From positions 5,580 through 69,579 of the forward strand of contig JBGSUJ010000049.1 in NCBI GenBank assembly GCA_041753435.1: 64,000 bases of DNA. The letters are read 5' to 3'. Below are positions 1 through 64,000 of this stretch, piece by piece; positions within the stretch are counted from its first letter, which is position 1; every line of letters starts with the position of its first letter. The position numbers were made by a program, and so were the translations under genes. The notes beneath the pieces are model-generated. The model had not been told where the DNA came from. It was given only the letters and a program-made list of their open reading frames with translations, and ran no database searches. The DNA is from Pirellulales bacterium. Its GTDB lineage: Bacteria; Planctomycetota; Planctomycetia; Pirellulales; Lacipirellulaceae.

Positions 1-74
1 GGCTGACGAAGCAATTTAGCGATTGGTCGGTCCGAAGATTCCCTTTACGCGAGACTCATTGAGGAGCACGTCGG

Positions 75-2039
75 ATGGACGGAAAACGACTTCAATTGGC
101 GGCGATCGTCGTAAGTTTCTCTCTATTGTTGGGCTTAGCCGGCCCGCATGCCGCTGCGTTGGCGGCCGCCCCTTCGGCCGCCCAGGCGTTGAGTCTGAAG
201 CCGATCCAGCCGGATGCCGCCTACACTGAGCCCACGAAGGAAGAAATTTCCCAATGCACAATCCGAGCCGAAAAGCAGAATGGCGTTACTGCTTGGGTAG
301 TTCGTAATGCTCGCGGCGAGACCTTGCGACGCTTCGCGGATACGAACGGCGACAATGTCGTGGATTTGTGGTGCTATTTCCAGGAGGGGCTCGAGTCGTA
401 CCGTGATATCGACGCCGACTACAACGGCAAGGCCGACCAATACCGTTGGTTCCAGACCAGCGGCACGCGGTGGGGGATCGACAAGAATGAAGATGGCCGG
501 ATCGACTCCTGGCAAGTGATCTCTGCGCCGGAAGTGGCGGAAGAATTAGTCCTGGCGATCAAGAACCGTGATCGTGCTCGATTCGAGCTCCTGTTGATGA
601 CCTCTCCGGAACTGGCCGAAGCGGGTTTTGGTCGTCCGCAAGCGGAACGACTTTCGGCAGCCTTGAAGGCGGCACCGGCCGCTTTTGCTAAGTTTGCCGC
701 TGAACAAAAGGTGGTGACGCCGCAAAGCGAATTCGCAGATTTTTATCGTACTCGGCCAGCCACCATTCCGGCCGGCACGGACGGGTCGACCAAAGATATT
801 ACGATCCACGACAACGGTTCGGCCCTGGTGACCAACGGCAACAAACACGAGCAAATTTACCTGGGGTCGTTGGTATCGGTTGGTAGTACCTGGAAGCTGT
901 TGGATGTACCGACGATCGGCACCGACAATCAACCGGCGCCAGGTGGTTTGATTACGACCAACGCTCCCGAAAGCGATACTTCGGCACCGGTTGCCAGTGG
1001 TCCGTCGGACGAAATGCAAAAATTGATGGCGGAACTCGAAAAGCTCGATCAACAATCAATTCAAGCCCCTCCGGCACAACAGGCTACTCTGACTGACCGT
1101 CGGGCTCAGATTCTGCGTCAGCTCGCTGACGTTGCAAACGATGAGGAAATGCGGGGCGAGTGGATTCGCCAATTGGCCGACATGTTGAGCAGCGCCGGCC
1201 AGGACCCGAATACCCCCTATACGAAAGGTCTCGAGCAATTAGATGAGTTGGCCGCCGATTTACTCGCCAAGAATGCGAACGACCCCTTGGCGAGCTACGT
1301 GAAATTTCGGCGGATGTGGGCAGATTACGTGATCAGTCAGCAAGACCCCAAAGCGGACTTCGCTAAAATTCAGCAAAAGTGGCTGACGGACCTGGAAACA
1401 TTTGCCAACGAAAACCCAACTAGCCCCGATGCCGCTGAGGCGATGTTGCAGCTCGGCATGTCGCATGAATTTGCAGGAACCACGGACAAAGCGCAGGAGT
1501 GGTATCAGAAGCTAGTGAAGGATTTCCCAAGTAGCGCGCAGGCCGCAAAGGCAAATGGCGTCCTGAGAAGGTTATCTTCGGTGGGCAAGCCGTTCCGGTT
1601 TCGTGCGCAGGATATCAAGGGTGGCGCCGTGGATCTCGCGGCTCCGGCGTACCGCGGCCGAGTGGTATTGATTCAGTACTGGGCCACCTGGGACGTCCGA
1701 TGCAAAGAAGACATGGACCAGCTCAAGGAGCTCTATTCAAAGTACAACGTTCGCGGCGGCTTCGAGATCATTGGCGTATGTCTGGACAAAGATCCGAAGA
1801 CGATGCAAAGCTTCCTGGCTCAGAACCGATACCTGTGGCGGCAGGTTCATGAGCTAGGCGGATTCGATGGCCGCCTGGCCAACGAGATGGGCGTGATGAC
1901 GCTGCCCATGATGATCTTGGTCGATCAAAAGGGGATTGTTGTCGGTGACAACATCTTCGTTGCCAATCTAGAAGGCGAACTGAAACGCCTGATGGGCACG
2001 GCGACCGCTCAAGGTGCCGGAACAATACCGAACCGATAA
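75..2039 (+). CDS. secreted multidomain protein with C-terminal TlpA/ResA-like thioredoxin-fold domain (degenerate CxxC)
   Basis: 654-aa ORF with a signal-like N-terminus (IVVSFSLLLGLAGPHAAALAAAPSAAQA). The last ~150 aa resemble TlpA/AhpC-type redoxins (VVLIQYWATWDVRCKEDM, FEIIGVCLD, MTLPMMILVD), but the motif reads W-D-V-R-C. Confidence 0.75.
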   Translation: MDGKRLQLAAIVVSFSLLLGLAGPHAAALAAAPSAAQALSLKPIQPDAAYTEPTKEEISQCTIRAEKQNGVTAWVVRNARGETLRRFADTNGDNVVDLWCYFQEGLESYRDIDADYNGKADQYRWFQTSGTRWGIDKNEDGRIDSWQVISAPEVAEELVLAIKNRDRARFELLLMTSPELAEAGFGRPQAERLSAALKAAPAAFAKFAAEQKVVTPQSEFADFYRTRPATIPAGTDGSTKDITIHDNGSALVTNGNKHEQIYLGSLVSVGSTWKLLDVPTIGTDNQPAPGGLITTNAPESDTSAPVASGPSDEMQKLMAELEKLDQQSIQAPPAQQATLTDRRAQILRQLADVANDEEMRGEWIRQLADMLSSAGQDPNTPYTKGLEQLDELAADLLAKNANDPLASYVKFRRMWADYVISQQDPKADFAKIQQKWLTDLETFANENPTSPDAAEAMLQLGMSHEFAGTTDKAQEWYQKLVKDFPSSAQAAKANGVLRRLSSVGKPFRFRAQDIKGGAVDLAAPAYRGRVVLIQYWATWDVRCKEDMDQLKELYSKYNVRGGFEIIGVCLDKDPKTMQSFLAQNRYLWRQVHELGGFDGRLANEMGVMTLPMMILVDQKGIVVGDNIFVANLEGELKRLMGTATAQGAGTIPNR

Positions 2040-2091
2040 CGGGCGAGGACACTCAAGGAGGCTTCGCCGGTAGCTGGCTCCTTCCCGCTCG

Positions 2092-2292
2092 CTACCAAGC
2101 GAAGCGGCGATTGCGACGGGCGGAAATGCCGAGCGGCACGCTGGCGTTCGTAGTGCGGCTAGTGCGTCGTTTGGGCGACTTCGCCGAGCGACTTCGGGAG
2201 TATTGTTTGCGAATTATTTCCGACCGCTCAGAAAGTGAATCGCCATCCACGTCGGCAGCTTCAGGCTGTAATTGAATACTTCTCGATCGCAT
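2092..2292 (-). CDS. small highly basic hypothetical protein (66 aa)
   Basis: Internal ATG of the 2092..2508 ORF, preceded by a strong SD (AAGGAGAG, 6 nt spacer, plus-strand ctctcctt at 2298-2305). Product is MRSRSIQLQPEAAD...RRNRRFAW. No family recognised. Confidence 0.4.
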   Translation of the reverse strand: MRSRSIQLQPEAADVDGDSLSERSEIIRKQYSRSRSAKSPKRRTSRTTNASVPLGISARRNRRFAW

Positions 2293-3493
2293 GAATTCTC
2301 TCCTTTGAACTCGCTGGCAGTAGCGCATCTCCACGTTCAACAAGAAGGACAATCGTCGAACGCCATCGAGAGAGCAATCTGCGTGCCATAAACGGCGCCG
2401 CGCGTCGATTCGTCCCGCAGGATAGGTGGTTCCTACCGCGTAGAAAATGACTAGAGAGATGCGCTGAGACTGGGTGATTCTCGTGTCTGTCGGTGACGAT
2501 CGAATCATCGTGGTGGTCTAAAAACTCGTCTTTTTTGTGGGGAGCAACTGAGCTCCAAGCTCGTCCTAATTTCCTTCGCATGGTGAAGTACTCTGAGGAG
2601 CGGCTTAAGTAGTTTTCTCATTGCCATTTACGATCGAATTTCTCGTTAGTCGTTCAGCCCCGTAGCCCAGCAGAGCGAAGCCAAATCCGGCGGAAGTCGA
2701 AGATACGTCAGTCCATAGAACCAGCACACCAGATTGGTGAGCCAATTCACTAAAATGGTGAATCGCGCAGACTCGAACCCTCAATTATCAACGCCAGTTC
2801 GGTTTGTGTTGATTCCGGCCGTAACGTACCGATCGTCCGCGCAAGGTCCGCCAACCCGACCCCTTGCCTTAGAGTAAACGTACTACGATAGCCGTCGCCC
2901 GCTACGAAAGCAGCCCAGACGAACTGCACTGGCTTCAAGCCCCGAAGACCGTCACTCTTGGCGTACGTCGATACTTCCAGATTCAGGCCAGCATGTGCTC
3001 GGCAAGGTATGCCAACGAACTCACGAGCCCAAAAAAGTCTGTTTGGAAAGGCTTTGCGATGAGTTTTGATTGCACCACAAATGGCGCAAGCTATTTCAGG
3101 GGCCCGTCCCAGGACGCACACCCCAACCGGTGGCGCGCAGCGCGAGCGCGATTCCGACCATAGCCATTTTGTCAGGCAAGCCGTGTGCCAGATTGAGGTC
3201 GACGGAACGGTGGGGACCCTGTAAAGTTTGCAACTTCGTTACATTTTGACACTGTACTCCTGCCAATAACTCGACCCTCCGACGATTCCTGACCGACTGT
3301 AAGTAGTTGTTAAATAACATCTTGCAGTCGAGAGCGAAGATTCTGCCAAGGCTCTTTCTTCGGCCTGGCACGTCAATCGCTTGAAGACTCCTGCAGACCG
3401 ACTAGGTTGCCTTGCCACCTCATCCGAAGGACTTGGATGGAGTGGAGATTCAAGGCAACTGCCGACAGAAATTAACCTTGGAAGGAACCAAGG

Positions 3494-3790
3494 ATGAATG
3501 TCCTCCCCGTGTGGTCCCTGACAAGCTTTGTATTTCTGCACTTGGGCGCTCTGGCCTGTGCATGGTGTACGCGTGTGTCGGCCGGATCGCGGTTTGAGCT
3601 GTGTTTCCAATATCTTTTTCTGCTGGCCTTGAGCGCGGTCGGCATTGCAACTTGGTACGGACACTCGGTTGATTTTGGCCGCGGAATCCCTTCTGGAATC
3701 ACGCTGATTTCCATGGTGTTGCTAGCTGTGACCGACTTCCGTCGGTATCACGAACCCGTCCAGCCCAACTCACTTGCGATGTACCGCTAG
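3494..3790 (+). CDS. small hypothetical membrane protein (98 aa, about 3 TM)
   Basis: ORF with three hydrophobic stretches (WSLTSFVFLHLGALACAW, FQYLFLLALSAVGIATW, ITLISMVLLAV). A purine-rich GGAAGGAACCAAGG lies just upstream of the ATG. Confidence 0.45.
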   Translation: MNVLPVWSLTSFVFLHLGALACAWCTRVSAGSRFELCFQYLFLLALSAVGIATWYGHSVDFGRGIPSGITLISMVLLAVTDFRRYHEPVQPNSLAMYR

Positions 3791-4039
3791 CAGAGAACAC
3801 AATTCCTCAGCCGGTTCGTTGCCCGCAGAGCCGGCGCACCTTCCCCAGTTTTGTTCTCTAGCGCCCCAAGACCGGCAAAACCGGAAAAAGACTCCCTTTC
3901 GGCACCACCGTCAGCCGAAACTAACTCCAAGGACCGGGGGTCTTGAGGTTAGGGCGTAGAGCTTGCAGCCGGGCTGCGGTTTCCCTCACCTTGAAATCTG
4001 CCCCCCGACCTCGTGCTATTCGACCTAGGGGGGAAGACA

Positions 4040-5002
4040 ATGCGGACGACGTTATTCATGGCCTGTGTCGCGCTGTCGGTGATGGTGCCGGCTACGCGGG
4101 TCACAGCGCAATCCACACAAGACAAGGCGATCGCCCAAGAGATCGGCAACCAACTGAAGGCCAGTGGCCAACTGCGTGACTATCGCATCGGCGTGAAGTA
4201 CAAAGAGGGCGTTGCGGCGCTATCCGGTACGGTTACCGATCAGCAGCAACTGATCACTGCCGTGCGACTCACGCAGGGAATGAGCAATGTCCATCACGTC
4301 GTCAATAACCTGACGATCACTGGCCAAAGTAATAGCCTCGCAAAACCGGCTTCACAACAGACAGGGCGAGCTTCGTACCATGGTCCTGGACCGCAAGCGG
4401 CCCTCGCGACGCGGACCTCGTACCAACCGAATGGCGCTCAGCAACCAATGATTCGCCAACCAATGAATGGGCAGGCGAACCAAGGACAGGCGATGCAACG
4501 CCAGCCCCAATACCAGGGCCTGCTTCCCATGGGCCAACGCCCACGGGGACCGATGAACGCCGGTCGCATGCCAGCACAAGGCCGCGGCAATGCTCCGTTG
4601 CCCATGGGCCGGCCTCAGGTACAGCAAGCCATGGCCCAACAACAGATGGCCATGCAAGCAGGCTGCAGCAACTGCGGTCCTGGTGGTGGCGGCATGGGAG
4701 GCGGTGGCTACGATGGCGGCATGATGGGTGGGCCACCTGCCATGGGTTACGTGCCCGGAGGTCAATCGGGTGCCGTCAATTACGATAACGCTCAGATGCC
4801 CGGATACGCTTGGCCCAGCTATGCAGCGTATCCAAACTACGCCGCATTGTCCTATCCGAAACAGTACTCGCCTTCGGCTTGGCCATATATCGGTCCCTTC
4901 TATCCGTATCCACAGGTTCCGCTGGGCTGGCGAAAAGTGAGCCTCGAGTGGGACGACGGTTGGTGGTTCCTCGACTTCAGCGACACCGGCGCGAACCACT
5001 AA
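4040..5002 (+). CDS. BON domain protein with Q/M/P/G-rich low-complexity region and aromatic C-terminal domain
   Basis: Start moved to ATG 4040 (GGGGGGAAG upstream), giving a signal peptide MRTTLFMACVALSVMVPATRVTAQ. BON-like segment IGVKYKEGVAALSGTVTDQQQLITAVRL...VVNNLTI. C-terminus is YPYPQVPLGWRKVSLEWDDGWWFLDF. Confidence 0.85.
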   Translation: MRTTLFMACVALSVMVPATRVTAQSTQDKAIAQEIGNQLKASGQLRDYRIGVKYKEGVAALSGTVTDQQQLITAVRLTQGMSNVHHVVNNLTITGQSNSLAKPASQQTGRASYHGPGPQAALATRTSYQPNGAQQPMIRQPMNGQANQGQAMQRQPQYQGLLPMGQRPRGPMNAGRMPAQGRGNAPLPMGRPQVQQAMAQQQMAMQAGCSNCGPGGGGMGGGGYDGGMMGGPPAMGYVPGGQSGAVNYDNAQMPGYAWPSYAAYPNYAALSYPKQYSPSAWPYIGPFYPYPQVPLGWRKVSLEWDDGWWFLDFSDTGANH

Positions 5003-5041
5003 TCGGTTGAATGTTTTCCGCACGATGTGCCTACCCACCAG

Positions 5042-5076
5042 CCCCTGCCGCGAGCACGAATCGCGGCAGGGGTTTT
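5042..5076 (+). terminator. rho-independent terminator after the BON gene
   Basis: Perfect 12-bp stem CCCCTGCCGCGA / TCGCGGCAGGGG (5042-5053 / 5061-5072), 7-nt loop, followed by TTTT. Confidence 0.75.
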
Positions 5077-5313
5077 GCATGCGCGCTGGTGATGCAGTGC
5101 TATTGCTAGTGGACGCGGTAGTTTTTTCGTCACAACCGGAAAAACCCGCAAGTTCTTCCCAGTCTCACTCGATAACAAATTCCTAGCGGAAGTCAGGCTT
5201 CGCCAGGCGTCGGCCTCGCGCACATTTCCGAGTTGCCTCATTTCGACGGCCAAACATCGGCAACTGCGTTTCCGATCGATGGAAGCGCCCGATCGCATCA
5301 CAAAGGACGAACG

Positions 5314-5895
5314 ATGGCACGATCAATAATCCTGGGACAAGGACTTGCTTTAGCTTTCCTCACGCTCTTCACAACGGGCTGTGGGTGGGGACTGGCGACA
5401 CAGGGTCCGAGCTTGGGTCCGGTTTTGGCGATTCCGATTCCGGTCAGCCCTTACTTCCAAGCACGCAAGGAAGGGGAAGCTTGGGATAAAGAACGCTACG
5501 ATCGCGTGCCGATCCTCGGGCCGATCACATCGGGGGGGCCGCCGGTCGCGCTCGATACCCCCAGCGACGACGAAGTGATTCGCGCATTGGAAAAAGCCCG
5601 ACCGGTCGAGGGTGGTGTCCCGCTGCTTTACGAGCGCAATCGCAATAACGTGCGAATCGTGAAGTACAAGATTGCCGACTACGTCGATCCACCGCGGGTT
5701 TATCCCCTTCTTGGACCTGCTCAGCAGCACCACGCCCATTACAAGTGCATCATCTACTACGAAGACGTCCGCAGAATCGGTTGGCCTGTGCCGCACACGA
5801 TTCGCGATAGCGACACGGAAGAAGTGATCTACATCGACCATAACCACTTGCATATGGTTGGCAACGTTGATACTGGTGCGGGCGCTCACTTTTAG
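5314..5895 (+). CDS. hypothetical lipoprotein
   Basis: Start at ATG 5314 gives MARSIILGQGLALAFLTLFTTGC, a lipobox-like LFTTGC. The rest has coding-like composition. No family recognised. Confidence 0.7.
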   Translation: MARSIILGQGLALAFLTLFTTGCGWGLATQGPSLGPVLAIPIPVSPYFQARKEGEAWDKERYDRVPILGPITSGGPPVALDTPSDDEVIRALEKARPVEGGVPLLYERNRNNVRIVKYKIADYVDPPRVYPLLGPAQQHHAHYKCIIYYEDVRRIGWPVPHTIRDSDTEEVIYIDHNHLHMVGNVDTGAGAHF

Positions 5896-6052
5896 TCCAA
5901 GCGGTCCGTTGCGTCCGGGGAGTGAAAACGAGACAAGGAGATCGGGAGACACGGAGTCAAAAGAGATAGGTGGGCCGGCCGTCCACGCGGATTCTCTTTG
6001 ACTCACGTACTCTCAGTCTTCTTGCCTTTGTCATTAAAGAGAGTAGTTTTGC

Positions 6053-6778
6053 ATGAGCTCGGCCATCTTGATGCTTGCTGATGCCGCGGCCGTACCCGCT
6101 CCCGCGAAAAGTTTGTTCGAGATGCTAGTGGCGGGCGGGCCTCTGATGATCCCGATTTTGCTCGCTTCGTTTATCATGTTGTTGATCACGTTCGAGCGAT
6201 TGCTGAGTTTGCGTCGCCGCCGGGTGGTGCCCCGCTTGTTTGTCGAGCGATTTTTGCTGCAATTGCGCGAAGGAGCTCTGGATCGCTCGGAAGCACTCGA
6301 AAAATGCGACGACGAACCAAGCCATATTGCACAGGTGTTTGCCGCGGCGCTGCGGAAATGGGGCAAGCCGGCAGTGGAGGTTGAGCAAGCAGTTTTGGAC
6401 GAAGGCGAGCGAGTCGCCAACGTGTTGCGGAAGTACTTGCGCGTGATGAATGGCATCTCCACGGTTTCGCCGCTGTTGGGACTGGCTGGCACGGTGTGGG
6501 GAATGATGAATGCATTCAATGTGATTGCCACCAACTCGGCGATGGGGCGGGCTGAAATGCTGGCCGGCGGAATTAGCGTAGCACTAGTTACGACTGCCTC
6601 TGGTCTGATGGTCGCCATCCCGGCAATGATCCTCTTTATGTACTTTGTTGGTCGTGTGGATGGCCTCGTGATGGAGATCGACAGCCACGGCCAGGAGTTG
6701 GTGAACCTGATTTCGGCCGAAGCCCTGGAGGAACGAAAAGCCGGCCGTTCGACCATTTTCCGCCGCAAGGCGGCTTAA
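6053..6778 (+). CDS. exbB: MotA/TolQ/ExbB proton-channel family protein
   Basis: Three TM segments and the family signature region GLAGTVWGMMNAF...GGISVALVTTASGLMVAIPAMILFMYF. Confidence 0.9.
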   Translation: MSSAILMLADAAAVPAPAKSLFEMLVAGGPLMIPILLASFIMLLITFERLLSLRRRRVVPRLFVERFLLQLREGALDRSEALEKCDDEPSHIAQVFAAALRKWGKPAVEVEQAVLDEGERVANVLRKYLRVMNGISTVSPLLGLAGTVWGMMNAFNVIATNSAMGRAEMLAGGISVALVTTASGLMVAIPAMILFMYFVGRVDGLVMEIDSHGQELVNLISAEALEERKAGRSTIFRRKAA

Positions 6779-6799
6779 CGGCGAAAGCGTTTCCACCTC

Positions 6800-7231
6800 A
6801 TGCCGCTCAAGTTGCAACAAGACGCGGAAATCCAACTGAACCTCACACCGATGATCGATGTGTTGTTCCTGTTGATCATTTTCTTCATGGTTGCGACAAC
6901 CTTTGGCGACCTGGAGCGGAATATGGAACTGCAGGTGCCCGAGGTAACGGAAGCCGGCGACTCGATTCGCCCGATCCAGCCGCTGGTAGTCAATGTATTC
7001 GCCGACGGCACACTCTCTCTCGACGATCAACCGCTTACCTTGGACGAGTTGGCATCCCAGCTAGTCGAAGCCCGTAGCCGGATCGGACAGCCGACCGTTG
7101 TCATCCGGGGCGATGCCGACTGTGCGTTTCAGAGCGTGGCGTCGGTGCTCGCGGCCTGCAAGAGCGCGAACATCTCGGAACTGGGCATCACCGTTCGCAT
7201 TGCGGCGTCCGGTGCTTCGGTGCCGCGCTAA
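6800..7231 (+). CDS. exbD: ExbD/TolR biopolymer transport protein
   Basis: N-terminal LNLTPMIDVLFLLIIFFMV TM typical of ExbD/TolR. Lies 21 bp after exbB. Confidence 0.9.
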   Translation: MPLKLQQDAEIQLNLTPMIDVLFLLIIFFMVATTFGDLERNMELQVPEVTEAGDSIRPIQPLVVNVFADGTLSLDDQPLTLDELASQLVEARSRIGQPTVVIRGDADCAFQSVASVLAACKSANISELGITVRIAASGASVPR

Positions 7232-7247
7232 GCCCGCGACGGTGATT

Positions 7248-9020
7248 ATGCCCAGGTTCCTGATACTTGCTGGCCTTCTGCAGAATCTCTTGGCTGTGCG
7301 CCCGCTCTACTTGATTATTTGGTGTGGTCTGGTTGGCCTTAGCGTGGCACTGGTTTTGCTAATGCACAGCCAGCGGAGTCGAAAACATCCTATTTACCGC
7401 TGTGCGCTGGCTTCCCTATTGGTGCATGTGGTGTTTGTCGGACTCACGATGATGGTGCGCCTGGTCGTCGGCGACGGCGGGGCAGGGGACGGGCCGCCGA
7501 TCCACGTTAAGCTAGTCGACGACATCCAGACAATTGGGCCAAGCACACTTGCAGCTCCGCCCCAACTGCCTGTCGAGAGCGAACAAGGGCCGATCGTCGC
7601 GCCGACGGGCAACTTGGTAGCCTCGAACGAAGTCTTGTCGGAGGACGCGACGAATTCGGAGGTTGTCTTCGAGCCGCCACCGCTTCTTGTTTCCCCTGAG
7701 CCGATCGCGGAAAAACAAATCGAGCTCAACGACAAAGCCAGTTCAGGGCAAGAAACCTTGGCCCAGGAAACGCCGACAGTTCCTCAGTCAGTATTGCCTA
7801 TGGCGGAAGCGGTTGAGACTGTGTCGACAGAGGCTGCGGCGCCCTCTGAAGTGACAGAAGTAGCCAGTCAGGTTTTGTCAGCTACGAGTCCCTACGCTCT
7901 CCGGCAGGCCGCTGACCGTCTGAAATATGCTGAACAGCATGGTGGCAGTGTGGAAACGGAAGCCGCTGTGGCGGCCGCCCTTCAATGGCTGGTTCAATCG
8001 CAGTCGCCCGACGGCCGCTGGGATGCCAGCCGTTTTGGTGCCGGCCACGAAATGGCTGTGCAGGGACAAAATCGTGGCGGGGCCGGGGCCGATGCGGATA
8101 GCGGCATATCGGCACTGGCACTACTGGCTTTGATGGGAGCCGGTCATACTCCTGTCGCAGGGGATTACCAATCGAACGTTACCAAAGGACTTGAGTTCTT
8201 GATGCGTGGACAGTCGGCCGACGGCCATCTGGCGAGCGAAACCAGCCTTTACGCTAGAATGTACTGTCACTCGATGGCCACTTTCGCCCTGGCAGAGGCA
8301 TTCGCGCTAACAAGTGACAAGCGGCTCGAACCGGTGGTCGGACGTGCGGTCGATTATTCTCTCCGAGCGCAGCATCCTTCGACCGGCGGTTGGCGATACC
8401 AGCCCGACGACACAGGAGATACCAGCCAACTCGGTTGGCAACTGATGTCGTTATGGAGCGCCGAGCGGGCCGGCATCAAGATTCCGCCCCCGACCTGGAC
8501 CGGGGCCGAGCGATTCCTCCGCAGCGTACGTCGCGGACGTCACGGCGGACTGGCCAGCTATCGGGCCGACGGCCCGGCCAGTACGCCGATGACAGCCGAG
8601 GCATTGTACTGCCGTCATTTGGTCCGTGAAGTACTTGGCGGAGGCACCGATCTGGCCGCGGCGAACGAAGCTACCGCTGCTTTGCTTGCAATGCCCCCCG
8701 AACCAAATCGCGTCAACTTGTACTATTGGTATTATGGCACCCTGGCACTCCATCACCAGCAAGAGGCGAGTAGCGAAACGGCGGCGGCGTGGCTGTCGTG
8801 GAATGCGGCTCTGACACGGGTGTTGTTAGATTCGCAAATCAGCGACGGCCCTGAGGCGGGAAGCTGGGAGCCTAACTGTGTCTGGGGCGGCTACGGGGGC
8901 CGAATTTATTCGACGGCCATCGGGGCGATGTGTCTGGAGGTTTACTACCGATATACGACCGGGCCAGATTACGACGGCTGGACGGCAACAGGGCCGGAAG
9001 TTCGCCGTTTACCACAATAA
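7248..9020 (+). CDS. membrane-anchored protein with Pro/Glu-rich linker and prenyltransferase/squalene-oxidase-like (alpha/alpha toroid) repeat domain
   Basis: ATG 7248 lies 16 bp after the exbD stop; the upstream part of ORF 7098..9020 overlaps exbD. N-terminal TM helices, then a ~170-aa P/E/S/V-rich linker, then repeats QSPDGRWD, QSADGHL, STGGWRY, SDGPEAGSWE. Confidence 0.8.
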   Translation: MPRFLILAGLLQNLLAVRPLYLIIWCGLVGLSVALVLLMHSQRSRKHPIYRCALASLLVHVVFVGLTMMVRLVVGDGGAGDGPPIHVKLVDDIQTIGPSTLAAPPQLPVESEQGPIVAPTGNLVASNEVLSEDATNSEVVFEPPPLLVSPEPIAEKQIELNDKASSGQETLAQETPTVPQSVLPMAEAVETVSTEAAAPSEVTEVASQVLSATSPYALRQAADRLKYAEQHGGSVETEAAVAAALQWLVQSQSPDGRWDASRFGAGHEMAVQGQNRGGAGADADSGISALALLALMGAGHTPVAGDYQSNVTKGLEFLMRGQSADGHLASETSLYARMYCHSMATFALAEAFALTSDKRLEPVVGRAVDYSLRAQHPSTGGWRYQPDDTGDTSQLGWQLMSLWSAERAGIKIPPPTWTGAERFLRSVRRGRHGGLASYRADGPASTPMTAEALYCRHLVREVLGGGTDLAAANEATAALLAMPPEPNRVNLYYWYYGTLALHHQQEASSETAAAWLSWNAALTRVLLDSQISDGPEAGSWEPNCVWGGYGGRIYSTAIGAMCLEVYYRYTTGPDYDGWTATGPEVRRLPQ

Positions 9021-9203
9021 AGGTCGCCATGGGATCGCGACCCACAGCTTCATGCGAACTTGACCCAGTTTGGCCAATCGCTTAACTTTGAAACAAGTTG
9101 GGGTCAAAGCGAACCGACTATAAGCAAGTCAATTCTGGCCCTGGCGGCGAAATAGGTTGCTAGCACCGGCAGGATTTAGGGACAACAAAAATTTTTGATT
9201 CTC

Positions 9204-9275
9204 GGCGCCGTCGCCAAGTGGCTAAGGCATCGGATTGCAAATCCGAGATCGTGAGTTCGACTCTCACCGGCGCCT
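9204..9275 (+). tRNA. tRNA-Cys (anticodon GCA)
   Basis: Manual cloverleaf: acceptor GGCGCCG/CGGCGCC, anticodon arm TCGGA-TTGCAAA-TCCGA, T arm GTGAG-TTCGACT-CTCAC. CCA is not encoded. Confidence 0.95.
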
Positions 9276-9514
9276 CTTTTTCTTTTCTGGCCCACAGCTT
9301 GAGGGCCTGGCTGGCGGCGGCTGTATTTCGACTGCTAGCGAATTGTACCCGCTTCGCCTCGGTCATTACTTCTGCAATCGCGCTTGCCGTTGAGCCGTGG
9401 TCTCGCTATTCTCCGCACCACTCGTCTGTCGGAAATCGCTCACACGCTCAACTTGTTTATCTCGGTGCTATTATCAGCAGCACGCCGCCCGGTACCGCGG
9501 GCCGAGGAGAAACC

Positions 9515-10186
9515 ATGCAACGTTCTCATTTTCGTACTCTCACACTGACCACGGTCGTGCTTGCCATTGGTGGGATGGTGGTCTTATTCGCAACGAGTGG
9601 GTGCGCACCGCTGCTGGCGACAGGTATGTACGTCGTCCAGGGCGGCCATGTGGTCCCCGCGGAATACGATGGTCTGCGAGACGCGCGCGTGGTGGTTGTC
9701 TGCCGGCCGCCTTCCTCGCACGAGTATCGCCATGCCGGGGCCTCACGTGCCATTTCGCAGCGGATTAGTCAACTGTTGGTTGATAACGTCAAGAATATCG
9801 ACGTGGTGAACCCACGCGAGGTTGATGACTGGCTCGATGAAAGCGATTGGGGCGAATTCAAAGAGCTGGCTCGCGCTGTACGCGCTGACAAGGTTGTTTA
9901 CGTCGAACTAAACACTTTCGAACTCTACAAAGGAAAAACGCTGTATCAAGGCCAGGCCGATGCATCGGTCACAATCTACGACATGAAGAACAACAGCAAG
10001 CTCCTCTGGGATCGCCATCTGGGCGAGATTCTCTATCCCACCAACAGCGGTATTCCGGCACAAGACAAACCAGAGCAACAGTTTGAACGAGAATTCGTCA
10101 CGATCATCGCGACTCGCATCGCCGAACATTTTTACAAGCACGACGCGAACAGTGGCTTCGCCTTGGATGCCATGGCGAATCGGTAG
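9515..10186 (+). CDS. hypothetical lipoprotein
   Basis: ORF 9218..10186 overlaps tRNA-Cys at its 5' end. ATG 9515 has a GAGGAGA SD and gives MQRSHFRTLTLTTVVLAIGGMVVLFATSGC (lipobox). Confidence 0.7.
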   Translation: MQRSHFRTLTLTTVVLAIGGMVVLFATSGCAPLLATGMYVVQGGHVVPAEYDGLRDARVVVVCRPPSSHEYRHAGASRAISQRISQLLVDNVKNIDVVNPREVDDWLDESDWGEFKELARAVRADKVVYVELNTFELYKGKTLYQGQADASVTIYDMKNNSKLLWDRHLGEILYPTNSGIPAQDKPEQQFEREFVTIIATRIAEHFYKHDANSGFALDAMANR

Positions 10187-10213
10187 ACAGGCGAGATCTG
10201 CTAGCCAAAACAT

Positions 10214-12193
10214 TCACAGTGCCGGCGGATCGCGGCGAGGTTTTTGTGGGGCCGCAGAGGGTGGTTCGCGACGGCGATTATTGCCGGCTTGGACCCGAGC
10301 TAATTGTGCTGCCACGTTGTCGAATCGTTCGGTCCACATCCAGCCTAGGGGTTGGTTCAACTCTCGCTCAGCATCCATCGCCCAAGGTGTGCTCGGATGC
10401 TCGGCAACAACCCGCCCGAGATAGGATCGGGCCGTTGCTGCCTCCTTGGCTAAGGCACTATTGGCGGAGACCTCCGTCGCAGGCCTCAAAACCCACGTAT
10501 CGTTCCGCGGATCACGAAAAGTGAGTCCCTGTTTGGCCAAGGCCAGCATTGCATTGTATCCCTCAGTACGCACTTTGACGGCCAGCGCTCGGCCTAACGC
10601 CAAGTCGAAACCAGCTTGCCAGCGCGGTTTAAGGACTTTGTGGCGGTCCGGCTCACCTTGTCGGAGAATTGCAACCAACTGCTGAATCCGTGGTTCGAGT
10701 TTGGCGGCATTGCGCTGGGCAAGCGAGAGCTCGCGGGCGAATTGCGCCTCATCGACCTTGGGAAACCGCCGGCGAATATTTTCCATCGGCGTTGTCCAAG
10801 AAAGCTGCGCCCCTTCGACAAGGGCCCGGCAGGCACGATTCTGCGAGAGCATTTTGTAATACTGAGCGACGGGCATGTAGTCTGGTCGATAATTTCGCAT
10901 CACACGCTCGTCGAAAAATGCGGCCATGTGGGACGAGTACGCGGCAGTTTCCCAGGAAGTTACCGAGCCCCCGACCTTGCGATTGGGATGCACCGTGAAG
11001 TACAGCCCGCCGGTTTCGGTCGTCAGCCGACACAGGCCATAGGGACCGAAACCCGAGTCGATCCGCTCTTCGTACTCGCGTTCGCCGGCAAAGTTCAGTT
11101 TAATCCGCTCTGGCAGGAGCGATTCGGGACCCTGATGCACGGCTAGCCACTGTACCGATTGATCGAAATTCGGATCGGGATCGATGTACTTCACAAAGGC
11201 ATCTGCGCGGCCAAATGGGGCTGGGACGCCGACCACGTAAACCGGCATGGCAAATTTTCGGCAAGTTGCGATGGCTCCTTCAAGTTGATCGATGTCGTCG
11301 CCCGCTTCATCGGTGAAGACAACAATCATGACGTTGCGATGCGGCGACTGCAGCCGATAGTGGCGAAACTGCTCGGCCAAAACTTGAACCGACTGGAACA
11401 CATTTTCCCGACCAGATGAATCGTCGAGGATTCCACGGACAGCTTCTTTGATCTCTACAATGTCGTCCGTGGGTTTCTCTGTGAGCAGGGCAACCGACTC
11501 GCCAAACGAAGCAATGGCGGTCAACAGCGGCTTGTCATTGTGTCGACGAAACGCTGGGTTCTTCGCGGCCTCAATCATCCCTAGCTCGTCGTAAACCCGA
11601 TCAAACCGCTCGGCAATAGATTCGCGCTGAGCTTTGAGACTCCCCGATTGATCGAACAACCACACCACCAGTGTCGGTCGCTCATCGAGCGAGAGAAGAA
11701 TCTCGTTGGTGATCCGATCAATGGCCCCCGCCGCGCCGACTGTGCCCTTGCTGCCAGCCCCGCTAATCAGCAGATTCTCAGTGGGGTTGCGGCCGGTGAG
11801 AATTGTTGGATGGATATCCAGGACTTGGATCTGGCCGACTGGGGTAATCGTCTCCCTTGCGAATGCGAGTTGGGCATCGGATCCCGCGATCAGCGCCTGG
11901 GGGATAGCATCGTCACTGCCACCATCGGCGAGCGCCCCAACCGTTTCGGTACGCTCGGTGGAGAAATGAAACGCCTCGGCGACAGGTTCTGGCTCCAGTT
12001 CGGCAACTCGTGCAGAGAGCAACAATTCCCGCGATTCGGTTGGCATGAGAAGTGTTGCAACAGCAAGCGCCAGCAGCATGCCCGTATGCACCAGGAAGCT
12101 GAACAGCCACGCCGAAGCACCACCATCGAGCGGGACATGTTCGTATCCGCTGTGGGATTGCCACCATTCGCGCAGTTTGCCGAGTGCAAACAC
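10214..12193 (-). CDS. von Willebrand factor type A (vWA) domain membrane protein
   Basis: N-terminal TM (WLFSFLVHTGMLLALAVATLLM). vWA/MIDAS-like TLVVWLFDQSGSL ... VMIVVFTDEAGDD. Confidence 0.8.
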   Translation of the reverse strand: MFALGKLREWWQSHSGYEHVPLDGGASAWLFSFLVHTGMLLALAVATLLMPTESRELLLSARVAELEPEPVAEAFHFSTERTETVGALADGGSDDAIPQALIAGSDAQLAFARETITPVGQIQVLDIHPTILTGRNPTENLLISGAGSKGTVGAAGAIDRITNEILLSLDERPTLVVWLFDQSGSLKAQRESIAERFDRVYDELGMIEAAKNPAFRRHNDKPLLTAIASFGESVALLTEKPTDDIVEIKEAVRGILDDSSGRENVFQSVQVLAEQFRHYRLQSPHRNVMIVVFTDEAGDDIDQLEGAIATCRKFAMPVYVVGVPAPFGRADAFVKYIDPDPNFDQSVQWLAVHQGPESLLPERIKLNFAGEREYEERIDSGFGPYGLCRLTTETGGLYFTVHPNRKVGGSVTSWETAAYSSHMAAFFDERVMRNYRPDYMPVAQYYKMLSQNRACRALVEGAQLSWTTPMENIRRRFPKVDEAQFARELSLAQRNAAKLEPRIQQLVAILRQGEPDRHKVLKPRWQAGFDLALGRALAVKVRTEGYNAMLALAKQGLTFRDPRNDTWVLRPATEVSANSALAKEAATARSYLGRVVAEHPSTPWAMDAERELNQPLGWMWTERFDNVAAQLARVQAGNNRRREPPSAAPQKPRRDPPAL

Positions 12194-12439
12194 TTTTCGT
12201 CGCTCCCGCGCTGTTCCCGATTCGAGCTAGGCCACATTGGTGGCAATGTTAGGCCACCTCCTGTATTTTCTACTGCCAGAGTGAATTGAGCAACTGACGA
12301 GATTCGAGCGGCCGCTTCAGGTAAAAACCCCCTTCCCGACCCAAAGTTTCGGCTACAATGAAAAAGATTGCGACTTGGCGTCGTGGAGCCCGGTCGCAAG
12401 GGAAAAAATGGGTCGCGCTGCCCTGCCAGGAATGATGCA

Positions 12440-13399
12440 ATGTCGAGCCGATTTCGATGGATGTTTGCTGCAATTGTAAGCGCCGCGGCCCTCGTCCCGA
12501 CAGCTTATGCCCAACGGGGGCTGCGCGTTGGCCCTCCCGAGGCGACGAAAGTGACGACTAAGGATGGTGTCGAGCTGTCGATCACTTATTACCCTGGCCC
12601 GTTTGCCAAAGATCCTGCGCTCGGCAAGCAAGCGACCCCGGTGGTCTTGCTGCACGGTGAGAAAGACACTCAGAGTATGTTTTCCTCACTGGCGAAACGA
12701 CTCCAATCAACGGGGCAAACCGATAAGTCGACGTCGTTTGCAGTCGTCACCGTCGATCTACGCGGACACGGCGCGAGCACGCGTCAGAAGGGCCTTGATG
12801 GCCAGAACCGTCAAGTCGACGTAGCCAAGCTAAGTCGCAAGGACATCCTCTCGATGTCGGCGTTGGATATGGAGGCAGTACGTAGTTTCTTAGTCCGCAA
12901 GAACGATGCCGGCGAATTAAACCTGAATAAGCTGTGCTTGGTCGGAGTTGGATTGGGGGCCACCGTGGCCGTCAACTGGGCGGCTCAGGATTGGAGTGCG
13001 CCGCCGCTGTTGGTCGGCAAACAAGGCCAGGATGTGAAGGCTTTGGTCCTCGTATCGCCCCAGTGGAAGTACCGTGGCGTCATGTTACAACAGGCGCTGC
13101 GACTGCCAGCAATCAAGAAAAACATCGCTTGGATGCTCGTCTATGGCGAGCAAAGTTCTGATCAAGCGGCCGATGCAAAGCGGATTTACCGCCAATTAGA
13201 ACGGTTTCATCCAGAGCCAACGTCGCAGCAGCGGCCACCCCGCGGGCTGGTGCAAGTGCCGCTAGACTCGGCTCTGGAGGGCAGTGGCCTGATGAGCCAG
13301 GTTGGCGATTCTATCGAAGCCAGTATTGTCGATTTTCTGACGGTCCATGTTGCCGATCGAGAATGGACGTGGACTAAGAGACGAAAACGTTTAGAGTAG
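12440..13399 (+). CDS. secreted alpha/beta-hydrolase-fold protein (nucleophile elbow lacks Ser)
   Basis: Start at ATG 12440 gives the signal peptide MSSRFRWMFAAIVSAAALVPTAYAQ. VVLLHGEKD oxyanion-type strand. Elbow reads LCLVGVGLGATVA (G-V-G-L-G). Confidence 0.7.
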   Translation: MSSRFRWMFAAIVSAAALVPTAYAQRGLRVGPPEATKVTTKDGVELSITYYPGPFAKDPALGKQATPVVLLHGEKDTQSMFSSLAKRLQSTGQTDKSTSFAVVTVDLRGHGASTRQKGLDGQNRQVDVAKLSRKDILSMSALDMEAVRSFLVRKNDAGELNLNKLCLVGVGLGATVAVNWAAQDWSAPPLLVGKQGQDVKALVLVSPQWKYRGVMLQQALRLPAIKKNIAWMLVYGEQSSDQAADAKRIYRQLERFHPEPTSQQRPPRGLVQVPLDSALEGSGLMSQVGDSIEASIVDFLTVHVADREWTWTKRRKRLE

Positions 13400-13415
13400 C
13401 TCGCCCACGCTACGG

Positions 13416-14507
13416 TTAATCCAAACGTCCGGCCGGAACTGGCCGCAGTAATTTGGCTCGCGGCGGTTGCTCAAATTCTTGGGGAGGCCATTCGACGGGA
13501 ATCATTCCGGCATGCGGGTCGGTTTTTCCTCCGCCAAAACTCTGGGATGCTGCAATCGTGGTCGCAGAGCCTGTGCTGTGACGATCTGGAATCTGCAATT
13601 CGACACCAATCGGCAGCAGTTCGGGGGTGATGAGCACTTCGCGGTTCAGTTGAAAAATCTCCCGCTCACGTGATGCGTCGTCGAGATAACGATCGGCCAG
13701 CTTGGTTAACGAATCGCCATCGATAACAATGTGGGTCCGCCGGCTAGCTAAATCTGCGGGGTGATCGCTGGCAAGCTGTTGTGAGTTTGACTTGCGGATC
13801 AGATCACCGTTGTTGAACGGTACTTGCACAGATGTTCTTTCGGCACCTGGAGAGTGCTCAAATGCCACCGCCTGCGTGTTGCTTGGGTTTTCAACGTGAT
13901 TAGTATTGGGTGTCCAACGGGGCCAGCGATCCCAGGGCGAGGCCGATGTCGCGTTGGCTTGGTCATTCGCTGGTATCACATTGGTGATGTGAGCAATGGG
14001 CGGCTGGTGGGATGGGGTGCGGATCGGATCCGTGATGGCTTTGGGATCGGATGAAACAGAGGAGAGTTCTGGCCCAGAGGCCATGAGAGGCGCTCGATTC
14101 GCTGACGATTCCGCTTTTAGCCATGTCGGTTCTAACGAATAAGAGCCTGCCTGTATGGCAAGCACGCTGGGATTGGGAGTGACGTATTCGGCTTCCGGAA
14201 CTAACGCGCGAGGTTCGCTGGGCGACGTGTTGCCTGCCGGTAGCATCGCTTGGAATACCGCGAGCACTCCCTGGGCACGGTTGAGTGCCGTTGGGGAGGG
14301 AGCCCGCGAATCGACGATATCTGTGAAGCCGCCGAAGAACAGCGCCATGCAGTAGCCGGCGGCAAGCAAGACCGCTGCCAGGATAATTTTACGCGACTCG
14401 GTCACGGTGAACCTCTTGAAAATAGTCGTGACGACTTGGCAACCGGCATGGCAGCCTTGGCGTCGTGAAAACGACCGGTTCGTCCGTGAACTGTCTCTCA
14501 GGTGCAA
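13416..14507 (-). CDS. LysM domain-containing membrane protein
   Basis: TM segment KIILAAVLLAAGYCMALFF. C-terminal LysM-like HIVIDGDSLTKLADRYLDDASREREIFQLNREVLITPELLPIGVELQIP. Exact start uncertain. Confidence 0.7.
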   Translation of the reverse strand: MHLRDSSRTNRSFSRRQGCHAGCQVVTTIFKRFTVTESRKIILAAVLLAAGYCMALFFGGFTDIVDSRAPSPTALNRAQGVLAVFQAMLPAGNTSPSEPRALVPEAEYVTPNPSVLAIQAGSYSLEPTWLKAESSANRAPLMASGPELSSVSSDPKAITDPIRTPSHQPPIAHITNVIPANDQANATSASPWDRWPRWTPNTNHVENPSNTQAVAFEHSPGAERTSVQVPFNNGDLIRKSNSQQLASDHPADLASRRTHIVIDGDSLTKLADRYLDDASREREIFQLNREVLITPELLPIGVELQIPDRHSTGSATTIAASQSFGGGKTDPHAGMIPVEWPPQEFEQPPRAKLLRPVPAGRLD

Positions 14508-14695
14508 GCAGTCATCTTGCGCACCCTATTGCATTCTTCGGTCTGGCGGCTGCCGAGATTCGAAATATATCGCGCATAAATGCAGAACTATCGCCAGCAC
14601 CGACCGCTCGCGCGGATCCGCTAAGCCCTGCCGATTGGGCTAAATCGAATGCTCCGGATGCCGTTCGGGGTCCCGTAAAATGATGGGGCGGACAG

Positions 14696-17600
14696 TTACG
14701 TAGCAGGGGTAGTTTCGGCCGATTCGCCACTCAACCAGAGCAGCACCGGCGCAGCGATGTAGACCGTGCTGTACGTGCCGACCACCGTGCCCACCAGGAA
14801 GGAAAAGGCAAATCCGTGGATGCCATCGCCGCCCCAGAAATACAGAATGGCAACCGTGATGAACACGGTCAACGCGGTCAGCAAGGTGCGGCTCAAGCAT
14901 TGATTGACGCTCGCGTTAACCATCGTCGAAGTGAGCTTAGGGCTCTTGCCTTTGATTTCGCGGAGTCGATCGAACGTCACGATCGTATCGTTGAGCGAGT
15001 AGCCAATGATGGTCAGCAAGGCAGCCACAATCGTCAAGCCAATTTGGAACGAATCGATTTTGAGCGCAGAGGCCAATCCGGGCACTGCATCGACCACGTA
15101 CTTACTCAGGGCCAACATGCCAATCGTAACGAGCACGTCATGCACCAAGGCTGCCGCGGCTGCCAAACCGTACATCAGCTTCTGAAAGCGAACCCACAGA
15201 TAAATGACCACGCCCAATAAACTGAGGAACAGGGCCTTCAGTGCATCAACCTGCATATTGCTGGAGACGCGGCCGCCGATTTTGTTGGCCAGCGGAAACA
15301 TCGCCATCTGTTCCACGTCTCTTTCCAACTCAGCCAGCACGCGCTGGGCGGTCGATTCATCTGCTTCACCTAACCGGACGGTCCAGTTCTTGAGGCGTGT
15401 TGAGCTGCCATCTCGGTAATCGGGGCTGCTGACATTAGCAATCACGCCTTCAACGTTTTGACCTTCCAGAGCGCCAGTCAACAACTCCTGCAATGCATCG
15501 TGGCTTACGCCGTCGTCCTGATCAAAACCGGGACCCTCGTTGACTAAAATTTCCGCCTGATAGCCAGTGAATGTCCCCTCACTAAACGGCGTGATCTTTC
15601 CAATCGAGACAGAGTACATCTGCAGTTTGTCGCCAAATGTTTTCGTGACGATTTTTTTGACATTGTCGACAGATTGGTCGCTGGTATCCACCGAAAATCG
15701 GGTACCCGACTGGCCCCGCTCCACAACGAGCAAGTTCTTGGTGGCGAGATCGGTTTCCTCCAGCGCTTTGCGGACCTGGGCGATCGTCATCTTGTCGTCT
15801 GGGTTCAGTACAAACGCGACCGTAGAACCTCCCGTGAAGTCGATATCGAGTAGCGACCAACCTCGGCTAACGACGGCTGCCATACCAATGCCAATCACCA
15901 ACAAGGAAAGGCCAATCGCGGACCAACGTTTGCTGAGAAAGTCGAAGTTCGGATTCGACAAAACCCTTAGCATCGAAAGCTTCTTGATCCAGCCCAGTCG
16001 CTCCGAAATATCGAACATCAGCCGCGAGCAGAAAATCGCGGTGTACATGCTGGTGAGAATGCCCAGGATCAGCGTGACCGCAAAGCCCTTCACTTGATCC
16101 GTAGCGAACAGGTACAGCGCGATGCCGGAGATAATCGTGGTGATGTTCGAGTCGACAATCGCCGACATCGCGCGGTCGAAACCGTTGCGGATCACCATCC
16201 TCAATGCAGCGCCGCCTCGGAGTTCTTCGCGCATCCTTTCGAAAATCAAGATATTGGCGTCGACCGACATGCCCATGGTGAGCACTAAACCCGCCAGGCC
16301 TGGTAGCGTGAAGGCGGCCTTAATGAGCACCATGAGGGCCACCACCAGAAGCAAGTTGAAGGCCAGCGCCAAACAGGCGATCACCCCTGCAAAGCGGTAA
16401 TAAAACAGCATGAAAACAAAAATTGCGATTCCCGAAATAGCAATCGCTTGCTTACCGCTTTCAATGGTCGTGGCGCCCAGCGTTGGGCTGATCACTTCTT
16501 CGCTGATCGGTTCCTTCTCGAGCTCCAACGGCAATTTGCCCTCCTGAAGGATCGAGACAACGTAATCAACTTCGTCTTCCGACATATTGCGGCCGCTAAT
16601 CTGGCCGCTGCTAAAGATCGTGGTCTCGATGCTCGGCGCAGAAAGCAATCGCTTGTCCAGGACAATTCCCAAGTAACGACGCGCTCCCGTAGCCGCGTTT
16701 GGTTTGTTCTTGCTCGTGAGTTGCTGAAACCGCCTAGCGCCTTGCGTATTGAACGTAAAATTCACCGCCGGGCCGCCACGCTCATCGACACCTTTCGATA
16801 CCGAACGCAGATAGTCGCCGGTGACGCTGATCGCCGGTGGATCGATCATTACCAGTGCTTCCGGGCGATCGCCGGCCATGCGCTTCACGATATTACGACC
16901 ATCGTCGGAATCGACCGGCCCAAATTCGTCGGGCGCGTACGCGACCCATTCGGCCACAACGCGGCCACCCACTTTGACTTCTTTCTGTGCCGGCGAGAGT
17001 TCTTGTGCCAGGCGGATGATTTCGCGTTCCTGCGGATTAGGTTGGGTTGGGTCCGCCGTGATGCGAAACTCCAACTGGCCCATTTCCGTGATCCGCCGCT
17101 TGACGAATTCCAGGGCATCGTCGCCAGTATTGGGGATGATGATCTCGATCGCCGGTCCGTACTCGCGAATGGTAACTTCCCGCGTACCGGTGGGGTCGAT
17201 GCGGCGCTTGAGGATGTCAATCAGCTCTTGAAGTTCGATGCGGCGGCCGGGATCGGGTTCTTCGTCGTCCCCAACGGGCTTGTCGGCCAGCTCGTAAACG
17301 AGAGTGATGCCACCCGCAAGATCAGGGCCGAACTTAAACTCACCCAGCGACACGATGACGAGCGCCGCCGCCAAAGTGCCGAGCACCAGGCTAATTTTCC
17401 AGCCGTGGTCTGGCATCCGCAGCCAGGAAGCAAGAAAGTTTCCCACGAAAATGGGCAACACAAACAGCCCCAAGATAATGAGGCCGTAGTACACCGGCCG
17501 CATATCAAAATCGCTGCTGGCTGCTGCTCCTGCGGCCGTCTCTGCGTCGGATGTGCCGCTGGTAACAGCCCTTGTTTTGGCGTCCGCCGTCGCTTGGCTC

Positions 17601-17878
17601 GGAGTTTCATTCTCTGCAGTGGAGGCATCTTCCGCTGGGACTGCAGGCGCGGCGGACGTATCCTCGGTCGTAGTTGTGTCTGCCGGCACGCGCGCTCCAA
17701 CAGCAGGCGCTTCGATGGCCGATTGTTCAATGGCTGGTGTTGTTGTGGCCGGCTCCTGAGCCAGCACAACAGAGAGCGGCGATGCGACGAGCAGTGCGAT
17801 GGCAATCGTCCGAAACCACGCGGCTCGAGGCAGACATCCACTTGTTGCATCGGAATGACAACTTCCAGTTGTGCTCAT
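14696..17878 (-). CDS. secDF: protein translocase subunit SecDF (fused SecD-SecF)
   Basis: 1060-aa ORF with two 6-TM RND-like blocks and SecD/SecF motifs (GGITLVYE, LGATTIESG, DANILIFERMREE, NDTIVTFDRLRE). Conserved position after tgt-yajC. Confidence 0.95.
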   Translation of the reverse strand: MSTTGSCHSDATSGCLPRAAWFRTIAIALLVASPLSVVLAQEPATTTPAIEQSAIEAPAVGARVPADTTTTEDTSAAPAVPAEDASTAENETPSQATADAKTRAVTSGTSDAETAAGAAASSDFDMRPVYYGLIILGLFVLPIFVGNFLASWLRMPDHGWKISLVLGTLAAALVIVSLGEFKFGPDLAGGITLVYELADKPVGDDEEPDPGRRIELQELIDILKRRIDPTGTREVTIREYGPAIEIIIPNTGDDALEFVKRRITEMGQLEFRITADPTQPNPQEREIIRLAQELSPAQKEVKVGGRVVAEWVAYAPDEFGPVDSDDGRNIVKRMAGDRPEALVMIDPPAISVTGDYLRSVSKGVDERGGPAVNFTFNTQGARRFQQLTSKNKPNAATGARRYLGIVLDKRLLSAPSIETTIFSSGQISGRNMSEDEVDYVVSILQEGKLPLELEKEPISEEVISPTLGATTIESGKQAIAISGIAIFVFMLFYYRFAGVIACLALAFNLLLVVALMVLIKAAFTLPGLAGLVLTMGMSVDANILIFERMREELRGGAALRMVIRNGFDRAMSAIVDSNITTIISGIALYLFATDQVKGFAVTLILGILTSMYTAIFCSRLMFDISERLGWIKKLSMLRVLSNPNFDFLSKRWSAIGLSLLVIGIGMAAVVSRGWSLLDIDFTGGSTVAFVLNPDDKMTIAQVRKALEETDLATKNLLVVERGQSGTRFSVDTSDQSVDNVKKIVTKTFGDKLQMYSVSIGKITPFSEGTFTGYQAEILVNEGPGFDQDDGVSHDALQELLTGALEGQNVEGVIANVSSPDYRDGSSTRLKNWTVRLGEADESTAQRVLAELERDVEQMAMFPLANKIGGRVSSNMQVDALKALFLSLLGVVIYLWVRFQKLMYGLAAAAALVHDVLVTIGMLALSKYVVDAVPGLASALKIDSFQIGLTIVAALLTIIGYSLNDTIVTFDRLREIKGKSPKLTSTMVNASVNQCLSRTLLTALTVFITVAILYFWGGDGIHGFAFSFLVGTVVGTYSTVYIAAPVLLWLSGESAETTPAT

Positions 17879-17951
17879 GATTATTTCTTAAAGTCTACGC
17901 CACATCGCCGCAGGCATTCATGTACCTTCCGTCGGCGGATGCGTGCCTGGT

Positions 17952-18428
17952 TTATTTGGACTTTCCGCTTGCTGAAGGGCCATTCGAATTTTCATTGTCG
18001 GTGACCACTCGGGCAATTGCCGATGAGTTAATCCGAAGTTTCGTGCCGGTCGAATCGTCGACACGAATCGTCACTCGATCGGCATCTCGCTGCACATTCG
18101 TAACCACTCCGTGGATTCCGCCAATCGTCACCACGTGGTCGCTTTCCTTTAAGCTGGCAACCAACGAGCGGAACTCCTGTTCCTTTTTCTTTTGCGGCCG
18201 AATCATCAAGAAGTAAAACAGCCCGAAGATGATCACCAGCGGCATCATCATCCGCAGTAATGCGTTCGGGTCGGCCTCTTGAGCGAGCAGCCAGCCTTGT
18301 TCGAGCAGGGCGATCACAGCCTGGAATTCCGATCGGTGAAGGGTCAGCGTTAGGAGGTCAATGAACAGAAGCGGCCCGACGCTCGGGCCGCGCCGGGCCA
18401 GTGCCTGGCAACTTAAGCCCGTCATCAT
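17952..18428 (-). CDS. yajC: preprotein translocase subunit YajC
   Basis: Core PLVIIFGLFYFLMIRPQKKKEQEFRSLVASLKESDHVVTIGGIHGVVTNV is classic YajC. Start uncertain: ATG at 18428, or the TTG at 18524 that overlaps the tgt stop. Confidence 0.8.
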   Translation of the reverse strand: MMTGLSCQALARRGPSVGPLLFIDLLTLTLHRSEFQAVIALLEQGWLLAQEADPNALLRMMMPLVIIFGLFYFLMIRPQKKKEQEFRSLVASLKESDHVVTIGGIHGVVTNVQRDADRVTIRVDDSTGTKLRINSSAIARVVTDNENSNGPSASGKSK

Positions 18429-18520
18429 AAGATGATGGGGCGCAACGGGCAAGGGCGGGTGATGAGAGCTAAAGAACAGCGGAATCGGTGAGCAGGAACG
18501 CCAGTCTTTGCTCCCTCTCT

Positions 18521-19699
18521 TCAACGCCTCTCCGCTTCACCCGCTCCCTCCGCCCACCCCTGTTCTCTTTCCTCATAAAACTGGGCATAGCGGTCTGCGG
18601 CAATGGCCTGCCGTGCGTCGGCCAACAGACGCTGGTAATAGGTCAGATTGTGGATCGAGAGCAAAATGGGCCCCAGCATCTCGTTCGCTTGAAACAAATG
18701 GCGGAGATAGCCGCGGCTGTGGCGACAGGCAGGGCAAGGGCAGTGGGCTTCGAGCGGTTCGCGGTCGTGCGCGTGTTGCAAATTCCTAAGCCGGACCGGA
18801 CCTCGATCGGTGAACGCCAATGCGTTGCGGCCATTACGTGTCGGCATGACACAGTCGAACAGATCGACGCCGATCCGAATCGCTTCGAGTAAATCAATCG
18901 GCCGGCCAACGCCCATCAAATAGCGCGGCCTGTCGGGTGGCAAGTGAGGCACGGTTGCGGCGAGTGTCTCGTACATTTCCTCAGGAGTCTCGCCCACACT
19001 CAGTCCGCCAATGGCGTAACCGGCAAAATCCATCGCCACAAGCTTCTCTGCCGACTCCGCCCGCAATTCCGCATCGAGCCCTCCCTGGATGATGGCAAAA
19101 ACCACCTGGTCGGTACGCGTCGCCGCCGCGCGGCACCGCGCGGCCCAACGGATGCTCCGTCGCATCGCCTCGGCGATCACTTCCCGCTCGTTCGGCAGTG
19201 CCACCACATGATCGAGTTGCATCGCCACATCGCTGCCGAGTGCCTCCTGTACGGCGATCGATCGTTCGGGCGTGAGCTCAATCCGCGCGCCGTCGATGTG
19301 CGAGCGAAACACCGCCCCCTGCTCGTCGATGACTGCCCGATCGGCAAGGCTGAAGATTTGAAAACCACCGCTATCGGTGAGGATCGGCCCGCTCCAACCC
19401 ATCAGCGAGTGCAGTCCGCCAAGGGCCGTGACGGTTTCCGGTCCGGGACGCAGCAGCAGATGATACGTGTTCGCGAGGATCATCTGCGCGCCCGTCTCGC
19501 GCAGGCGGCCGGCGTCCACACCCTTCACTGTGGCTTGCGTGCCGACCGACATGAAGGCCGGCATTTCAACCGTGCCATGCGGCGTCGTCAAACGCCCCAA
19601 CCGCGCATGGGAGCCGGCATCTTCGTGCAGAAGGTCGAAGCCGAACGTCATACGATCCAAGAGGGCGGACGGGGAATGGCTGCCTTCCATCTTCCCCAT
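18521..19699 (-). CDS. tgt: queuine tRNA-ribosyltransferase (tRNA-guanine transglycosylase)
   Basis: LTDSGGFQ catalytic motif and Zn site [16 protein letters not shown]. Start set at ATG 19699, preceded by GGAGG. Confidence 0.95.
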
Positions 19700-19719
19700 T
19701 CCACCTCCCCCCTTCGTTT

Positions 19720-21045
19720 TCAGTCGCCCCGCAATTTGAGGGCTTGAATCGTCAGCTTCTCGCGGACTTCGTTGAGGCTGGTGACACCAAAATTTTTGCA
19801 TTCCAGCAAATCGTCGCCAGTTCGGCGGACCAATTCGCCAATGGTGGAGATGCCCAGCCGGACCATGCACTTGCGCGCCCGCACCGAGAGGTTGAGTTCG
19901 GAAATCGGTCGATCGAGCATGGCCCGCTCGTTGGGCGAGAGGGTTTCTGGGTCGTATTGGGGCTCTTCCTCCGGTCGCTCGATGGCATATTGGCCAAGAT
20001 CAAGCCCCTTCGAAGTCAGCATTTCGCGGATTTCGACCAGCGAAGTCTCGCCGAAGTTCTTACTCGCAAGCAGTTCTTGCTCGGTTGTTTGGGTCAGGTC
20101 GCCCAGCGTCATCACCCCCATTTTTTGCAGGCAGTTGCGGCTGCGAACCGAAAGTTCGAAATCGGTGACCGGGATGCTCAGCACCTGGCTCAGCCGATCC
20201 TGGCGGCGGCGGGCCTCCTCGTCGTAGTACATATCGCGCGAAGCATCGGCGTCTTTGAAAAACAGCCGGGCCCGTCCATGGCTCGGGTACACATCCATTA
20301 TTCGCTGATAACATTGGCGCGCTTTGTCGTAGAACTGCATGTCTTCGTAGAGCACGCCCAAATTGAGCAGGGTGCCAATGTGGGTCGGAAATTGGTTGGC
20401 CGCCCGTTCGTAAAGCTCCCGAGCATAGCCGTCGTTGCCGTGACGGTCGTTTTCGAGCGCCAGGCCGAACAGCGCACCGGCATGATTCTCGTCGGAAGCT
20501 ACCGCTCGCTCGAGCAGCGCGACGACTTCGTCCGGATTACCACCCAGAGCCGCGATGGTTGCCGCACGTTGGTACAGATACTCCGACGATTGCTCCACGG
20601 CACCGGAGAGGGCGTTGAGCGTATCGAGCGCGGCCTGCGGTTGGCCAGCGTAACGCTGGGCCTCCGCCTTAGCCAGGATGACCACGTCGCGGGCGTAGCC
20701 GGCTGTCTCAGCCGATTGATAGGCGACCAAGGCGTCGTCGTACTTATCGAGCGCAAGGTACGCCTTGCCCAGATAGAAGTGGGTAAGGGCTCCCCCATCG
20801 CTATGCGCCAGCGTTTCAACTGCTTCGCTGTAGCGGCCCAGCAGGTAATAACAAACACCCAGTCGGGCGTTCATCGCCGGGCTGCGGTTGGACTGACCTT
20901 CCAGCTCCGCGACAGCTTCACGCAGATCGCGGTAACGGCTGTAGTTGTTCGCGATGGCCGCGGTGATTAGCTCAATTTCGCGCGGCCCAAAGGCGGATGT
21001 CGAGACGACGATCTGCTTCAAGTCGATTTCGGCAACAATACTCAT
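19720..21045 (-). CDS. TPR-repeat protein with two C-terminal RNA polymerase alpha-subunit CTD-like domains
   Basis: TPR-like helices ([53 protein letters not shown]). Two alpha-CTD-like modules ([19 protein letters not shown]...[14 protein letters not shown]; [19 protein letters not shown]...[14 protein letters not shown]). Start at ATG 21045 with a GAGGAG SD. Confidence 0.85.
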
Positions 21046-21153
21046 GCGAAGATACTCCTCTAAATTGGGTCGCGGGCTCAGAGTCGAGAGTCGAGTGCCA
21101 CCAGCCAACCTCCGGCACTCGATTCTGGACGCTCGACCCTAGGCTTTTCCAAG

Positions 21154-21227
21154 AGCCAGCGGTCGGAGTCGAACCGACAACCCCCGCATTACGAATGCGG
21201 TGCTCTGCCAATTGAAGCTACGCTGGC
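21154..21227 (-). tRNA. tRNA-Thr (anticodon CGT)
   Basis: Manual cloverleaf on the minus strand: acceptor GCCAGCG/CGCTGGC, anticodon arm CCGCA-TTCGTAA-TGCGG, T arm GTCGG-TTCGACT-CCGAC. Confidence 0.95.
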
Positions 21228-21317
21228 TAGATTGGTAAGCCCATCTTTTTACCATGCCCTGGGGGTATCGGGCAAGCGGCATTGGATGCCGGAAGTAGAG
21301 CAGCCGACGAGGTTTAG

Positions 21318-22724
21318 AGTGACCGACTCCGCCGCGCCATCATCGACAACCTCTTCGGTGGCACCTCGCTCAATGGCAACCAAAGCCGTGAGACCAATTA
21401 CTTTTACAATGGCTTGGGGCGGCTGGTGACCACGTACGGCGGCGGCCGTTGGCTGTCCTACCGCTCCAGCCCGACTTCGTCCGATTTCAACCGGCTCGAT
21501 CGCTTCGGCCGCACCAAGAGCCAGGTCTGGGACAATGGCGGCTTTCCCGCTTCACTCTACGACCAGGTGGACTACACCTACGATTTTGCCGGCAACCGGC
21601 TCACGCGGAATGTCGTGGCAACCACGAACGATACGCGCGACCAAAAGTATGTTTACGACGGCCTCCACCGGCTTTTGAGCTACGATCAGGGGACGCTTGC
21701 GGGCGGCTCGATCACCGGATCCAACCAGCAGCGGTATTGGGAAATGGATCAACTGGGCAACTGGCCGAAGCTGCGCAACGGGCTCACGCTCACCTCCCCC
21801 GTGCTGGAAGAGCGGACGCACAACGCGGTCAATGAGCTCACCGGCTTTACGTCGCCCGGCACCTACATCGACCCGCAACACGATCTGGCCGGCAACATGA
21901 CTTCCGCCCCCTCACCCCTGAATCCCGCCTCCTCAATCCTCTTGAAGTACGACGCCTGGAACCGGCTGATCGAAGTCCGGGACGGGGCCAACGTCGTCCA
22001 GACGCTCAATGAATACGACGACCTCGGCCGGCGGATCGTGCGTGATCCGGTCGGCAGCGCCAACACGGTCGACGACTACTACAATGACCAGTGGCAACTG
22101 CTGACGGAGGTCAAAAACGGGGCGGTCGACGCCATTTACCAGTGGCATCCGTACTACATCGATGCGCTGAACCTGCGGATGCGTTCGAGCGACATGCACT
22201 GGTTCACCCACGACGCCAACTACAACGTCACCGCCGTGATCGACGATACGGCCAACGTGCTGGAACGGTATAGTTACACGCCGTATGGCGAGGTGACGTA
22301 CCTGGAGCCGGATTTTGATGTCGATGTCGACCAAATCAGCGACATCGCCAATAATCATCTCTACACTGGAAGGGAGCGCGACCCGGAGACGGGTTTGCAA
22401 CTCAACCGCGAGCGGTACTACGCACCAAACTTGGGGCGATGGATCAACCGTGATCCAATCTCGTATGATGGCAGTTCGTACAATCTCTACCAATATGTCG
22501 GTTCACAGCCATCGGATTTCGGCGATCCCCACGGATTGAGTGACATAGGGTGGCCCTCGCGGCCAATTCGCGAGGATTTTCCGCCTTCGCCGCCGGAACC
22601 GAGGCCACCGAAATCGCCAATAGAAAAGGAAGAGGACGAGAGAATATTTCAGACAGGCAGTGTAACGTGCGGCTGGATGGGGATTGCTGGTTGCCCCGGC
22701 AATAATGCTCCGAAGGAATTTTAA
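21318..22724 (+). pseudogene. 5'-truncated RHS/YD-repeat protein (orphan core plus short C-terminal tip)
   Basis: The reading frame is open from the stop at 21315-21317, only ~90 bp from tRNA-Thr, with no N-terminal domain. YD-type repeats (YTYDFAGNRL, YVYDGLHRLL, NEYDDLGRRI). RHS core end YTGRERDPETGLQLNRERYYAPNLGRWINRDPI...DPHGL, followed by a ~60-aa tip. Confidence 0.7.
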
Positions 22725-22738
22725 AGGGGACGGGAGTC
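22722..22738. repeat. left inverted repeat TAAAGGGGACGGGAGTC flanking the Y1-transposase gene
   Basis: Perfect 17-bp reverse complement of 23493-23509. Its first bases form the TAA stop of the RHS ORF. Confidence 0.9.
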
Positions 22739-22771
22739 TTTTCCTTGACGGCTTGGTACTGAAGCGGTAGA

Positions 22772-23494
22772 GTGACGTGCATGCCTCGCCGTGCGCGCTC
22801 CATCGTCGGTGGTTACGCCTACCATGTCCTCAATCGGGCCAATGGTCGGTTGCGACTATTCAAGAAACCGGCCGACTTCGCGGCTTTCGAGCGGATCATC
22901 GCCGAAGCGTTCGAGCGCGTGCCGCTGCGAATCCTCGGTTACACGCTGATGGGGAACCATTGGCACTTCGTCGTCTGGCCCCGGCAGCGGCAGCATGCAC
23001 AAGTCTCCGAGTTCTTCCGCTGGCTGACCGTGACCCACTCGCAGCGGTGGCACGCCCATCATGGCACCTCCGGCATGGGCCACGTCTATCAGGGCCGCTT
23101 CAAGTCGTTTCCGATTGCCGAAGATGAGCACCTGCTCTCCGTACTAAGGTACGTCGAGCGCAATCCACTGCGGGCCGGCCTGGTCGAGCGGGCCGAACAG
23201 TGGCGGTGGGGAAGTTTGTATCGCCGGATGTTCGGCACGCCCGAAGAGCGGGCCCTGTTGGCCGAGTCCCCGGTGAGGCTGGGACGCAGGTGGTGCGAGC
23301 ATGTGAATCAGGTGCAGAACGAGGCCGAGGAGCAGGCCATCCGCCGCAGCCTTGCCCGCGGCCAACCCTACGGCGGTGACGCCTGGCTAACAAAAGTCAC
23401 GCGGCAACTGAGTTTGGAGCACACGTTCCGACCGCGAGGGAGACCGAAGAAAGGCGCGGCAACGGATGGGCCACAACAACGCACCCAGAAATGA
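22772..23494 (+). CDS. REP-associated tyrosine transposase (RayT)/IS200-like Y1 HUH transposase family protein
   Basis: HUH motif in LMGNHWHFVVWP. Conserved HVYQGRFKSF and LRYVERNPLRAGLV (catalytic Tyr region). Confidence 0.85.
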   Translation: MTCMPRRARSIVGGYAYHVLNRANGRLRLFKKPADFAAFERIIAEAFERVPLRILGYTLMGNHWHFVVWPRQRQHAQVSEFFRWLTVTHSQRWHAHHGTSGMGHVYQGRFKSFPIAEDEHLLSVLRYVERNPLRAGLVERAEQWRWGSLYRRMFGTPEERALLAESPVRLGRRWCEHVNQVQNEAEEQAIRRSLARGQPYGGDAWLTKVTRQLSLEHTFRPRGRPKKGAATDGPQQRTQK

Positions 23495-23509
23495 CTCCCG
23501 TCCCCTTTA
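23493..23509. repeat. right inverted repeat GACTCCCGTCCCCTTTA
   Basis: Perfect reverse complement of 22722-22738. Overlaps the TGA stop of the transposase gene. Confidence 0.9.
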
Positions 23510-23838
23510 TTGATTCTTGAAAGCTCGGGAAAACGGACTGAGCACATGGTCTCTCGGCCGACGAAGGGCCCCCAGCAAATTGCACGTTGGTTCCAGTGGG
23601 AATTAAGCGGGGGTCATGGCACCCTCGGAGGGGTGTTTCTGGGTGCTTTTGGAAAAACGCCGAAAGTACGTTTCGCCCTGGAATACAAGGTGTGTTCCTA
23701 CATTTTCGGGCAGCCTCTCAAAACACCTCTTTGCCCTTTCAAACCATTGTTTTCGCAACTGAGCTAGCTGTCCGAGTGTTGGAGAAGTCTCCATAATAAA
23801 GGAAAGTTGCCTGCGCTAAATGGCAAGAGAGAAAGGCT

Positions 23839-25536
23839 ATGGAAACCTATCACCGTCTGAAATTTACTCGTTTCACTGGGTTGACACACGGTGGGGCGTG
23901 GCTCGCTGGTTCGGCCGTGTGCCTGGGCGTGATGCTAGTGGGCCGTCCCGCAGTGGCAATTAAATCGGATAGTCCGGAGGTGCGGAAGCTGGTAGCGGCA
24001 GGGTTGGCAACTTTCGATCAGCCGGTCGACGAACAGCAAGACTTCTACGCCAGTCGGCTGGGCGGCCAGTGCCTCGTTGGGCTGGCTCTTGTGAAAGCCG
24101 GCAAACCAGAGCATCCACGAGTTGCAGCCGCCGTCAAGTCGTTGCGTGCTGCAATGACGTCGACTGATAAGATCGATGTCTACAGCAACGGTATAGTGAT
24201 CGTCTTCCTCTGCGAGTTGAATCCGCAATTGTATCGGCGGGAAATCCAGTGGTATCTCGATCTGCTAAGCAAGCGGCAGAAGGACCATGGCGGCTGGGGT
24301 TACGACGGCAACAGTCTCGAGGGACATGAACTTCTCACGGGCGACACATCGCAAACGCAATATGCTTCGCTCGGCTATTGGTCTGCTTACCGTCGGGGAT
24401 TCTCGATCGAGCCCGATTCACTAGAACGTTTAACGCAATGGCTGTTGCGGACGCAAGACCCGAGCGGCGGCTGGGGCTACCAAGGTGTGCCCTCTCAAAG
24501 TTCGCAACGCGTCGAGCAGTCGAACGTGGGCTGCTCGATGTTGGCGGCCGGGCTGGGCAGCACGCTAATTTGTGCCGATCTGATCGACGCAGTACCCGCG
24601 GGGTTCGAGAACAAGTCGGGCTGGACTGCCGACGACATGCTGCTCGAAGACTTGCCACCTGCCTTGCGAGCAGCGCGTGAGGCAGCGGAGAAAGACCGGC
24701 CCGCGCCTGTCAAAATCCGTTCTGGCAAGGTCAATAATTCCGAGCTCCTCGAATCGATCGAACTAGCACGGCAGTGGATGGAGAAGAATTACGCTGTCGA
24801 GGTGGGCAACTACACCTTCTATTATCTCTATGCTACCGAGCGATACCAAAGCTTTTACGAAGCGCTCGAAGGTGAGGTGAACGAAGAACCCAAATGGTAC
24901 AGCGACGGATACGAATACCTGCTCTCCAAGCAACAGCCCGGCGGCGGTTGGAGCGGTGGCAGTGGGAAGAGTGTCGATACCGCATTTGCCGTGCTGTTTC
25001 TCTTGCGATCGACGCAAAAAAGTATTCAGTCGACGCTGGGCGAGGGCACGCTGATTGGTGGGCGGGGTATACCGACAAACGTGGCCCGAGCGCGAATGCG
25101 CGGCAATCAAGTCGTGGTCGAACAGGTGCAATCAAGCGTGGAGGAAATGCTCTCGCTGGTCGACGACGAAGACCAAAGTCGGCTCGACGAGTTGGCCCGT
25201 GATCCGACAAGTCTCGTGGTCGCCCAGGTCGATGCGAAAAGCGCCCGGCGTTTGCAGCAGTTGGTTCGCGGTGGCGAGCCAGCGGTGCGGCTGCTAGCGG
25301 TCCGGGCTTTGGGCCGGACCGGCAACCTGGACTTCGTGCCGTCGCTGATTTACGCGCTCACCGACCCCGATCGCGCGGTCGTGCTCGAAGCCCGCGACGC
25401 GCTCAAATTTGTCAGCCGCCGCTTCGACGGCTTTGGGCCGCCTGATGGCTTTACAGACCAACAGCGGTTCGATGCGGTGGAAGCTTGGAAAGCATGGTAT
25501 CAGAAACTCAGGCCGGGCGCATGGCCCGAACCTTAG
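23839..25536 (+). CDS. secreted prenyltransferase/squalene-oxidase-like repeat protein with C-terminal HEAT repeats
   Basis: Signal-like N-terminus. Repeats KDHGGWGYDG, QDPSGGWGYQG, QQPGGGWSGGSG. C-terminal HEAT/PBS-lyase-like VRLLAVRALGRTGNLDFVPSLIYALTDPDRAVVLEARDAL. Confidence 0.8.
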   Translation: METYHRLKFTRFTGLTHGGAWLAGSAVCLGVMLVGRPAVAIKSDSPEVRKLVAAGLATFDQPVDEQQDFYASRLGGQCLVGLALVKAGKPEHPRVAAAVKSLRAAMTSTDKIDVYSNGIVIVFLCELNPQLYRREIQWYLDLLSKRQKDHGGWGYDGNSLEGHELLTGDTSQTQYASLGYWSAYRRGFSIEPDSLERLTQWLLRTQDPSGGWGYQGVPSQSSQRVEQSNVGCSMLAAGLGSTLICADLIDAVPAGFENKSGWTADDMLLEDLPPALRAAREAAEKDRPAPVKIRSGKVNNSELLESIELARQWMEKNYAVEVGNYTFYYLYATERYQSFYEALEGEVNEEPKWYSDGYEYLLSKQQPGGGWSGGSGKSVDTAFAVLFLLRSTQKSIQSTLGEGTLIGGRGIPTNVARARMRGNQVVVEQVQSSVEEMLSLVDDEDQSRLDELARDPTSLVVAQVDAKSARRLQQLVRGGEPAVRLLAVRALGRTGNLDFVPSLIYALTDPDRAVVLEARDALKFVSRRFDGFGPPDGFTDQQRFDAVEAWKAWYQKLRPGAWPEP

Positions 25537-25594
25537 CTCGTTTCTCCGGATTGACATTCTCGCTCGCCAACCGCCGCAATTATTCCTTCATTCG

Positions 25595-26539
25595 ATGAGC
25601 ACTTCCCGCTCTAATTTGCAGTCCCAACTTCGCGTCAGTGCCTACGATCGCGTTTCCAGTTGGTTGGTATCGCTGCTGGTGATGACGAGCGTCGTCGTGG
25701 CTTCGCTGCTGCTGATTTACTTTGCTCGAAAGATGGCGAAGTTCGAGGTGGCGGTGCCTGTCAAACCAGTCACATTATCTGGCGGCGGTGGGGGGGGAGA
25801 TAACCGGATGGGCGCAGGAGGCGATCTCGCGCTGCCCGACTTTGCCGTGTCGGATCAGACCTCCGAACCCATGATCCAAAGTACTCTTGAGAACATTGCC
25901 GCAGCAGTCACGAGGGTCGAGCCTCTTTTTCTCAATGACCAAATCGATGCTCAGGCTGAACAGTCGATTTCGCAAGATTACATTGATACGCGGAAAGCGG
26001 GGACATCAGGGGGCGGCGGAGGTCGTGGCACAGGCTTTGGCACGGGCACCGGTTCCGGCCGAGGACCTGGTAGTGGCGGAGGCACAGGTGGTGGCATCGC
26101 CCGCAGAGAGCCTGAACGAGAGATTCGCTTTGAGCCCGAAAATCTGCTCGAGTATGCCAAGTATCTCGACTATTTTCACATCGAACTGGGTGTCTTGGGG
26201 CAGGACAACAAGATTTACTATGCCTATAATTTGAGTCAGCGAGTGCCCTCGATTCGCGAGGGAACTCCCGCCGAAGAGCAGCGGATGTTTATGAATTCGG
26301 CTCGCGGTCGCTTTGCCGCGCTTGACCGCCGATTGGCTCAGCGCGCGAATATTATCGATCGTGGCCAGATTATCCTTCAGTTCTATCCGGAAGAGACGCA
26401 GGCCATTCTTTACGGCTTGGAGCACGAGCGTGCGCAAGCCCGCGATCGGGAGATTGAGGAAGTGGTGCGAACAGTATACCGTGTGTCCCATAACGGAGAT
26501 CGATTCGAGTTCGCGATCGAACAACAATTATATGACTGA
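25595..26539 (+). CDS. hypothetical membrane protein with poly-Gly tracts
   Basis: ATG 25595; the upstream part of ORF 25409 overlaps the previous gene. TM WLVSLLVMTSVVVASLLLIYF. Gly tracts SGGGGGGD and GGGGGRGTGFGTGTGSGRGPGSGGGTGGG. Confidence 0.7.
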   Translation: MSTSRSNLQSQLRVSAYDRVSSWLVSLLVMTSVVVASLLLIYFARKMAKFEVAVPVKPVTLSGGGGGGDNRMGAGGDLALPDFAVSDQTSEPMIQSTLENIAAAVTRVEPLFLNDQIDAQAEQSISQDYIDTRKAGTSGGGGGRGTGFGTGTGSGRGPGSGGGTGGGIARREPEREIRFEPENLLEYAKYLDYFHIELGVLGQDNKIYYAYNLSQRVPSIREGTPAEEQRMFMNSARGRFAALDRRLAQRANIIDRGQIILQFYPEETQAILYGLEHERAQARDREIEEVVRTVYRVSHNGDRFEFAIEQQLYD

Positions 26540-26654
26540 TGCAATTCTTCTTCGATTGGGTATCCACATTTTTCCGATCATTGCATTGGCGGGCAGTCTT
26601 ACTTCGGGTATTTGGAACCATCATCTCGCTTCCCTTGGTTTTGTATAAAGTGCT

Positions 26655-29600
26655 ATGCCCGCAGAACGGTTAATCCTGTTGATCGAGGAGCAGCGACTGC
26701 TGCCTCCCTCGCTAATTGAAAAGTTGCGCGTGAAACTGTTAGCATCCGACGAGCCAATGACGGCTGTGATGCTTGCCCGGTTTCTCGTCCAAAAGCGACA
26801 TCTGACTCAGCGACAGGCAACTGGATTGCTTGCCGAACTGCCAGTTGAAGTTGCCGTGGACACACCCACTGACAAGCCGGTTCAACCGCAGATTCTCCCG
26901 GAGCAGCCAGGTGCAAGCACAGATCTCGGAGAAGATTTGTCGGGTGACAGCTCGATCTTCGCGCCATTGCTCGCCCCTACAAATCGGGATCAAGGAAACG
27001 ACGAAGAAATCTTTACCTTGGTTCCGATCGATGAAGGCGAGAGTCCGGAACAGGCCCAGCATCGCGCCGAGGAAATCAGCCGCCAAAAACTTGTGCCTCT
27101 CGAAGATTTAGTACAACTTAGCGCTGATAAGCAGTCAGCCACTGTGATTCCTGCCTCGATTGAGGAGGCCATGGGACAGGACGTATACCTGTCATCGAGT
27201 TCCGAAGCGCTGCGGGTTTCTCCAAGTAGCATTATTCGCAGTCGCACAGCAAGCAAAGAGATGGACGAAGTCGCTAAACGTACTGCGGCTCGTACTGGTC
27301 GTCGGGCACCGGCGCTGCGCAAGAAAACCAAACGCGCGAATCAATGGGAGTCTCCGTTCATGCTCATCGGCGGCGGCTTGCTGGTGCTGCTAGTGCTTTG
27401 CGGCGGAACGGTGGCGCTGATTCTCAATTGGAAAAGTGGCGACGAAAAACTCGAGTTGGCCCGCCAGGCACGCGATGCCGGGTCGTTCACGCAGGCGATC
27501 GGCTTCTACCGGGAATTCACCGAGAATTTCACCTCCCACGCATTGTGGAGCACCGCCCGCATCGAGTTGGCGTTGACCAAACTCCGTCAATCGGTCGAAG
27601 GTGGCAACATGGAGCCAGCGCTGAACATCGCTCATGCAGAGTTGCAAGACCTGCAGGACGATCGCAATCTGGACCAGCAGAAACTGGCCGAAGCCCGACC
27701 GGAACTCGCCGAGTTATTGCCGCGAATCGCCGGCGGGCTGGCCGAACAAGCCGATGCCTCGACCGGCAATCCGATTGAATCCGAGCGTGTGACCGCGCTT
27801 GCACGCGATGCGCTGGCCCTCTGCCGCAATGCGAAATTTGTCTCGAAAGAGTTCCGAGATGACACAGCCCTGCAGGAAATCGAGGACAAGTTAGCCCGTG
27901 TCCAGCGGCGGCAGCAAACTCGCGGCGAATTAGAACTGGGGCTCGCGACCATCAAGTCGGCGATCAAGAAAGGCGATACCCGCGCAGCTTACACCATTCA
28001 CAAAAAGCTGTTGGAAGACCATCCGCAACTCGCAACCGACGAGCAACTGAAGGCAATCGTGGTCGAGGCTTCGGCCGCCGAAAAGGCGGGTATCAAGTTT
28101 GTCGCCGACGAGCATGCAGCGGAAACGAACGAGCGACCCACCCCCTGGCTCACGGCCTTGGCGACGGCAAATCGAAAAACAATCGCTGCCGCTCCGGCGA
28201 CAGGTATCTACTCTGCCCGTATCGATGGAGCGCTTTACGCTTTCGAAGTCGCGACTGGCAAATTACTCTGGCGCCGCTACGTGGGTTTTACGTCAAATAT
28301 GCCCCCCGTGAACGCGGGCGACGACTTGCTCGTATTCGATTCGAAGCATTTGGAACTGCTGTGCCTGAAAACCGGCACAGGGGATTTGGTTTGGCGACTG
28401 GAGTTTGGCGAAAAGATCGCAACACCGCTCGTAGTCGACGACCGAGCCTTCGTGGCCGCTGAGTCGGGCCGGCTGTATTTGGTCGATCTTGCCTCGGGCG
28501 AGCAGATGGGTTACCTGCAATTCGCCCAACCCTTACGGGTGGCCCCAATTGTCAATCGCACGGGAGATCGCCTCTATCTGACAGGCGATCACTCGAGCAT
28601 TTACACCATTTCGCTTACCGACTTGACTTGCCTGGGCGTGTATTTCTTGGGGCACTCGAGCGGCAGTATTCGTGTGCCCCCAGCACAAGTTCTCGATCGA
28701 CTAGCCCTGCTCGAGAACGATGGCGTTTCCACCAGCCGATTGCGGCTACTGTCGCTCGACGACCAAGGAGCAGTGGCTGCCGTCGAAACAGAACGGCGAC
28801 TCTCAGGGTTGGCTGCATCGCCACCGCTAACGATCGCGCGGCGACTGTTTGTGATCACCGATCGCGGGCAGCTTGCTGTTTACGATATCGATTCAATGGC
28901 CGGTGAGAAATCGCTCACCCAGGTGGCGAACCGCGAACCCACATCGCGCGACCCGCTCGTGCGGCATGCCATGTTGACACAGGGGGCCATTTGGATCGGA
29001 GACAATCAACTCACCAAGTATGCGGTGCTGCCCACCGGCAATCGCCTGCCGGTGCAAAGCATTGAGAATAGCTTTGTACGTTCTACTTTCGATCATCCGT
29101 TAGGACTATTCGGTAACGTGCTGCTGCATGTTCACCGACCCGATGGACGTGCGGGTGCGACGGTGGCGGCAATCAACACGGACTCGGGACGCGAGTTTTG
29201 GGAGAATGAGTTGGCCGTGCCCCCAGCTGCAGCGCCTGTCGTCGACTCGGCCAGCCGCACATTAGCCTTTGCGGATGTGAATGGCCTTGTCTATCGCTTC
29301 GACGACGCGGCCATCCGTTCGCGCGTGCAGGATCAGCCGCTTTCTGCCGGTCCCGCAACCAACAATTCGGCGAAGCTGACATTCGGAGTTGATCTTGGAG
29401 CTGGGCGGGCGGCCTTGGCGGCCCCGGGCGCATCGCAGCATCTCGTGCTCTACGATCCGTCGGCTGCACGTCATCCCGTGCGTCGGACGAAGCTGCCTGG
29501 CGTGATCGTCTGCGGCCCCGCGGCATTTGCGCAGGGTGTGTTAGTGCCGCTCGAGGTGGGGCAAGTGTTTTATCTCAATCCGGCCGACGGGCAATCCCTG

Positions 29601-30236
29601 GCCACTCCCTTCCAGCCGCGTTTGCAGCCGGGGAAAAAAGTGCCCTATCGATCGCCTGCGCAAGTGGATGAAGCCGGCCGACAATTTGTGATCACCGACG
29701 GCCACGAAAAGCTCTATCTGGTGGAATTAGTCGACCAACCGCAGTTCCATTTTAAGACGGTAACCACAGCGAATATCGGTCCTTTCCCAATCGTGTCGCC
29801 GCTGACGGTGATCGACCAAACGGTGTTTGCCGTGAGCGATGGCGGCCAGCTCTCGCGGTTTGAACTCCCGTCGTTGAAGAGCGCCGGTCAAACCGATTTG
29901 CCCGCTGCCGTAGTCTGGGGACCTCACCATGTGGGCGGCAAGTTACTGATGGCCACGGCCGACGAGCGACTACTCGCCGTAACGACTGAGGGAAGTATGG
30001 CTTGGGCCGTAGAGCTTAAGTCAGGCGAGCTGGCTGGGCTGCCCCTCGCGGCCGACGAGGGTAGTGTGCTGCTCGCCTATCGACGAGGCATCTTGGAGCG
30101 ACGCAATCTCGCGGATGGTCTGCCCCTCGGCACGCTCGATGTCGAACATCCACTGGCGACAGGGCCAGTTCGCTTTCAAGAACATATTCTACTCACCACC
30201 CACGACGGCACGCTCTTGCTCGTCGAGCAGCCGTAA
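26655..30236 (+). CDS. large membrane protein with PQQ-like beta-propeller repeats
   Basis: 1193 aa. TM FMLIGGGLLVLLVLCGGTVALIL. Helical TPR-like region, then BamB/PQQ-type repeats (IDGALYAFEVATGKLLWR, LLCLKTGTGDLVWR, GRLYLVDLASGEQ). Confidence 0.8.
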   Translation: MPAERLILLIEEQRLLPPSLIEKLRVKLLASDEPMTAVMLARFLVQKRHLTQRQATGLLAELPVEVAVDTPTDKPVQPQILPEQPGASTDLGEDLSGDSSIFAPLLAPTNRDQGNDEEIFTLVPIDEGESPEQAQHRAEEISRQKLVPLEDLVQLSADKQSATVIPASIEEAMGQDVYLSSSSEALRVSPSSIIRSRTASKEMDEVAKRTAARTGRRAPALRKKTKRANQWESPFMLIGGGLLVLLVLCGGTVALILNWKSGDEKLELARQARDAGSFTQAIGFYREFTENFTSHALWSTARIELALTKLRQSVEGGNMEPALNIAHAELQDLQDDRNLDQQKLAEARPELAELLPRIAGGLAEQADASTGNPIESERVTALARDALALCRNAKFVSKEFRDDTALQEIEDKLARVQRRQQTRGELELGLATIKSAIKKGDTRAAYTIHKKLLEDHPQLATDEQLKAIVVEASAAEKAGIKFVADEHAAETNERPTPWLTALATANRKTIAAAPATGIYSARIDGALYAFEVATGKLLWRRYVGFTSNMPPVNAGDDLLVFDSKHLELLCLKTGTGDLVWRLEFGEKIATPLVVDDRAFVAAESGRLYLVDLASGEQMGYLQFAQPLRVAPIVNRTGDRLYLTGDHSSIYTISLTDLTCLGVYFLGHSSGSIRVPPAQVLDRLALLENDGVSTSRLRLLSLDDQGAVAAVETERRLSGLAASPPLTIARRLFVITDRGQLAVYDIDSMAGEKSLTQVANREPTSRDPLVRHAMLTQGAIWIGDNQLTKYAVLPTGNRLPVQSIENSFVRSTFDHPLGLFGNVLLHVHRPDGRAGATVAAINTDSGREFWENELAVPPAAAPVVDSASRTLAFADVNGLVYRFDDAAIRSRVQDQPLSAGPATNNSAKLTFGVDLGAGRAALAAPGASQHLVLYDPSAARHPVRRTKLPGVIVCGPAAFAQGVLVPLEVGQVFYLNPADGQSLATPFQPRLQPGKKVPYRSPAQVDEAGRQFVITDGHEKLYLVELVDQPQFHFKTVTTANIGPFPIVSPLTVIDQTVFAVSDGGQLSRFELPSLKSAGQTDLPAAVVWGPHHVGGKLLMATADERLLAVTTEGSMAWAVELKSGELAGLPLAADEGSVLLAYRRGILERRNLADGLPLGTLDVEHPLATGPVRFQEHILLTTHDGTLLLVEQP

Positions 30237-30247
30237 TACGGAGTGCC

Positions 30248-32605
30248 ATGCAGACGATCTGCCATCCAATGCGAAACTCACTCCTGCTACAAACACTCGT
30301 CCTGTGCGGAATGTTGTCTGCTTGGGCTGGTAGATTGTGGGCCGCGGAGGACCGGCTCTGCGACTTGCCTCCCTTCGACCAGATCTTGCTCGACGAAGCG
30401 AATAAGAGTGCCGTCTTAAACGTCGAGCCACTCGACTTGCCGGGACGAACAGTGCCGTCACTGCCGCAAGGCATGCTCACGCTTCGGTTGACGGCCGACC
30501 CAACTAAGAAGTTTGAACTGCCTTGGGCGAACATCCACAAGGTAATACTGTTTGAAGAGGCGCTGTTGGCCGAGGCACAGCGGCTAACCAACGAAAAAAA
30601 CTTTGACGATGCCTTCGACTACTACGCCCGCTTGCTCCGCGATTATCCGCATACGCCGGGCCTGAACAAAGCCGCGAACGGTTATCTTCGTCGCAACGCT
30701 CTGGAGTTAATCGAATTGCAGCAATACGACCGCGCGCTTTCGGTGCTTTCGACGCTCTACGATCGACAACCTGCCGCGCCCGGCTTATCCGACGCCGTCG
30801 ACGCTGTTTGCGGCAAGCTGATCGAGCAGAAACTCCGCGACAAAGACTACGCGGCCGCCCGCACGGTGCTGGATATGTGGCAGAGCGAGTTTCGTACGTT
30901 CAAGTCACCGGCAGCCGCTGTCTGGCAACAGCGTTTCCGGACTGCGGCCGATCGTCAACTCAGCGACGCACGACAGCGCCTCGCTGAAAAACAATACGTT
31001 GCGGTCCGCAAGGCCATCAGTCGCGCGCGCGATATTTGGCCAGCGCATGAGCAAGCAGGCGAACTGCTAGCGGAGATCCAGCGCGAGCATCCATCGGTAT
31101 CGGTTGGCGTCTTTGAAACCTCGCCCCGTAGGCCGGTCCGGCGAATCGACGATTGGGCTGCGCTCCGCGCCAGCCAGCTCCTCGAACCGACCATTACCGA
31201 GATCATTTCCTTCGGCTCGGAAGGGGGCGTGTATCGGTCTGCCTATGGTGAGTGGGTGCTCGACGAACGCGGCATGCGCCTGAGCTTGAAGCTCGCGTCC
31301 CCTATTCATCCTGGCGGCAAGCAAGTTCCTTCTGCCGACTTACTCGCACGCTTTTTTTTGAACATGGCAGACCCAGCCCGGCCCGAGTATCAAGCTAGTT
31401 TTGCTGCGGTGCTCGCCGGAGTTTCTGTCGAGGGAAGCGAGTGGGTGCATCTCGATTGGAAGCGTCCGCACGTCCGACCGGAAGCACTGCTGCAATTTCC
31501 GCTCACGCAAATTGAGGTCGACAGCAACGGCCAAGAGCAATCTAAATTGATCTCCCCGCCGCAATGGATGATTACCGAATCGGAGCCGGGCAGTGTGGCG
31601 TTCGACGCCCAACTCACCCCCACTGGATCAGGGCCTTGGCTGCAGACCATTGACGAACAAACGATGAGGGACGATCAGGCTGCGGTGGCTGCCTTGCTGC
31701 ATGGCGAGATCGATGTGCTCGACCGGGTGCCGCCGTGGCAAATCGAGCGGCTCCGCGCGGCGATTGACATTCGAGTCGACAGCTACGCGCTGCCGACCGT
31801 TCACGTGCTGCTGCTGAATCCGGACAAGCCTCTCTCCAATGAGCGCGAGTATCGCCGCGCACTGTCGTTTGCCATCCAAAGCCAGGCCGTAGTTGAGCAG
31901 GTTCTGCTGGGTGGTGCCAAAATGCCGGGATATACCGTGCTAAGCGGACCGTTTCCGGCCGGTTTGTCACTCAGTGATCCACTGCGGTATGCGTACAACA
32001 ATCGTATGGAACCGCGGCCATTCGAACCGCGGCTCGCGGCGGTGCTCGCGACCGTCGCCTGGTCGAAGGTCCTCACGCCCGATGGCCACGAGCAAGGTGA
32101 GCTCACGCCGATTCCGCCACAGGTTCTCGCCCATGCCACCGACCCCGTGGCCCGAGTGGCCTGTGAAATGATTCAGTTGCAGCTTGGTAAGGCCGGCATA
32201 CCAATTACGCTACGCGAGTTCACCGCCGATGAATTGCTGGCTGGCAAGGTGGATTACGACCTGCGGTACGCCGAGTTAGCCGTTTGGGAGCCTCTGGCCG
32301 ACGCGCGATCGCTCGTCGGATCCGAGGGGCTCGCCGGCAAGTTGGCTAGTGCGTACCTCGTGGCGGCCCTCCGCGAACTCGACGATGCGACGAACTGGCG
32401 CGATGTTCGCGCGAAGTTGGCGGAAATTCACGATATTGCCTACCACGACCTGCCGCTCGTTCCGCTCTGGCAGACAGTCAACTATTTTGCTTACCGCAAC
32501 GCGGTTCGCGGCATAGGCGAGTCGCCTGTTACGCTGTACCAGAACGTGGACCAATGGCGGGTCGGAAACGACTCATCCGTTGTTCGCATACCATCCTCCC
32601 GGTAG
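30248..32605 (+). CDS. secreted TPR plus solute-binding-protein family 5-like protein
   Basis: Signal-like LLLQTLVLCGMLSAWAG. TPR-like N-terminal part. The C-terminal ~450 aa resemble peptide/nickel-type SBPs (YRRALSFAIQSQAVVEQVLLGGAKMPGYTVLSGPFP). This assignment is by eye only. Confidence 0.55.
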   Translation: MQTICHPMRNSLLLQTLVLCGMLSAWAGRLWAAEDRLCDLPPFDQILLDEANKSAVLNVEPLDLPGRTVPSLPQGMLTLRLTADPTKKFELPWANIHKVILFEEALLAEAQRLTNEKNFDDAFDYYARLLRDYPHTPGLNKAANGYLRRNALELIELQQYDRALSVLSTLYDRQPAAPGLSDAVDAVCGKLIEQKLRDKDYAAARTVLDMWQSEFRTFKSPAAAVWQQRFRTAADRQLSDARQRLAEKQYVAVRKAISRARDIWPAHEQAGELLAEIQREHPSVSVGVFETSPRRPVRRIDDWAALRASQLLEPTITEIISFGSEGGVYRSAYGEWVLDERGMRLSLKLASPIHPGGKQVPSADLLARFFLNMADPARPEYQASFAAVLAGVSVEGSEWVHLDWKRPHVRPEALLQFPLTQIEVDSNGQEQSKLISPPQWMITESEPGSVAFDAQLTPTGSGPWLQTIDEQTMRDDQAAVAALLHGEIDVLDRVPPWQIERLRAAIDIRVDSYALPTVHVLLLNPDKPLSNEREYRRALSFAIQSQAVVEQVLLGGAKMPGYTVLSGPFPAGLSLSDPLRYAYNNRMEPRPFEPRLAAVLATVAWSKVLTPDGHEQGELTPIPPQVLAHATDPVARVACEMIQLQLGKAGIPITLREFTADELLAGKVDYDLRYAELAVWEPLADARSLVGSEGLAGKLASAYLVAALRELDDATNWRDVRAKLAEIHDIAYHDLPLVPLWQTVNYFAYRNAVRGIGESPVTLYQNVDQWRVGNDSSVVRIPSSR

Positions 32606-32617
32606 AGAATCGTCTTC

Positions 32618-34123
32618 GTGTCCCGTGCCCTTCACCAATTGCTCCTGTTTAGCATGCTCGCGCTTGGAGCGAGTTGGGCACTTGCTGCGCCCGCAGCGGA
32701 GGCACGCGAGCCTTGGGAAGGGCAGCCTTATCGAATTACCGTTCTCTTTGCGATCGACGCGCCGGGAGAGCTAGCGGACCAGCTTGCCGAGCAATTGCCA
32801 ACCTATTTGAAAGAACGCGTCAATACGTCGATCGGCATCCTATGGAAAATCCATGTCGAACTTGTCACCGGCCCCCTAAGGCACCAACTTCTGGAGGGCG
32901 TCCAATGCTTGACGAACGAAGCTGTCGACGCAGCTAAATCTGACGAAGACAAGCGATTGTTCCTAGTCGTTCGTACCACGCCGTGGGGTTACGAATTGGC
33001 AGCCCGCGAGTTCGATCGCTATGTCGAGCGCTGGGGGCCGACGATTCGCCGATCGACTCGTCAGCGCGATGCGCTGCCCGAACAGTTATTTGCATTGATC
33101 GAGCAAGCGGTTGCCCCGCTGGCACTTCTCCGGCCAGATCCGCAGGAACCGCAGAACGTCATTCTCGATTTTCGAGGCGCGGATTTGCCGCAGACAAGCC
33201 CCGATTTTTCCTGGGCCCAGCCTGGCGATGTTTTCCAGCCGCTGCTGCGACGTACGACACGGGACGGGCTGCTCATTCCCAGCAGTGTGGCCGTGGTCCC
33301 CTGGACCTATGTCGAAGTGGTCGATCCTCCGAGTATTCAAACCGACTCGAGTACTCCAGGCATGGCAGAGATTAGAGAGACAGCAAAGCCGATTGGCCGA
33401 TTAAGGAGTGCGACGCTACGGCCGCTAATTGTCCGCCGGGGTCGCGTCGAGCAGGTTGCAATTGGCCTACGCGCTGACCCAGGCGATTCCACGCTGCGAC
33501 TCGAGTCACGCCTCGAACGCGAGAAGCCGCTGGTCGGATACGAAGTCTTGGCACAGAATATGGACGAGGAACCGCTGCGTCCACTGGGCGCGAGCGACGC
33601 CGCTGGTCAAATCACAGTTACCCCCGGCAAGAGTGCCGTGCAGATGCTGTTCGTGAAAAGCGACAACGTTTTACTCGCACGGTTTCCCATCGTGCCAGGT
33701 TCAGTAGAGCAAATCGCGACGTCCCTCCCAGACGACAAGGTGCGGCTGCGAGTGTCGGCGCGGCTGGCGGCCTTCCGCGAAGATATGATCGACCTGGTGG
33801 CCCGGCGAAACATTTTCATGGCCCGAGTGCGACAGGAAATCGCGGCGCATAACTTCGAACAAGCCCGCAAGTTGCTCGAATCACTCGACGAGTTGCCGGG
33901 CTACTCGCAGTTCAATCTGACGTTAGATCGCGAATCGCAGCAATGGCGGACAAAAGACTTGCAAGTCCAACGGCGGATCGACCAGCTGTTTTCTCAAACC
34001 CGCACTGCCTTAGGTAAGTTTCTCGATCCACAGCCCATCAGCGAACTCCACGAAGAGCTGCGGAAAGCTCAGAGCATCCCTCAAGAATCACCTCGTCAAC
34101 AACAGCCGAGCGATGCAAGTTAG
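32618..34123 (+). CDS. secreted hypothetical protein
   Basis: GTG start 12 bp after the preceding stop. Signal peptide LLLFSMLALGASWALAAPAAEA. No family recognised. Confidence 0.7.
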   Translation: MSRALHQLLLFSMLALGASWALAAPAAEAREPWEGQPYRITVLFAIDAPGELADQLAEQLPTYLKERVNTSIGILWKIHVELVTGPLRHQLLEGVQCLTNEAVDAAKSDEDKRLFLVVRTTPWGYELAAREFDRYVERWGPTIRRSTRQRDALPEQLFALIEQAVAPLALLRPDPQEPQNVILDFRGADLPQTSPDFSWAQPGDVFQPLLRRTTRDGLLIPSSVAVVPWTYVEVVDPPSIQTDSSTPGMAEIRETAKPIGRLRSATLRPLIVRRGRVEQVAIGLRADPGDSTLRLESRLEREKPLVGYEVLAQNMDEEPLRPLGASDAAGQITVTPGKSAVQMLFVKSDNVLLARFPIVPGSVEQIATSLPDDKVRLRVSARLAAFREDMIDLVARRNIFMARVRQEIAAHNFEQARKLLESLDELPGYSQFNLTLDRESQQWRTKDLQVQRRIDQLFSQTRTALGKFLDPQPISELHEELRKAQSIPQESPRQQQPSDAS

Positions 34124-34253
34124 CCAGAATGTTCCAAGTCTGTAAGTCTGGGCTATTAGCGGTGTTGGCCACGACGCTGCGAAATCAAATACGGACTATC
34201 GCGATGGCAAGGCGCACGCTGCAATCCTCGCCGCCAAGCTGTCCCGGCGAGAG

Positions 34254-35642
34254 TCAGCTTAGAATCGCGACCAAAGCGACGACAAACACCACGACTAAAG
34301 CGGCCACCGCAACTCCAAACCAAAACCAAGGTTGTTGGCTGGATATCTCTCCTTCTGCATCTCCACCCGCACTACTCGGCGACGGATCACGTTCGGTTGA
34401 AAGCGTGTCTTCCGAATCACCCGAGATGCGAACCGTGCCTTGCGAAATTTGACTGGGACTCTCGACGGGTGAGGCCGCTGGTTCGGAGTCGTCGAGCACG
34501 AACTCAGCAGTTTCGGCGAGCACGGCAGGAGTGGGCGCGATTGGCCTGACCAGTCCACGCTGCAAAATTCCCGAGGCCGCAGGGTACTGCTCTGCAAGAT
34601 GCTGCGTCGCCGCCGGGTCACACCAGGGAGCGAGTAAATCGACGACCGCAGCAGCCGTGGGGGTCCGCTGGTCGGGGTCCTTGTTCATCATCGCTGCAAT
34701 TACGTCGCAGAATTCTTCCGGCAGATCGGGATTGAAAAGCTGCGGATTGAGCGGCGTTTCGTTGAGATGCCGCTGCATTTTTTCGGCCGTATTGCCCCCC
34801 GGGAAGGGCACTTTACCGGTCACCGCATAGTAGAGCGTACAACCGAGCGAGTAAATGTCGCTGACCGGGCAGACCTTGTCGGGATCAGTGATTGTTTCCG
34901 GAGCCATGTAGTCGGCAGTGCCTACCAGCGTCCGCGACGTAGCCGGTATCGGATTGCTTAAATCATCGATGATGCCCCAGGCCAATCCGAGGTCCGTCAC
35001 TTTGGTGTGCCCGTCGGGCGTGACCAGTAAATTACCCGGCTTCACGTCGCGATGCACGATCCCTCGACGGTGTGCGTAGTGCAGGCCTTCGGCTGCCTGC
35101 GAAATGAGCGTTGCCGCAATCGGGCCCGAAAGAGGCCCATTTCGGCGGACCAGCTTTCGCAAATCGGTACCGGGAACATACTCGGTAACAAAGAAGTACG
35201 TGTCGCCTTCGTGGTCTGCATAGGTCGCGCGTACGAGATTCGGGTGATCGAGTTGGGCCTGAGCACGGATCTCGCGCTGAAAGGCGGCGATCGCTGCCGG
35301 TGTGCTGCGGCCTTTGGGCAGGACCTTCACCGCTTCCGTACGGCCAAGCATTTTGTGTTCCGCCTTGAAGACGTGGCCCATCCCACCTTGGCCGATTGCG
35401 TTAACAATACGGTAGGGGCCCAATGTAAACTTCGTGCGGCCTTCCCTTAACTGCTCGACTTGCCAGCGATTGAGATAGCCGAGTTCCACCACGCGGCGGC
35501 CAAGTTCTTCATCGAGCACTTCGGCGACGGTCTGCGCGCCGCTGGGTGTCAAACCGACCAATCCAGATAGCGCATCTTCCAATTGCTGCCTGGAAAGCAG
35601 CCCGCTGACAAGTGCCGCATTTTGAAACACGGATTCAGACAT
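34254..35642 (-). CDS. tail-anchored Ser/Thr protein kinase
   Basis: Hanks kinase motifs GQGGMGHVFKA, HRDVKPGNLLV, DLGLA, APE-like YMAPE. C-terminal TM WFWFGVAVAALVVVFVVALVAIL. Confidence 0.9.
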   Translation of the reverse strand: MSESVFQNAALVSGLLSRQQLEDALSGLVGLTPSGAQTVAEVLDEELGRRVVELGYLNRWQVEQLREGRTKFTLGPYRIVNAIGQGGMGHVFKAEHKMLGRTEAVKVLPKGRSTPAAIAAFQREIRAQAQLDHPNLVRATYADHEGDTYFFVTEYVPGTDLRKLVRRNGPLSGPIAATLISQAAEGLHYAHRRGIVHRDVKPGNLLVTPDGHTKVTDLGLAWGIIDDLSNPIPATSRTLVGTADYMAPETITDPDKVCPVSDIYSLGCTLYYAVTGKVPFPGGNTAEKMQRHLNETPLNPQLFNPDLPEEFCDVIAAMMNKDPDQRTPTAAAVVDLLAPWCDPAATQHLAEQYPAASGILQRGLVRPIAPTPAVLAETAEFVLDDSEPAASPVESPSQISQGTVRISGDSEDTLSTERDPSPSSAGGDAEGEISSQQPWFWFGVAVAALVVVFVVALVAILS

Positions 35643-35841
35643 CGGCGAAACCGCACCTGGCCGACTTTACAATTGCACAATTGCCGACCATAAGAAAAGC
35701 AGTAGTGAACATATCTGCTAATTAACTCTACCTTGCGGCGCTGCTCTGCGCCAACCCAGGCAAGGAATGTTTCCCTCGCTGAACTGCTGTCTTTATCAGC
35801 CTTTAGACTATCCCGTCGACAGAGACACCTGACGACACGAT

Positions 35842-36501
35842 TCATAGATAGCCACTCCAGGCTGACGGCAGCGGCGCTTCAATTTCGATGGGTTCTTTTC
35901 GCACCGGGTGTTGAAATACTAGCCGCCGTGAATGCAGTGCAATGCCTTTGGGGAAGCGCCGCTGACTGCCGTACTTGCGATCGCCCACCACGGGGCCAAG
36001 GGCGTCGGCAAGCTGGACACGAATTTGATGCTTGCGGCCAGTAAGTAATTCGACTTCGACAAGCGTGTACTCAGCGACTCGCTGAAGCGTGCGATAATTC
36101 AACTCGGCTCGCTGGGCATTGCTGGCGGTCCCACTGGTTACATGCATTTTGCGATGCCGTTCGTCCTTGCGCAGGTAATGTACCAGCTTCCCGCTGGCCG
36201 GGGTGACACTTCCTGCAAGCAGCGCCCAATATGTTTTTTCGATAGTTCGCTCGCGAAAGAGGGCCGACAGCCGAGCCGCCGCTTTCGACGTCCGTGCCAT
36301 TAGCACGACGCCCGTCACCGGCGCATCGAGCCGGCTGACGATGCCGAGATAGACCTCGCCAGGTTTGCAGTATTTGTGGCGAATGTACTCCTTGGCCAGC
36401 GTCAGCAGCGAAAGCTCGTCCGCGGCGACGCCCATCGTCGGCAACATCGCGGGTTTGTTCACCGCGAGTAAATGATTATCTTCGTAGAGAACATCGAGCA
36501 T
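35842..36501 (-). CDS. RluA-family pseudouridine synthase
   Basis: LLAVNKPAMLPT and the catalytic-Asp motif SRLDAPVTGVVLMARTSKAA. KTYWALL core. Confidence 0.85.
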   Translation of the reverse strand: MLDVLYEDNHLLAVNKPAMLPTMGVAADELSLLTLAKEYIRHKYCKPGEVYLGIVSRLDAPVTGVVLMARTSKAAARLSALFRERTIEKTYWALLAGSVTPASGKLVHYLRKDERHRKMHVTSGTASNAQRAELNYRTLQRVAEYTLVEVELLTGRKHQIRVQLADALGPVVGDRKYGSQRRFPKGIALHSRRLVFQHPVRKEPIEIEAPLPSAWSGYL

Positions 36502-36601
36502 GTTGTCGTGAATTGCTCTTCAGATCGCGGGAATCAGTTGGTCGTAATTTCTCCCACCATTTGTGGCCACATCGAGGGGCCAATCGTTTGTGTTTGACTT
36601 C

Positions 36602-37537
36602 CTACAGGGACAACTGGCCTAACACAAAACCCGGAAACTCTTCTTCGCCTATCAGCGTACAGCGGCGGCTGCGGGCGAATTCCTTACTCCCGGCCGTGAG
36701 ACGAGCGTTGGTGACAATGCCCAACTCGTCGCAGCCTTTTTGTGCCAATTCATTGACCACTTGCTGCACGGCGGCAGCATGAAAAGGGTTGATTTCTGAA
36801 ATCGCGGCCACCGCAATCCGCCGTGGGCTGAAGGTGACAAATAGCGTTGTCGGCGTGCGGCGGATGACACCGCGCGGCCCGCGCGCCGGTAAAGCAGCCA
36901 TCGCGGGCGGGCCGCCTGGGTTTTCAGCTCGTTGAACGTTGGCACCCAGCGTGCGACAGACTTCGACGACATAATCTTCCCATTCGCCGCCCCGCATCGT
37001 TTTCCAACTTCGCTGCAGCAGCATGGCCCGTTGCAGCTTGTCGGACTTGGCCAATTCGCGGCGGTGCTCCTGCAGTGTAGCGAGGCGGCGATGGAGTTCG
37101 GCAATGGCCGAAATTGTTTCCTGGAGCCGGGCCGACTCGACACGAAGCTTCGCGTCAACCGCTGCGATCTCGGTAGGCAGCACCGTGTCGGACGGTCGAT
37201 AAAGCAGCCACGCGAACAGCGCCCATCCCGCCAAGCCCGCAACCAAGAAGCCCACCCAAGCCAGCGACCAGACACTAAACAGCCAACTGAGGGCAACCAA
37301 AGCAATGACTCCCAACGCCAGCGGGCCGATGGCGAAAACGGCCAGCGGATAAGCGGGAAATGCCTGCCCAAGAGCGCGAAACCATTTGGCCAAATGCAGG
37401 TATCGCTGGCGAAGACCGAGCGCGGCTGCCGTCTTGGCCTGCGCGGCACGTTCGATCTCAAGGCGAGCCGCCTCCGTTTCAAGCTGCGAGACTTCTCGGT
37501 TGAGCGTGGTCAAGTCGAGTTCAGAAGGCATCGACAT
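36602..37537 (-). CDS. membrane protein with coiled coils and C-terminal Mrr-like restriction-endonuclease-fold domain
   Basis: N-terminal coiled coil, two TM helices (LAVFAIGPLALGVIALVAL, VGFLVAGLAGWALFAWLL), a second coiled coil, then GEWEDYVVEVCRTLGANV ... LGIVTNARLTAGSKEFA ... TLIGEEEF, resembling Mrr_cat. Confidence 0.65.
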   Translation of the reverse strand: MSMPSELDLTTLNREVSQLETEAARLEIERAAQAKTAAALGLRQRYLHLAKWFRALGQAFPAYPLAVFAIGPLALGVIALVALSWLFSVWSLAWVGFLVAGLAGWALFAWLLYRPSDTVLPTEIAAVDAKLRVESARLQETISAIAELHRRLATLQEHRRELAKSDKLQRAMLLQRSWKTMRGGEWEDYVVEVCRTLGANVQRAENPGGPPAMAALPARGPRGVIRRTPTTLFVTFSPRRIAVAAISEINPFHAAAVQQVVNELAQKGCDELGIVTNARLTAGSKEFARSRRCTLIGEEEFPGFVLGQLSL

Positions 37538-37570
37538 GGACCATCGACCGCTAGCGTGCGAGCGGCATGC

Positions 37571-38245
37571 CTAAACACGCGCAACAAAGGCAAAAATTGC
37601 CAGAAAATGGCACGCGCTGCCGGCAATCACAAGCAGATGCCAGACCGCATGAAAGTGGCGAACTTTGTAATCGTAGCGGAGAAAGATCGTTCCGATCGAA
37701 TAGCAAAGCCCCCCCAGGAGCATCCACCAGAATGCGGCCATTGGCACGATCCCTGCCAGTGCCGGAACCGAGATAATCGGCATCCAGCCCAGCACCACGC
37801 AGGGCCAAATCGAGACCGACTCGACACGGTGGGAGAAAACAACCTTCGACAAGAAGCCCCACACGGCAACGGCCCAGATTGCTCCGAGCAGCAGCCACCA
37901 AGGCGCGGTGCGCAAATACACTAGTGAAAATGGCGTGTAAGTGGCTGCGATCAGGAAATAGATGAAGCCTTGATCCATCGCGCGAAAGTACGATCGCCAC
38001 TCCGGCGTCTTCGCGCTGTGCGAAAGCGTACTCATCGCGTATACCGCCACCAAACTGGCGACATAAACCCCGCAGCCAATTTCGCGCCAGATGTCGCCCT
38101 CGCCGAACACGTTGGTGGCCATCGCCACCGCGCCGACAACGCTCAGTACAAAACCCAATCCATGAGTAATCGCGTTGGCGCGTTCTTCAGCGCGCGACAG
38201 CCTCCAGCCAAAAAAATCACGGGGAAACAATTGACTACTATCCAT
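37571..38245 (-). CDS. hemolysin III / PAQR family channel protein
   Basis: Seven TM helices. Motifs NAITHGLGF, DQGFIYFLIAATYTPF, HAVWHLLVIAGSACHF. Confidence 0.9.
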   Translation of the reverse strand: MDSSQLFPRDFFGWRLSRAEERANAITHGLGFVLSVVGAVAMATNVFGEGDIWREIGCGVYVASLVAVYAMSTLSHSAKTPEWRSYFRAMDQGFIYFLIAATYTPFSLVYLRTAPWWLLLGAIWAVAVWGFLSKVVFSHRVESVSIWPCVVLGWMPIISVPALAGIVPMAAFWWMLLGGLCYSIGTIFLRYDYKVRHFHAVWHLLVIAGSACHFLAIFAFVARV

Positions 38246-38441
38246 GTTCGTCGGCAGCGTATTTAGCTAGCGAAGGGGCGGGGGAGATTAGCAGGAACCT
38301 TCATTAGAATTATCGTGTTTGTGTATTGCAACCCTTGATTTTGTACCTTTCGGAAAAGTTCCACACCCTACGGCAGAGGATGCTCTTTATTCCGGTCGTT
38401 TGATGTGCTCTCCCTGATAAATTAGAACGGTCACGAGATAA

Positions 38442-38789
38442 TTATCGACTATCGAGGGGTGCGGTAATCAGGCTGTCTACTTCGGTCTCAAAGCTAGGAA
38501 TTGCAGCTTTGATTCTACCGCAAGTTATTCCTTGAATCGCGAGACGACGGACTGCTTGTAACTTGGGTAACCTGGCTAGAAAAGCTGGAGTCTCATTCCC
38601 CGTGATTTCTCTCGTGATGGCAGGGTTGGTCGCACACGGCAGGGAAATGCCGCGGGCACTGGGAATCTGGCTTGGGATCGTGCCGATGACTTGCATGAGG
38701 GCGGTAGGCGGAGCGCCGCATAGTGCAGAGAATAGACGCTGGAGCCGCGTGCGACGGCAGTTGCGATCCATAAACAGACAGCTGCGCAT
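38442..38789 (-). CDS. hypothetical protein (115 aa), possibly translationally coupled to the upstream VKOR-DsbA gene
   Basis: The ATG overlaps the TAA stop of the upstream gene (TAATG). Lies in an AT-richer stretch. No family recognised. Confidence 0.3.
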   Translation of the reverse strand: MRSCLFMDRNCRRTRLQRLFSALCGAPPTALMQVIGTIPSQIPSARGISLPCATNPAITREITGNETPAFLARLPKLQAVRRLAIQGITCGRIKAAIPSFETEVDSLITAPLDSR

Positions 38790-40312
38790 TACTCGGGTTT
38801 AACGCCGCACGCTTTTTCCCACGCCTCGAACAATTCCTCGGAGGTCATTTCACCACCACTCAGGACGGTATCGCCGACGATTTGGACAGGCAAGCCAAAA
38901 GAAGACTTACCTCGGTGTTGCGCAGTCAGCGCATTAAAGAGATTGATGTACTTCTGCAACCGCACGTCGAGGTTCGGGTCAGTTGTTTGCTCGCGGAGTT
39001 TCGTACGATTGACGAGTTGAAACGCGCGGCTGACCGCCTGCGCAGCCGTCGGCGTCTTATCGGGATCGGCGAGCAGGAAGTTATGGTAATCAATAAACTT
39101 GTTACGATCTATTGCGGCCACGGCCAAGGCTAGTTTCGAGATTTTGCACGAGCCGCGGTGTGAAGGATCGGTGGCCGGCAGTCGCTTGTTACATTCCAAT
39201 TCTAGCGGCATCGGCATGATCACAATTGCCAGTTGCTCGCCATATCGCTCGCGGGCCTCGCGTAAGTGTTCGTGCATCTTGCGGCAATGAGGGCAGGTGT
39301 AGTCCATCAATTCAACAACGACATGTTCAGCTTCTGGCGAGCCAAGCACGGCTTCGTCGTAAATGTTGAACTTCAGCCGTCCGTTGAGCAGCTTCACTTC
39401 GCGTGTCCGCTGAGAATCTTCCTGGACGGCAGGTGGTTCTTCGCTAGCCGGTTCCTCGTTGGCCGGCTGGTCGGGCTTGATGGCGGCCGGCGCTTCGCTG
39501 GCGTCACTGTCGCCTGAACTGGCGGCAGATTCCTCGGCTGAATCCAGCACCTCTTCGGCGGTGTTGAGTACGCGATTGACGACGTGTGGCTGAGCGCTGG
39601 AAGAAAGCACGTTGGGTTCGTCAAGCGACATGTCAGCCGCGGCTGTCATATCGATCGTTTGCTCAAGATCGGGACTGCTGGCGAGAAATGTTTTCGCCGG
39701 AAATAACAGTTGCGCGGTGATCAGTAACGCGACTAGCGCTCCAGCGACAGACCCAGCCGTAATCAGTGAGGGTCCCACCGCCAATCGTGGTCCAGCAGCG
39801 CGCCGCGGCGCGCCGGGGATGGCAGCCATCGAGGCCAAGGTCCGCGAAGCAGCCAAGGAGCCGCTCGGCTTCCGCAGCGCCGACCGCATCACGAGCCCAA
39901 CAATGATGAGTCCACACAAATGGATCGCCAAGCAGTAATAGCAGAATGAGCCGATCGCAAAAACTTGAACCAGCGTGAACCACAGGCCCGTAAAGGCGGC
40001 AAGCAGTGCGGCCGCGACGAGCGTGGTACCAAGCCAACGGTTCTCGTTGAACATCCGCGTACCGGAGAGCAACCCCAAGATGAATATCGACCCGTAGCAG
40101 ACTAGTCCGCCCACCGCGACGGGCAGGCCGACCACTCGAGACCAGCGACTGATCAGCACTTCATCGCAGCCTCCGGCGGTCATGCCATCGCAACCGGCAA
40201 CGACGCCATGGGTCAGCGAGCTCCAGGTTAAATAAGCAGCATCGAGCGTCGCCACGAGTGCCAGAACGACCACAATCCAGCGGGCGGTCCCACGCAGCCA
40301 TGGCTGTGCCAT
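38789..40312 (-). CDS. vitamin K epoxide reductase (VKOR) domain fused to DsbA-like thioredoxin domain
   Basis: VKOR loop cysteines AGCDGMTAGGCDEVLISRWS and the TM CxxC FCYYCLAIHL. Acidic Ser/Ala/Glu linker. C-terminal DYTCPHCRKMHEHL. Start uncertain: ATG 40312, ATG 40354 or TTG 40426. Confidence 0.8.
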   Translation of the reverse strand: MAQPWLRGTARWIVVVLALVATLDAAYLTWSSLTHGVVAGCDGMTAGGCDEVLISRWSRVVGLPVAVGGLVCYGSIFILGLLSGTRMFNENRWLGTTLVAAALLAAFTGLWFTLVQVFAIGSFCYYCLAIHLCGLIIVGLVMRSALRKPSGSLAASRTLASMAAIPGAPRRAAGPRLAVGPSLITAGSVAGALVALLITAQLLFPAKTFLASSPDLEQTIDMTAAADMSLDEPNVLSSSAQPHVVNRVLNTAEEVLDSAEESAASSGDSDASEAPAAIKPDQPANEEPASEEPPAVQEDSQRTREVKLLNGRLKFNIYDEAVLGSPEAEHVVVELMDYTCPHCRKMHEHLREARERYGEQLAIVIMPMPLELECNKRLPATDPSHRGSCKISKLALAVAAIDRNKFIDYHNFLLADPDKTPTAAQAVSRAFQLVNRTKLREQTTDPNLDVRLQKYINLFNALTAQHRGKSSFGLPVQIVGDTVLSGGEMTSEELFEAWEKACGVKPE

Positions 40313-40755
40313 CACGTTTTGTCTAGCGACAGCTGAATTGACCAAAGGAATCATTTGGGGACAACCGGTCGTTAGGTGTGAACCACAGCGATCTTGCCAG
40401 CATTCAGTGAGAAATCGCAGTGGCAATCGAGACCATCCCGCAACGGACCCGTCGCATTACCACAACGATTTTTCGACTATTTCAGTTTACGGCCTGACGA
40501 GGATTCGAGCGAGGGCCTGAGACAGCGTCGCTAGCAGAATTGGCCCGAATAACCCCGCTGATCGAAAAAGTCTGCCTTGTCCTCTGCACCTAGTCTCCTC
40601 TACTATCCGATACTTTGTATCAACCGTTGCGAATGGGCCATGTCGCATTCCCGCGGCAAGCACAGACTGCGACAGCAGCTTAGTCAGCCTCCATACCCTT
40701 CCCCCTCGTTTCGCAGATTCCACGCGAAAAAATTACTGACAAGGAAGTCACCAAC

Positions 40756-41892
40756 ATGAACATGAGTCCAAAAGTGCGGCCGCTCTGGCAGCGTGTGCCG
40801 CTGATGATCGGTACGGCCATGCTCTGGGCCTACAAGGCGTTGCATTTGCCCCGCTTCATTCTGCCACGCGATTTCCGTAGTGTAGTTACGAATTGGGAAC
40901 ACGAAATGTTCTGGGTGCTGATCAAATCAGGCTTCACCCGGGCGTATATCGATCAGCCAAGCTATTTCAAAATGCCGACTTCCTTCGAACCAAAGTGCAA
41001 AGTCGCACCGCAGTTTCAATTGAGCGAACAGGAAATCCACACCTTCTACGAACGCGGCTTTCTCGGCCCGTTCGACGCCTTCAGTCATGAAGAGATGATG
41101 GACTTCAAGAAGGAAGTTCTCGCGCTCGAAAAAACCAAATCGCAGACTTACGGCTTTGTCACGCCCCGCGATCGGCATTTCGAGTCGCCGCGGTTGTGGA
41201 ACTATATGAAGAACCCCGCCATCACCGAGCGCTGTGCCCAAATCCTGGGTCCTGATTTGCTTACCTGGCGGTCGCAGTACTTCTACAAAGGCCCGAAGGC
41301 GCCGGCCATCCAGTGGCACCAGGCCAGCACCTTCATGGTCGAAGATTACCAAGATCCGGGCATCTACCCGCCCGATCGCAGCGAGGTGTTTCAAATAACG
41401 GTGTGGGTAGCAATCGACGACTCAACGCCGGAAAAAGGTTGCATGCGGTTTGCCTGTGGCACTCACGACCGCATCCGTACCATCAAATTCGGCGGTGAAG
41501 AAGGCTTTTACGAAGCGGCCTACACGCTCGACTTCAACGAAGCCGATCAGCCCTGTGTCGAAGTGCCAGTCAAGGCTGGCCAGTTCATTATGTTCATCGA
41601 GCGTTGCATTCACGGCTCCGGCCCAAACACGACCGACCAGCATCGACTGGCCTTCAACATTCGTGTCATTCCAACGCATGTGCCCGCCTATACCAACAAG
41701 CGTTACTACCGCAGCGTGTACAACGGCGGGAAGTACAAGCTCGATAAATGGGGTGTTGCCCTGCTCCGCGGCGAAGATCGTCACCGGGTAAGCCGAGCGA
41801 TTCCGCCGGCGGATCTGGAGTCGGGTGTCTTCACACGCGTGATTCCGCCCGCCGAGCCGCTGCCGAAACCGGCGTTCCGAAAAGCTGCTTAA
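40756..41892 (+). CDS. SyrB2-like non-heme Fe(II)/2-oxoglutarate enzyme (PhyH family) with His-x-Ala metal motif, candidate halogenase
   Basis: FYERGFLGPFDAFSHEEM, ILGPDLLTWRSQYF, QWHQASTF (His188-Gln-Ala190, codons 41317-41325), ITVWVAIDDSTPEKGCMRFACGTHD, CIHGSGPNTTDQHRLAFNIR (His286). SD AAGGAAG lies 8 nt before ATG 40756. Confidence 0.8.
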   Translation: MNMSPKVRPLWQRVPLMIGTAMLWAYKALHLPRFILPRDFRSVVTNWEHEMFWVLIKSGFTRAYIDQPSYFKMPTSFEPKCKVAPQFQLSEQEIHTFYERGFLGPFDAFSHEEMMDFKKEVLALEKTKSQTYGFVTPRDRHFESPRLWNYMKNPAITERCAQILGPDLLTWRSQYFYKGPKAPAIQWHQASTFMVEDYQDPGIYPPDRSEVFQITVWVAIDDSTPEKGCMRFACGTHDRIRTIKFGGEEGFYEAAYTLDFNEADQPCVEVPVKAGQFIMFIERCIHGSGPNTTDQHRLAFNIRVIPTHVPAYTNKRYYRSVYNGGKYKLDKWGVALLRGEDRHRVSRAIPPADLESGVFTRVIPPAEPLPKPAFRKAA

Positions 41893-41981
41893 GGCAAAAT
41901 CAAGCGATCTGCGCCGAGAGTCGAGGGCCGAAGTGAACCGGCTCTCGACTCGTTGTGTTGCTCTCGATTCTCGACTGTTTC

Positions 41982-42833
41982 ATGCGTGATCTTGCTGGAA
42001 AGTGTGCGTTGGTTACGGGTGCCGCCTCAGGCATCGGCCGGGCGATTGCCCTGGAACTGGCGCACGAAAATGTCGATCTGTTTCTCGTCGATATTAACGA
42101 AGTCGGACTTGCAGCGGTTGCCAAGGAGGTGAGCAGAGCTGGTGTCGAAGTAATCACTCGCAGATGCGATGTCTGTCAACCGCACGAAGTGACGGCTTGC
42201 GTACAGGCGATTCTGCATCGTTGGCAAGGGGTCGACATCCTCGTCAATAACGCCGGCATCGCCTATTATGGCCGCACTGAGGATATGTCGATTGAACATT
42301 GGGATCGATTGATGCAGATCAATCTCTCGTCGCATGTGCAGTTCACCCGCGAGCTGTTGCCGTCCCTGCTGGCCCGCCGCGAAGCCCATGTCCTCAACGT
42401 GTGCAGCATGTTCGGACTGGTCGCAATGCCCAAGTTGGTGGCCTACTGCACCAGCAAATACGCGCTCGTCGGATTCAGCGAAGCGCTACGGGCCGAATAC
42501 GGACGGGAAGGGTTGGGTGTGACGGCACTTTGCCCTGGCTTTGTGGCCACCAATTTATTTGCTTCCGCGCCGGTGGCTGCAAACAGTAAAGGACCTAAAA
42601 TCCCTCCCCGCATCTTTTGTACTACGCCTGAGAAGATCGCCCGCCAGGCCCTCCGAGCGATCCGCCTCAATCGCAGGGTCGTCGTGGTCGAGCCACTGGC
42701 AAAGTTGCTCACAACGGTCAAGCGATTCGCACCCAGCGTGATCGATTTCTGCCTGCACCTGGGCCGCCGCAGTCGCATCGTCAAGAAGATGGCACGACTC
42801 GAAAAAAAACAGCGCGAACTGCGGGCCGCTTAG
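41982..42833 (+). CDS. short-chain dehydrogenase/reductase (SDR)
   Basis: Cofactor motif ALVTGAASGIGRAIA, NNAG motif LVNNAGI, catalytic YCTSKYAL. Confidence 0.9.
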   Translation: MRDLAGKCALVTGAASGIGRAIALELAHENVDLFLVDINEVGLAAVAKEVSRAGVEVITRRCDVCQPHEVTACVQAILHRWQGVDILVNNAGIAYYGRTEDMSIEHWDRLMQINLSSHVQFTRELLPSLLARREAHVLNVCSMFGLVAMPKLVAYCTSKYALVGFSEALRAEYGREGLGVTALCPGFVATNLFASAPVAANSKGPKIPPRIFCTTPEKIARQALRAIRLNRRVVVVEPLAKLLTTVKRFAPSVIDFCLHLGRRSRIVKKMARLEKKQRELRAA

Positions 42834-42898
42834 CCAGATGAGCTCCTGGATGGAGTTGAACTCTGCCGGCGATAAGCTCTGCCGCTGACATCCAATTA

Positions 42899-43618
42899 CT
42901 AGCCACGTCGCTTCGCATGGTGTCGCCGCTGCACTGCTTGATTCGGCCTCCGGGACTGGCCACCGCCCGACTGACGGTATCCATGCTGGATTGAGAACCA
43001 CTCGGCGTAGCGTTCCCGCTCCACATAGCTGGAATTCTTCTCGTCGACCAAGTGGCCGAGCTCATGGATTAGAATGTTGTTGAGGTAGAAATCCTCAGCC
43101 GCTGGCTGGCTCCAGGTCAGCGTCCATACACCTGGCCCCGGTTCACCCCACACGCCGCCATACATTTTGGCTTCGTTGATCAGAGCAGGCCGGGGCGGCT
43201 GGTAAAAGTGCTCGACCAGCGAGTCCTCCAGCGGGTAAAGGTATATCGCGTTGCCCCACTGCATCCCATAACAGGGGAAACTTTGCTTCTTCCGCGTCAT
43301 GCAGCTCAACTGTACAACTTCCAACTGGTCCAGGAACTCCGGCCGCACCAACCGAAGCCGGTCGCGGATTTGAGCTTCGGTGACAAGATGCTTGTAGCCC
43401 TCACCTGGCTCCTGAATGATGACCCGGTAGCCCACACGGTCGGTCGGCTCGTGCCAATCTTCTGGTGGTGCGAAGGGGGCGCAGTCATTCGGACGCGTGT
43501 TAATCGTGCGGCGGGCCTGCTTGGGGTGCTTGCGCGAATGCCCACCGTTTACCGCTGTATTGCGGCGACGGGCTTGGCGAGTTGGCGACTTGTCGGAATA
43601 ATCGCGGCGGATGTACAT
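42899..43618 (-). CDS. putative HExxH metallopeptidase-like protein with basic N- and C-terminal tails
   Basis: Start at ATG 43618 (MYIRRDYSDK...). NNILIHELGHLVDE motif near the C-terminus. Arg/Lys/His-rich termini (ARRRNTAVNGGHSRKHPKQARR; RRPNQAVQRRHHAKRRG). Confidence 0.6.
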   Translation of the reverse strand: MYIRRDYSDKSPTRQARRRNTAVNGGHSRKHPKQARRTINTRPNDCAPFAPPEDWHEPTDRVGYRVIIQEPGEGYKHLVTEAQIRDRLRLVRPEFLDQLEVVQLSCMTRKKQSFPCYGMQWGNAIYLYPLEDSLVEHFYQPPRPALINEAKMYGGVWGEPGPGVWTLTWSQPAAEDFYLNNILIHELGHLVDEKNSSYVERERYAEWFSIQHGYRQSGGGQSRRPNQAVQRRHHAKRRG

Positions 43619-43919
43619 GACGAGACTCGCGCAAAAAACGCTCGTAGCACTACGGGCTGGGAAATACACTTGTTGACCGTTCCGTGACAAGTGGCCGACT
43701 CACGCAGTCGGCGGTTCCGGTGGTCTACCACGTCCGAATGGCGTTCTAGGGAGGGCAGGAAGCCCGCTGGGGCCTCCTATCTATCCTAGGCAGCGGTTTT
43801 GCTGGGGTTCAAGAAAATGCCTAACTCGTTAATTAATAAGCACTTAAAGATGTTGCTTTTCCGCGACATCGGCTCCCTGACGGGAATCCCAAGAGCTTGG
43901 TTGTAGCGCGGCCAACGAC

Positions 43920-44177
43920 ATGAATATGGATTCTCAATCAGCCAGCAATGCGTTGCCTCGCGTCGTCCTCTACACGCGTGATGGATGCCATCTTTGCGAA
44001 GTGGTACACAAAATGCTCTTACAACATGGTGTGGAGCCCCAATGCATCGACATCGATGCCGACCTTGAACTCAAAAACTGCTTCCACGATTGCGTGCCAG
44101 TCGTCGAAATCGACGGCAAGATTCGATTTCGCGGGCGAGTGGAACCTCTACTTTTGCAGCGATTTTTGCGCCGATAA
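43920..44177 (+). CDS. glutaredoxin-like protein (DUF836-type)
   Basis: VVLYTRDGCHLCEVV (CxxC) and VPVVEIDGKIRFRGRVEPLLLQRFL. Confidence 0.8.
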   Translation: MNMDSQSASNALPRVVLYTRDGCHLCEVVHKMLLQHGVEPQCIDIDADLELKNCFHDCVPVVEIDGKIRFRGRVEPLLLQRFLRR

Positions 44178-44199
44178 GCGTCACGGCGCTTCTCGCAGG

Positions 44200-44913
44200 T
44201 TAACTCTGCTTCGTGCCTCCACGATAGTCAACCTGTGACCCCGCCACCGCGTCACGCCAGCCTTCTCGCATAATCGACCAGGCGCTGACCCCGACAAATG
44301 CTAGCCAGGCCCCAACCACCGCCATCGAAACCGAGCCCACCGCTACCCCAGCCAGCGAAGACCGATCGCCGATCGCCAGACTCAAGACCACCACGCCCAA
44401 AATTCCACCCGCCATGGCACCCGCGGCCAAGCATTGCGGCAGTCGGCGGAGTGGCCGATGGTGGCCATGGAGTGGCGAACGCGGGCCCATGGCAACGGGA
44501 ATTCTGGCCAGCGCTGGTCGTGGCGGCCCTTCCGCAGTCGCTTGCGTCGCTTCCCAAGCTCTCAGTTCATTGGCATGAGCGCGCAACCGAGTGCCCAGGG
44601 CCGTCCCGATCACATGCAGCGCCACGAGCGAAGAAAACAGCAGCACCGCCAGCGGCGATAAATCCAGCCGGGGCGATAGGACCAGCGCCGCAAACAGCAC
44701 GCTCGCCCCCGTGAGCCACCAAAACAGATGCCTCAAACTGAACCGCAACACCGGCAATTGCGGCGCTGTTGTAGTCACTGCCTCGGTTGATTTCAGGTCG
44801 CCAGGCACACGTTTTCTCCCTAATACGTGCATTATCCGCCGGGCACCATGCTCCGGCAAGCAAAACCCAATCCAGCCTAACCGCAGCGCTTTGAATCCCA
44901 TCGATTTACCCAC
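44200..44913 (-). CDS. hypothetical membrane protein
   Basis: Four hydrophobic helices. LRFSLRHLFWWLTGASVLFA motif, common in planctomycete membrane proteins. Start uncertain. Confidence 0.6.
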   Translation of the reverse strand: MGKSMGFKALRLGWIGFCLPEHGARRIMHVLGRKRVPGDLKSTEAVTTTAPQLPVLRFSLRHLFWWLTGASVLFAALVLSPRLDLSPLAVLLFSSLVALHVIGTALGTRLRAHANELRAWEATQATAEGPPRPALARIPVAMGPRSPLHGHHRPLRRLPQCLAAGAMAGGILGVVVLSLAIGDRSSLAGVAVGSVSMAVVGAWLAFVGVSAWSIMREGWRDAVAGSQVDYRGGTKQS

Positions 44914-44949
44914 AGCAACCAGGGATCCAAGGGTGCTCTCGGCTGTCCC

Positions 44950-46317
44950 TTACGGCAGCGGCGGGCCGCCACGATTGTAGGAAACGGAATCCACGGCTAC
45001 CAACCAGTCGAAATCGACCACACTTTGCCGGGTGAGCGGAAAATAAGACGAGTTCTTCACACTGCTTGAGCGCGTCGGCAGGCTTGCAACTTCCGCTCCA
45101 GGAAGTCCTTTCCCTTGATGAGTGGGAATAAACTTGGCTGGCCCAGGTACAGTAGTCAGCCGTGCCTCAAGGCTGCCAGCTTCCGGCTCGCCGATGTCGT
45201 TGGCCTCGGAAACTCCCACCGCCGAACCGATCACCACATACCGCGCACCGAGCATTTCCCTGAGTTGTGCTCCTGCCGGCCACCACGTAAGTAATTGAGG
45301 CCCCAATTGCCACTCGGCCGTACCGCGTTTCAGATGACTATTGTGGCCGAAAGCGAGTACCTTCCCACCGCCTGGCGTTCGTCGCCGCTCGCGCGACACC
45401 AAGGTTGTCAGATTTTCCGCCATCATCGCGTCGCGCTGGCCGAGGAGTTCAGCCAGTCGGTGCTCCGAAGTTCCCGCCACTCCCGCATGATAATTTAGCA
45501 GTTGCCGTGCCACTACGGCGTAGTGGATTGCTTCTAAATACGCTTCTTGGCTGCTCTTGGCCACCAGTTCGGGGCGCCTTACGCGTAGCTCCGAGATGAA
45601 GTCTTCCGTCGCAATTCGCAGCGCTGTCGCGGCCGGTGACAGGCCGATCGACTTGGCCGGATCCATCATGGCAGCTGGATTCTCCCAATCGGCGTCTTGG
45701 CCAAGCAGCGGGTCGATCCGCTCGCGATGCAATTGTCCGCTCCGACCGTCCATCGCGGCGAGATAATCGAGTGCAAAACACAGGACTACACGCGGACTAT
45801 CGGTGTGGGTCATTTCGGTGGGACTATCAAAGCCGTAGAAGCGCAACTGCTCGCGCCTGTCAGCGCGGACATTGTACACCCGCATCCACTCCACAAGCTC
45901 GCGATTAGCTTCTAGAGCACCGAACCCGTGACTGAATCCGCTCTCTGCCACAGCCTCGTACGATTCCGTACCTAGACCCGCCACGTACTCGTTCACCACA
46001 CGGCACCGCGGAAAACTGCTTTCGATGGCAATCGCACGAAAGCCATGTGCCTCCACCAACCGTGCAAACAGGCGATTGCGGAGCAGAAGAAACTCCTCGC
46101 CGCCGTGCAGCGGCTCACCCAAACCAATTATCTCCACCTCAGTCCATAACGAAGCCATCACCTTATCAACTGCAGCATGAAACGCATTCGTCGAGTCCAT
46201 CGAAAACTGGATCGCCTCGCGCGCCATCCAATCCTCCAGCGTGGCATGTGTAAGGACGGGATCAGCCATAAGTTGAATGGCGGCCAGTTTCGTTTCTCGA
46301 TCGACAGAAGCTGCCAA
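44950..46317 (-). CDS. erythromycin esterase (EreA/ChaN-like) family protein
   Basis: IIGLGEPLHGGEEFLLLRNRLFARLVEAHGFRAIAIESSF is the typical family N-terminal block. Length and the later FGHNSHL motif fit. Confidence 0.8.
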   Translation of the reverse strand: MAASVDRETKLAAIQLMADPVLTHATLEDWMAREAIQFSMDSTNAFHAAVDKVMASLWTEVEIIGLGEPLHGGEEFLLLRNRLFARLVEAHGFRAIAIESSFPRCRVVNEYVAGLGTESYEAVAESGFSHGFGALEANRELVEWMRVYNVRADRREQLRFYGFDSPTEMTHTDSPRVVLCFALDYLAAMDGRSGQLHRERIDPLLGQDADWENPAAMMDPAKSIGLSPAATALRIATEDFISELRVRRPELVAKSSQEAYLEAIHYAVVARQLLNYHAGVAGTSEHRLAELLGQRDAMMAENLTTLVSRERRRTPGGGKVLAFGHNSHLKRGTAEWQLGPQLLTWWPAGAQLREMLGARYVVIGSAVGVSEANDIGEPEAGSLEARLTTVPGPAKFIPTHQGKGLPGAEVASLPTRSSSVKNSSYFPLTRQSVVDFDWLVAVDSVSYNRGGPPLP

Positions 46318-46697
46318 ACTTGAGAATGCGACGAACAGTCACGGGTTCAGAGCGTTTCGTACTTGGGGGGCCTCCTCAGAACGAACATGTCCCCGTTTTG
46401 TTTACTGACGCTGGCTCTGCCGAAACAGGAGTTTCGGATCGAGTCTCGGAGAGACACGGCCACGGACAAGTGCTTGTAGACGGGTCGCTCTGAGAAGCGA
46501 TCCCAAGCAACTCGAATCCACTCGACTATTTGAACGACTATTTGCATTGATTAGTGCATTTTAGCCGTCTTCACGCTTCGCTTCCTCGCACCCTCCGCGA
46601 CTTCTACATTTCCAACCATCCGCCCTGGCCAAAAACAATTCTTGATTCCGGCCGCTCCTCATGATATAAACACCCGTACACATTTGCAAGCGCCCCT

Positions 46698-46817
46698 GCG
46701 TGCGAGGCCACCCCAAAATCCTCCGCTGCATTGCTTACCCGACGGCGTGTGAGGCAGTTTCCTCCGCCAAGTCAAATCTGGGTAGTCGTAGCGTGTGAGG
46801 CCCCCAAATTCCTCCGC
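46698..46817. repeat. three spaced copies of a bulged-hairpin motif GCGTGYGAGG-(6-12 nt)-CCTCCGC
   Basis: Copies at 46698-46726, 46745-46767 and 46791-46817 (start-to-start 47 and 46 bp). Arms are conserved, loops differ in sequence and length. Confidence 0.8.
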
Positions 46818-47100
46818 AGCGAAGTCCGGCCCAGCTCTTTGAAAAGTCGATTTTCAGCTATTAGCCATACGCGATTAGCCAGCGTTCGCGGTGAGCAGTC
46901 ACGCCAGCCGCCACCTTCAGCGCCCAGCCTACGCGCCCACCCGCCGTTTTCTCGACCCCCGCTCCTGCCCCCTGTTTTTTCCGTGACGCCTTCGAAACTT
47001 TATCGACTTACGACAACGGCCTCGTGACGTCTTCGGAAAAACAAGGCATTTTTCCAATCTCGTCCCGTCATCTTCGCAAATCCAAGACTCTTTCGACAAT

Positions 47101-47132
47101 TTCACGGTCCCTGGCGTTCACGGTCCCTGGCG
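47101..47132. repeat. perfect tandem duplication of the 16-mer TTCACGGTCCCTGGCG
   Basis: 47101-47116 is identical to 47117-47132. Lies in the non-coding region ~260 bp upstream of carA. Confidence 0.95.
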
Positions 47133-47390
47133 CGCAGAAAGCACACCGGGTATACTTCAGTAACTGCAGCCAACTCGCTGCCGCACCCGTGAGAAAAAGG
47201 AGTCCTTGCTCGCCGGAACAAGAACTCCCGATTTGGCTGACCGAAATACTCCGCCCAAAAGCTGAGCCATCGTAGCGGAGTCACTTTCGGAGACCCACAG
47301 CCTAACAAACGTCATCGGAGCGGCACGCGCAAGATCTTCAATGCCTGGGCCCAACAACTAAGCAACACCCATCCTCACAGTCTCCTCCAG

Positions 47391-48533
47391 ATGTCACAAC
47401 CTGCAAAACTCGCGCTCGAAGATGGCACCGTCTACACCGGCACCTCGATCGGCGCCGAAGGCGAAGTCGCTGGCGAAGTCTGCTTCAATACGTCGATGAC
47501 CGGCTACCAGGAGATCCTCACCGACCCGAGCTACCGTGGCCAGATCGTCACCATGACCTATCCGGAGATTGGCAACTACGGCATCAATGCCGAGGACGTC
47601 GAAAGCGGGCGGCCGCAATTGGCCGGCTTCGTCGTCCGCGAGCATAGTCGCGTACAGAGCAATTTTCGCTCCCAGCAAAGCCTGACCGACTACCTGCGGG
47701 CCTCGGGCATCGTCGCCATCGAATCGATCGACACGCGGGCGCTGGTGCGGCGCTTGCGCTCGTGCGGCGCGATGAAAGGTATTCTCTCGACGCAAGACCT
47801 CGACGACACGAGCCTGGTTGCCAAAGCCAAGGCTAGCCAAGGGCTGGTCGGCCGCGATCTCGTCCGCGAAGTGCTGCCCGATCAGCCGCACGATTGGCAA
47901 CAACCGCTTAGCGAGTGGACGCACTTAAGTAGCCGAGAACCGAGAGCCGAAGGCCGAGAGCCAAGCGCTCCCCACGTCGTCGCACTCGATTTCGGCATGA
48001 AGTGGAACATCCCCCGCCACCTCTTCGACATGGGCTGCCGCGTGACCATCCTGCCCGGCACCGCTTCGGCCGACGAAGTGCTCGCCGTCGAGCCGGACGG
48101 CGTGTTCCTCTCGAACGGCCCTGGCGACCCCGAGCCGCTCGACTACGCGATCCGCACAATTCGTGGCTTGTTGGGCAAGAAGCCGATCTTCGGCATCTGC
48201 CTCGGCCACCAGTTGCTCGGCCTGGCCTGCGGCGCGAAGACGTTCAAGCTCAAATTCGGACACCGGGGCGCGAATCACCCGGTGCAAGATCTCGAGTCCG
48301 GCGCGGTCGAAATCACGTCGCAGAATCACGGCTTCGCGGTCGAGGAAGAATCGCTGCCCGACTGCCTGCAGATCACCCACCGCAGCCTGAACGACGACAC
48401 GATCGAGGGGCTCAACCACCTCGAAGTGCCGGCCTTCAGCGTGCAGTATCACCCGGAAGCCTCGGCCGGCCCGCACGACAGCCACTACCTGTTCGGGCGC
48501 TTCCTCGACGCCCTGGAAGGCGCACGGCGCTAG
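47391..48533 (+). CDS. carA: carbamoyl-phosphate synthase small (glutaminase) subunit
   Basis: N-terminal FNTSMTGYQEILTDPSYRGQIV. GATase triad region PIFGICLGHQLL and VQYHPEA. Confidence 0.95.
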   Translation: MSQPAKLALEDGTVYTGTSIGAEGEVAGEVCFNTSMTGYQEILTDPSYRGQIVTMTYPEIGNYGINAEDVESGRPQLAGFVVREHSRVQSNFRSQQSLTDYLRASGIVAIESIDTRALVRRLRSCGAMKGILSTQDLDDTSLVAKAKASQGLVGRDLVREVLPDQPHDWQQPLSEWTHLSSREPRAEGREPSAPHVVALDFGMKWNIPRHLFDMGCRVTILPGTASADEVLAVEPDGVFLSNGPGDPEPLDYAIRTIRGLLGKKPIFGICLGHQLLGLACGAKTFKLKFGHRGANHPVQDLESGAVEITSQNHGFAVEEESLPDCLQITHRSLNDDTIEGLNHLEVPAFSVQYHPEASAGPHDSHYLFGRFLDALEGARR

Positions 48534-48886
48534 GTTCGACAGCCGCTCGTATCCCTACGCTACGGCAAATATGAAGCGATCACTCATTCAGCAGAATATG
48601 TACCAACATCAAATGCAACAGCCAAAAGCGTCACAATCTCCGGGTATTTTCAAGCTGCTAGCATGGGTGCCTCGACAATTCCAGGCTGAGACTGCTTGCG
48701 TCTGCAAAAAATGCCCAACGAATGCAGGCTCAAGAGTGTTGCATTGAGGTTTGACATGGCCGAACGAAAGTCATATTACTCCAGTTGCTCCAGAAACAAA
48801 TGTCTCATTACGTTTGAAACATTTCAGGCGGAATTCTAGACTACTCCTTGTAAGATAATTCTCAACCATATGTGGAGTCATCTGCT

Positions 48887-49981
48887 ATGTCAATATCGAA
48901 CATAGGCCCTGCTGTTTTGGTTAGGGCACTTCGGCACTGCGACATGAGTTGGGAGTGTAAGGCGCTTTGGCAGTCAATTCCAAGAAAAACGTTGGTGCGC
49001 GGCGCGTGGATTCGAATTGCGTTTGTTTTAGGGTTTGTTGCCTATCTGTCGCTTATGTTTGGCAGCGGCTGCTCGAATTGTTGTGCACATGAGTTTGATT
49101 CAAATCTCACGCTTGCCAGGCTGTGGATTCCCGAGTTGCCTGCGGCGGAAGAGCCGCTTCCTCCTGAAAAACTACAAGAGTTTGAACGGGCATGGACGCT
49201 GGCTGGAGCAGCCGCGCGCAAAGTCGTAGTTGCATGGGACCGCGCCATTAACGATGACCCGCTATTGGAACGAGCGTTACAGGGTTTTCGTCGCTCGCAG
49301 GATGAGTTGTCCCCGCAATACAACGCTGCCCGACAAGAACTTCGACAACAATACGGAAATAAAACGTTTCAAGAACAAGAGGCGAAGTACGCGCGTTGGC
49401 GAGAAGTACATCCGATGCCATGGCTGGATACCGCTGACGTGGACCTCGTAAGCCTTTGCATATGGTACATCAAGTTGTCGTCTTCCCATGAACCCTGGCC
49501 TCAGAAACCTATTGCAGTTCTCTTCTCTGAGAATGCTGTGCCTTTGACTCAAGCGCAGCGTGTCGAAGTTTTCAAAACGGCAGTGCAACAGATTCGAGAT
49601 CAATTCCTGGAAGAGCGACAAACGTTGGAAGCAAGTCTCACTACCATTCCCCGCATGCGCGAATACCTCGAAATACGTGACGAGTCGGATTCGGTCCAAA
49701 TTTTTTGCGAAACATATCTTCGCATGCAAATCCCGGGTTACGTCTTGTCGGCGGAGGATGAATTTTCGCAATTATTCCGCAAGGCACAGGAAATTCGGCC
49801 CGACCTCCTGGAAGCCGTCGCGAGAGCACACCCAGACGAATTTCCTCAGCCACCATTTTTCTTGCTGGAATGGTCGCCGCGGATGTGGGCGATTGCCTTG
49901 AATCTGGTATTGATTGTGATTCTTGGCATGGTTATTGCCGTTCGACTTTGGCGACGTCGGCCGCGTTTTTCTGGCGGATAA
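48887..49981 (+). CDS. hypothetical membrane protein in an AT-richer islet
   Basis: ATG 48887 (GTG 48872 is also possible). TM near IRIAFVLGFVAYLSLMF and C-terminal TM IALNLVLIVILGMVIAV. Codon usage looks AT-shifted versus neighbours. No family recognised. Confidence 0.6.
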   Translation: MSISNIGPAVLVRALRHCDMSWECKALWQSIPRKTLVRGAWIRIAFVLGFVAYLSLMFGSGCSNCCAHEFDSNLTLARLWIPELPAAEEPLPPEKLQEFERAWTLAGAAARKVVVAWDRAINDDPLLERALQGFRRSQDELSPQYNAARQELRQQYGNKTFQEQEAKYARWREVHPMPWLDTADVDLVSLCIWYIKLSSSHEPWPQKPIAVLFSENAVPLTQAQRVEVFKTAVQQIRDQFLEERQTLEASLTTIPRMREYLEIRDESDSVQIFCETYLRMQIPGYVLSAEDEFSQLFRKAQEIRPDLLEAVARAHPDEFPQPPFFLLEWSPRMWAIALNLVLIVILGMVIAVRLWRRRPRFSGG

Positions 49982-50080
49982 ATGCTTGAGTGAAGGATCA
50001 AGATAGAGTATTATCCTACCTGTACAACTAATGGGGCGTACTTAGGGACGACTCAAAAATTACTTCGGCGTTTCAGTTGG

Positions 50081-50905
50081 GTGAGAATTTGTAGTTGTAG
50101 GCGGAAAGGGCTTTGTCGCGTCGCGGTGGGAGCGGCCGGCGGCGCTGCCGTAGGCGCTGCTGCTGCCGGCCGAGCGCGGGCAGACGGCGGTCGGGCCGGT
50201 ACTGCGGGACAGAATTTGTCCCAGAACCGCCCCGGTCGAATTGAAAACGCGGGCGAGCGGCAGGGTGACCGCGATCAACGGCGCGACGAAGTCCGCGACC
50301 AGTTTGAGAACAACAACCCCGGCAATTTCTGGCAGGAGAATCCTGGTTGGACGGCCTGGGCCGTTACTCGACCGTTCGCATGGGCGGACTGGAATTCGGT
50401 CGGAAGTTGGTGCGGCTATGCCGGCGAGCCAACGTCCTACAACTACGGCGAGGACGTTTATTATTCGGACGATCAAGTCTACTCGGGCGACCAGCCTATT
50501 GCGACAGAGGAGGAATATGCCGACCAGGCTGCCACGATCGCCAGTAGCGCCCCGAACGAAACGCCTGCGGAGTCCGATTGGCTTCCTCTGGGCGTTTTTG
50601 CCCTTACGCAGGACGGTGAGGCCTCAGGCGCAGCCCCTTCACTTTACATGCAGCTTGCGATCAGCAAGCAAGGCATGATCAACGGCACGCTCAAGAACAC
50701 ACTTACAGGCAAGGTTCAGTCGCTGGAAGGGATGGCCGATCAGAAGAGCCAGCGAGTGGCTTGGGGCGTCGTCGATCAGGAGCGTCCTATCATGGAGACC
50801 GGGCTGTCGAACCTGACGAAAGACTCGTCCCCGGCGCTGATTCATTTTGCGGATGGCCAAACACAGCAGTGGCTCATGGTGCGAATCCCGGAACCGAAAC
50901 AGTAG
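50081..50905 (+). CDS. hypothetical exported protein
   Basis: Ala/Gly-rich hydrophobic N-terminus after CRRKGL. Charged RQGDRDQRRDEVRDQF segment. C-terminal half is coding-like (LPLGVFALTQDGE...LYMQLAISKQGMINGTLKN). Confidence 0.55.
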   Translation: MRICSCRRKGLCRVAVGAAGGAAVGAAAAGRARADGGRAGTAGQNLSQNRPGRIENAGERQGDRDQRRDEVRDQFENNNPGNFWQENPGWTAWAVTRPFAWADWNSVGSWCGYAGEPTSYNYGEDVYYSDDQVYSGDQPIATEEEYADQAATIASSAPNETPAESDWLPLGVFALTQDGEASGAAPSLYMQLAISKQGMINGTLKNTLTGKVQSLEGMADQKSQRVAWGVVDQERPIMETGLSNLTKDSSPALIHFADGQTQQWLMVRIPEPKQ

Positions 50906-51325
50906 GGATAGAACTCGTCAATTGAGCAAAATTGCTGGACCTTTCCCTTGAATGTCGATCGGACGGATATCGGCCACCGTAAGGGGCGAAGGTCAGGCCT
51001 CGTCGGCCCGGTGTCTGGCGAGGCCGTGGAGTGCCCAAGACTCATCTTCGGGGCAAGCATACACTCAGCTTTCGCTCTGACCGCAAGATACGCCAATTGT
51101 ACGGTCCCGCGATATGCCACAAGATTAGGCGAGTTGGCGCAAACCGCCGCCTATCGCGTCGAATTTGGCGTTGAAGCGCCAACCTCTGGCAGCTCGGATG
51201 CAACGTGCTGTTGGGTTAGTAAACAACCGATTCAGCACGTTCCATGCGTCGCTGGTCGCTGTAGCCGCGTCACGGCGTAGTTCGCCTTCCGCTTCCTCCA
51301 CCGATTTGCAAATCGCCGGAGTGCG

Positions 51326-52474
51326 CTAATATTCTGAATCCGACGGCTGCGGCAGCTTGCGATCTTCGACGCTGCCGATCACCAGCGACGAACGTTTGGA
51401 GTTCGATGTCATGATCTGAGCATAGACTCGTGGGTCGATGTTTTCAGCCAGAAACTCGACCTGGCCACCGCAAAAGGCGGCGTTCACACCGTTGGGGTGG
51501 TTACTCGACGGGTAGCCGTAGCTTTCGTAGAGGGCTGGATTGCCGGAGCCGGTGACGGCAAACTCTGCCATGTTGCCCGGCGGAGGATTCTCGTCAAAAT
51601 TGGGGTCGCCGTTGATGCGGTCGATGGGGCCTGGATTGGATTTCCAGATGAAGCCGAAGATATGCGGGGCATCGCGGATAGGAGAAGTGTCTTTGACGAT
51701 CCCGCCACTGCTGGAATAGCCGGGCTCGAAGTCGGGAGTACTTCCGTCACCGTCGTAGGCATAGAACCAAGGCGCAACGTTTTCGGAGAGCATGATCGTC
51801 TTGCTGGTGCCGTCGCCGGAGGAAATGTAATTCATCGAGGTACGAATTTCTGGATTGCCTTCGCGGCCGTCCTGAGCGGAGGTGCTGCTCAACATGTCGA
51901 TATTCCGACTATTGTCGAAGAACACGCCGTCAGCGACGTTTTCGCGGTTTTGATTCGGAGAGACTTTATCCGACAAAGCCTGGCCAGCATTTCCCACATA
52001 GTTCAGCCAAGGTTCGGTGAGGGTATCGGGAGAGTCACTAGGACAGGTCAGGAATTCGATCGCTGGGAAAAAGCCGCGGGCAGCGGGGTCACTGGGCTGC
52101 AAAGTAAAGTTTCTGGTCCACAGATCCCAGACGGCGTTTTGTTCCATGTAAGGGAATGCCAGGACGACCCAACTTGCACGACGGCCACTCACCCGTCCGC
52201 CATTGGAACCCAGGGGCGACGAGGGATCGGAAACTTCGTTAATATAACCGGGCAGCTTCTTCTGCGTGGTATCCATCAGCGTGAGCGCGGTCATGAGCTG
52301 CTTAAGATTGTTGCGACAGGTATTGCCGCGGGCGGTCTCGCGGGCCGCCTGCACGGCCGGCAGGAGCAGTGCAACCAACGTGCCGATGATCGCAATCACG
52401 ACCAACAACTCGACCAGTGTAAAACCCCGAACGCAATGACCTCGATCCCGCGAACACTTGACGCAGCGCCTCAT
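51326..52474 (-). CDS. DUF1559 / prepilin-type N-terminal cleavage-methylation domain protein (H-X9-DG family)
   Basis: RGFTLVELLVVIAIIGTLVALLLPAVQAARETARGNTCRNNLKQL is the planctomycete DUF1559 signature. C-terminal NHPNGVNAAFCGGQVEFL. Start at ATG 52474. Confidence 0.9.
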   Translation of the reverse strand: MRRCVKCSRDRGHCVRGFTLVELLVVIAIIGTLVALLLPAVQAARETARGNTCRNNLKQLMTALTLMDTTQKKLPGYINEVSDPSSPLGSNGGRVSGRRASWVVLAFPYMEQNAVWDLWTRNFTLQPSDPAARGFFPAIEFLTCPSDSPDTLTEPWLNYVGNAGQALSDKVSPNQNRENVADGVFFDNSRNIDMLSSTSAQDGREGNPEIRTSMNYISSGDGTSKTIMLSENVAPWFYAYDGDGSTPDFEPGYSSSGGIVKDTSPIRDAPHIFGFIWKSNPGPIDRINGDPNFDENPPPGNMAEFAVTGSGNPALYESYGYPSSNHPNGVNAAFCGGQVEFLAENIDPRVYAQIMTSNSKRSSLVIGSVEDRKLPQPSDSEY

Positions 52475-52786
52475 AACATCATCCCTTCTCGAATTTCGAA
52501 GAATCGCGCCGAATGCCTCTGTTCCAATTTTTTCCCGCAGCAACGGAAAATCCGTATGCTGCAGTCGGCGGATCAAACGTCGGACTTTAATTGTCTGACC
52601 GATGCGTTCGTCGTGCTCAGGTTCGAATGCCTGGCATGCGACGAGTGGTCTACACCTATTGTTTCAAAATGGCAGTGATTTGTCCAGGAAACGTTCGACT
52701 GGAGCGATTTGGCCGCGATTCGTGGCCGCTGCTGCCGCCCGAACGGTTCGGCCACCGTCCAGCCGTTGAATCCCCTCTGCCAGCGA

Positions 52787-53149
52787 TCAGGGACGTAATC
52801 GGACAAGCACCAGGAGCGTGATCGCCAGCAATGTCATGCAAATTACTGCCAAAGCCAGGTGCAGCCGACGGCGTATGCGGGCTTTTTCCTGGGGTGATAG
52901 GCGGCGGAGAGGAGTTGGCTCGCCACGGAAGTTGGAAACGGTTTCGGCGGGTTCCGCCAAGCAGTTGGGGGAAGATGGGGCGAAATCACGCGTCGCGAGC
53001 GACGTGGTTAAGTCGAGTGGGGAGGCGGGAACCGTTACCTGCCGTGCGCAGTGGGGACAGGCCATCACTCGGCTCTCAGTCGCCGCAGTGGCTTGGATGC
53101 GGCCCGTGCAAAAAGGGCATGCCAATTCGAGCTGGTCCATGACGATCAC
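52787..53149 (-). CDS. zinc-ribbon protein with C-terminal TM anchor
   Basis: CPFC...17 aa...CPHC zinc-ribbon pattern. C-terminal LALAVICMTLLAITLLVLV. Confidence 0.55.
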   Translation of the reverse strand: MIVMDQLELACPFCTGRIQATAATESRVMACPHCARQVTVPASPLDLTTSLATRDFAPSSPNCLAEPAETVSNFRGEPTPLRRLSPQEKARIRRRLHLALAVICMTLLAITLLVLVRLRP

Positions 53150-53274
53150 CCCAAGTGTTTGTGAGTCGGAGAGAAGGTGAGTAAGTTAATGGAGGAGTCG
53201 GAGGCCACCGGCGATTCTTGCTCGCATCTTAGCCGGCCCACCGTTCGCTACCATTTTCCTCGAAAGTCTCCCGT

Positions 53275-53820
53275 TTGGCCAAGCGTAAACCAGTTCGTCG
53301 CAAATCTGCTGAGGTCGATGGTGTCGGCGTGCGCCGATCTTCGGATGGGCGCGGCTGGGTGCTGGTGCATCCACGTGGCGTACGAGAACGGGCAGAAGAC
53401 CTGGAAGAAGTGCGGGCGATGATCGAGACTGATGAAGTGGACGTGGCGCTCGATGAGTTGCGGTGGCTGGTGAGCGGGTGTAGCGAGTTTATCGAGGCCC
53501 ATGTATTGCTGGGCGAGTTGGCGCTGCTAGAGGGCGACTTCGCATTGGCGCGCGGGCATTTTGGCTTTGCAGTGCAGTTGGGGCTGAAGGCGCTGGCCAA
53601 GGCAAAGGTCAGCGGGCCGGTGCCCTACTCGCAGAGAGCGAATCGATCGTTCTACGAAGCTGGTCGCGGCCTGATCACATCGCTGGTCAAGCTGGGGATG
53701 ACGGCCAAAGCGGTCGAAGTGGTGCGCGACTTGGTGCGGCTCGACCCAAGCGACCCGCTCGGGTTGCGCGAGCTGCCGGATGAACTACAGTCGGGTGGAC
53801 TGCCGATTGTGGAGCTGTAG
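53275..53820 (+). CDS. hypothetical helical (TPR-like) protein
   Basis: TTG start. Basic N-terminus MAKRKPVRRK. Helical-repeat-like AHVLLGELALLEGDFALARGHFGFAVQLG. Confidence 0.6.
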   Translation: MAKRKPVRRKSAEVDGVGVRRSSDGRGWVLVHPRGVRERAEDLEEVRAMIETDEVDVALDELRWLVSGCSEFIEAHVLLGELALLEGDFALARGHFGFAVQLGLKALAKAKVSGPVPYSQRANRSFYEAGRGLITSLVKLGMTAKAVEVVRDLVRLDPSDPLGLRELPDELQSGGLPIVEL

Positions 53821-53897
53821 GTGGGAAATGTGTTTTGCTGAGGTAGACGTCGTGGCCAACGCCACTAACAGGCACGACCTTGCAGCACGGCAATGAA

Positions 53898-54752
53898 TTA
53901 ACTGCGCGAGCCGCTGGAGAGGAACAAATCGCCCAGGCCCCATCTGCTGCAGCTGTTCGCTTCAGCTGCTTGTAAACGGCGCAGTGCCGCTTTGCGGAGC
54001 GAGTCGTCGCCTTCAGGGTAGAGTTCGATGACAGTCGTCACCTGGCCGAAGACGGCGGGCTGGTCCATCCACCAGCGGGGTCGGTGGCCGCGGGCGGTAG
54101 CGGAGATGCGGACACCACCGCCCTGCCAATCGACCGGCACTGCGAAAGTGACCACAAGCTCGTGCATACCTTCGAAGGCAGTTTGCGACGACGGCTTCAA
54201 CTTGAAAAATACGCCCTGGCCTTGGGCGAAAGTTCCGCTGACAACGACGGGCTTCTTGGGCGGGATGCGCTGGACTTTTTCGATGGCTTCGTTGGCATTG
54301 GTCATGCCAGCCGAAAGGGAAGGCCCGACATCGGCGGTGAGCGCTCCGACCGGCACAGGCAGCTTGCCGCTGAGCGTCGCCCCGAGTGAGCGTTCTTTGA
54401 AGTTCTTCGTGATGGTTTCCACAGCTTCTGCATCGGCTGCAAGGACCGTGGTGGGCGAGAAGCTATCCACGCGAATGCCGGCGGCGGTGCCGTCAATTTC
54501 GAAGTCGAGGTGTTCGATCTCGCCGCCGGCGAGTCCTTGAAAGCGGACCGAGACGGAGAGCCGCAATTCAATGAGCCGTTCGTGTGGTGCGCGTGCCAGG
54601 CGTTCGTGCGGTGTCACGTCGCGATATTCGATGAGTCGCGCGAAATCGAAGTTGACATCTTGCGCCAGCGCAAGCGTGGTGAAGTTAGCGGCGGCAATGA
54701 GCAATAGGCAGCGTAGCGCCGATCGTTGTCGCTTTGAGTAATGCTTGTTCAT
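53898..54752 (-). CDS. secreted hypothetical protein
   Basis: ATG 54752 with a GGAGGAAG SD. Signal peptide LRCLLLIAAANFTTLALAQ. Confidence 0.65.
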   Translation of the reverse strand: MNKHYSKRQRSALRCLLLIAAANFTTLALAQDVNFDFARLIEYRDVTPHERLARAPHERLIELRLSVSVRFQGLAGGEIEHLDFEIDGTAAGIRVDSFSPTTVLAADAEAVETITKNFKERSLGATLSGKLPVPVGALTADVGPSLSAGMTNANEAIEKVQRIPPKKPVVVSGTFAQGQGVFFKLKPSSQTAFEGMHELVVTFAVPVDWQGGGVRISATARGHRPRWWMDQPAVFGQVTTVIELYPEGDDSLRKAALRRLQAAEANSCSRWGLGDLFLSSGSRS

Positions 54753-55055
54753 GGGAACTTCCTCCGTGGAGAGAGTGACAGTTGCCATCCGTGTTAAGCT
54801 CGGTGGGCGCGCGAACAATGGCCCGGGGCGACGCGCTAGCAAATCCCAAGTTCGAGCGTCCCAAAGGCGCCGCCCCGGGTAGTTTTAGTTACGCACCCTG
54901 AACACGACGGGTTTAGCTGGCAACGCGATTGTGCGCGTGCTGGCACTGCTGCGACGAGATGGTGCGCCGGAAAATTATGATGGCAGGAAAGACGCACGAA
55001 GGCACGAACGCTGTTGCAGTGTCGTGGCCGACACCGCCCAAGGCAACTGGTTGTA

Positions 55056-56033
55056 CTAGCGTTGCAGGTCGTTGTATTTGGAGGCGATGCTGATGCTCAT
55101 CTTGCCGGTGCCGATTATCTGGTAAGTTGCGGAAAGACTGCCGCGTGTTTCGGACATGCCGATTGGGCCAGAGAGGTCAGCAGCGACGGCACGGCAAGTG
55201 TCGATTTCGATCGTCAGTGGGCCTTCGACATTCAGTCGCATTTGCGAGGAATCGATTGACGCGGCTTCGATGCTAGCAAAAAACACGGCACACGAACGAC
55301 CATTACTCTGCGCAATGCGTTCGAGCGTGAGTTCGAAGCGAGAGACCTGGCCCATTTCGTCACCCAAGCCAAGCAGCTTTTCGGCGACTTCGTTTGGCAC
55401 CGCAAGCCGCTGGCCGACGGCGAGCGTTTGACCGACGAGATAATCGGCAAGCGGATTGGGGCGGCCGAGGGATTCCATGTTGCGTGTGACGATTTCGTAC
55501 TCATCAAGTGGCGGGACGCCGCCTTGCTCGTCGGTTATCAGAAGCGCGTCGCCAGCGCGGGTACAACGATACGATTTGCCCTCGACCGACTGGGGGGTGG
55601 GCGGTGCGACTTCGAGTTCGTCGGCATTGGGGCCATTGGCAACGCGTTTGGCAGCTTCGGCATAGCGGACGAAGACGGTGTCGGTTGTTCCACCTGTCAC
55701 ATGCGCGGTGGTGACCACGCGGCGTTGTTGGCGGCGGAGCGCGGTCTTGGTTTGTTCGAGCACTTCCTGGTTCTGCCGGACCATCGTGTCGAGCTTGAGT
55801 GTGACCGAGAGGCTTTGCTCCAGTTGGTCGCCGACCAGCGGCGCGCGGCGACTGAAGCGAACTACTTGGCCGGTGGGTGCCACTGTAGCCATGCGTTCAT
55901 AGGACGTTGGTTGCTCGTCCATTGGAACGATTGATTGCGCTGAACACTCGTAACTGAATGTCAGCGCCATCAGCGACGCAAATTGACAGGCTAGGCAAAT
56001 GAAGGTGCCAATCCCGAGATGATTGCGAGGCAT
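55056..56033 (-). CDS. secreted hypothetical protein
   Basis: ATG 56033 gives MPRNHLGIGTFICLACQFASLMALTFSYECSAQ. An alternative GTG at 56114 overlaps the upstream stop (GTGA). Confidence 0.65.
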   Translation of the reverse strand: MPRNHLGIGTFICLACQFASLMALTFSYECSAQSIVPMDEQPTSYERMATVAPTGQVVRFSRRAPLVGDQLEQSLSVTLKLDTMVRQNQEVLEQTKTALRRQQRRVVTTAHVTGGTTDTVFVRYAEAAKRVANGPNADELEVAPPTPQSVEGKSYRCTRAGDALLITDEQGGVPPLDEYEIVTRNMESLGRPNPLADYLVGQTLAVGQRLAVPNEVAEKLLGLGDEMGQVSRFELTLERIAQSNGRSCAVFFASIEAASIDSSQMRLNVEGPLTIEIDTCRAVAADLSGPIGMSETRGSLSATYQIIGTGKMSISIASKYNDLQR

Positions 56034-56110
56034 GGTTGGAAGTCTCCGGCGGCGCGGCGGAAATTTGGGCCTCGTATCATGCGGACCGCTGGAAGTGGGG
56101 TCAAGGTCGA

Positions 56111-57028
56111 TCACTCGCTAGCAAACAGCATACGTTCCAAGGCCGCCAGCGCTACATGCCAGGGAGTTTCGCCTTCCTGGTAGGTCTCCCACCAAGTGAT
56201 GAGTGTTTCGGCCGTGGCAGTCGTGGCAGCAGCGGCATCGATTCGCCAGGCATGGAGGGCCTGGGCGACGGACTCCGTGGTGAAGCTGGTCAGCTCCACG
56301 TATTCGGCGGCCGAAAGCAATGCCGGTACCAGCGCTAATTGGCCGGTATATTCGCGATGGGCTGGCGAGACGTGGTCGGCGAACCTTGGCAGGTCGAGAT
56401 TCAGTTGTGCCAGCAGCCAGGCGAGTCGCACCACTTCGGGTAGGTCAGCGCTGGGATTCGTCAGGACGGCTTCGAATGAAATGGCGTTGACTGCTTGGTG
56501 GGCGAGCCCGTTTCCACCAACCAGCGGATAGACCAACACGATGCAGGCATTCTCGACGAGCAAACTCTTTTCGGCCGTTCGGCCGAGTTGCAACAACAGG
56601 CCCGGACCGCGGGCTTCCCATTGTGCGACCAACGGGCGGCCACGGAGCAGAAGTTCGTCGACCAGGTTGGGTGCGTCGACGGTAGTGGTCGTGCGGTAAG
56701 CGTTGTAAAATGCGGCCTTCAAACCTCCGATCAGGCTGCCAAGTCGCCCGATGAGTGCGTCGACTGGCGTATTGCGACCGATGAGCTTGCCCAGTGCTTG
56801 TGAGACAAGTTGACGATTGTCTTCGACGCCGCTGGCGGAAATCTTGGTGAGCGTAGTGAGAAATCTGTTGGTGGAAACGCCTGCGATTGCGAGCTCTGTT
56901 AGCAGGTGCGCAACTGCGGGAGCGAAGGCTTCTGCCAGCCGCGAATCGGCAACAGTTCTTCCCTCAGCCAGGCAGAGGGCGGCGTAGAGCGCGCTGGTGG
57001 ATTCGCTGGCTTTCCAGATAAGTTGCAT
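56111..57028 (-). CDS. hypothetical cytoplasmic helical protein
   Basis: 305-aa ORF with coding-like composition. No signal peptide and no recognisable motif. Confidence 0.6.
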   Translation of the reverse strand: MQLIWKASESTSALYAALCLAEGRTVADSRLAEAFAPAVAHLLTELAIAGVSTNRFLTTLTKISASGVEDNRQLVSQALGKLIGRNTPVDALIGRLGSLIGGLKAAFYNAYRTTTTVDAPNLVDELLLRGRPLVAQWEARGPGLLLQLGRTAEKSLLVENACIVLVYPLVGGNGLAHQAVNAISFEAVLTNPSADLPEVVRLAWLLAQLNLDLPRFADHVSPAHREYTGQLALVPALLSAAEYVELTSFTTESVAQALHAWRIDAAAATTATAETLITWWETYQEGETPWHVALAALERMLFASE

Positions 57029-57216
57029 CGCGTGTGCCCGATGATCCGAAGTTGTTTGTAGCTAGCATGGGTGGGGTGGATTGACTTTGGCAAGAGCGGT
57101 TTTTGGCAGCAATCCGCCCTGGCTCGCCTAGCGATCGGTTGGTATAGTCCGCCGCCCAATTTTTAGCGATGTTTTGTCCCTTGCTAGCTTGCGAGATGCT
57201 GCGAATGAGCCACACT

Positions 57217-58137
57217 ATGCGCCGCAGTTTGTATGCCATCATAGCCTGTTGTGCCGCTTGTTCGAGTGTGGTGGCCCAGGCGCCGGGTGGGGTGGCCCCA
57301 GCGCAGCCGCCCGCTGCCCCGCAGGGCTTCGAACTCAACGCGATGCAGCAGGCGTACTTGGATCAAGTACTGAGCAGTTGGCAGATCGAAAGCGGGAAGG
57401 TATCGATATTTCAGTGTCCGTTCGAGCGCTGGGAGTACAATGGGGCCTTTGGCCCAGGCAACGACATTCCGCTCAATAAGAACAAGGGCGAACTGAGCTA
57501 CCACAAGCCCGACAAAGGCAGTTTTCAAATCACCGAGGTAAACACCTGGCAGGCCGAACCAGTTCCGGCAGGCGGCGCTCCTCCGGCCCAGGCCAAGGGC
57601 AATTGGGTCAAGCAGCCTAATGCCATCGGCGAACACTGGGTCTGCGACGGCGAAAACGTGTACGAATATCGGCACGATCAGAAGCAGCTCGTGGTACGTT
57701 CGATTCCGCCGGCAATGCGCGGACAGGCGATTGTTGATGGACCGTTGCCGTTTCTATTCGGTGCCGAAGCGGCCAAGCTCAAGGCCCGCTATTGGATGCG
57801 AGCCGAACAGAACCAAGACCCCAACGAAATCATGATCGTCACGCGGCCGCGGGGTGCAGCCGATGCAGCCGACTACCGACAGGTTGATTTAATACTCGAT
57901 CGTGGCCGAATGATGCCCAAGGCGATGCAAGTCCATCTGCCCAACGGTGACCGGCACGTATACATGTTCGACATTACTCAGGCGACAGTGAACGGTCACT
58001 TGCAGCGGATCATGGCGCTGTTCCAGGTGCCGCGCACGCCGTGGGGCTGGAAGCGGGTAGTCGAGGAAGCACCTCCTCAGCAGCCGGCGCCGCTCGACAA
58101 TCGGCAGGCAGCACAGCCGGATAGCGTGCCACGGTAA
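57217..58137 (+). CDS. secreted hypothetical protein (possibly LolA-like, planctomycete TIGR03009-type)
   Basis: ATG 57217 gives the signal peptide MRRSLYAIIACCAACSSVVAQA. The family guess rests only on remembered similarity to the LDQVLSSWQ...FQCPFERWEY type N-terminal block. Confidence 0.6.
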   Translation: MRRSLYAIIACCAACSSVVAQAPGGVAPAQPPAAPQGFELNAMQQAYLDQVLSSWQIESGKVSIFQCPFERWEYNGAFGPGNDIPLNKNKGELSYHKPDKGSFQITEVNTWQAEPVPAGGAPPAQAKGNWVKQPNAIGEHWVCDGENVYEYRHDQKQLVVRSIPPAMRGQAIVDGPLPFLFGAEAAKLKARYWMRAEQNQDPNEIMIVTRPRGAADAADYRQVDLILDRGRMMPKAMQVHLPNGDRHVYMFDITQATVNGHLQRIMALFQVPRTPWGWKRVVEEAPPQQPAPLDNRQAAQPDSVPR

Positions 58138-58140
58138 GCG

Positions 58141-58184
58141 AGGTCCATCGCCAGCGGAGCTAATCCGCCAGCGATGGACCTTTG
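58141..58184. terminator. hairpin between convergent genes (bidirectional terminator candidate)
   Basis: AGGTCCATCGC...GCGATGGACCT 11-bp perfect stem, extended by 4 bp after a 2-nt mismatch, 7-nt loop, then TTT. The right arm overlaps the last codons of the GT4 gene. Confidence 0.6.
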
Positions 58185-59392
58185 GCAAGTACTGCGCGGT
58201 AGACTTCCGCGATATTCCGAGCCATGACGAGATCTGAAAACAGCGCGGTATGGCGCTCTCTGCCGTTGTGGCTCAAGGCGGCGAAGTCGATTTTGCCCTC
58301 GACAAAGTGCCGAATAGCGCTGGCCAATTGGCTCACACTACCAGAGTCTACTAACAGGCCTGTTTCGCGGTGCACCACTGCTTCGGGTACGCCTTCGACA
58401 CGGGTCGCGACGACGGGCACACCGGCCGCCATCGCTTCGAGAACGACCATCGGCAACCCTTCGCCAAAGAGACTAGGCAGCACGAACAGATCCATTTTGG
58501 CGAGTTCGGCGTTCACTTCGCGCGTGAAACCGGTCCACTCAATTGCGCCGGCTAGCCCGAGTCGATCGGCAAGGCCGAGAATCGCGGTTTCGTAGGCGAG
58601 CGTTTCAAATCCGCCGACGGCCCGCAGTCGCACGTCGACGCCCCAGGAACGCAGCGCGGCCAGCGCTTCGAGCAAAACTTCCATACCCTTACGCGGACGG
58701 AAGAGGGCGACGGTGCCGAGCGTCCAGGTACTAACTGGCGGATTGCGATCGCAGGCGCAAGCTGGGGCAGAGACGCCGTTGGGGACGCAGACGACGCAAT
58801 CGGCTCGGAAGCCGCGGGCGATCATGTAGCGCTTCAGACTGGGCGAAACGGCGATTAAGCAATCCGCTTCGCGGAGGCAATGCCATTCGACCAGCGCATT
58901 GAACACATTAATCAGTTGCCGTGTCGAATCGTGGCCGGCAGGACTGTGGACGTGGTAGATGAACGGCACACCCGCTCGCTTGGCTACCAGCCGGCCGACC
59001 AAGGCCGTGCGCGGCGTGTGAGCATGGACCAACTCAAATTCTTCGTCGGCAACGAGACGGATCAGCTTTCTTACGACGCGCAAATCGAACCGACCGCGCA
59101 TCGGAAACTTGTGCAACGGGGCTGAAGTCGTCTCGCGGGCAGACGGAAAGCGAAGCGGTTTGACGCAGGCGAAGCCGACATCGTAGCCAAACTTCGGCAA
59201 CTCACGGGCGAGCAAGTCTTGCACGCGTTCAGCGCCGGAGTAATGCTCGCCGTTGATCAGGTGCAGCACACGCGCCGTCTGGAGACAGGGCGGCGCGGTG
59301 ATGGGATCGGCTGACGCTGACACCACAGTTGGCACGATGGGGAGCTCATCGGCAGCTTGAGCGTAAGGAAACACTAGCGGCGAAGTCAACAT
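58160..59392 (-). CDS. glycosyltransferase family 4 (GT-B, GT1/GT4 type)
   Basis: HLINGEHYSGAERV N-terminal motif. C-terminal EGLPMVVLEAMAAGVPVVATRVEGVPE. Confidence 0.9.
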   Translation of the reverse strand: MLTSPLVFPYAQAADELPIVPTVVSASADPITAPPCLQTARVLHLINGEHYSGAERVQDLLARELPKFGYDVGFACVKPLRFPSARETTSAPLHKFPMRGRFDLRVVRKLIRLVADEEFELVHAHTPRTALVGRLVAKRAGVPFIYHVHSPAGHDSTRQLINVFNALVEWHCLREADCLIAVSPSLKRYMIARGFRADCVVCVPNGVSAPACACDRNPPVSTWTLGTVALFRPRKGMEVLLEALAALRSWGVDVRLRAVGGFETLAYETAILGLADRLGLAGAIEWTGFTREVNAELAKMDLFVLPSLFGEGLPMVVLEAMAAGVPVVATRVEGVPEAVVHRETGLLVDSGSVSQLASAIRHFVEGKIDFAALSHNGRERHTALFSDLVMARNIAEVYRAVLAKGPSLAD

Positions 59393-59584
59393 CCGTGGAC
59401 TCTCGTCGGATCGAACGGGAAGGGCAAGCTCAGGATAGTACCAACATCGGTGCGATCCGCGGCAGAGTTGCAGTGCTGCGAAAAGTTTGCGGAAGCGGAG
59501 GGTCGTAGTGCTGGTGAGGCGCAGCTCCAGTTCGGACAGGACGGCAATCCGGATTTTCCGTACGCCGCTAGTGACACAGCCACG

Positions 59585-60580
59585 TTACCTCCAGCTATTG
59601 GTGTCTGCACTGGTGCGGACGCGCTCGATGACGCGCATATTGGCAACGGCATCGGCGATGGGCGTGGGGACCGGGGTATCCTCGAGAATCGCGCGGGCGA
59701 AGAGGTCGGACTGGATCGTATATTGATTGCAACTCTCAACAACGATTTCTTCGTTTTGCACGGCTGGTGGGAAGCCGGTTTGGACCCAGAGTCGGGTGGG
59801 CCGGTCATTGGGGGCATTGAACGGAATTTCGATTTCGATGCGGCCCGCAGTGCCAACAATGTTGGTCCGTTGGTACGGCGCGAGTTGCGTGGAGACGGTG
59901 AAGGTGGCCGTGCCTTGGAAGAATTCCAGGATGGCCGAAGTGAGGCGATCGACGCCTGTGTTGGGGTCGCGCTCGATGTGAGCCATGACGCGGATCGGTT
60001 CGTCATCGAAAAGGAAACGCGCGGTGGTGATCGGATAGCAGCCGATGTCCATCAGCGCGCCGCCGCCAATGTCGCGCTGATTGCGGATGTTGTCGGGATC
60101 GTCGTTAAAATACGAAAAAGTAGTGTGGATGGTGCGGAGCGCACCAATGCGGCCAGCGCAGACAAGCTCACGGGCCATCTGCCATTGCGGATGGAAGCGG
60201 ACCATGAAGGCTTCCATGATCTTGAGCTTGGGATGAGCGGCTGCGACGCCGGCCAACTGCTCGGCCTCGGCGACTGACAGGCCGATGGGCTTCTCGCAGA
60301 GAACATGTTTGTCGACTTTGAGCGCACGGATCGACCAGGGAACATGCAAGTGGTTGGGTAGGGGATTGTAGATGGCGTCGATATTGCGGTCTGCAAGCAG
60401 TTCCTGATAAGAACCATAAGCATGGTCGATGCCTAGTTCGGTGGCAACCTGTTTAGCGCGGGAGAGGTCGCGCGAGGCGATGGCGGCGACGATGCCGAAC
60501 TGGCCGCGGTTGGTCGCAGGAATGACCTGCAGACGGCCGATTTTGGCGGTGCTTAAGATGCCCCAGCGAACTTTATCCAT
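59585..60580 (-). CDS. Gfo/Idh/MocA family NAD(P)-dependent oxidoreductase
   Basis: Rossmann N-terminus VRWGILSTAKIG and the EKP motif VLCEKPIGLS. Confidence 0.9.
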   Translation of the reverse strand: MDKVRWGILSTAKIGRLQVIPATNRGQFGIVAAIASRDLSRAKQVATELGIDHAYGSYQELLADRNIDAIYNPLPNHLHVPWSIRALKVDKHVLCEKPIGLSVAEAEQLAGVAAAHPKLKIMEAFMVRFHPQWQMARELVCAGRIGALRTIHTTFSYFNDDPDNIRNQRDIGGGALMDIGCYPITTARFLFDDEPIRVMAHIERDPNTGVDRLTSAILEFFQGTATFTVSTQLAPYQRTNIVGTAGRIEIEIPFNAPNDRPTRLWVQTGFPPAVQNEEIVVESCNQYTIQSDLFARAILEDTPVPTPIADAVANMRVIERVRTSADTNSWR

Positions 60581-60767
60581 GTGATAGATTCTCCAGCTAA
60601 GAGCCTACCAATCTGTCAGGCCAATGAGAATGAGATCCTCACGCACAGGCAGGAAGGTGAAAAGGCCCGACAAATCGGCTCGGCGATCAGAGCGTTGGGC
60701 GTATAATGCGATGCCTTTGGCGTGGATTGGTGGCGGAAGTGTAGCACTTGTTACGGTGAGGACGAGG

Positions 60768-62432
60768 ATGGCAGATTCTTCGCAGGGCGACGTCTCGATC
60801 GGCGGTTATCTGATTCAGCGGCTCGAGGAATATGGCATCGGCCATGTGTTTGGCATTCCGGGCGATTACGTATTGTCATTCTACACGATGCTGGAACAAA
60901 GCCCTCTAAAGACAGTCGGCTGCACGCGTGAGGATTGTGCGGGCTTTGCGGCTGATGCATACGCGCGGGTGCATGGCATGGGGGCGCTGTGTGTGACGTA
61001 TTGCGTCGGCGGGCTGAGCGTTTGTAATTCGATCGCGGGGGCCTACGCAGAAAAGTCTCCCGTGGTGATGATCACCGGTTCGCCGGGACTCAAAGAGCGC
61101 AACCGCAACCCGCTATTGCACCATATGGTGCGGAATTTTCGTACGCAGTACGACGTGTTTGAGAAGCTCTGCTGCGCGGGAACGGAGTTGGCCGATCCGC
61201 TCACAGCATTCAGCGAGATCGATCGAGTGTTGGCGACTTGCACACGGTATAAGCGGCCCGTGTATCTCGAGATTCCGCGGGACTTGGTGCATGTGCAACC
61301 GCCGGTGGCACCGAGGTATGAGAACCAGCAAATAGTCAGCGACACACGGGCTCTGGGCGAGGCGGTGGACGAAACGGTGCGGCGGATCGAAGCGGCCAAA
61401 CAGCCGGTGATCATTCTGGGGGTCGAGGTGCATCGCTTCGGACTGCAGGACGACGTGATAAAACTAGCCGAGGCTTCCGGGATTCCACTGGCGGCGACGA
61501 TGCTTGGCAAGGGCGTGGTCGCCGAGACACATCCGCTCTACATGGGCTTGTACAGCGGAGCGCTGGGCCGCGAAGAAATTACCAAGTACGTCGAAGGGAG
61601 CGATTGTGTGCTGATGCTTGGCACGTTTATGACAGACATCAACCTCGGCATCTACACAGCCGAACTCGACATGAGCGACTGCATTCTGGTGACAAGCGAG
61701 CAACTGCGAATTCGGCACCATCACTTCCATGAAGTGACGCTGCCGGACTTTGTGAAGACGCTCGCAGCGCGGAAGCCTCGGCCGAATACATCACCTCCCC
61801 AAGCACCGACTGAGTTTTGGAAAGAGCCGTTCACACTGCGGCCAGCAGAGCGAATCACGATCGCGCGAATGATCGACCGGCTCGACGAACAGCTTGATGG
61901 CGAGACGGTGGTGATCGCCGATGTGGGGGACGCACTGTTCGCATCGACGGAGCTCACAACTCGGGGAAGGACCGAATTTTTGAGCCCAGCCTATTACACG
62001 TCGATGGGCTTTGCGGTGCCTGCGGCGCTCGGCGTCCATATGGCGAAGCCCGGGGCACGGGTGGTGGCCATCGTGGGCGACGGAGCGTTTCAAATGACGG
62101 GGATGGAACTCTCGACCCTGGTGCGGCACAAGTTCCCAACGGTCGTGATCGTGCTTGACAACGGCGGCTACGGCACTGAAAAGTTGTTGCACCCTGGCGA
62201 GTGGGAGTTCAACGAGATTCACAAGTGGCAATACTCAAAACTGCCGGAGGTGCTCGGCGGCGGCACAGGATACCAGGTGCGGACCGAAGGCGAGTTCGAC
62301 AAGGCGCTCACGGCGGCATGGCAAGACACGAACGGTCCAAGCATTTTGCAGGTCCAACTGGACCCCAAAGATTGCAGTCGATCGCTGGAGCGGCTGGCGG
62401 AGCGAATGGCGAAGATGGTGGTGCAACAGTAG
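60768..62432 (+). CDS. thiamine-diphosphate-dependent 2-keto-acid decarboxylase (indolepyruvate/phenylpyruvate decarboxylase family)
   Basis: ATG 60768 with a GGTGAGGACGAGG SD. HVFGIPGDYVLSFY, REDCAGFAADAYAR (catalytic Glu). ThDP motif GDGAFQMTGMELST...LDNGGY. Confidence 0.9.
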   Translation: MADSSQGDVSIGGYLIQRLEEYGIGHVFGIPGDYVLSFYTMLEQSPLKTVGCTREDCAGFAADAYARVHGMGALCVTYCVGGLSVCNSIAGAYAEKSPVVMITGSPGLKERNRNPLLHHMVRNFRTQYDVFEKLCCAGTELADPLTAFSEIDRVLATCTRYKRPVYLEIPRDLVHVQPPVAPRYENQQIVSDTRALGEAVDETVRRIEAAKQPVIILGVEVHRFGLQDDVIKLAEASGIPLAATMLGKGVVAETHPLYMGLYSGALGREEITKYVEGSDCVLMLGTFMTDINLGIYTAELDMSDCILVTSEQLRIRHHHFHEVTLPDFVKTLAARKPRPNTSPPQAPTEFWKEPFTLRPAERITIARMIDRLDEQLDGETVVIADVGDALFASTELTTRGRTEFLSPAYYTSMGFAVPAALGVHMAKPGARVVAIVGDGAFQMTGMELSTLVRHKFPTVVIVLDNGGYGTEKLLHPGEWEFNEIHKWQYSKLPEVLGGGTGYQVRTEGEFDKALTAAWQDTNGPSILQVQLDPKDCSRSLERLAERMAKMVVQQ

Positions 62433-62533
62433 CCATATTGGCCGTCATTGGTGTTGGCCTGATGGCTGCCGATTGGTGTAGATAAGGCCCTGACGCACCC
62501 CCTCTGCTACGCTGTCGGGGAAGGTGGAAGACG

Positions 62534-62683
62534 ATGGACGACGTAACCAAACGGACGATACACAATTGCCTAATGTCTCTGGCCGTCATAGCGATGATTG
62601 TGGCTGCACTCTACTCACTGCCATTGTGGGCGACCGGAAAACGCGATTTGGTATGTTATACGTTTGTTGCTACTATTGTATAA
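62534..62683 (+). CDS. possible small membrane protein (49 aa)
   Basis: Below the ORF-track cutoff. ATG 62534 is preceded by GGGGAAGGTGGAAG. Product MDDVTKRTIHNCLMSLAVIAMIVAALYSLPLWATGKRDLVCYTFVATIV has one TM. Confidence 0.3.
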   Translation: MDDVTKRTIHNCLMSLAVIAMIVAALYSLPLWATGKRDLVCYTFVATIV

Positions 62684-62701
62684 CCACGTTGGTATTGCCG
62701 A

Positions 62702-62929
62702 ATGATTAAGAAGCCAAGTCAACATGGCAACAGCCTGGCTCTGGTGATTGACCGGTCAATTTTGGATTTGCTTGGCATCGACGTGGGGACGGCACTCGAA
62801 CTGTCGACGGAAGGCGAATCGCTGGTGGTTGCCCCGGTGCGCGATAAGAAGCGGAAGAAGAAGTTTGAAGACGCACTCACGTCCAGCAACCAGCATTACG
62901 GCAAGGCCATTAAGCGGCTCGCGGAGTAA
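62702..62929 (+). CDS. AbrB/MazE/SpoVT-type antitoxin
   Basis: QHGNSLALVIDRSILDLLGIDVGTALELSTEGESLVVAPV is a swapped-hairpin AbrB-like fold signature. Lies immediately upstream of doc. Confidence 0.8.
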   Translation: MIKKPSQHGNSLALVIDRSILDLLGIDVGTALELSTEGESLVVAPVRDKKRKKKFEDALTSSNQHYGKAIKRLAE

Positions 62930-62941
62930 GCTCTGGAGCCG

Positions 62942-63322
62942 TTGTTCCTCTCGCTTGACGAACTGGTGACCATATACCGTGACCAGATTGAACGCTACGT
63001 TGGCTCGCTCGGCGTGCGCGACTGGAACCGGCTGAAGTCCGCCGTTGCGATGCCTGCCGTGTCGTTTGGAAGCCAGTATCTTCATACGGACGTGTGCGAG
63101 ATGGCAGCTGCGTATTTGTTTCACATCGTTCAGAATCTTCCGTTCATCGATGGCAACAAACGTGCTGGTGCAGTGGCGGCTGACGTATTTCTTGCGCTGA
63201 ACGACGCGAGGCTCGTTGCGAGTGAAGGCGATTTCGCCGAACTTGTACTTTCGGTGGCTCGCGGTGAAACCAGCAAGCCTGCGGCAGCAGAGTTCTTTCG
63301 TGCGAATACGACCACAGAATAG
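62942..63322 (+). CDS. doc: Doc (death-on-curing) / Fic-fold toxin homologue with altered active-site motif
   Basis: LSLDELVTIY N-terminus and PFIDGNKRAGAVAA Fic/Doc motif. The residue aligned to the catalytic His is Leu66 (ctt 63137-63139). TTG start 12 nt after the antitoxin stop. Confidence 0.8.
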   Translation: MFLSLDELVTIYRDQIERYVGSLGVRDWNRLKSAVAMPAVSFGSQYLHTDVCEMAAAYLFHIVQNLPFIDGNKRAGAVAADVFLALNDARLVASEGDFAELVLSVARGETSKPAAAEFFRANTTTE

Positions 63323-63330
63323 TGCCGCCC

Positions 63331-63900
63331 ATGGACATTTCTTCTTGGCATATCGATCCAACATGGGTTTACTACCCCTCGGCGCTGCTGTTGGTCGTGT
63401 TATGTACGATTGCTTGGTTCACGTCCGTCTTCACACTGCCAGGAAATTGGTTTGTGCTGGCGTTAGTGGCAGGCTTTGCCTGGTTGTTTCCCAAAGAAGC
63501 GGGGCACGGGATATCTTGGACTGTGGTTGGAGTGTCGCTGGCGCTGGCGGTGGTGGGCGAGGTAATTGAATTTGCGGCCGGGGCGGCTGGAGCGGCCAAG
63601 CAGGGGGCGAGTCGACGAGCGATCGTACTTTCGCTCGTAGGGGCGCTGGTGGGCAGTCTTGCCGGCGCGATGGTGGGTACTCCCGTGCCAGTGCTCGGTT
63701 CATTTGTCATGGCGCTGGTCGGTGGGGCAAGCGGTGCGTTTGCGGGGGCGTATCTAGGCGAGATGTGGAAGGGGCGGGACGAGCCGGAACGCATGGCGGC
63801 CGGGCAAGGGGCGTTCGTCGGCAAGATTTGGGGCACCCTCGGCAAACTGGCCTGTGGGGCGGTGATGGTGGCCATCGTGGCGGTGGATGCATTTTTTTGA
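63331..63900 (+). CDS. DUF456 family membrane protein
   Basis: FTLPGNWFVLAL and the Gly/Ala-rich helices GAAGAAKQGASRRA...LVGALVGSLAGAMVG...GGASGAFAGAYLGE are typical of DUF456. GTG 63322 is an alternative start. Confidence 0.8.
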   Translation: MDISSWHIDPTWVYYPSALLLVVLCTIAWFTSVFTLPGNWFVLALVAGFAWLFPKEAGHGISWTVVGVSLALAVVGEVIEFAAGAAGAAKQGASRRAIVLSLVGALVGSLAGAMVGTPVPVLGSFVMALVGGASGAFAGAYLGEMWKGRDEPERMAAGQGAFVGKIWGTLGKLACGAVMVAIVAVDAFF

Positions 63901-63919
63901 CTTCGCCAAAAAAAGGAAT

Positions 63920-63947
63920 TCCCCCGCCCGGCTATCCGGACGGGGGA
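63920..63947. terminator. GC-rich hairpin (terminator candidate, T-run on the minus strand)
   Basis: TCCCCCGCCCGG-CTAT-CCGGACGGGGGA, a 12-bp stem with one mismatch. A8 run just upstream on plus equals T8 after the hairpin on minus, so it may terminate a minus-strand gene beyond the window edge. Confidence 0.5.
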
Positions 63948-64000
63948 GTATTCGTCCAACATTGACAGCTTGCGACGGATCGCAAACGACTAAGCGTGTT

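Follow-up and report, generated by a model that had tools for sequence, protein, structure and literature searches.

The 64-kb window, by which we mean the whole stretch of DNA analyzed here, carries a gene for a SyrB2-like, PhyH-fold Fe(II)/2-oxoglutarate (2OG) enzyme of 378 amino acids, confirmed to have an HxA iron site, and just downstream of it a gene for a classical SDR. The best explanation of the data is that the two genes are a conserved functional module of the Lacipirellulaceae (Pirellulales). They may act as a halogenase and dehydrogenase pair on a fatty-acyl-type substrate, a reading that we judge to have an even chance of being correct.

Introduction

Fe/2OG halogenases are sought-after catalysts for the functionalization of C-H bonds. 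An HxG/A motif is the accepted criterion for annotating radical halogenases of this type, and a 2026 survey places all carrier-dependent members in NRPS or PKS clusters and lists HctB alone as known to act on fatty-acid substrates (PMC13519999). Planctomycetes are a known source of chlorinated long-chain fatty acids, whose biosynthesis is unsolved (PMC11848864); a chlorinated fatty acid of Rhodopirellula and the alichondrichlorin of Alienimonas both lack known biosynthetic genes. The clade studied here is not unannotated, since JGI/IMG already names its proteins 'non-heme Fe2+, alpha-ketoglutarate-dependent halogenase'. Our literature search on planctomycete halogenases found no paper on this SyrB2-like family, and that on free-standing lipid halogenases found nothing relevant.

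In this study, we examine the halogenase-like protein, its active site and N-terminal extension, its SDR partner, and the distribution and genomic setting of the pair. The starting point was a first-pass annotation, made from the sequence of the window, which had proposed an orphan, possibly membrane-associated radical halogenase paired with an SDR.

Results

The halogenase-like gene encodes a SyrB2-like protein

The halogenase-like ORF (40756-41892, + strand) starts at an ATG that is preceded, 8 nt upstream, by the Shine-Dalgarno-like sequence AAGGAAG (40741-40747, + strand; read directly from the sequence). This ORF and the SDR ORF downstream were both found as the first-pass annotation had described them. 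PhyH (PF05721) is the sole Pfam domain of the protein (2.3e-26; 93.8 bits, cutoff 22), with no fused ACBP or ACP. The TIGR01762 model, 'chlorinating enzyme', is covered at 284 of its 288 positions with a score of 152.8 bits, which is under the curated cutoff of 226.3. Among PDB sequences the best matches are SyrB2 (1e-31) and CytC3 (1e-24), and a family profile matches the same two proteins at 2.4e-42 and 7.7e-38, respectively. An AF2 model of the protein, a double-stranded beta-helix (pLDDT 89.5, pTM 0.89), likewise returned SyrB2 and CytC3 at the top of a Foldseek search (E 3e-24; TM 0.72-0.74 on target), with PhyH and EctD also among the matches. The WelO5, BesD, and AdaV families were absent both from the 15 PDB sequence matches (E up to 1) and from the top 50 Foldseek matches. 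The proposed kinship to SyrB2 is therefore borne out by sequence, profile, and structure, and extends to the N-terminal GFxGPFDAxSxEEM block that had been named as a SyrB2 feature: in the HMMER alignment to 2fct, RGFLGPFDAFSHEEM pairs with NGFIGPFDAYSPEEM, the GFLGPFDAF portion beginning at nt 41056.

The HxA site is invariant

The codons at nt 41314-41325 read W-H-Q-A and supply His188 and Ala190. In alignments to SyrB2 and CytC3, His188-Gln189-Ala190 (41317-41325, + strand), the predicted proximal iron ligand followed by an alanine in place of the facial-triad carboxylate, falls on H116-Q-A118 of SyrB2 and on HQA of CytC3; the HMMER alignment sets the query WHQA on the WHQA of SyrB2 (2fct) and CIHGS on LMHAS. 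The same columns read WHQD in the hydroxylase ThoJ (6zyk), and hydroxylase-type relatives have HQD or HQE there. The motif CIHGSGP, which begins at nt 41605, contains His286 (41611-41613, + strand), the predicted distal iron ligand, which is aligned with SyrB2 His235 and is invariant. The 2OG-binding arginines lie at the ends of RLAFNIR, from Arg297 to Arg303 (41644-41664, + strand; FNIR from nt 41653); they align with SyrB2 Arg248 and Arg254, are invariant in the family, and are kept in nearly all of 150 representatives. Thr215, Trp217, and Phe193 align with T143, W145, and F121 of SyrB2.

His188, Ala190, His286, Arg297, and Arg303 are unchanged in 58 of 58 orthologs (63-88% identity), and because Ala190 and the whole ligand set are invariant to this extent, the HxA motif is no chance feature. 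HxA is nearly uniform across the wider clade of 36-54% identity, and HxD/E is retained in relatives further removed. The HxA assignment of the first-pass annotation is thus sustained: Ala190 sits on SyrB2 Ala118, and neither His286 nor the pair of 2OG-binding arginines has been lost. A metal-binding motif elsewhere with its Asp/Glu preserved had been named as the finding that would overturn it, and the alignment instead places Ala190 on the triad-carboxylate column, occupied by Asp/Glu in hydroxylases.

A glutamate occupies the chloride-pocket position of SyrB2

A second-sphere pair, Glu282-Arg283 (41599-41604, + strand; MAFFT mapping), is also invariant in the family. Glu282 lies four residues before the distal histidine, the position of Ser231 in SyrB2 and of Glu223 in HctB; the predicted halide pocket retains Phe193 (F121) and Thr215 (T143) and exchanges Ser231 for a glutamate. 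The HctB-like relative P0207 carries FTESVMH, which matches this glutamate-to-histidine spacing. A QM/MM study on a homology model placed Glu223 of HctB beside the halide, with His111 and His227 as ligands, and described Glu223 as peculiar to HctB among halogenases (PMC6218459). Among our representatives, glutamate at the 282 position accompanies HxD in 24, HxE in 13, HxA in 23, and HxG in 7. We rejected Glu282 as a migrated carboxylate ligand because it is as common with HxD/E as with HxA/G and because HctB has its glutamate at the same relative position; that Glu282 might nevertheless reach the iron from the aligned Ser231 position is retained as a caveat.

An N-terminal extension contains a candidate membrane anchor

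Residues 1-83 (40756-41004, + strand) form an extension absent from SyrB2 and CytC3. Residues 2-5 of SyrB2 pair with residues 83-84 of the query, which sets the length at about 83 aa, close to the 90 aa or so first estimated. The extension is real, since orthologs are conserved from Met1 onward through the tip MNMxPKxRPLWQR. This tip is followed by predicted helices at residues 10-28, 38-46, and 49-58, and residues 10-60 are modeled with a pLDDT of 92-97. The FAAL-ACP-fused relative P0126 also has the residues from about 36 onward.

Residues 14-25 of the extension (40795-40830, + strand) are less conserved than any other stretch of the protein, with a mean entropy of 1.94, but keep a uniformly hydrophobic character (mean KD 2.09), and are bordered by the near-invariant R8-P-L-W-Q-R13 and Y26-K27. 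A transmembrane helix was rejected, because the hydrophobic stretch of 12-13 residues, with a KD19 of 1.03, is too short and too weak, and is ordered in the model with a pLDDT above 90. The earlier suggestion of membrane association consequently loses its transmembrane form and keeps a weaker one, in that a hydrophobic but variable segment would fit a possible peripheral (monotopic) anchor.

The SDR gene is a constant partner in Pirellulales

The downstream gene encodes a classical SDR of 283 aa from ATG 41982 (41982-42833, + strand; adh_short 3.1e-54), the longest ORF beginning at GTG 41955. The ATG start is backed by an ortholog that begins MRE..., and with it the 89-bp spacing noted in the first pass holds. 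The expected motifs are TGAASGIG at 42015, NNAG at 42246, and YCTSK at 42444. An Asp ends beta-2 (LFLVD) and TGAASGIG contains no basic residue, which by SDR classification rules suggests NAD+ as cofactor and an oxidative role. The lipid-droplet enzymes 17beta-HSD11 and 13 are alone in aligning through the C-terminal region.

Every one of the 72 Pirellulales loci whose downstream sequence is long enough has an SDR ortholog directly downstream, and a 55%-identical ortholog adjoins P0121, a 54%-identical halogenase-like relative, in divergent orientation. The proposed pairing is therefore stronger than one window could show, being kept through a change in gene orientation. Planctomycetales copies of the halogenase-like gene have no adjacent SDR.

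A pattern scan found a GC-rich, terminator- or attenuator-like stem-loop between the two genes (41918-41951, + strand), with a 13-bp stem and an 8-nt loop. The spacer has an MFE of -34.1 kcal/mol (z -2.9), and most orthologous spacers also form strong hairpins (median z -2.96; 58% below -2), some of them followed by T-runs. In view of these hairpins, the halogenase-like gene and the SDR gene may not be strictly co-transcribed.

The family is widespread and locally free of carrier genes

At least 114 species-level genomes carry a gene for a relative. The family branches in a genus-coherent manner at 61-92% identity and is more conserved than its neighbors, the SDR (47-78%) and a VKOR-DsbA protein (31-55%). 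Following transfer into Thalassoglobus and Planctomicrobium, it was apparently only the halogenase-like gene that was kept.

Pfam scans of all large ORFs in the window detected none that encodes an NRPS, a PKS, an adenylation enzyme, or a carrier protein, and phmmer searches with ACP and AMP-binding queries against all window ORFs of at least 50 aa returned no carrier or adenylation ORF. The same was seen in 80 loci, none of which has a carrier-protein, adenylation/FAAL, NRPS, or PKS gene within 10 kb, so the description of the gene as locally orphan applies well beyond the window. The VKOR-DsbA gene lies upstream only in closer relatives (32 loci), and a UbiE/COQ5 methyltransferase gene directly downstream in two related Planctomicrobium MAG loci; a quinone or isoprenoid link drawn from VKOR and UbiE was judged to be ordinary synteny. 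Further neighbors were set aside as parts of the system because their distance and presence vary: the HExxH protein and the glutaredoxin-like protein, the VWA protein, the ArsS-like radical SAM protein with its methyltransferase, the PLD-type cardiolipin synthase, and the EEP phosphatase and KdsA.

The closest relatives outside the clade are linked to acyl-carrier modules

The closest relatives outside the planctomycete clade occur in a different setting. P0126 (45% identity, HxA) is a fusion of AMP-binding, PP-binding, and halogenase domains. The gene cluster of P0123 (45% identity, with the N-terminal extension in full) also encodes an SDR, a FabA-like dehydratase, and a FAAL-ACP protein, with a polyprenyl synthase nearby, and P0124 adjoins a PKS-like AT-DH protein. 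The contexts of P0127, P0130, and P0133 were uninformative. The SDR in the P0123 cluster was rejected as an ortholog of the window SDR (24% identity). A carrier-protein role for the small ORFs beside P0124 (94 aa) and P0127 (78 aa) was rejected as well, since neither Pfam nor phmmer supports it. By analogy with relatives of only 39-45% identity, the FAAL-ACP and PKS-like associations point towards thioester-tethered fatty-acyl substrates, with a carrier possibly encoded elsewhere. The idea put forward in the first pass, that the enzyme acts on a free small molecule or lipid, received no positive support, the closest out-clade relatives being joined by fusion or by clustering to modules of the FAAL-ACP or PKS-like kind.

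Discussion

A proposed reaction and its alternatives

We infer that the first gene encodes a non-heme Fe(II)/2OG radical halogenase of the SyrB2/CytC3/HctB lineage. Iron would be held by His188 and His286, and 2OG would bind in bidentate fashion, Arg297 and Arg303 gripping the carboxylate at its far end. Since residue 190 is Ala and not Asp/Glu, one coordination site would be open for halide. Activation of O2 would then yield a Cl-Fe(IV)=O species able to take a hydrogen from an aliphatic position and to pass chlorine (or bromine) back to the resulting carbon radical. The substrate would most likely be a fatty-acyl-type chain, presented as a thioester on a carrier encoded elsewhere, on a housekeeping ACP, or on CoA; alternatively, it could be a fatty-acyl-type lipid at the membrane surface, where the short N-terminal hydrophobic anchor might hold the halogenase. 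A fatty-acyl substrate is suggested by the FAAL-ACP and PKS-like modules linked to out-clade relatives and by the second-sphere glutamate in common with HctB. The SDR, with its NAD(H)-type features, would oxidize or reduce a neighboring hydroxyl or keto group of the same molecule, and we infer both the direction of this reaction and the order of the two steps.

Three other accounts of the gene pair deserve weight. The enzyme could be an ordinary carrier-dependent, SyrB2-type tailoring halogenase from a split secondary-metabolite cluster, with the SDR as another tailoring enzyme and the NRPS, PKS, FAAL, or carrier-protein partners elsewhere in the genome. We consider this unlikely, even though the best matches are all carrier-dependent halogenases and FAAL-ACP modules accompany close relatives, as fusion partners or as cluster neighbors. 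Inheritance across the species-level genomes is unlike the sporadic occurrence of biosynthetic-cluster genes; the halogenase is better conserved than its genomic neighbors; no carrier or adenylation gene lies within 10 kb at any of the 80 loci; and the halogenase seems to persist alone in Thalassoglobus and Planctomicrobium. Its persistence without the SDR in Planctomycetales, together with the lack of carrier genes around all 80 loci, would be in keeping with a free-standing halogenase that modifies an untethered membrane lipid or small lipophilic compound (a hopanoid, a compound of the polyprenyl or quinone type, or a long-chain hydroxy fatty acid, for instance), with the SDR acting on the same lipid and no carrier involved. 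The short, lipid-facing candidate anchor, the resemblance of the SDR C-terminal region to 17beta-HSD11 and 13, the UbiE/COQ5 gene in the Planctomicrobium loci, and the polyprenyl synthase near P0123 can be read in the same sense. Such an enzyme is nonetheless improbable in our estimation: the protein has no detectable similarity to known free-standing halogenase families, its relatives point to thioester-tethered chemistry, the UbiE adjacency is confined to two related MAGs, and the anchor is weak.

The remaining account does away with halogenation. A 2-His Fe/2OG oxygenase (a hydroxylase, desaturase, or similar), its open site filled by Glu282, water, or a substrate ligand such as a carboxylate, could form an alcohol that the SDR oxidizes to a ketone, so that C-H would become C=O in the course of lipid or isoprenoid metabolism. 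The TIGR01762 score under cutoff, the invariant glutamate at the chloride-pocket position, the common pairing of a hydroxylase with a dehydrogenase, and the predicted NAD+ preference of the SDR are in keeping with this, and HxA/G enzymes can also hydroxylate (PMC13519999). Yet the glutamate coexists with an intact HxD/E in 37 hydroxylase-type representatives and so is no replacement ligand, and the validated halogenase HctB has it at the same relative position. Ala190, moreover, is held under strong purifying selection within a wider clade that is almost uniformly HxA, and we know of no characterized HxA/G member of the PhyH fold that is a dedicated hydroxylase. We therefore regard an oxygenase, too, as rather improbable.

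Significance for planctomycete halogenated lipids

Taking the fatty-acyl halogenase and SDR pair as the working reading, a broader proposal can be made, which we offer tentatively and consider doubtful: that a halogenated lipid, or cryptic halogenation during lipid remodeling, is a vertically inherited, near-universal trait of the Lacipirellulaceae, carried out by a membrane-anchored halogenase and an NAD-dependent SDR with no dedicated carrier. The substrate in this proposal is a free lipid, an acyl-CoA, or a housekeeping acyl-ACP. If true, this would make the pair the first radical halogenase system of a 'housekeeping-like' kind, and one by which chlorohydrin-type long-chain fatty acids like those isolated from a planctomycete might be made. 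A direct link to alichondrichlorin, the 2-chloro-3-hydroxy C26 acid of Alienimonas chondri, was rejected, because a search with the Thalassoglobus ortholog as query gave no Alienimonas protein among the best 120 matches listed; the compound is kept purely as a chemical analogy. A large and conserved HxA clade that is SDR-paired, stands outside biosynthetic clusters, and is akin to FAAL-ACP-fused enzymes would extend the settings in which radical halogenation is known, offer new lipid-directed biocatalysts, and provide genetic access to the halogenated lipids of planctomycetes, whose chemistry is almost unknown. Cultured strains of Aeoliella, Botrimarina, Bythopirellula, and Pirellulimonas exist for testing it.

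Comparison with known systems

SyrB2, the L-Thr-S-SyrB1 4-chlorinase of syringomycin biosynthesis (2FCT/2FCU), and CytC3 (3GJA/3GJB) share with the 378-aa protein an identical WHQA, the distal His, the 2OG arginines, the equivalents of T143, W145, and F121, and the GFxGPFDAxSxEEM block. Identity to them is only 27-30%, however, and they lack the helical, 83-aa N-terminal extension with its hydrophobic segment and have Ser-Thr or Ser-Asn in place of Glu282-Arg283. The planctomycete gene also differs in that it has no adjacent A-T didomain or NRPS genes, is inherited family-wide, and is paired with an SDR in Pirellulales. P0126 and P0123, uncharacterized relatives from metagenomes or MAGs, have in common with it 45% identity, HxA, the Glu-Arg pair, and the N-terminal extension in part or in full, but possess their own adenylation and carrier modules and have P450, glycosyltransferase, carbamoyltransferase, and FabA-like genes as neighbors, none of which is found near the planctomycete family.

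HctB, the hectochlorin fatty-acyl-ACP halogenase (halogenase + ACBP + ACP), resembles the planctomycete clade in having a non-carboxylate residue at the triad position, presumably Val113 beside the halide site in HctB, Tyr in P0207, and Ala in the planctomycete clade, and in the glutamate four residues before the distal His (E223/H227 in HctB, E282/H286 here). It differs in its fused ACBP and ACP, an architecture seen also in P0207 (about 36% identity to the 378-aa protein), and in its origin from a cyanobacterial NRPS/PKS cluster, of which there is no counterpart near the planctomycete gene. Phytanoyl-CoA 2-hydroxylase (PhyH), the founder of PF05721, belongs to the same Pfam family and fold, but has a full HxD triad, hydroxylates, and matches the 378-aa protein at E 3e-4 with very low identity. 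PhyH acts on an acyl-CoA thioester, and so offers a precedent for a thioester substrate that is presented without a carrier protein.

Results

The gene pair and the halogenase-like active site

The halogenase-like gene (40756-41892, + strand; 1137 nt, 378 aa), preceded at 8 nt from its ATG by a Shine-Dalgarno-like AAGGAAG, is followed on the same strand by a gene for a classical short-chain dehydrogenase/reductase (SDR) that ends at 42833. The longest SDR ORF runs from GTG 41955, but a distant orthologue begins MRE... at the position equivalent to ATG 41982, which is therefore the probable start and leaves a spacer of 89 bp. The first-pass annotation placed correctly the ORF, its SDR neighbor, and the motifs GFLGPFDAF (from 41056, an N-terminal block), WHQA (41314-41325, giving His188 and Ala190), CIHGSGP (from 41605, containing His286) and FNIR (from 41653), and its observation of an HxA-site ORF beside an SDR is correct and statistically solid. 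Within the spacer lies a GC-rich hairpin with a 13-bp stem (41918-41951). Hairpins of comparable strength and differing sequence occur in most orthologous spacers (L001-L045; median z -2.96), several of them trailed by T-runs, and the hairpin resembles a conserved attenuator, a partial terminator or an element of mRNA stability placed within the pair.

The first-pass annotation had proposed a profile search, an alignment to SyrB2 and a structure prediction. Pfam assigns PhyH to residues 97-298 (2.3e-26), and the NCBIfam model TIGR01762, "chlorinating enzyme", matches nearly end to end, yet its 152.8 bits fall short of the 226.3-bit cutoff. Among solved structures the top sequence matches are the carrier-dependent halogenases SyrB2 (1e-31) and CytC3 (1e-24), which a 58-sequence family profile recovers at 2.4e-42 and 7.7e-38, respectively. 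The AlphaFold2 model is confident (pLDDT 89.5, pTM 0.89), and Foldseek again places SyrB2 and CytC3 on top (E 3e-24 to 1e-18; TM 0.72-0.74 on target). In the alignment, His188-Gln-Ala190 falls on SyrB2 His116-Gln-Ala118, His286 on His235, Arg297 and Arg303 on Arg248 and Arg254, Thr215 and Trp217 on Thr143 and Trp145, and Phe193 on Phe121, while the hydroxylase ThoJ reads WHQD at the WHQA columns. The loss of the carboxylate is thus real and lies at the canonical position.

Glu282, invariant in the family, aligns with SyrB2 Ser231, which lines the chloride pocket. We considered whether it could be a relocated iron ligand and rejected it as a specific compensation for the lost carboxylate, because Glu at that position is not confined to HxA enzymes: it accompanies HxD in 24 representatives, HxE in 13, HxA in 23 and HxG in 7. 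In HctB, an experimentally characterized fatty-acyl-ACP halogenase, a QM/MM study places Glu223 beside the halide (PMC6218459). Glu223 stands four residues ahead of the distal His, the spacing of Glu282 to His286, and the HctB-like representative P0207 (PhyH, ACBP and carrier domain) reads FTESVMH. Glu282 thus appears compatible with halogenation, with the caveat that it may lie close to the metal site, and it adds a further resemblance to HctB.

The N-terminal extension

Relative to SyrB2, the protein carries about 83 additional N-terminal residues, conserved from Met1 and predicted as three helices (pLDDT 92-97, AlphaFold2). Residues 14-25, flanked by near-invariant RPLWQR and YK, form the least conserved stretch of the protein (entropy 1.94) but are uniformly hydrophobic (mean KD 2.09), a pattern that would suit a lipid-facing segment. 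This pattern weakly supports the possible membrane association suggested at first pass; a normal transmembrane helix is ruled out by the segment's 12-13 residues and KD19 of 1.03. From about residue 36 the extension belongs to the catalytic module of the clade, since it is common to the FAAL-ACP fusion P0126. The C-terminal tail is variable except for its conserved Ala-Ala end (41887-41892): every member of a 16-sequence alignment has Ala378, and at least 90% of sequences have Ala377. This end is reminiscent of C-terminal degradation signals.

The SDR partner

An SDR orthologue (47-78% identity) lies directly downstream on the same strand in 72 of 80 loci, within about 260 bp in all but one of the 72. 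Of the eight exceptions, four are contigs cut off at the gene and the other four are Planctomycetales loci (Thalassoglobus, Planctomicrobium). De novo clustering of ORFs of at least 55 aa within 10 kb found no other gene conserved as widely: these two genes, with their shadow ORFs, were the only ones to occur in over half of the loci. In the lineage of the representative P0121 (54% identity), an SDR 55% identical over its full length sits immediately upstream on the opposite strand. The pairing has thus outlived a rearrangement, and this speaks for a functional tie between the two genes over simple inheritance as an operon. The co-occurrence raised at first pass is thereby confirmed for the Pirellulales loci.

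Classical SDR motifs are present in the partner (TGAASGIG, NNAG and YCTSK). With beta-2 ending in Asp (LFLVD) and no basic residue in its glycine motif, the enzyme would by the usual SDR rules use NAD(H). Many ketoreductases match the catalytic core, and alignment extends through the C-terminal region only for the lipid-droplet enzymes 17beta-HSD11 and 13. In two Planctomicrobium MAGs (L067:5113-5922, L078:3545-4366) a UbiE/COQ5-type methyltransferase (Pfam ~2e-63) takes the place of the SDR, and the Thalassoglobus neighbors are unrelated (GFO/IDH/MocA oxidoreductase; Mur ligase).

Genomic neighborhood

The large ORFs of the window are housekeeping and planctomycete-typical genes; those identified by Pfam include SecDF, YajC, Tgt, CarA, a VKOR-DsbA fusion, HlyIII, an erythromycin-esterase-like protein and a DUF1559 protein. 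Pfam scans of all large ORFs found no NRPS, PKS, adenylation or carrier-protein gene in the window, and phmmer searches with E. coli AcpP, two carrier domains and two AMP-binding proteins found nothing in ORFs of at least 50 aa (window) or 55 aa (80 loci). The lack of such genes reported at first pass is thus upheld for the window; scans of this reach, the window and 80 loci, leave room for a partner gene at a distance in the genome.

The VKOR-DsbA gene (38789-40426, - strand), whose domains are joined by a long, low-complexity, acidic, Pro/Ala-rich linker, divergently adjoins the halogenase-like gene in 32 loci. A 263-aa protein with an HELGH (HExxH) motif (42899-43690, - strand), without a Pfam match, and a divergent glutaredoxin-like DUF836 gene (43920-44177, + strand) occur near the pair in 38 and 26 loci, at variable distance. 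In some Lacipirellulaceae (12-13 loci, e.g. L028:12053-13063, L027:3578-4603), the region 1-4 kb downstream encodes a SAM methyltransferase and a radical-SAM protein with DUF3641 that resembles ArsS, an arsenosugar enzyme. Elsewhere in the window, a 462-aa ORF (19720-21108, - strand) is unusual in joining TPR repeats to two RNA-polymerase alpha-subunit C-terminal domains (PF03118, 7e-43), its 3' end overlapping the Tgt ORF start (18521-19870) by ~150 nt in longest-ORF calls. The window also has an IS200-like Y1 transposase gene (22772-23494, + strand; PF01797, 7e-10), and a Y1_Tnp gene lies near the P0121 locus as well (L092:29-730).

Distribution and relatives

From a large protein database 274 homologues were retrieved, the best 120 of which are nearly full-length Pirellulales proteins of 62-92% identity, from genera including Pirellulimonas, Aeoliella, Botrimarina, Pseudobythopirellula and Bythopirellula. 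JGI labels many of these proteins "non-heme Fe2+, alpha-ketoglutarate-dependent halogenase" and NCBI "phytanoyl-CoA dioxygenase family protein". His188, Ala190, Glu282, Arg283, His286, Arg297 and Arg303 are invariant in the 58-sequence alignment, and 114 genomes encode a relative (one genome scanned per species). Searched exhaustively, 1.84 billion cluster representatives yielded 2315 matches at E up to 0.001, 60 of them below 1e-30. Nearly all of the nearest (36-54% identity) carry HxA, a few having HxG or HxS instead, and farther ones mix HxD, HxE, HxG and HxA. In a neighbor-joining tree built without bootstrap, genera group coherently, and the Planctomycetales copies that lack an SDR branch together inside the Lacipirellulaceae radiation. 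As weak evidence, this topology fits vertical descent within Lacipirellulaceae with a single transfer of the halogenase-like gene by itself, and hints that the enzyme can be useful without dedicated neighbors.

Among the nearest relatives outside the planctomycete family, P0126 (L081:10001-13225; 45% identity) aligns from query residue 36, has HxA and the Glu-Arg pair, and joins AMP-binding (FAAL/DIP2-like), phosphopantetheine carrier and halogenase domains in one protein of 1074 aa, an architecture of which we know no earlier description. A P450 gene precedes it, its end overlapping the P0126 start, and a second PhyH gene follows ~2.6 kb downstream. P0123 (45% identity), which aligns from residue 4, stands at the head of genes encoding a GT4 glycosyltransferase, an SDR, an 820-aa AMP-binding and PP-binding protein, a carbamoyltransferase and a FabA/ApeI-like dehydratase; P0124 (39% identity) adjoins a PKS-like AT-DH protein and a glycosyltransferase. 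P0131 (L090:1874-2958; 40% identity, HxA), known from a single short contig, is followed by sulfotransferase-family ORFs, an arrangement that recalls chlorosulfolipid-type chemistry. The contexts of P0127, P0130 and P0133 are uninformative.

Discussion

The candidate radical halogenase paired with an SDR, as first proposed, is well supported by the alignments, the invariance of the HxA site and the SDR linkage. A free substrate, also proposed, stays conjectural, as does membrane association. The contexts of P0126, P0123 and P0124 tie the wider HxA clade to fatty-acyl and carrier-protein chemistry, and these relatives favor a fatty-acyl substrate, probably thioester-linked.

Our literature search found no paper on this planctomycete family; databases already label it halogenase, and no member is characterized. 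In a 2026 survey HxG/A serves as the criterion of the Fe/2OG halogenase class, and HctB is given as its sole member with known activity on fatty-acid substrates (PMC13519999). Planctomycetes make chlorinated fatty-acid derivatives of unsolved biosynthesis, including a chlorinated decenoic acid from Rhodopirellula and alichondrichlorin from Alienimonas chondri, a C26 acid with 2-Cl and 3-OH (PMC11848864). Such a chlorohydrin could be made by a halogenase together with an SDR that acts on keto or hydroxy groups; the link to alichondrichlorin is by analogy only, because the best 120 matches listed include no Alienimonas homologue.

The evidence thus supports well a candidate radical halogenase of the SyrB2/HctB lineage with an apparently obligatory SDR partner. 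It resembles HctB in the Glu four residues before the distal His, and differs from the lineage in its added N-terminal module, obligatory SDR, lack of a local carrier and family-wide inheritance.
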